Below, one piece after another: positions 1 through 18,240 of a stretch of DNA of 18,240 nucleotides; position 1 is the stretch's first letter, and the number at the start of each line of letters is the position of its first letter. The notes beneath the pieces were generated by a model, which worked only from the letters and a program-made list of their open reading frames with translations, had not been told where the DNA came from and ran no database searches. Made by a program: the position numbers and the translations under genes. The stretch spans positions 1 through 18,240 of the forward strand of contig JBIOTN010000003.1 in NCBI GenBank assembly GCA_044866005.1, read 5' to 3'. This DNA comes from Candidatus Rokuibacteriota bacterium (lineage in GTDB: Bacteria > Methylomirabilota > Methylomirabilia > Rokubacteriales > DASRDR01).

Positions 1-405
1 GAGGACCCGGTCGGCGGCCGCGACGTCTTCCAGGAGGAACGCGGTGAGTCCGCGCACGCCGTCCATCTCGGGCAGGAGGTCTTCCGGGCGCGCGCCGCAG
101 ATCTGAAGCGAGGAGCTGCACACGTAGAGCCGCACGTCGCCGATCTCCTTCACCTCCCGGAAGAGGGCGGCCAGGTCGAGGAGGCCCTGACCCTCCAGCC
201 GGGCGCGCACGCCGGCCGCGTCCCCGCGGAAGGCCTCGGACAGGTTGACCTCGGCCGCGCCCGATTTCGTGACCTTCAGCACGGCCTCGTCCCGGAAGAA
301 GACGCGCACGGCGATGCCGGAGCCGGCGGCCGCCATCAGGAGCGTGGCGACCTGGACGAGGTTGTTGAAGGTCCCGCCTGATGCGATGACGGCGAGCGAC
401 TTCAC
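1..405 (-). CDS. DsrE/DsrE2-like sulfur-transfer family protein, truncated at the left window edge
   Basis: Not in the ORF track; translated by hand from GTG at 405: MKSLAVIASGGTFNNLVQVATLLMAAAGSGIAVRVFFRDEAVLKVTK...LFREVKEIGDVRLYVCSSSLQICGARPEDLLPEMDGVRGLTAFLLEDVAAADRVL. The frame is open for 135 codons to base 1. It shows the DsrE-fold pattern (V-x-V-F-F, then LYVC with Cys96) and starts 7 nt after the TusA-like stop. Confidence 0.8.
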   Translation of the reverse strand, partial: MKSLAVIASGGTFNNLVQVATLLMAAAGSGIAVRVFFRDEAVLKVTKSGAAEVNLSEAFRGDAAGVRARLEGQGLLDLAALFREVKEIGDVRLYVCSSSLQICGARPEDLLPEMDGVRGLTAFLLEDVAAADRVL

Positions 406-412
406 GCCGCCC

Positions 413-706
413 TCAGCGGCTCTCGGCGTCGGCGGGCTTCCGCTCGATGTAGGAGACGATCAGCGGGCCCCACCGCTCGTCCACCTCCGCGGTGTGACCC
501 AGGTAGGTGTGCCCGGTGTTCCGGCACCACGCCGGGTAGTCGTGCTCGGCGGCCGGGTCGGTCGAGAGCACCTTCACGACGCCCGCCGGGGGCACCCGCA
601 ACAGGACGCGCATCAGCCGCAGAATGCCCTGCGCGCAGAGCATTCCGCGGTTGTCCACGACGTCCGCGAGCGCGGCGTCCGCGACGGGCGGCGTGCGGGA
701 GGTCAC
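413..706 (-). CDS. TusA/SirA-family sulfur carrier with a variant active-site motif
   Basis: 97 aa with VVDNRGMLCAQGILRL (canonical DxxGLxCPxP), VKVLSTDPAAEHDYPAWCRNTGH and a C-terminal YIER strand. The GTG start overlaps the upstream TGA (GTGA). Confidence 0.85.
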   Translation of the reverse strand: MTSRTPPVADAALADVVDNRGMLCAQGILRLMRVLLRVPPAGVVKVLSTDPAAEHDYPAWCRNTGHTYLGHTAEVDERWGPLIVSYIERKPADAESR

Positions 707-1086
707 CAGTTCCAGACGCTGTCGAAGCGGTCGACGAACTTGCCGAGCTCGCGCCGGCTCATGAGCTTCACGCCCTTGACCAGCTCGCCCTCGTCGATCC
801 CGCGCTCCGCGACGTCCTCGCGCAAGGCGTAAACCGGCACGTTCGACGCCTGGACCGACTGCAGGTCGGTCTCGATGAGAAACCCCGGCTGGACGGTTCC
901 CCCGGCGATCTTGATCCCGGTGCCGTCCTGCCCGCGGACGGCGTAGTTCACCGCGTCCTCGCTCAGCAGGAGCGTCATCTCGTTCCCGGTGACCGGAGCG
1001 AACGCCGAGGCGAACAGGCCGATGTCCGAGTCCTCCAGGTTTCCGTACTCGGTGTGGGAAAGGACGGACAGGATCTTCTTCGGCAT
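703..1086 (-). CDS. DsrF/TusC-like (DsrE-fold) protein, no cysteine
   Basis: 127 aa with LLLSEDAVNYAVRGQ and VYALREDVAERGI, typical of DsrF/TusC. A strong SD (AAGGAGG) lies directly after the stop of the extended upstream gene. Confidence 0.8.
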   Translation of the reverse strand: MPKKILSVLSHTEYGNLEDSDIGLFASAFAPVTGNEMTLLLSEDAVNYAVRGQDGTGIKIAGGTVQPGFLIETDLQSVQASNVPVYALREDVAERGIDEGELVKGVKLMSRRELGKFVDRFDSVWNW

Positions 1087-1101
1087 CGCGCTCGCCTCCT
1101 T

Positions 1102-1533
1102 TCAGTGACCCGAGATGAGCAGGGTCTTGTCGGCCTGATCCGTGAACTTGTAGATGTCGGCCAGCGTGCCGTGCACGACGGGATCGAGGTGGTAGCCCTG
1201 TGGAACGCCCCGTTCCACGCAGCAGAGCCCTCAGACGTACCAGTTGAGGTGGGGCTCCCCCTTGCCCTTCTCGAGCAGGCGCTCGACGAACTCCGCCGTC
1301 GTGCTGTGGGCCTTTCCGGCGTCCGTGTGATGCTCGGGCTTGTCCTTCCAGATCGGGTCGTCGTGCTGCTTCTGCGCCTTCGCCGTGAGCAGGACACCGT
1401 CCTCGTAGCCCAGGACGTTCACGTTGTAGCCCTTCTCCAGGGCCGCATCCACCAGCCGGAAGACGCTGACCGGCGTCTCGTTCCCGTAGGGGCCGGCCGT
1501 CAGCGTGATGTGCAACGTCTTGCGGTTCGCCAT
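1102..1533 (-). CDS. DsrE/TusD-like selenoprotein (143 aa; UGA at codon 101 read as Sec; motif U-G-L-C-C-V-E-R-G)
   Basis: The N-terminus has TusD/DsrE motifs (TAGPYG, AALEKG, GYEDGV). After the UGA at 1233-1231 the frame stays open for 42 more sense codons (GLCCVERGVPQGYHLDPVVHGTLADIYKFTDQADKTLLISGH) to a TGA at 1104-1102 that abuts the next gene's SD. The UGA falls at the DsrE catalytic Cys position (C-x-x-C/x...RG), and a SECIS-like hairpin follows. Confidence 0.9.
1195..1228 (-). promoter_or_regulatory. Bacterial SECIS-like stem-loop
   Basis: Minus-strand mRNA reads UGA GG GCUCU GCUGC GUGGAACG GGG CGUUCCAC AGGGC. A perfect 8-bp upper stem begins 12 nt after the UGA, with a G-only apical loop about 20 nt from the UGA and a 5-bp lower stem containing one G-U pair. 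Confidence 0.8.
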
Positions 1534-1561
1534 GACTCTCCCTCTGCGGCAGGCCGCCGCT

Positions 1562-1891
1562 TCAGTGCCAGATCGCCTTGTCCGATCGCTCCATCAAGAG
1601 GTCGACCAGCTCGTTCACGTTGCTCTTGCGGACGTCCGACGACAGCCGCTCGCCCGTCACGCCGCGCTGCCGCAGCGACACGTCGTCGGCGAGCACGTGG
1701 AGGTCGTGGCCCTTGGCCTCGGCCAGGAGCGCCTCGCCGCGCTGGAACTTCCGGCGCGCGGCGAAGACCGCCTCCTGCAAGAGATAGATGGTGACGTCGT
1801 GGCGCTCGGCGCGGAGCTGCCTGCCCAGCTCGAAGGCATAGTCTCCCCCCTCGAGCGGCCCCTTCGTCTCGATCAGCAGATATCGGGACAT
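1562..1891 (-). CDS. DsrH/TusB-like (DsrE-fold) protein, no cysteine
   Basis: MSRYLLIETKGP...VTIYLLQEAVFAAR...HVLADDVSLRQRGV...ELVDLLMERSDKAIWH. The LLQ-D/E-A/G-V and D-x-x-x-RG pattern is DsrH/TusB-like. ATG 1891 is preferred over 1906 because GGAGGTG precedes it. Confidence 0.8.
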   Translation of the reverse strand: MSRYLLIETKGPLEGGDYAFELGRQLRAERHDVTIYLLQEAVFAARRKFQRGEALLAEAKGHDLHVLADDVSLRQRGVTGERLSSDVRKSNVNELVDLLMERSDKAIWH

Positions 1892-1915
1892 CGTGGTCAC
1901 CTCCATTCCCGATGA

Positions 1916-1944
1916 ACAATAGTGGAATTGCCCGGGCCTGTCAA
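1916..1944 (-). promoter_or_regulatory. sigma70 promoter of the Dsr/Tus-like operon
   Basis: Minus strand TTGACA (1944-1939), 17-nt spacer, TATTGT (1921-1916). Confidence 0.75.
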
Positions 1945-1966
1945 GCGGCCCGGGGCCCGGGAGCCC

Positions 1967-2695
1967 TCAGTTGACGCGGACGATCACGTCCGCGGGCAGG
2001 CGCGCCAGGAGGTACGCCAGGGCCCCCTCGAGGTACTCCGGCTCCTTGGACTCGAGCGTCACCCGGACCTTGTACTCGGGGTTCGAGAACTCGGGATAGG
2101 AACCGCAGAGGAGGGCCGGGAACTCCCGGAGCATCGCGTTCAGGTGCTCGGCCAGCACTCCCTCGCCGACAAGCACGTAGACGCTCCGGAGCAGGAACGG
2201 CCGCTCGCGGAAGCGCTCCTTGATCGCATCGAACTTCCGCCGGAATATCTCGGGCACGCCCGGAAAGACGAACACGTTCTTGATCGACAGCACGGGCACG
2301 ATGAGCGCGTCGGCCGCCAGGAGCTCCGCGCCTTCCGGGATCTCCGCCATCTTCAGCCGGGCGTCGTTGATCCGCTCCTGGTAGACCTCTTCGAGCCGGG
2401 CCACCAGCGTGCCGTGCCGGACCACGCCGACGCCGAGCCCCTGCGCCACACCCGCCACGGTCACGTCGTCGTGGGTCGGCCCCACGCCACCCGAGGTGAA
2501 GACCCAGTCGTAGGCGTGGTGGAACTCCCGAACCTCGCGCGCGATGAGCTCCACCTCGTCGGGAATGACCGAGACCTTGCGGACCTCCACTCCCAGCTCG
2601 CGAAACTGGCGGCAGAGGTACGCGGCGTTCAGGTCCACGACCTTGCCGGAGAGGATCTCGTTCCCGATGAGGATGATGCCGGCCGTCTTGGCCAT
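1967..2695 (-). CDS. CinA-like/molybdopterin-binding domain protein (no C-terminal PncC domain)
   Basis: The real start is internal to the 547-aa ORF: MAKTAGIILIGNEILSGKVVDLN, with TSGGVGPTHDDVT and FPGVP motifs; 242 aa. Confidence 0.88.
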   Translation of the reverse strand: MAKTAGIILIGNEILSGKVVDLNAAYLCRQFRELGVEVRKVSVIPDEVELIAREVREFHHAYDWVFTSGGVGPTHDDVTVAGVAQGLGVGVVRHGTLVARLEEVYQERINDARLKMAEIPEGAELLAADALIVPVLSIKNVFVFPGVPEIFRRKFDAIKERFRERPFLLRSVYVLVGEGVLAEHLNAMLREFPALLCGSYPEFSNPEYKVRVTLESKEPEYLEGALAYLLARLPADVIVRVN

Positions 2696-2796
2696 CGGCG
2701 GACCCGTCAGGCGTGATTGTACAAAGGCCCGGACGTGTCGAGCAAGCCGCGCACGGCGCCGGCGCGGACCGCCGAGCCGGGCGCGGGGCGGTCGCG

Positions 2797-2825
2797 TTGT
2801 CACCCTGGGAGGCGTGCGGTACAAT
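2797..2825 (+). promoter_or_regulatory. sigma70 promoter for the enoyl-ACP reductase gene
   Basis: TTGTCA (2797-2802), 17 nt, TACAAT (2820-2825). A divergent TACAAT lies on the minus strand at 2721-2716 upstream of the CinA-like gene. Confidence 0.65.
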
Positions 2826-2860
2826 CCCGGCGTGCCGAAACCGGCCGCGTGCAGGACGCG

Positions 2861-3676
2861 ATGACGCCCGACCCCGCCCTCCGCCTGTCCGGTTGGGCGC
2901 TCGTCCTGGGCGCCTCCTCCGGCTTCGGCGAGGCCGCCGCGCTCGCCCTGGCCGAGGCCGGCCTCTCCATCGCGGGCGTCCACCTCGACCGCAAGGCGAC
3001 CCTGCCGAATGCCGAACGCATCGCCGGGGAGATCCGTCGCCAGGGCCGGGAGGCGCTCTTCTTCAACGTGAACGCCGCCGACCCCGAGCGCCGCGCCGAG
3101 GTCCTCGACGCCGTGCAGCGGCACCTGGACGCCCGCCAGGAAGCCGGCCGGCTCCGCGTCATGCTCCACTCGCTCGCCTTCGGAACGCTGCGGCCGTTCA
3201 TCGCCGAGCCCATCAAGGAAGCGGCGTCGAAGGAGCAGATGGAGATGACCCTCGACGTGATGGCTCACACGCTGGTCTACTGGGCGCAGGACATCGTGAC
3301 CCGGGGGTTGATGGCGGACGGCGGGCGGATCTTCGCGATGACGAGCGCGGGCGGCACGCGCGTGCTTCCGAACTACGGGCCCGTCTCGGCCGCCAAGGCC
3401 GCGCTGGAGTCCCACGTCCGCCAGCTCGCCATGGAGCTCGCACCCCGCGGGATCACCGTCAACGCCGTGCGTGCCGGCGTGACCGACACCCCGGCCCTGC
3501 AAAAGATCCCGGGCGCGGACAAGATCAAGGCGATGGCGCTCGCGCGGAACCCCTTCGGGCGCCTCACCACGCCGCTCGACGTCGCCCGCGCCATCGTCGC
3601 CCTGTCGCACTCCAGCACGTACTGGATGACGGGAAACGTGCTGGGGGTGGATGGCGGCGAAGACGTCATCGGCTGA
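2861..3676 (+). CDS. SDR-family enoyl-ACP reductase (FabL/FabI-like)
   Basis: LVLGASSGFG Rossmann motif, catalytic Y-x6-K (YGPVSAAK), NAVRAGVTDTPAL and VDGG. Start placed at ATG 2861, downstream of the promoter. Confidence 0.85.
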   Translation: MTPDPALRLSGWALVLGASSGFGEAAALALAEAGLSIAGVHLDRKATLPNAERIAGEIRRQGREALFFNVNAADPERRAEVLDAVQRHLDARQEAGRLRVMLHSLAFGTLRPFIAEPIKEAASKEQMEMTLDVMAHTLVYWAQDIVTRGLMADGGRIFAMTSAGGTRVLPNYGPVSAAKAALESHVRQLAMELAPRGITVNAVRAGVTDTPALQKIPGADKIKAMALARNPFGRLTTPLDVARAIVALSHSSTYWMTGNVLGVDGGEDVIG

Positions 3677-3846
3677 CGCCGTGCCGACAGCCGTCGCAGC
3701 TCGGCTACCTGCATCACGGCCGGGACGCGCTCGGCCTGCGGCCTCGCGGCCGTCCCGGCCTCTGGGCCCCTCGGCCGGCCTCAGCGCCCGGCCAGCTCTC
3801 TCCCGCGCCGGCTGAGCGCATCCCCCTCCGGCTCCCCCCCGGCCGC

Positions 3847-4650
3847 GTGAGCCTCGCCCATGCCCTGGCGCTCGGGGTCGTCCAGGGCCTGACCGAGTTC
3901 CTGCCGGTCTCCTCCTCCGGCCACCTGGTGCTCGTGCCGGTCCTCTTCGGATGGCCGGACCAGGGTCTGGCCTTCGACGCCGCGGTTCACCTCGGGACGT
4001 CGCTGGCCCTCGTCTTCTACTTCTGGTCCGAGCTCCGGCGGATCGCCGCCGGCGCCCTCGCCGGCCGGCGCGCGGACTGGCGGCTCGTCGCCGCGCTCCT
4101 GGCGGGCACCGCGCCCGCGAGCGTGGCGGGACTCCTGCTCGAAGAGACCGTGGCGACCTATCTCCGCTCGGCCGTGGTCGTGGCGGCGGCGACCATCGGC
4201 TGGGGTCTGGTCCTCTGGTGGGCCGACCGTCAAGCGACCCGGACCGGCGTGACGCAGCTCGGGGCCGTCGGGGTCTCCCGCGGCTTCGTGATCGGCGCGG
4301 CGCAGGTCCTCGCTCTGGTGCCCGGCACCTCCCGCTCCGGGATCACGATGTCGGCCGGCCTCTTCGCCGGGCTCGACCGTCCGACCGCGGCGCGCTTCGC
4401 GTTTCTCCTCGGCCTGCCGGTCACCGCGGGCGCGGGCGCCATGAAGACCGTGGCGATCCTGGAGGGCGGCGCCGGGGGGCCCGGGGCGGCGGCACTCACG
4501 CTCGGCGTCGTGACCTCGTTCGTCGCGGGGCTCGCCGCCGTCTGGTTCCTCATCCGGTTCCTCCAGCACCGGACCCTCCTGGTCTTCGTGGGCTACCGGA
4601 TCCTCCTCGGGCTGGTGATCCTCGCGCTCGTGCTGGCGGGTCGGATCTGA
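3847..4650 (+). CDS. uppP: Undecaprenyl-diphosphate phosphatase
   Basis: GVVQGLTEFLPVSSSGHL and PGTSRSGIT motifs, multiple TM segments; GTG start at 3847 (C-terminal part of the 645-aa ORF). Confidence 0.95.
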   Translation: MSLAHALALGVVQGLTEFLPVSSSGHLVLVPVLFGWPDQGLAFDAAVHLGTSLALVFYFWSELRRIAAGALAGRRADWRLVAALLAGTAPASVAGLLLEETVATYLRSAVVVAAATIGWGLVLWWADRQATRTGVTQLGAVGVSRGFVIGAAQVLALVPGTSRSGITMSAGLFAGLDRPTAARFAFLLGLPVTAGAGAMKTVAILEGGAGGPGAAALTLGVVTSFVAGLAAVWFLIRFLQHRTLLVFVGYRILLGLVILALVLAGRI

Positions 4651-4655
4651 AGCAT

Positions 4656-4682
4656 CGGAGGGGGCCTCGACGGCCGCCTCCG
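4656..4682. repeat. GC-rich palindrome between convergent genes (REP-like element or bidirectional terminator)
   Basis: CGGAGG-G-GGCC TCGAC GGCC-G-CCTCCG: 10 paired bases, one G-G mismatch, 5-nt loop, no U-tract. Confidence 0.55.
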
Positions 4683-4689
4683 GCAGGGG

Positions 4690-5823
4690 TCAGGGGGCGC
4701 GCCACCACACGCGGCCGGCCCGCACGGTCAGCCTCGGCATCCAGCGCTTGGCGCCCTCGATCGTGTTGCCGTCGGCGTCCTGGTAGGCGAAGCGGCCGTC
4801 CTCCACGGCAAAGACCGCGGCGTCCCCAGCCGCGCCGCCCTGGAGCGTCCCCAGGTCACCGCTTCGCCCGATGGCCTTCGCCGGCGCGGCCGTGGCGGCG
4901 CGGACGACGCGGTCGAGCGGCATCCCGAGGCTCAGGAACTTCGAGAGCGTGGTCGGCAAGTCCTTGACGACGCCGGCGCGCCCGGGACGCGTGAGGTCCG
5001 ACGAGATCGTGTCGGGATAGAACTCTTCCGCCAAGGCCTGCCGGACCACCGGGAAGTTCACGTGGTTCCGACCGTGGGCGACGTCGAAGACGACGCCGCG
5101 GCGCCGTGCCTCGTGGACCGCCGGCTTGACGCGCCCGCCGGCGTCGAGGATCCCCGAGCCCCGACCGTGGAAGAAGTGGCTCACGATGTCGCCGGGACGG
5201 AGGAGCGCGAGCACGTCGCCGTACTCGCCGGGCGGGTTGTTGACGTGCACGATCACGGGCAGGCCGGCCGCCTGTGCCGCCCGGATCCCCCGCCGCAAGG
5301 GCTCGAGCCCGTGAGCGCCGACGACCTCCTTCTGGATCCGGACCTTGATCCCGAGGATCGTATCGCGGTGCTCCCGCGCCACCCCGGCTGCCAGGTCGGG
5401 GTCCGCGTAGTCCAGCAGACAGTGCTCGCCGATCCCGAGGTGGGTGAGCCCGATCGCGGAGACGTGGAGGAAGGCCAGGACGCGGGTCTCCGCGCGCGCC
5501 ACGATGTACTCGCGGAGCCCGGCGAAGTTGCCCGCGCCGGTGCTCCCGGCGTCGCAGAGCGTGGTCACGCCGGTCGACGCGCAGACCGGGTCGGTCTGGA
5601 CGCCGAGGTCGTGGCCGGCGATGAACGCGTGAGCGTGCAGGTCCACGAGTCCGGGCGCGACGTAGGCGCCCGCGACGTCGACCGTCTCCCGCGCGGCGTC
5701 CCGGGGGATCGCCGCGTCCACCGCCGCCACGCGCCCGGCCGAGAAGGCGACGTCCCGGCGCCCGTCCACCCCGGTTGCCGGATCGATGAGGTGGCCGCCT
5801 GTGAGGACGAGGTCGAAGCGCAT
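4690..5823 (-). CDS. Amidohydrolase/deacetylase family metallohydrolase (dihydroorotase-like)
   Basis: APGLVDLHAH (HxH), GVTTLCDAGSTG, GIKVR, VHV, SHFFHG, DVAHG and TISSDL motifs; purine-rich SD upstream (GGAAGGAAGAGG). Confidence 0.9.
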   Translation of the reverse strand: MRFDLVLTGGHLIDPATGVDGRRDVAFSAGRVAAVDAAIPRDAARETVDVAGAYVAPGLVDLHAHAFIAGHDLGVQTDPVCASTGVTTLCDAGSTGAGNFAGLREYIVARAETRVLAFLHVSAIGLTHLGIGEHCLLDYADPDLAAGVAREHRDTILGIKVRIQKEVVGAHGLEPLRRGIRAAQAAGLPVIVHVNNPPGEYGDVLALLRPGDIVSHFFHGRGSGILDAGGRVKPAVHEARRRGVVFDVAHGRNHVNFPVVRQALAEEFYPDTISSDLTRPGRAGVVKDLPTTLSKFLSLGMPLDRVVRAATAAPAKAIGRSGDLGTLQGGAAGDAAVFAVEDGRFAYQDADGNTIEGAKRWMPRLTVRAGRVWWRAP

Positions 5824-5854
5824 GTCCTCTTCCTTCCCGCGGCGCCGCGCGCCC

Positions 5855-6067
5855 TCAGGGCTGGCGCTGCTCCCAGACTCGAAGGACGTACCCCACCGCG
5901 ATGACGACGAGGCCCAGGACGAGCCCGACGATGAGCCGCGGTCCCCCGCGCGGCGGGTCGCCCGTGGCGTCGGCCAGGACGGCGGCCGCCACGATCACGA
6001 CGCCGGCGATCGTCACGCCCGGCCAGGCGTCGCGCGCGCGGCCGAAGCGGGGCGGGCGGACCTTCAC
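5855..6067 (-). CDS. Small hypothetical protein with two predicted TM helices
   Basis: 70 aa with two hydrophobic stretches (GVTIAGVVIVAAAVLA; LIVGLVLGLVVIAVGYVL), co-oriented with and 31 nt from the amidohydrolase. Confidence 0.55.
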   Translation of the reverse strand: MKVRPPRFGRARDAWPGVTIAGVVIVAAAVLADATGDPPRGGPRLIVGLVLGLVVIAVGYVLRVWEQRQP

Positions 6068-6070
6068 GGC

Positions 6071-6253
6071 TCAGGCGGCCTCGCCGAGAACGCCACGGGC
6101 GGGGCGGCGGCCGGCCACGTCATGCACCCTCACGAGCCGCACGAACGCGAGGAACAGGAGCGCGAGAACCAAGAAGTCGCTGAGCCGCGCGCCGTACGAG
6201 GTGGACCCGAGGGGTGCGAGCACGAGCAGCGCCTGGACCGGACGGCGGGCCAT
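6071..6253 (-). CDS. Small hypothetical membrane protein or gene remnant
   Basis: About 60 aa (MARRPVQALLVLAPLG...DFLVLALLFLAFVRLV...GEAA), ending 3 nt before the next GTG and lying downstream of a promoter-like sequence. No clear SD. Confidence 0.35.
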   Translation of the reverse strand: MARRPVQALLVLAPLGSTSYGARLSDFLVLALLFLAFVRLVRVHDVAGRRPARGVLGEAA

Positions 6254-6321
6254 GGTGGGTGACATCCGGGAACGGCAGGGGGCTCCCGCGCGCGCCGCCA
6301 GGCACCCGCTTCCGCCCGTCC

Positions 6322-6350
6322 TTGATAGCATGCCGCCCGAGGCCGGTCAA
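6322..6350 (-). promoter_or_regulatory. sigma70 promoter for the small ORFs/amidohydrolase unit
   Basis: Minus strand TTGACC (6350-6345), 17 nt ending in TGc, TATCAA (6327-6322), giving an extended -10. Confidence 0.55.
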
Positions 6351-6392
6351 GGCGGACCCGACGCGGCGAAGTGGCGGCGGCCCGCCGGAAAC

Positions 6393-6422
6393 GTGACGCG
6401 CTTCGCGTCACCGGGGTAGGAT
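6393..6422 (+). promoter_or_regulatory. Perfect inverted repeat plus -10 box upstream of the histidine kinase
   Basis: GTGACGCG-CTT-CGCGTCAC (6393-6411); TAGGAT at 6417-6422, 7 nt before ATG 6430. Confidence 0.5.
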
Positions 6423-6429
6423 AGGCGGC

Positions 6430-7905
6430 ATGGATGGAACGGGATCCGAGGCGCGCGCCCCGGGCGCGACCTCCCCGTCTCCCGCAGGGCGGCGCGCGGG
6501 CTCCGCGCGCGTGGGGTCCCCGACCCGCCAGTTCGCCCTCCTGAGCCTCTTGACCCTCGGCGGCAGCACGCTCCTCTTCGGCTTCGCGCTCGCATACTAC
6601 GTCGAGCGCGGGATCCTGGATCACGAGTGGGCCACCACGTCGGCCCTCTTGCGGACCGCGGCGCGCTTCTACCTGCGCCCGTCGGACTTCGCCCGGCGCG
6701 GAGAGAGCTCGAGCCCGGCGAGCGACGAGGCGGGCGATCGCTTCGAGGAGTTCAGCCGTCAGGTGCGGATGCTGCCGGAGATCCTGCGGCTCGTCGCGTA
6801 CGACAACCGTGGCGGCGTCGTCTGGACGGATGGCGACCCCGGCAGGCTTCATCCCGCGCACGCCTCGCTCCGGCAGGCGCTCGGCGGGGAGACGAGCATC
6901 CAGCTCGAGCCGCGCACCCGCGACCGCGCGGAGCGCGTCGAGATCTACGTGCCGATCACCTACCCCGGCGAGGGCCGCATCGCCGGCATCATCGAGGCCT
7001 ACGTGGACCCGACCCGCGTGCTGGCGAGTGTCCGGCGCGCGCGGCTCATCTTGTGGAGCCTCGCCGCCCTCTCGGGCACGGTCCTCTACGCCGTCCTGTA
7101 CGGCATCGTCTGGCGGGCCTCGCGCCAGCTGCGGGCGCAGCACGCCGCGCTCCGGGAGCGCGCCGCGGAGCTGGCCCGCGCGAACGCGGAGCTCCGCGCC
7201 GTCCACCGCCAGCTCGTGACGGCCGAGCGGTTCGCGGCCTTCGGCGAGATCACCGCGGCCGTAGCGCACGGGCTGGGTAACCCGCTCGCCGTCATCCGGT
7301 CGACCGCGCAGGTCGCGCTGCTGGACGCGCCGGCCGGCCCCCTCCGCGACGGACTCTGCCAGGTGATCGCCGAGACCGACCGCCTGTCGGAGCGCATGCG
7401 AGCGCTGCTCGACTTCGGCCGGCCGGTGGAGCAGCGGCGCGTGCCGACGGCGCTCGAGGCCGCCGTCCGCCCCGCGCTCGAGTCGATCCGCGCGCGCGCC
7501 GCCGCGCAGGACGTCCGCCTGGACGTCGCGGTGGGCGGCGAGTTCCCGAAAGTCCGCCTCGACCCCGCCCGGTTCGAAGAGGCGCTCCTCTGTCTCCTCG
7601 GGAACGCCCTCGACGCCATGCCGCGCGGGGGCTCGCTGCGGGTCGTGGCCTCCGCGGCGGCCGACGGCGACGCGACGGCCGGCCGGGCCCTCACCCTCGT
7701 CGTCGAAGACACCGGACCCGGCATTCCCGCGGCCGTCCTGGCGCGGGTCTTCGAGCCCTTCTTCACCACCAAGCGCGGCGGGACCGGGCTCGGGCTCGCG
7801 GTCGCCCGAAAGCTCCTGGAGAGCGGAGGCGGCCGGCTCGAGCTCCGGACCGAGCCGGGACGCGGCACGCAGGCCATCATGACGCTGCCGGTCGACGAGG
7901 CCTGA
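6430..7905 (+). CDS. Membrane sensor histidine kinase (NtrB-like)
   Basis: Two TM segments flank an extracytoplasmic domain, followed by a coiled coil, H-box AAVAHGLGNPL, N-box LGNALDAM, EDTGPGI, FEPFFTTK and GTGLGL. The start could alternatively be GTG 6511. Confidence 0.93.
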   Translation: MDGTGSEARAPGATSPSPAGRRAGSARVGSPTRQFALLSLLTLGGSTLLFGFALAYYVERGILDHEWATTSALLRTAARFYLRPSDFARRGESSSPASDEAGDRFEEFSRQVRMLPEILRLVAYDNRGGVVWTDGDPGRLHPAHASLRQALGGETSIQLEPRTRDRAERVEIYVPITYPGEGRIAGIIEAYVDPTRVLASVRRARLILWSLAALSGTVLYAVLYGIVWRASRQLRAQHAALRERAAELARANAELRAVHRQLVTAERFAAFGEITAAVAHGLGNPLAVIRSTAQVALLDAPAGPLRDGLCQVIAETDRLSERMRALLDFGRPVEQRRVPTALEAAVRPALESIRARAAAQDVRLDVAVGGEFPKVRLDPARFEEALLCLLGNALDAMPRGGSLRVVASAAADGDATAGRALTLVVEDTGPGIPAAVLARVFEPFFTTKRGGTGLGLAVARKLLESGGGRLELRTEPGRGTQAIMTLPVDEA

Positions 7906-7906
7906 G

Positions 7907-9304
7907 GTGCCACCCACGGTCCTGATCGTCGAGGACGAGGCGCCGCTGGCCTCGGCCCTCCAGACCTTCCTCCAGCGCCAGGGATTGCCCGTCCACGCCT
8001 TCGCCTCGGCAGAGGCCGCGCTGCCGGCCCTCGCCGAGGTGGCGCCGGACCTCGCCCTCGTCGACGTCCATCTGCCGGGCATGGACGGGCTCGCCATGCT
8101 GGACGCCATCCGCCGCGAGCGTCCGGAGACCCAGGTCATCCTGATGACGGCCTTCTCCACCGTCTCGAGCGCGGTGGCGGCGATGAAGGCCGGTGCCGTG
8201 GACTACCTGACGAAGCCCCTCGACCTCGACGAGCTCTCGGTCGTGATCCAGCGCGTCTGGGAAGGCCACCGGGTCCGCGGGGAGCTCGCCTACCTGCGCG
8301 AGCGGGCCGGGCATTCCCTGCCGGTGGACAGCCTCCTCGGAAACGCTCCGGCCATGGTGGCGGTCCGGCAGCGCATCCTCCAGGTGGCGCGCGCGGACCG
8401 CGTGGGCGAGGCCGGACCCACCGTCCTGGTACAGGGGGAGACCGGCACGGGCAAAGAGCTGGCCGCGCGCGCGATCCACGCGGCCGGTCCCCGGGCCGGC
8501 GGGCCCTTCGTCGAGATCAACTGCGCCGCGATCCCCGCGGCCCTCCTCGAGGGCGAGCTGATGGGCTTCGAGAAGGGGGCGTACACGGACGCCCGGACCA
8601 GCAAGCCGGGGCTCTTCGAGGCGGCCGACGCGGGAACGCTCTTCCTCGACGAGATCTGCCTGCTCGATCTCGCGCTCCAGGCGAAGCTCCTGCGCGTGAT
8701 CGAGGACCGTTCCGTGCGCCGGCTCGGCGCCGTGACCCCGCGGCGGGTGGACATCCGGATCGTCGCGGCGACGAATCGCGATCTCGAGACCGCCGCGCGC
8801 GAGGGGGCGTTCCGGCAGGACCTCCTCTATCGTCTTCGCGTCCTGACGGTCGACCTCCCGCCCCTGCGCACCCGGGGCGAGGACGTCGTCTTGCTGGCCG
8901 AGCACTTCCTCCGGCAGGTCCGCGAGCGGTACGGGCTCGGCGAGATCCGCTTCTCCTCCGCTGCCCTTCGTGAGCTTCAGGCCTACTCCTGGCCGGGAAA
9001 CGTGCGCGAGCTCACCAACGTGGTCGAGCGGGCCGCGCTCCTCAACCCGGGACCGACGCTCGGCCCCGAGCACCTCGCGCTCGTGGACAGCCCCTCCATG
9101 CCGGTGGCGGTGGGCCCGGACGGGGAGGTCCGGGTGGACTTCGCGCACGGGCCCATCAACCTGGAGGTGGTCGAGCGATCGCTGATCCACCGGGCGCTGG
9201 CCCATACCGGCTGGAATCGCGCGCGGGCCGCCGAGCTGCTCGGCCTGACGAAGGAGACCTTGCGCTACCGGATGGAGAAATACCGCCTCAGCCCCGACTC
9301 ATGA
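7907..9304 (+). CDS. sigma54-dependent response regulator (REC + AAA+ + Fis HTH)
   Basis: Receiver motifs VEDE / DVHLPGMDG / TKP, Walker A GETGTGKE, loop GAYTDA, Walker B LFLDEI, FRQDLLYRL, WPGNVREL, and C-terminal NRARAAELLG HTH. Confidence 0.96.
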   Translation: MPPTVLIVEDEAPLASALQTFLQRQGLPVHAFASAEAALPALAEVAPDLALVDVHLPGMDGLAMLDAIRRERPETQVILMTAFSTVSSAVAAMKAGAVDYLTKPLDLDELSVVIQRVWEGHRVRGELAYLRERAGHSLPVDSLLGNAPAMVAVRQRILQVARADRVGEAGPTVLVQGETGTGKELAARAIHAAGPRAGGPFVEINCAAIPAALLEGELMGFEKGAYTDARTSKPGLFEAADAGTLFLDEICLLDLALQAKLLRVIEDRSVRRLGAVTPRRVDIRIVAATNRDLETAAREGAFRQDLLYRLRVLTVDLPPLRTRGEDVVLLAEHFLRQVRERYGLGEIRFSSAALRELQAYSWPGNVRELTNVVERAALLNPGPTLGPEHLALVDSPSMPVAVGPDGEVRVDFAHGPINLEVVERSLIHRALAHTGWNRARAAELLGLTKETLRYRMEKYRLSPDS

Positions 9305-9436
9305 GCCGGCCGGGAAATCCCCGCGCGCCACGGGCAGATGCCCACAAATGCGCCAGGCCAGGCGCGTCGACCGGCCGTCGTCTCGAAAGCACGCGTTTCG
9401 ACAGCGTTTACGCTCCCCGAGCCGAGGAGGAGGCTT

Positions 9437-9451
9437 TGGCACGCCCCTTGC
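9437..9451 (+). promoter_or_regulatory. sigma54 (-24/-12) promoter
   Basis: TGGCAC-GCCCC-TTGC, an exact match to TGGCAC-N5-TTGC, 73 nt upstream of ATG 9525. Confidence 0.88.
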
Positions 9452-9524
9452 CCGACAGTTCCGGGCAGGCGGCGACTCCCCGGGTGAGGAGCGCCGTGGT
9501 CCCAGACCCGAAGAAGGAGGGGGC

Positions 9525-10505
9525 ATGAGCGGGCGGAGCGGTCGGTGGCCCCGATTGCTACTGGCCCTCGCCTGCCTCCTCTACCTTCTTTCGCCCGGTC
9601 CGCAACCCCAGCGGCTGACCGGCGGTGATCCCACGACCGCCATCGCCGACGACAAGGGAGGCGGCGACGGGAAAGACGGGAAAGGCGGGGGCGGCGGCTC
9701 GGGCTCCGGGGGGTCAGGTTCTGGCGGCTCCGGCGGTTCGGGCTCGGGCGGTTCGGGGTCCGGCGGTTCGGGGTCCGGCGGCGCCGGCGGCTCGGGTGGC
9801 TCGGGCTCCGGCTCCGGGAGCGGGGGGGACGGCAAGGGCGGGGGCGGCGAGGGGAAGGGTGGGGGCGGCGAAGGGAAAGGGAGCGGCAACGGCAAAGGGG
9901 GCGACGGTAAAGGCGGGGCAGGCGAAGGCAAGGGCGGCGGTGGTGAGGGCAAGGGCGGCGGCTCCGCTGGGAAGGGCGGCGGTACCGACGACTTGTCCGG
10001 GCGCGAGCCGGCCACTGGCCGCGGCACCGGACGCGCCGGCTCGGAGGGCCGCGGCGGCGGAGTGACCCGCGGGGCCGATCCGGGCGGTGTCGGCGCCGCC
10101 GGCGCGCCGGCCGTCGGAGCGGCCGCCGGCCGAGGAGGCCAGCGCGAGGCGCGGGACGCCGCGCGCGCCGCCGCCGAGGCTGCCCGCGACGCGGCCCGGG
10201 CGGCGGCGGACGCGGCTCGAACGGCCGCGCGCCAGGGACAGGGCGCCCAGCCAGGGCGTGCCCAGGCCATCGCCGACGCCGCGCGGGATGCCGCGCAGAC
10301 CGCCGCCGGCGCGGCGCGCGAGGCCGAGCGCGCGGCCGTCGAGGCCGCGCGCGCCGCCGAGATCGCAGGCGGCGGCGACGGGAGCGACGCCCAGCGGAGC
10401 GCGAACCTCGCGGCCGAGCTGGCGCTCGACGCCGCGGAACGTGCACGGGAAGCCGCCGACGAGGCGGCCGACCGTCCGGAGCGCGAGGCCCGCGGCCGCC
10501 CCTAG
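9525..10505 (+). CDS. Exported low-complexity Gly/Ser/Lys-rich and Ala-rich hypothetical protein (326 aa)
   Basis: SD AAGGAGG precedes ATG 9525. An N-terminal basic plus hydrophobic segment (RWPRLLLALACLLYLLS) is followed by a possible AIA|DD cleavage site, GSG repeats, GKG repeats and an Ala/Arg/Glu helical C-terminus. Confidence 0.8.
   Translation: MSGRSGRWPRLLLALACLLYLLSPGPQPQRLTGGDPTTAIADDKGGGDGKDGKGGGGGSGSGGSGSGGSGGSGSGGSGSGGSGSGGAGGSGGSGSGSGSGGDGKGGGGEGKGGGGEGKGSGNGKGGDGKGGAGEGKGGGGEGKGGGSAGKGGGTDDLSGREPATGRGTGRAGSEGRGGGVTRGADPGGVGAAGAPAVGAAAGRGGQREARDAARAAAEAARDAARAAADAARTAARQGQGAQPGRAQAIADAARDAAQTAAGAAREAERAAVEAARAAEIAGGGDGSDAQRSANLAAELALDAAERAREAADEAADRPEREARGRP
9684..9983 (+). repeat. 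Coding low-complexity tandem repeats: (GGSGS)n then eight x-G-K-G units
   Basis: The translation [33 protein letters not shown]... is followed by GDGKGGGGEGKGGGGEGKG...; codons differ between units. Confidence 0.85.
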
Positions 10506-10508
10506 CCG

Positions 10509-11312
10509 ATGCGCGCGCGTTGGTCGGGACGCGCTCGCGCCGCGGTCTCCGGAGGGCTTGCGACCCTCCTCGTCCTCGGCGTCGTTTCCCTGCCGAGGGC
10601 TCAAGGCGTCCTCGAGGGGCTCCGTCGCGGCGTCCGGGCCCAGGCCGCGTTCGTCCGGGCCAAGGCCCTGTACGACGCGCGCAACTATGAGGGCGCGCGC
10701 GAGCGGCTGACCGAAGCGCTCGACCTGGAGGCCGACCACGATGAGGCTCGCGCGCTCCTCGGATGGTCGGAATACTTCCTCGGCGAGTACCGGGCCGCCA
10801 GCATCACCTTCAAGACCACGCTCCGCCGCCAGCCCACGTGGGAAGGGCTCCACAACGGTCTGGGCTGGAGCCGGATCCGGCTCGGCCGCTACCACCTGGC
10901 CGCCGAGGCCTTCCGCGCCGCGCTCGACCTGAACCCAAACTATACCGACGCCATGATCGGCCTCGGCACGGCCCAGTTCGAGATCGGCCGCTACGAGGCG
11001 GCACTCCCGCACTTCCAGACCGCCCTGCGCCGCCTCGAGCCGCTGGCCGGCCCGGACCCATCCGAGGTCCCCTCGGTCCGCGCCAAGCTCGCCTGGACCC
11101 TCTACTATCTCGGTCGCTACCGGGAGGCGCTCTCGGTCTTCGAGCAGGGCATCCGCGCCACGCCGGACTGGCACGGGCTGCACAACGGCGCCGGCTGGTG
11201 CTACCTCAAGCTCGGCCAGAAAGCGCAGGCGCGCGCCGCCTTCCAGCGAGCGCTCACGCTCAAGCCCGACTACGACGACGCGCGGGAGGGTCTGAGACAG
11301 GCGAGCGGCTGA
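10509..11312 (+). CDS. Tetratricopeptide-repeat protein with N-terminal signal/TM segment
   Basis: About 6 TPR-like units (LGWSEYFLGEY, LHNGLGWSRIRLGRY, LGTAQFEIGRY, LAWTLYYLGRY, LHNGAGWCYLKLGQ); starts 3 nt after the Gly-rich gene. Confidence 0.9.
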   Translation: MRARWSGRARAAVSGGLATLLVLGVVSLPRAQGVLEGLRRGVRAQAAFVRAKALYDARNYEGARERLTEALDLEADHDEARALLGWSEYFLGEYRAASITFKTTLRRQPTWEGLHNGLGWSRIRLGRYHLAAEAFRAALDLNPNYTDAMIGLGTAQFEIGRYEAALPHFQTALRRLEPLAGPDPSEVPSVRAKLAWTLYYLGRYREALSVFEQGIRATPDWHGLHNGAGWCYLKLGQKAQARAAFQRALTLKPDYDDAREGLRQASG

Positions 11313-11330
11313 CGACCTGGGAGGGGGCCA

Positions 11331-11348
11331 CGGCGGCAAAGGCCGCCG
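11331..11348. terminator. Possible terminator hairpin between convergent genes
   Basis: CGGCGGC-AAAG-GCCGCCG, a 7-bp stem 18 nt after the TPR stop; no U-tract. Confidence 0.3.
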
Positions 11349-11429
11349 CTCGGACGCTGTCGCGGGCAGGCGAGGCTTGGTGCGACAGGCGCCTGGCCGT
11401 CGCGACGGGACCGGCGACGGCCGGCCGCG

Positions 11430-12263
11430 TCAGGGCTTCAGACGGACGTGGAGGTACAGGTCACCCGGCGTCCCGTCCGGCCGTGGCTCGCCCTTGCCCC
11501 GCAGTCGAAGGCGCGTCCCCGTGCGAAGCCCGGGCGGCACGCGAACCAGGAGCTCCTCCGCCCCGCCCGGGCGGCGGATGGTGAGCCGATAGCGGCCGCC
11601 CTCGCGGAGATCTCCGGCCGTCAGCGCGATCTCGTACTGGAGGTCGCCGCGCCGCGTCCCCTCCGCGGCGGGAGCGAGGGCGCGCGCGAGCAGGCGCCCG
11701 GTCTCCGCCAGGCGGCCCCCGAGCCAGCCGAGAAACCCCGGCCGCGACGCGACGGTCTCCCCCGCGGCCGTTCCCGGTCCCCCCTCGGGCACGCGCTCGA
11801 CGCCGGCCCGCGGGCGGCGCGCGCCGACCCACCGGATCCCGAACCGCCCGACGATGATGACGCCGCGGCCCCGGAAGAACACGTCGCGCAGGAAGGCCTC
11901 GTCGAAGCGGAGCCCCTGCCGGGTCCACTCGCGCGTGAGGTCGTCGAACACCGACGCGGTCCGGGGATCGGTGAAGAGGTCGCGGAAGAGATCCTCCTGC
12001 CGCCAGCGCGGCGCGCGCCCGCGGGCGCCCTCCGCCCGCGCCCGCCGGAGCGCGTCGTACTCCCGCCGGCGCCCCGGGTCCATCAGGACGGCGTAAGCTT
12101 CGCTGATCTCCTTGAAGCGCTCTTCGGCCCGCTTGTCGCCGCGGTTCCGATCGGGGTGGTGACGGAGGGCCAGGCGCCGGTAGGCCCGCTTGACCTCGTC
12201 CTCGGGCGCGCTCTCGGGGACCCCGAGGATCGCGTAGTAGTCGCGGTCGGCCCTCGCCCGCAC
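11430..12263 (-). CDS. J-domain co-chaperone (class B DnaJ/CbpA-like, no zinc finger)
   Basis: [22 protein letters not shown] and a single DnaJ C-terminal repeat (VRVPPG...LRLRGKG...GDLYL). Confidence 0.9.
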
Positions 12264-12273
12264 GGTCGGGAGA

Positions 12274-13422
12274 CTAGGAGAGCTCGGTGTGGAGGCGAAG
12301 CACCTCGGCCAGAAGCTCGGCCGTCGCGTGGACGTCCCGGAGGTCGAGCCACTCCTTCACCGTGTGGATCTCGCGCATCCCGGTGCCGAGGTTCGCCACC
12401 TCGATCCCCTGGCCGTTGAATACGTTGGCGTCCGAGCCGCCGCCGGTCGGCCGCAGCCGGACGTCGCGGCCGAGCTTCCGTCCGGCCTCCACGACGAGGC
12501 GGACGATCCGCGTGTCGGGCGCGAGACGCAGGGCCTCGTAATCGCGCTGAACGTCGGCCTCCACCCGGGCCCGGTAGACCGCCTCTCCGGCTCGCACCTC
12601 GTGCCGCCGCGCGGCCTCCTCGAAGCACTGCCGCATGTGCGCGGTCTGCGTCTCGAGCTTCCGGACGTCGCGGCTGCGCGCCTCTCCCCGGAGGACGACC
12701 TTCGGTGGAATGATGTTCGTCGCCAGCCCGCCCTCGATGATGCCGAGGTTCGCCGTCGTTTCCGCGTCGACGCGCCCGAGCCGCATGGCCGCCACCGCCT
12801 CCGCCGCCACGCGGATGGCGGAGATCCCGGCCTCGGGCGCCACGCCGGCATGCGCCTCGCGTCCGTGGACGCGGAACACCATGCGGTCGGCGGCCGGTCC
12901 GGCTGTGATCAGCTCCCCCACGCCGTCCGAGTCCAGGACCAGGCCGTGCCGGGCCCGGAGCCGGGAGACGTCGAAATGCTTGGCGCCCAGCAGGCCGATC
13001 TCCTCGCAGATCGTGAAGACCACCTCCACGTCGCCGTGCGGGACACCCCGCTCCCCGAGGCCGCGGAGCGCCTCGACGATGATCGCGCACCCGGACTTGT
13101 CGTCGCCGCCCAGGACGCTCGTCCCGTCGGTCCGCACGATGCTGCCCTCGACCACGGGCCGGACGCGCTCGCACGGCACGACCGTGTCCATGTGCGCGGA
13201 GAGCAGCAGGGGCGGGGCGCCGGGCACCGTCCCCCGCACGCGCGCGAAGACGTTCCCGGTGGTGCCGCCGACCTTCTCGCCGGCGTCGTCCACCGAGACC
13301 TCGGCGCCGAGCGCCGCCAGCTCCGTCCTGAGCCGCGCCGCGACCTCCTGCTCGCGTCTGGACGGGCTCGAGATGCGCAGGAGGTCGAGCAGGAGACCGG
13401 TGAGCCGCTCTCGATCGATCAT
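12274..13422 (-). CDS. M20 family metallopeptidase (peptidase T-like)
   Basis: [26 protein letters not shown] and IHTVKE motifs; SD GGGAGG and a TACAAT -10 upstream. Confidence 0.92.
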
Positions 13423-13552
13423 GACGCCTCCCAGGGTGATTGTACCCGGAAAGGCCGCTCCGGGCCGGGGCTCGGCCAGGCGCCCCCGAGCCGGAATTCG
13501 TGGCGATTCGATCGGGCCTGATTTAATCTGAGTCCACCACGGGAGGGCGGCC

Positions 13553-15778
13553 CTGCTCGCGATCTACGCCGTCACGATCTTCCTCAGCGCGGGCCTGCTC
13601 TTCGCCGTACAGCCGATGTTCGGCCGCATGGCCCTGCCGCTCCTGGGAGGCGCCCCCGCCGTCTGGAACACCACGCTGGTCTTCTACCAGGCCGTGCTGC
13701 TCGCGGGATATGCGTACGCGCACGTGGCGACCGCCTGGCTCGGCGCGCGCCGCCAGGCGGTGGTCCACCTCGGCCTCATGCTGCTGCCGCTCCTGAGCCT
13801 GCCCATCGCCATTCCCACGGGCGCGACGCCGCCCAGCCAGGAGAACCCGATCCCCTGGCTCCTCGCCCTTCTCGCGACCGCGGTGGGGCTGCCGTTCTTC
13901 GTCGTCTCGACCACGAATCCGCTGCTCCAGAAGTGGTTCGCCGGGACGGCACACCCGGCCGCCGCCGATCCCTACTTCCTCTACGCGGCGAGCAATCTCG
14001 GCAGCATGCTCGGGCTCGTCGCCTACCCGCTCCTGCTCGAGCCGCACCTCCGGCTCCGCGAGCAGACCCGACTCTGGGCCGGTGGGTACGCGGTGCTGCT
14101 CGTGCTGACCGCGGCCTGCGCGATCGCCCTGTGGCGCGCGCCCCGGACGGTGAGCGCGGCCCCGGCCCGCGAGGTCGCCCCCGGCGGCGCGCGGGAGCGG
14201 GCCGGCGCGCGGGCCGAGCTCCGGCGTCGCCTCCGGTGGATGCTCCTGGCCTTCGTCCCGTCGAGCCTGATGCTCGGCGTGACGACCTATCTGTCGACCG
14301 ACGTCGCGCCGATCCCGCTCTTCTGGGTCGTGCCGCTCGCCATCTACCTCTTGACCGGGAGCCTGGTCTTCGCCCCCCGCCCGCCCCTGCCTCACCGCCT
14401 GATGGTGCAGCTCCTGCCGTTCGCGATCCTCCCGCTCGTGATGGTCCTGGTCGCCCGGGCGACCGGCCCGCTGGCCCTGGTGATGCCGCCGCACCTGCTC
14501 GCGCTCTTCTTCGCCGCGATGGTCTGTCACGGCGAGCTGGCCGCCGACCGCCCGGCGACCTCCCGCCTCACCGAGTTCTATTTCTGGATCTCGCTCGGGG
14601 GCGTCGTGGGCGGCGTCTTCACCGCCCTCGTCGCCCCGCTCGTCTTTGCCGTGGTCCTCGAGTACCCGCTCGCGCTGATCCTGGCCTGCCTCCTGACCCC
14701 CGCGCTCCGGCCGGCGCCGGCCGGGTGGCGGCCGGCCGTGCTGGACGTCGTCCTGCCGGTCGCGCTGGGGGGCGTGGCGGTCGGCCTCCTGGCCGTCGCG
14801 CAGGGCGACGGGTCCCCTGCCGCGCGCGCCAACGTCGGGCTCGTGTTCGGGCTGCTCGTCTTGATCGCCGGCACCTTCTGCCGCCGGCCGGTCCGCTTCG
14901 GACTCGGCATCGGCGTGGTGCTGCTGGCCGGCACCTCCTACCTCGGCCAGGAGGGGCGCGTCCTCCGCGCCGAGCGGACCTTCTTCGGCATCCACCGCGT
15001 CACCGTCGATCCCGCCGCCCGGTTCCACCTCCTGCTCCACGGCACCACGCTTCACGGAATGCAGAGCCTCGATCCGACCCGCCGGCGCGAGCCGCTCGCG
15101 TACGGCCACGCCACCGGCCCGGTCGGTCAGCTCTTCGCGGCGCTCCGCGGAACGGACCTGCCGCGGACGGTCGCCGTGGTCGGGCTCGGCACCGGATCGC
15201 TCGCCTGCCACGGCGAGCGCGGGCAGCGCTGGACGTTCTACGAGATCGACCCGGCGGTCGAGCGGATCGCCCGCGACGTCCGCTTCTTCACCTTCATGCG
15301 CGACTGCCCGCCCGACGTCACGGTCGTCCTCGGCGACGCGCGGCGCTCCCTGGCGCGGGCGCCCAGCGGGCAGTTCGACCTCATGATCCTGGACGCCTAC
15401 AGCTCGGACGCGCCGCCGCTTCACCTGATCACCCGCGAGGCGCTCGCCCTCTACCTGGACCGGCTCTCGCCCCACGGCATCCTCGCCTTCCACATCTCGA
15501 ACCGCCACGTGGACTTCGAGCCCGCGCTCGCCGGGCTGGCGCAGGACGCCGGCCTGACCTGTCTCTTCCAGGAGGACGCCGTGCCTAGCCCGGCCCAGCG
15601 TGCGGACGGCAAGCGCGCCTCGCGCTGGGCCGTCATGGCGCGGAGCCCGGGGCCACTCGGCCGGCTGGCCGCGGATCCGCGCTGGAGACTCTCCTCCACC
15701 GGGGCCAACGGCGCGGTGTGGACGGACGACTTCGCGAGCCTGGTCGGCGCCTTCCGCTGGCGCCCCGAGCGAAATTAA
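13553..15778 (+). CDS. Fused multi-TM membrane domain / spermidine-synthase-like SAM-binding protein
   Basis: Many TM helices with YAASNLGS and CHGEL motifs, then VVGLGTGSL, FYEIDP, GDAR and LDAYSSD. The hydrophobic N-terminal helix extends 21 codons upstream of ATG 13616 to a CTG preceded by GGGAGG. Confidence 0.88.
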   Translation: MLAIYAVTIFLSAGLLFAVQPMFGRMALPLLGGAPAVWNTTLVFYQAVLLAGYAYAHVATAWLGARRQAVVHLGLMLLPLLSLPIAIPTGATPPSQENPIPWLLALLATAVGLPFFVVSTTNPLLQKWFAGTAHPAAADPYFLYAASNLGSMLGLVAYPLLLEPHLRLREQTRLWAGGYAVLLVLTAACAIALWRAPRTVSAAPAREVAPGGARERAGARAELRRRLRWMLLAFVPSSLMLGVTTYLSTDVAPIPLFWVVPLAIYLLTGSLVFAPRPPLPHRLMVQLLPFAILPLVMVLVARATGPLALVMPPHLLALFFAAMVCHGELAADRPATSRLTEFYFWISLGGVVGGVFTALVAPLVFAVVLEYPLALILACLLTPALRPAPAGWRPAVLDVVLPVALGGVAVGLLAVAQGDGSPAARANVGLVFGLLVLIAGTFCRRPVRFGLGIGVVLLAGTSYLGQEGRVLRAERTFFGIHRVTVDPAARFHLLLHGTTLHGMQSLDPTRRREPLAYGHATGPVGQLFAALRGTDLPRTVAVVGLGTGSLACHGERGQRWTFYEIDPAVERIARDVRFFTFMRDCPPDVTVVLGDARRSLARAPSGQFDLMILDAYSSDAPPLHLITREALALYLDRLSPHGILAFHISNRHVDFEPALAGLAQDAGLTCLFQEDAVPSPAQRADGKRASRWAVMARSPGPLGRLAADPRWRLSSTGANGAVWTDDFASLVGAFRWRPERN

Positions 15779-15780
15779 CT

Positions 15781-15804
15781 TCGGGGGGGTTCGGACCCCC
15801 CCGA
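15781..15804. repeat. Perfect G/C-run palindrome between convergent genes (REP-like element or terminator)
   Basis: TCGGGGGGGT-TCGG-ACCCCCCCGA, a 10-bp stem starting 2 nt after the stop at 15778. Confidence 0.6.
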
Positions 15805-15871
15805 TGCCCCCGCCGTGGCGCCGGCAAGACGCCGGTGCTCGGAGCGCACCCGCGGCTGACCGCGAGAGCCG

Positions 15872-16654
15872 CTACCGGGCGCCGAAGGCCCGCCGCACGT
15901 TGTCGGCCAGGATTGCCACGACCTCGGCGAGCGGGCGGGCCACGAGGCGGGCGACCGCGGCCGCCGCGGGCCCGAGCATCGCCGGCTCCCCCACCCGGCC
16001 CGCGAACTCGCCGCCGTGCGCCCAGGGTCCGTCGGATTCGAGGAGGACGTGGCGCAACGGCACGTCCCGGACGAGGGCCTGGTCACGCTCGCGGTAGACG
16101 ACCGCGGGGGTGATCCCGACGAAGTGGCCGGCCTCGACGATCCGCCGCGTGACGGCACGGTCGGCCTTGTGCCAGTGAAACACCGCCCGCTCGACGCCGC
16201 CGCGGGTCACCAGCTCGAGCGCGTCCACGGCGGCGCCGTGCGGGGCGTGGAGCGAGACGGGAAGGTCGAGCCGCCGCGCGACGTCGAGGAGCCGCCGGAG
16301 GCGCTCGCGGCCGACGGCCGCGAGGGCCGCCGCGTCGCCCCGGCCCCGGAGGCTGTACCAGGGCAGGCCGACCTCGCCGACCGCTCTCAGCTCGGCCCGG
16401 GCCGCCTGGAGCTGCGCCTCGACCGTCTCGACGTCCTCCGCCCCGAGATCGAGGCGCTCCGGATGATAGCCGAGGGCCGGCCACACGTCAGCGTGGCGCC
16501 GGGCGAGCGCGAGCACCGTCTCGTTGGCCCGGGGGTCGGTGCCGACGGCGAGCACGTGGTCGACGCCAGCGCGGTGGGCGCGGGCCAGGACCGCCTCCAC
16601 GTCGGCGAATGCGGGGTCGGCGAGATGGCAGTGGGTGTCGGTGAGCCCGCTCAC
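15872..16654 (-). CDS. tatD: TatD-family metal-dependent hydrolase
   Basis: DTHCHL, GYHP, VGEVGL, FHW and LESDGP motifs. Confidence 0.88.
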   Translation of the reverse strand: MSGLTDTHCHLADPAFADVEAVLARAHRAGVDHVLAVGTDPRANETVLALARRHADVWPALGYHPERLDLGAEDVETVEAQLQAARAELRAVGEVGLPWYSLRGRGDAAALAAVGRERLRRLLDVARRLDLPVSLHAPHGAAVDALELVTRGGVERAVFHWHKADRAVTRRIVEAGHFVGITPAVVYRERDQALVRDVPLRHVLLESDGPWAHGGEFAGRVGEPAMLGPAAAAVARLVARPLAEVVAILADNVRRAFGAR

Positions 16655-16739
16655 CGCGCGGAATCGCGGGGGCGGTCGGGGCGCGGGGCGCGGCCGCCCG
16701 GACGTCGGCCGACGACCGGGGCGCCGCCCCGGGAAAGCG

Positions 16740-18077
16740 CTACTCCCCGGCCACCGTCATGCGCGAGACCTTGAGCGTCGGCGCAGCCGTCTGGTCCCGA
16801 AACGAGAGGTCGGCGCCGATCATCTCGATGTTCCGGAAGATCTCGCCCAGGTTGCCGGCGATGGTGATCTCTTCGACGGGATACGTGAGCTGCCCGTGCT
16901 CGATCCAGTGGCCGACGGCGCCCCGGGAGTAGTCGCCGGTCACGAAATTGATGCCGAAGCCGATCAGCTCCGTGACGTAGAGCCCCCGCTCCACCGAGCC
17001 GACGATCGCCTCGGGCGTGTGGGCGCCCGGCTCCAGATAGAGGTTCGTGTAGCCGACGGTCACGCCGCCGCCCCCCTCGCGCGCCGCGTGGCCGGTCGGC
17101 GCGAGGCCGAGCTTCCGGGCGCTGTAGGTGTCCAGGAGGTAGCTGGAGAGGACGCCCCGGTCCACCAGGACGGTCCGCCGACTGGGCAGCCCCTCGCCGT
17201 CGAACGGGCGCGAGCCGAGCCCGCCCGGCATGAGCGCGTCGTCCACGATCGTCACCGACGGCGCGGCGAGATGCTCGCCGAGACGACCGATCAGGAAAGA
17301 GGTGCCGCGATAGAGGCTCGGCCCCGACGCCGCGACCGCGAGCGCGCGCACCAGGCTGGCCGCGGTCTCGGGATCGAAGACGACCGGGACCTCGGTGGTC
17401 CCCTGCTTCCGAGCTCCCAGCCGGCGGCACGCCCGCCGCGCCGCCTCGCGCCCGATCGCCTCCGGGCTCTCCACCCCGGAGAGCTTCCGCGCCGCGCTGT
17501 ACCAGTAGTCGCGCTCCATGTGGCCGTTGTCGACCGCGATCGGGGTCACCGAGAGCGCGAACGACGACACGCGGAAGCGGCCGGCGAAGCCGCCCGTCGC
17601 CGCGTAGGCGACGTGGCTCTGCCGGTCGTAGAACTCGGCGCCCTCGGAGTTCTGGACGCGGGGGTCGGCCTCCATCGCGGCCGCCTCGGCCCGGCGCGCC
17701 CGGTCCACCTTCTCCTCGACGGGCAGCGCGTGGCCGTCGCGGTCCCAGAGGTCGAGGTCCGGGTAGCCCCGCGCGAGGGTCTCGGGCGCCGGGAGGCCCG
17801 AATGCTCGTCCCGCTGGGTCACGCGCGCGAGGCCGACGGCCTCGTCGACCAGCCGGGCGAGCGCGTCCGGGGACAGGTCGGACGAGGTCGCCGACGCCGA
17901 GCCGGTCCCGGTGAAGATGCGGAGCGAGCAGCGGTTCTCGCGCGCGTGCTTGAGGGACTCGATCTGCCCCAGGCGCACCTGGACCGTCTGCACCTCCTCC
18001 TCCACCAGGAAGGCGTCGGCCTCGATGGCTCCCTGGGCCCGCGCCCGGCTCAGCAATCCCTCCAGCCTATCCACCAT
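16740..18077 (-). CDS. pmbA: TldD/PmbA family protein (PmbA/TldE type)
   Basis: Start placed at ATG 18077 (MVDRLEGLL); motifs GSRPFDGEG, TGHA, TGDYSRGAVG and EEITIAGNL; no HExxH zinc motif, so PmbA rather than TldD. Confidence 0.9.
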   Translation of the reverse strand: MVDRLEGLLSRARAQGAIEADAFLVEEEVQTVQVRLGQIESLKHARENRCSLRIFTGTGSASATSSDLSPDALARLVDEAVGLARVTQRDEHSGLPAPETLARGYPDLDLWDRDGHALPVEEKVDRARRAEAAAMEADPRVQNSEGAEFYDRQSHVAYAATGGFAGRFRVSSFALSVTPIAVDNGHMERDYWYSAARKLSGVESPEAIGREAARRACRRLGARKQGTTEVPVVFDPETAASLVRALAVAASGPSLYRGTSFLIGRLGEHLAAPSVTIVDDALMPGGLGSRPFDGEGLPSRRTVLVDRGVLSSYLLDTYSARKLGLAPTGHAAREGGGGVTVGYTNLYLEPGAHTPEAIVGSVERGLYVTELIGFGINFVTGDYSRGAVGHWIEHGQLTYPVEEITIAGNLGEIFRNIEMIGADLSFRDQTAAPTLKVSRMTVAGE

Positions 18078-18114
18078 TCGGAGCTCCGACGCCGGGCCGA
18101 GAAGCGAGCAGATC

Positions 18115-18240
18115 CAGATGGAATGAAGCGGCTGACCTCCCCCGCGACGTGGTGGCATACACTGCCCCACAAGCAAACGCGGTCTGTGCCGCAAGCGAAG
18201 GAGGCCAGCCATGGAACATAGTGGCATCGACGTGCACAAG
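18115..18240 (+). mobile_element. Probable left end of an IS110-family element (boundary approximate)
   Basis: About 95 nt of noticeably less GC-rich non-coding sequence precedes the GIDVHK ORF and begins about 40 nt upstream of the divergent pmbA start. Confidence 0.55.
18211..18240 (+). CDS. IS110-family transposase/recombinase, first 10 codons only
   Basis: SD AAGGAGG, then MEHSGIDVHK, matching the N-terminal GIDxxK (first DEDD Asp) signature of IS110 transposases. Confidence 0.7.
   Translation, partial: MEHSGIDVHK

Follow-up and report, generated by a model that had tools for sequence, protein, structure and literature searches.

A predicted selenocysteine-containing DsrE-fold cassette of Rokubacteria and its candidate operator shared with sulfate-assimilation genes

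DsrEFH-like trios of small proteins are known from tRNA thiolation and dissimilatory sulfur oxidation. The locus described here raises the question of what such a trio may do when its catalytic subunit is predicted to carry selenocysteine (Sec) and no TusE/DsrC partner accompanies it. The window, i.e. the whole stretch of DNA analyzed (18,240 nt), is an entire contig of a Candidatus Rokuibacteriota genome, and encodes at one end five minus-strand genes, separated by 28, 15, -4 and 7 nt. Comparison of sequences establishes that the five genes are co-oriented, that the predicted Sec lies where the DsrE fold binds sulfur, and that a candidate operator is shared with sulfate-assimilation genes. 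We propose, at about even chances and with a predicted complex and chemistry, that the cassette is a cysteine-limitation module which frees the sulfur bound to carriers as sulfide, for use in making cysteine. The cassette points to a third use of DsrEFH-like trios, in sulfur assimilation.

The initial annotation described at least five coupled small genes behind one promoter, four with a DsrE fold and one TusA-like. Pfam agrees with this division, matching DsrE/DsrH-fold families in four genes and TusA in the remaining one, and the count is five and no more: window and contig coincide, and gene 5 lacks only its last two codons and stop, lost at the contig end. The predicted sigma70-type promoter (TTGACA-17 nt-TATTGT, 1916..1944, minus strand) has 10/12 matches and is one of 2 such sites in 3 kb, versus 0.1 expected from shuffles. 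A 16-bp imperfect palindrome (1905..1920), located by matrix scans, overlaps the -10 box and is a candidate repressor operator. The five genes occur together in 15/18 loci, and the gene following gene 5 belongs to 12 different clusters among 13 loci; the cassette ends at gene five, and therefore the acceptor once suspected left of the window is not to be sought there.

The second gene, 'E' (1102..1533, minus strand), encodes a predicted DsrE-fold catalytic subunit of 143 aa with the motif U101-G-L-C104-C105, as indicated by YchN alignment, model and fold matches. U101 is specified by an in-frame TGA (1231..1233, minus strand), identified by codon comparison with relatives: codon 101 is TGA in 18/18 close relatives and TGC or TGT (Cys) in 7/7 distant ones. 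U101 and C104 align to the YchN CxxC, and U101 occupies the site equivalent to Cys78 of DsrE/TusD, a register based on the alignment to YchN and on the strand-helix junction of the model, which upholds the initial reading of an active-site Sec. The read-through product is modeled with a pLDDT of 88 and matches the folds of YchN, DsrE and TusD. A SECIS-like hairpin (1200..1218, minus strand; 8-bp stem and GGG loop) starts 13 nt past the TGA; the case for it rests on conservation (19 nt invariant in 18/18 rows, synonymous sites included, with the rare codons GAA, GTT and CCA fixed). Folding energy by itself gives no significant signal (z -0.04 to -1.08). The host genome contains selA, selB, selD and tRNA-Sec. 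By its in-frame TGA aligned to Cys, its hairpin and this machinery, gene E qualifies as a predicted bacterial selenoprotein gene. The alternative that the TGA is a true stop, leaving a truncated 100-aa protein, would fit the near relatives in the protein database, which all end at about residue 100 and are named TusD in public annotations, as well as the 3/22 cassette genomes without a complete match to selA and selB, of which one has a completeness rating of 100%. It is nevertheless barely credible, given that the reading frame is conserved over the 42 codons 3' of the TGA, which complete the fold, that Cys aligns to the TGA, that the hairpin does not vary even at synonymous sites, and that selA is above cut-off in 19/22 cassette genomes. 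The TusD label on proteins cut at about residue 100 can mislead pathway inference in Rokubacteria.

Gene E is flanked by 'H' (1562..1891, minus strand; 109 aa; Pfam DsrH, 27.8 bits) and 'F' (703..1086, minus strand; 127 aa; Pfam, profile and fold comparison), both predicted DsrE-fold accessory subunits. Both are Cys-free, as first noted, and relatives agree: H has no Cys in 18/18 rows, and F a single unconserved Cys in 1/17. The names DsrH and DsrF are loose: H and F are clearly related to one another (hhalign 93.8%) and by sequence both match DsrH best, although the fold model of a Cys-family orthologue of F does place DsrF (2hy5_B) first, by a narrow margin. Gene 4 (413..706, minus strand) encodes a 97-aa TusA-family carrier (Pfam TusA with active Cys, E=8.5e-12; TusA/YhhP structures matched), in which Cys24, within LCAQG, and the second conserved Cys62 are both kept in 16/16 rows; the CPxP motif is absent, with CAQG in its place in 16/16 rows. 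Gene 5 (1..405, minus strand, continuing past base 1) encodes a DsrE2B-like protein with a conserved Cys97, whose best solved relative is DsrE2B SSO1126 (2QS7, E=4.3e-10, Cys aligned) and whose Pfam DrsE_2 score of 20 bits is under the cut-off of 25. Among annotated neighbors at cassette loci, no link of gene 5 to Dsr or Hdr systems and no recognizable Hdr-like gene was found.

Like DsrEFH type I (A. vinosum, 2HY5) and TusBCD (E. coli, 2D1P), the cassette comprises three DsrE-fold genes with one reactive subunit, its reactive residue at the Cys78-equivalent position, and a TusA partner. In contrast to these systems, the reactive gene lies in the middle, its predicted Sec forms part of a UxxC pair, it has a His-containing insertion, the DsrH-Cys20 equivalent is not conserved, and the operator is common to assimilation genes. 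The subunits also score far under the NCBIfam TusD, TusC and TusB cut-offs (E 17.5 vs 89.25; F 15.1 vs 94.15; H 25.9 vs 49.2), and TusE/DsrC was found in 0/1 host genome and 0/30 other genomes (mostly incomplete MAGs), in keeping with the earlier view of a non-canonical set with no dsrC/tusE partner. DsrEFH type II, encoded in the YTD cluster, uses Cys67 and hands sulfur to DsrC, mostly together with reductive dsrAB (Plum-Jensen et al. 2026, PMC13293266). It is likewise a divergent DsrEFH-like trio with tusA, involving TusA-to-DsrE sulfur transfer, but its description sets it apart, as the host genome here contains neither dsrC nor a dsrA over cut-off. In Metallosphaera cuprina dsrE3A-dsrE2B-tusA, tusA also adjoins a DsrE2B-like gene, but that system is described in the accessible text of PMC4175335 as sHdr-tied and made of homotrimers, while the cassette has three different subunits; the same text reports that DsrE3A cleaves thiosulfate from TusA, and that archaeal DsrE2B neither reacted with any of six sulfur compounds nor bound TusA. 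YeeE/YeeD (TsuA/TsuB) assimilate thiosulfate through a TusA-family carrier, with downstream acceptors given as an open question in the accessible part of PMC11073785; the cassette shares such a carrier, but lacks a transporter, and its TusA lacks CPxP. In S. aureus, YeeE is included in both the sulfur-starvation set and the CymR set, according to the part of PMC13689551 available.

The cassette had been called a candidate undescribed relay, and a literature search covering few subscription papers did not find it, although a groundwater MAG selenoproteome study (ref. 66, PMC13188914) may list the protein. The novelty does not extend to the protein type, as catalogues have listed 'DsrE-like' selenoproteins with UxxC since 2005 (PMC1088965; PMC1794560; PMC13188914, in their accessible portions). 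Like E, these are assigned to Pfam PF02635, with UxxC, one Sec and an uncharacterised function; the portions available give no operon context, and the listed members may belong to the subfamily of E. An operon, partners and a regulatory context can now be named for the 'DsrE-like' family.

The palindrome is also present upstream of sulfite-reductase operons and of some cymR-like/cysK operons. With a matrix built on 9 sites upstream of cassettes, 18/19 sulfite-reductase-type loci (17 genomes) have an upstream site scoring at least 12.9, in 15 of the 18 directly 3' of TTGAC, whereas second-best sites reach 11.4 or less. Across 3,238 upstream regions of the host genome, the cassette-site matrix ranks a sulfite-reductase-type gene first and the cassette second, sir being just 11th when the matrix is unsymmetrised. 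Conversely, a matrix from sulfite-reductase promoters places the window's palindrome, which was in no training set, at the top of the 18,240 nt (17.4 vs 7.4 for the next). When coding DNA was included in a motif scan of the whole genome, hits in coding regions prevailed. Within 250 nt upstream of sir the site was found in only 2/12 stand-alone loci, after which the interval was widened to the available 1,500 nt and operon promoters were found. A gene for a Cys-free Rrf2 protein (scoring 108 bits with the CymR model, whose cut-off is 195) is accompanied by cysK at 28/28 loci, and carries the palindrome at its ATG in 5/5 genomes of this family; only 6/28 cymR-like genes have a site within 60 nt upstream. 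Neither site nor sir operon lies upstream in 5/16 relatives, sir is detected in only 10/20 cassette genomes, and the site occurs at only 3/70 Cys-form cassettes. At two loci (L010 and L011) a sulfite-reductase/sirohaem operon ends with the cassette, and Cys-form cassettes lie directly 3' of sir+cysH (L138) and, on a Methylophaga plasmid, directly after a flavodoxin-domain gene and cysI. A control sequence common to the cassette and sulfate-assimilation genes points to sulfur supply for cysteine synthesis.

In the proposed cysteine-limitation module, the Cys-free Rrf2 repressor encoded beside cysK would bind the palindrome and release it when cysteine is short. H, E and F would form a DsrEFH-like three-subunit ring with U101-x-x-C104 as its sole reactive site. 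Cys24 of TusA would take up sulfane sulfur or a thiosulfate-derived group, and U101 would attack the carrier-bound sulfur, with C104 (or C105) resolving the adduct and a cellular thiol re-reducing the Se-S bond. The freed sulfide would pass to cysteine synthase, and sulfite from thiosulfate to sulfite reductase, while the DsrE2B-like protein may serve as a second sulfur-holding station. Selenium would be a catalytic upgrade of a Cys enzyme, and not cargo. In the literature searched, no DsrE protein was shown to reduce sulfur with a CxxC pair; the characterised ones relay sulfur. A broader and doubtful suggestion is that H-E-F represents a third, assimilatory DsrEFH-like type (thousands of clusters in soil and aquatic bacteria), acting as a sulfane/thiosulfonate reductase that feeds cysteine synthesis without DsrC/TusE. 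The Rokubacteria version would then be a selenoenzyme equipped with TusA and DsrE2B-like carriers of its own, and would fill the vacant place of acceptor after TusA/YeeD-type carriers.

The shared operator also bears on a somewhat unlikely alternative, in which the cassette detoxifies or buffers reactive sulfur, capturing sulfide or polysulfide (sulfite-reductase leakage included) under a persulfide-sensing repressor. The palindrome fits the SqrR motif ATTC-N8-GAAT (PMC9774250, accessible text) at 7/8 positions, and SqrR-type derepression by sulfide would imply detoxification. Metallo-beta-lactamase-rhodanese (persulfide-dioxygenase-like) fusions are encoded near Cys-form cassettes in 8/90 loci, several of them near-identical, and upstream in L005, and an FCSD flavoprotein gene adjoins the Cys-form cassette in 2 loci; yet the site also precedes cymR-like/cysK and sulfite-reductase operons, which is unexpected in a sulfide-induced regulon. 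Also unlikely is a plain persulfide relay like TusA-TusBCD, in which a cysteine desulfurase would supply the sulfur and a remote recipient (TtuA/TtuB, MnmA or a cofactor pathway) would take it up, nothing being reduced on the way. It would suit the TusD/DsrE-like fold and active-site position, the mnmA and ttuA/ttuB genes of the host genome, and ttuA lying ~1-4 kb upstream in 5/17 loci, but four of these five share one rskA block and may reflect one ancestral linkage; ttuA/ttuB was not accepted as a conserved acceptor. The relay is further opposed by TusE/DsrC being found in none of the 31 genomes, by the patchiness of the cassette (18/251 genomes of the phylum), and by the presence in the host of a further tusA, next to a desulfurase-like gene, and of an additional E-F-H triplet.

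We consider it very unlikely that the genes form a thiol-redox or metal-binding set in which UxxCC would work like a peroxidase or bind heavy metals: UxxC is a redox motif, His57, His76 and Glu44 are conserved, SaoD of a metal-linked system has CxxCC (10.1101/2022.07.06.499078, accessible part), and one Cys-form cassette follows a heavy-metal ATPase gene, but co-inheritance with TusA and the DsrE2B-like gene and the operator common to sulfur-assimilation genes speak against it. That the cassette traffics selenium, to SelD or to some other user of the element, was entertained in the initial annotation and now appears highly improbable. The TusA-DsrE fusion YedF, which carries CGxC, has been linked to SelD (PMC5322559, accessible text), and in L005 a LysR protein encoded ~4 kb from the cassette scores above a selenium-metabolism cut-off. 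Set against this, no sel gene occurs among 66 annotated neighbor proteins (of 143 clusters), selU was not found in the host genome, a selenoprotein would be a poor bootstrap for selenium supply, and the Cys form is a very large family (5,835 protein clusters, cyanobacteria included).

By gene comparison, the Rokubacteria cassette is a selenium version of this widespread Cys-form trio, plus TusA and a DsrE2B-like gene. The trio's genes are linked in 74/74 and 75/75 loci; a DNA search for gene order gave 124/183 'matches' that were mainly short high-GC noise, and only long matches were kept. The Cys form is present in cultured Paraburkholderia, Burkholderia, Alloalcanivorax and Methylophaga, and its function is therefore genetically testable. 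A second, separate Sec-DsrE lineage with E-F-H order appears in the same phylum, in a tree built without canonical TusD/DsrE rows and carrying long-branch warnings. A yeeE-like gene adjoins the cassette in 1/18 loci; as called in L004, the yeeE-like gene runs on into the antisense of gene 5, and only its first ~320 residues are real.

The window spans contig C3 entirely, within an assembly of 4.67 Mb (GC 72.6%, completeness rating 94%). The cassette H-E-F-T-D occupies its minus strand between position 1891 and the end of the contig, behind a sequence match to a sigma70-like promoter (1944-1916, minus strand), and its intergenic gaps are 28, 15, -4 and 7 nt. By Pfam, genes 1, 2, 3 and 5 have DsrE/DsrH folds and gene 4 belongs to TusA. 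The labels H and F are provisional, because the two are related to each other by sequence profile comparison, share DsrH as best sequence match, and the predicted structure of F prefers DsrF only narrowly. A CinA-like gene (1967-2695, minus strand) lies just upstream of the cassette promoter. A second sigma70-like promoter (2797-2825, plus strand) stands ahead of an SDR gene at 2861, and a low-complexity, Gly/Ser- and Ala-rich open frame (9348-10505, plus strand) precedes a TPR-like gene.

Codon 101 of E is TGA, within the motif U-G-L-C-C. A genome-contig search for E returned 26 loci (18 close, 79-95%; 7 distant, 31-37%, six of them labelled cyanobacteria; 1 weak), with TGA at this codon in 18/18 close loci and Cys in 7/7 distant loci. 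The CxxC of E. coli YchN aligns with U101 and C104, and the read-through protein gives a good predicted structure (pLDDT 88) matching those of YchN, DsrE and TusD. A 19-nt stretch downstream of the TGA is invariant in 18/18 aligned rows and folds as a hairpin (8-bp stem, G loop), the folding energy by itself not being significant. This hairpin fixes the codons GAA, GTT and CCA, whose genome-wide shares for their residues are only 8%, 1.2% and 1.6%, and which are the sole A/T-ending codons among 20 nucleotide-invariant codons (15 genes compared). The source genome encodes tRNA-Sec, selA, selB and a TGA-containing selD. Among 22 cassette genomes selA is above cut-off in 19; the other three have no selB match, and selA is a contig-end fragment in one and absent in two (one rated 100% complete). 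Near relatives of E in the protein database end at about residue 100, and those with names are called TusD. The selenocysteine predicted in the initial annotation is supported, and a true stop at this codon is extremely improbable.

The gene set proposed from this single contig recurs in other genomes, all five genes being present in 15 of the 18 close loci; of the remaining three, one is truncated by the end of its contig, another has H-E-F and the third no more than H-E. The Sec form was found in 18/251 genomes of the phylum, and relatives are mostly labelled Rokubacteria/Methylomirabilota. A DNA search added two contig-cut Sec-form copies, as well as a genome that has lost F entirely, together with most of E and the beginning of T, to a deletion. 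In this relic (L187:3742-4664, genome G215), H and D are intact, the first E codons are joined to mid-T and the candidate operator (the palindrome described below) is retained. In relatives D ends two codons beyond the window edge, and the gene after it falls in 12 different clusters in 13 loci, so the acceptor suggested to lie left of the window has no conserved candidate.

The cassette is real and conserved, and it is not a canonical TusBCD/DsrEFH: H, E and F all score far under the TusB/C/D cut-offs, and the closest solved-structure relative of D is archaeal DsrE2B (SSO1126, identified as DsrE2B in PMC4175335). The Cys form of E gives 5,835 matches in 5,869 candidate clusters; its named members include proteins of Burkholderia, Trinickia, Alloalcanivorax, Paraburkholderia, Methylophaga, Acidobacteriota and Myxococcota. 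Across 90 loci of the Cys form, H lies upstream (74/74) and F downstream (75/75) where the DNA suffices, T and D are found in 0/90, many contigs being short, and a BTAD regulator is the most frequent neighbour (15/90). Four cyanobacterial genomes of Epithemia/Rhopalodia diatom endosymbionts retain Cys-form H-E-F (L020-L023, about 7585-8854), though only 4/201 sampled cyanobacterial genomes have the trio, two of those being search seeds. In a 47-row tree of E, which leaves out canonical TusD/DsrE and carries long-branch warnings, one branch (99/99) separates the 16 Sec-form proteins from the other rows. Four divergent Cys relatives of E (P0072, P0080, P0201 and P0204) belong to neither the Sec clade nor the main Cys clade.

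In the window (1905-1920) and in 9/16 relatives, a 16-bp imperfect palindrome lies 8-13 nt ahead of the H start; in the window it overlaps the -10 box. The consensus for picking these sites was derived by eye, in part from one sulfite-reductase promoter, and on its right it adjoins the ribosome-binding site. Of 3,238 upstream regions in the source genome, a symmetrised matrix from the nine relatives' sites puts that of a sulfite-reductase-type gene 1st and that of the cassette 2nd (11th and 3rd with the unsymmetrised matrix). NirA-type models score best for this gene, under cut-off; its sulfite-reductase label comes from orthologues that are fused to ATP sulfurylase. The matrix from nine cassette sites scores at least 12.9 upstream in 18/19 sulfite-reductase-type loci (17 genomes), with second-best scores of at most 11.4, and 15 of these 18 sites lie directly after TTGAC, distant from any ribosome-binding site. 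In reverse, a matrix from the 18 sulfite-reductase sites makes 1905-1920 the highest-scoring of all window sites (17.4, next 7.4); the window site was never in training, and the reverse test on the nine training relatives is partly circular. In two further relatives the cassette is the tail of a sulfite-reductase operon that carries the site, and five of the 16 have neither site nor such an operon; only 3/70 Cys-form cassettes carry the site, but some of them follow sir+cysH or cysI immediately, and others have persulfide-dioxygenase-like, FCSD or desulfurase/rhodanese genes nearby. An ATP-grasp gene of the source genome (G000:C121:2-1024) also bears the candidate operator, and such a gene lies within a sulfite-reductase operon elsewhere (L010:6625-7599).

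A candidate regulator is a Cys-free Rrf2 protein, whose gene heads a run with cysK (G000:C136:6442-8748, L157) and two genes which we take to be ThiS-like and Mec-like. With these labels, the run resembles a carrier-protein route to cysteine. CymR is the closest named model, with a score under cut-off; CymR represses under cysteine sufficiency. At 28/28 loci cysK accompanies the orthologue of the Rrf2 gene. The site ends at the Rrf2 ATG in 5/5 genomes of this family, lies at most 60 nt upstream in 6/28 overall (0.14% of shuffles), and scores at least 10 between cymR and cysK in four more loci.

The regulon link and the residue anatomy of the cassette are established by sequence comparison, while we infer complex formation, substrates, reduction and the identity of the regulator. 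The reading we favour, at about even odds, is a cysteine-limitation module, and the cassette is probably assimilatory. Cys24 of T would carry sulfane sulfur or sulfur derived from thiosulfate, which the H-E-F ring would accept on U101; C104 or C105 would resolve it, and the released sulfide would pass to cysteine synthase. The sulfite-reductase-type gene was found in only 10/20 cassette genomes, which fits scavenging better than channelling of the Sir product, though these genomes are incomplete.

Detoxification, in place of assimilation, is an unlikely but appreciable possibility. A plain sulfur relay is somewhat less probable again. In the source genome, mnmA and ttuA/ttuB lie on contigs other than the window, and no dsrA above cut-off was found; dsrC/tusE, not visible in the window, was found neither in the source genome nor in 30 further genomes with the cassette. 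We consider a redox or metal role of the U101 protein improbable, and selenium trafficking more so; selU was not found in the source genome. The candidate operator gives a large unstudied family a testable function. DsrE-like UxxC selenoproteins have been catalogued since 2005 and still figure as uncharacterised in 2026 (PMC1088965, PMC1794560, PMC13188914). Sec-DsrE proteins are already known, and it is the chemistry of the cassette that we infer. Our literature search found no account of the cassette; supplements to selenoproteome surveys and a groundwater MAG study may list the protein.

An unrelated second lineage of DsrE selenoproteins, with an in-frame TGA followed by GSC, occurs in four loci (L057:1300-1656, L059:1498-1854, L060:1489-1860 and L061:1489-1842). 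It heads a set in E-F-H order in L057, L060 and L061; L057 and L060 also hold an ArsR-like gene, and L057 a TusA-like one. The source genome also has a separate E-F-H-like trio (G000:C190:32710-33714; L063, L067), flanked by the isc operon on one side and a desulfurase/IscU/cysE-like run on the other. It barely resembles the window E (hhalign 5.6%) and may be DsrEFH type II-like.

Follow-up and report, generated by a model that had tools for sequence, protein, structure and literature searches.

Sulfur is relayed by heterohexameric complexes such as Allochromatium vinosum DsrEFH (2HY5) and Escherichia coli TusBCD (2D1P); E. coli YchN (PDB 1JX7) is a stand-alone homo-oligomer. Cys78 of DsrE is the active-site residue that carries the persulfide. 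A selenoprotein family named "DsrE-like protein" (Pfam02635, with a UxxC motif) was reported from two sequences in the Sargasso Sea study (Zhang, Fomenko & Gladyshev 2005; PMC1088965). One DsrE-like selenoprotein is mentioned for Desulfovibrio vulgaris in PMC1794560, and the family is listed, with WP_014524487.1 as its reference, in two reviews (PMC9312934 and PMC13188914). An earlier note on the DNA analyzed here had stated that DsrE-like selenoproteins were predicted before; this is borne out, as the family is described in PMC1088965.

The window, that is, the whole stretch of DNA analyzed, comprises 18,240 nucleotides from a Candidatus Rokuibacteriota genome. The gene of interest, second in a row of five closely spaced genes on the minus strand of this window, has an in-frame UGA and belongs, by the published definition (PF02635 plus UxxC), to the DsrE-like selenoprotein family known since 2005. 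The explanation that best accounts for the whole is a predicted selenoprotein of DsrE/YchN fold, with selenocysteine (Sec) insertion at the UGA and a sulfur-relay model; we give it a probability of about 0.85, with the functional part carrying its own, lower likelihood. The features of the gene are as follows.

1533..1105, minus strand: coding sequence of the predicted DsrE/YchN-fold selenoprotein, 143 residues, with TGA translated as U (PF02635 at residues 9–138)
1233..1231, minus strand: in-frame UGA, codon 101, predicted to be read as Sec (conserved TGA; Cys column in distant homologs)
1218..1200, minus strand: candidate bacterial SECIS-type hairpin, with an 8-bp stem (1218..1211 with 1207..1200) and a GGG loop (1210..1208)
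1104..1102, minus strand: TGA, the true stop of the selenoprotein gene, read from the sequence
1101..1095, minus strand: Shine-Dalgarno sequence AAGGAGG of the next gene, directly 3' of the true stop, read from the sequence

Without recoding, the open reading frame (1533..1231) encodes 100 amino acids and is closed by the TGA at 1233..1231. When TGA is translated as U, the region 1533..1102 places U101 in the context NWYV-U-GLCCVERG and continues for 42 codons beyond the UGA, and the active-site motif becomes U101-G-L-C104-C105, a UxxC arrangement. The Pfam DsrE domain spans the TGA with a score of 36.1 bits (cut-off 22.7). The ATG of the next gene is located at 1086, 8 nt downstream of AAGGAGG. 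On re-reading, each statement of the earlier note about the frame, the UGA context, the 42 codons, the hairpin and the adjoining Shine-Dalgarno sequence was found to hold.

A search among 5.8 billion proteins yielded 60 matches for the selenoprotein. The 57 close ones (75–98% identity) are 99–112 amino acids long with a query coverage of at most 70%, and thus none extends past residue 100. Five of the 60 matches were inspected as sequences: four have W-Y/H-V at the C-terminus, and the fifth is frameshifted. Residues 106–143 are covered by one representative (P0066), a 38-residue open reading frame. The earlier expectation that standard annotation would shorten the gene therefore proved right for all 57 close database proteins, which end near residue 100, and the selenoprotein is covered by no NCBIfam model. 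The 143-residue U101-G-L-C104-C105 selenoprotein proposed earlier agrees with the Sec machinery, the conserved TGA, the hairpin and the Cys homologs alike, and the sequence data predict that this is almost certainly a real selenoprotein gene which has been wrongly shortened in databases.

To describe the fold, an AlphaFold2 model of the selenoprotein was built on 32 aligned sequences (pLDDT 89.4, pTM 0.83); it is less confident at residues ~52–78 (block means 64–81). Foldseek retrieved YchN (1jx7_A, E-value = 1.4e-8, TM 0.73/0.88, rmsd 1.8), DsrE of DsrEFH (2hy5_A, 3.9e-8) and TusD (2d1p_A, 5.3e-6). The family profile likewise matched YchN best (E-value = 1.7e-13), followed by DsrE (1.6e-7) and then TusD (0.0025, N-terminal half only). 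In the profile alignments, U101 falls on Cys78 of DsrE (VVCVAAAQRRG) and on Cys78 of YchN (KLCKTCTDGRG), and C104 falls on Cys81 of YchN. The U101-G-L-C104-C105 site is probably situated where a strand ends and a helix starts. The earlier note had assigned the Sec to the Cys78 position of both Allochromatium DsrE and E. coli TusD; the profile alignment supports the DsrE assignment, whereas the alignment with TusD stops at residue 70, and for TusD the assignment is supported by similarity of fold only. YchN, the best match by profile and by fold, has a C78-x-x-C81 motif followed by x-x-R-G which aligns with U101-x-x-C104, but it contains Cys in place of Sec, lacks the insertion at residues 52–78 and is of unknown function.

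The protein has several features in common with the published DsrE-like selenoprotein family: PF02635 is detected above the gathering score, UxxC begins with Sec, a bSECIS-type hairpin lies downstream, Cys homologs exist and annotation cuts the gene short. On the other hand, compared with the family definition, it is 143 residues long, includes the low-confidence insertion of about 25 residues and has a UxxCC site. Its Sec form is confined to Rokubacteria/Methylomirabilota-type genomes, and its gene is the middle one of a conserved DsrH-like/E/DsrH-like module, downstream of which lie TusA and a DsrE3-like gene. In the literature searched, we found neither a DsrEFH-type cassette that bears Sec nor the Rokubacteria protein described, and the groundwater-MAG survey (Deng et al.) may already list this protein. 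It is plausible that this group is an unrecorded subfamily, as the earlier note had suggested, with the published members, among them the D. vulgaris protein, WP_014524487.1 and AACY01486889, represented in the comparison by their definition.

The genes that surround the selenoprotein gene on the minus strand are as follows.

1906..1565, minus strand: DsrH/DsrE-like protein of 114 residues, upstream (PF04077, 27.7 bits; PF02635, 24.6 bits)
1086..706, minus strand: DsrH/DsrF-like protein of 127 residues, downstream (PF04077, 27.4 bits)
706..416, minus strand: TusA-like sulfur carrier of 97 residues (PF01206, 45.2 bits), with the conserved Cys in GMLCAQG
405..1, minus strand: DsrE3-like protein (PF02635 / DrsE_2; PF02635, 34.7 bits), whose last few codons are lost at the contig end

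Orthologs of the DsrE3-like protein finish 2 residues past its last residue in the window (L033, 8009–8503). Both DsrH-like neighbors of the selenoprotein contain no Cys at all. We then scored the presence of neighbors by tblastn over the assessable loci, namely 18 with TGA at codon 101 (Sec form) and eight with Cys (seven cyanobacterial or uncultured loci and G033, a genome of the same order). The upstream H-like gene was present in all 18 Sec-form and all eight Cys-form loci, and the downstream 127-residue gene in 17 of 18 and eight of eight, respectively, the exception being L038, in which a gene of metallo-beta-lactamase fold takes its place. Hence, the trio of H-like, E and F-like genes is kept in 25/26 assessable loci. 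TusA and the DsrE3-like gene accompany it in 16/18 Sec-form loci (absent from L038 and L043), and neither had a tblastn match in any of the eight Cys-form loci. In one locus, a sat-sir fusion and a sirohaem synthase gene are located directly upstream of the cassette.

Both DsrEFH and TusBCD share the fold with the selenoprotein, the DsrE Cys78 aligns with U101, TusA is co-encoded, and a reactive residue is found in only one of three small co-encoded proteins of the DsrE/F/H type. Because the trio is kept across phyla with a single reactive subunit, as in DsrEFH/TusBCD, a putative hetero-oligomer is suggested. However, the gene order here is H-like, E, H/F-like, and Sec replaces Cys, with a second Cys three residues further on (UxxC). 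The selenoprotein scored 17.5 bits with the TusD/DsrE equivalog model TIGR03012, below its cut-off of 89.25, and the TusB equivalog model TIGR03011 gave 25.7 bits, below its cut-off of 49.2. In addition, a search for DsrC/TusE (PF04358) gave no match in the window's own genome, which is 94% complete, suggesting that the canonical downstream acceptor is missing.

Under the preferred explanation, SelB carrying Sec-tRNA(Sec) would bind the hairpin on the translating mRNA, by analogy with established bacterial Sec biology, and the bound complex would insert Sec at UGA101. Based on gene order, the product might then be the sole subunit with Cys or Sec in a DsrEFH/TusBCD-like hetero-oligomer that also includes the two Cys-free DsrH-like neighbors. 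Sec101 could accept sulfane sulfur, as an Se-S(H) adduct, from the TusA and/or DsrE3-like protein encoded alongside, and Cys104 could either pass the sulfur on or free it via a selenenylsulfide. Homology and gene order point to sulfur-relay or persulfide chemistry in such a hetero-oligomer at slightly less than even odds. Against it are the score far below the TusD/DsrE equivalog cut-off and the closer relationship to YchN, whose function is unknown; moreover, UxxC pairs are characteristic of redox proteins and not of pure persulfide carriers. A more specific version is doubtful, namely that a heteromeric complex of DsrEFH type, with Sec in its catalytic subunit, operates with TusA and the DsrE3-like protein, and in the absence of DsrC/TusE, as a selenium-dependent relay of sulfane sulfur unique to Rokubacteria. 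Assimilatory sulfite reduction may supply such a relay, given the adjoining sat-sir in one locus, or the relay may itself feed thiolation enzymes.

A different role for the same selenoprotein is tentative and, in our judgment, rather improbable, yet it survives better than any other alternative: the protein would not be a sulfur carrier and would instead use UxxC as a redox center, for example as a persulfide/disulfide reductase acting on TusA or DsrE3, or would handle selenium or metals like YedF and SaoD. The U-G-L-C sequence fits the CGXC motif of the DsrE-like domain in the selenium-linked YedF (PMC5322559), and SaoD proteins, which are DsrE-like, have CxxC, sometimes CxxCC, with adjoining metal-transport genes (bioRxiv 10.1101/2022.07.06.499078). 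Both share with our protein a PF02635 domain that contains (C/U)-G-x-C, a TusA/SirA-type partner and a link to selenium (PMC5322559; bioRxiv 2022.07.06.499078). However, the YedF model TIGR03527 did not match the selenoprotein at E-value ≤ 0.01, and TusA is a separate gene in the selenoprotein cassette, three genes away; SaoD, for its part, is reported as never a selenoprotein (bioRxiv 2022.07.06.499078), and metal-transport neighbors were not seen in the loci scanned. PMC1088965 lists the DsrE-like UxxC family among thiol-dependent redox selenoproteins, which favors a redox role, as do the unknown function of the closest solved relative, YchN, and the lack of a DsrC/TusE acceptor in the 94%-complete genome. 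The neighborhood argues in the opposite direction: the gene is flanked by DsrH-like genes and then by TusA and DsrE3-like genes, all of sulfur-trafficking families, and the cassette directly follows the sat-sir fusion and sirohaem synthase in the locus mentioned above.

That the gene encodes a selenoprotein in the first place is supported by the behavior of codon 101 among relatives. A codon table of 21 rows, representing 20 distinct Sec-form loci after de-duplication (pairwise nucleotide identity 73–92%), contains TGA at codon 101 in every row, and the terminal stop varies among the same loci (TGA 14, TAG 4, TAA 2). A whole-genome search matched eight of 61 genomes of the same order. In seven of these, the window's own genome included, an ortholog with 83–99% identity over residues 1–143 contains a single TGA; in the eighth (G033, 43% identity), the frame is uninterrupted, with the sequence TWVN-C-GLCVDERG. 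In the GTDB species set, 26 loci were matched, and all 18 close ones (79–95% identity) have TGA at the same codon. These are mostly labeled Candidatus Rokuibacteriota or Methylomirabilota, together with a few Gemmatimonadales, Acidobacteria and Binatia. Seven cyanobacterial or uncultured loci (31–37% identity) carry N-C-G-L-C at the UGA column, and one weak Sporosarcina match covers residues 1–40 only. Across 25 distant homologs, the conservation of C101 is 90% or higher; C104 and R108 are invariant in the 32 aligned sequences, and C105 is peculiar to the Sec clade. A second Sec clade was not found among 15 short representatives inspected, which were fragments or frameshifted and whose ends do not lie just before the Cys column.

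Selection was then compared on the two sides of the TGA, using 16 full-length loci (120 pairs). The dN/dS ratio was 0.153 for codons 2–100, 0.215 for codons 102–143 and 0.182 for codons 112–143. The similar values suggest that the tail is translated and that purifying selection acts on it as it does on the head. These comparisons indicate that selection maintains UGA101 as a sense codon, and it is very probably read as Sec, a recoding predicted from the sequences. Three expectations of the earlier note can be considered here: close relatives keep TGA and have neither TGC nor TGT at codon 101, Cys is present at residue 101 in distant homologs (G033, the cyanobacterial loci and the 25-homolog set), and the sequence after the UGA is conserved, with dN/dS of ~0.2 beyond the TGA.

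The hairpin provides a second line of evidence. Its stem, which begins 12 nt 3' of the UGA, is 100% complementary; with 8 bp, a 3-nt loop that begins with G, a UGA-to-loop distance of 20 nt and a folding energy of −13.3 kcal/mol, the hairpin agrees with the published bSECIS constraints as they are quoted in PMC13188914. Codons 107–111 (GAA CGG GGC GTT CCA) are invariant at the nucleotide level in 20/20 loci. Of 72 degenerate codons whose amino acid is invariant, 17 never change, and all five hairpin codons are included (hypergeometric P = 4.4e-4). When only invariant codons with at least four synonyms are considered, five of 40 are frozen, namely codons 108–111 and codon 100, which is just before the UGA. 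Furthermore, GAA, GTT and CCA are fixed in the hairpin and rare elsewhere in the gene (9%, 2% and 2% of Glu, Val and Pro codons, respectively), and synonymous sites vary freely in codons 112–120, which flank the hairpin. Frozen hairpin codons that use rare synonyms imply selection at the RNA level, as a SECIS element would predict. These patterns across the 20 distinct loci indicate that the hairpin 12 nt 3' of the UGA is constrained at the RNA level and uphold the conservation of the hairpin on which the earlier proposal depended.

No compensatory covariation was observed in the stem because the stem never varies, apart from the outermost pair, which is broken in two loci (GTG to CTG). The stability of the single sequence does not exceed that of shuffled sequences, 33/200 of which fold as well for a 71-nt segment (z −1.14) and 44/200 for a 38-nt segment (z −0.69). 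An Rfam scan of positions 1000–1700 at E-value ≤ 10 detected no SECIS or other credible family. The DNA context of the hairpin has a G+C content of 73%.

All four genes of Sec decoding, selA, selB, selC and selD, for which the earlier note had proposed a search, are present in the window's own genome (247 contigs, 94% complete). The tRNA-Sec gene (selC; 76.2 bits) has the anticodon TCA and is directly adjoined by selA (595 bits) and selB (382 bits) on contig C79. The selD gene (391.6 bits) itself contains one in-frame TGA at the classical site, SHGAG-U-ACKL. This TGA is followed by 12 nt, an 8-bp stem and a GGA loop, a geometry identical to that of our hairpin. The selD hairpin may serve as an internal control for what the host SelB should recognize.

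Across the order, selA was above the cut-off in 52/61 genomes, including six of the seven with the TGA form. The remaining one (G029, scored 100% complete, 240 contigs) had no selA, selB or tRNA-Sec above the cut-off, and it has selD with an in-frame TGA. Since selC, selA and selB are clustered within a short segment of the window's own genome, one missing contig could explain this gap; we assume this as the likeliest cause.

With the relatives, the hairpin and the machinery in hand, it becomes very improbable that the TGA is a genuine stop, which would leave a 100-residue N-terminal piece and perhaps a 38-residue piece starting at GTG106, as a split gene or a decaying pseudogene. TGA is the usual terminator in the window, and gene callers do yield such pieces (the close database proteins of 99–112 residues and the 38-residue P0066), but codon 101 is never TAA or TAG in the 20 loci, whereas the real terminator varies. 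The codon GTG106 could act as a start; however, it is CTG in two loci, sits within the hairpin stem and has no Shine-Dalgarno sequence. A stop at this place would also sacrifice the near-invariant column of the catalytic Cys, and it is difficult to reconcile with a dN/dS of 0.2 across the junction, with a Pfam domain and a confident fold that span the TGA, and with the full Sec machinery in the genome.

That an alternative code or leaky termination lets the TGA be decoded as Trp or some other standard amino acid is the least probable alternative of all: the frame would be open under any code in which TGA is sense and nothing specific favors it, homologs align Cys and not Trp, a dedicated hairpin and tRNA-Sec are present, and TGA is the ordinary stop of most high-GC3 open reading frames in the window, the selenoprotein gene's own terminator included, which excludes an alternative code.

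Since all 57 close copies in the database lack what follows residue 100, and with it the active site, current function predictions for the cassette are wrong, which concerns soil and groundwater Rokubacteria. The recoding mechanism itself would be of the ordinary bacterial type, and the corrected annotation would add one more selenoprotein to a phylum already reported to be rich in them: a Methylomirabilota MAG with 63 predicted selenoproteins was reported in the groundwater-MAG survey (Deng et al.), as cited in PMC13188914. If both the hetero-oligomer and the relay are real, the Rokubacteria and cyanobacteria would offer a natural Sec/Cys pair for asking what selenium adds to persulfide transfer, and, should the relay reading be correct, this would be the first persulfide-relay hetero-oligomer that uses Se-S intermediates.

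Some variation was also observed farther out from the cassette. TtuA and ThiS-like genes were considered as a functional clue and rejected; they occur 2.4–5 kb upstream in four loci, on the opposite strand and with unrelated genes in between, and are absent from the window. Upstream of the cassette, four loci encode an ECF sigma factor together with an anti-sigma factor of the RskA type; these genes are not found at that place in the window, whose own flank contains a CinA/MoCF-type gene and housekeeping genes.

The DsrE-like gene is not alone in its genome: selD was also found to be a selenoprotein gene, with an in-frame TGA. Its hairpin downstream of the TGA (UGA, 12 nt, an 8-bp stem and a 3-nt loop, GGA) has the same layout as that of the DsrE-like gene. 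Both genes carry TGA in another genome of the same order, G029, as well.

G000 (the window's own genome), C1:1101-2021 (locus L018): selD, in-frame TGA at SHGAG-U-ACKL
G029, locus L025: DsrE-like gene, TGA form
G029, C202:25099-26043: selD with TGA

No selA, selB or tRNA-Sec was detected above the cut-off in G029, which has a completeness score of 100%. The contig bearing selC-selA-selB is probably missing from this bin.

The first three genes of the cassette (DsrH-like, DsrE-like and 127-aa DsrH-like) also occur as a module in cyanobacteria, including diatom endosymbionts, and in one genome of the window's order. In these loci (L030 and L049-L055), the DsrE-like protein has Cys in place of Sec, within a CGLC motif, the second DsrH-like protein has 126 residues, and the TusA and DsrE3-like genes of the cassette are absent. 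To our knowledge, no function has been reported for the conserved trio. The sole departure from it was observed in L038, where genes for a metallo-beta-lactamase-fold protein and a Ser/Thr kinase replace the 127-aa partner, TusA and DsrE3 downstream of the Sec-form gene.

L051:6589-7854, L030:1102-2281 and others of L049-L055: three-gene module, Cys form
L038:7446-8282 (labelled Acidobacteria): Sec-form gene with its upstream DsrH-like partner kept

Outside the cassette, the neighbours vary. In four related genomes (L033, L036, L042 and L044), genes for a divergent ECF sigma factor and an RskA-type anti-sigma factor lie immediately upstream, and those for a TtuA-type tRNA 2-thiolation enzyme and a ThiS-like carrier lie farther upstream, about 2.4-5 kb from the cassette, on the opposite strand. 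This synteny is absent from the window. Another locus has other genes at this position.

L041:2278-5835: fused ATP-sulfurylase/sulfite-reductase gene (972 aa) and sirohaem synthase gene, directly upstream of the cassette, same strand

Two further features were recorded; a Pfam search at E <= 1e-4 gave no family for the first.

Window, 13616-15778, + strand: 720-aa high-GC3 ORF
G000, C190:32992-33675: second adjacent pair of DsrE-family genes (PF02635, 34.8 and 22.1 bits)
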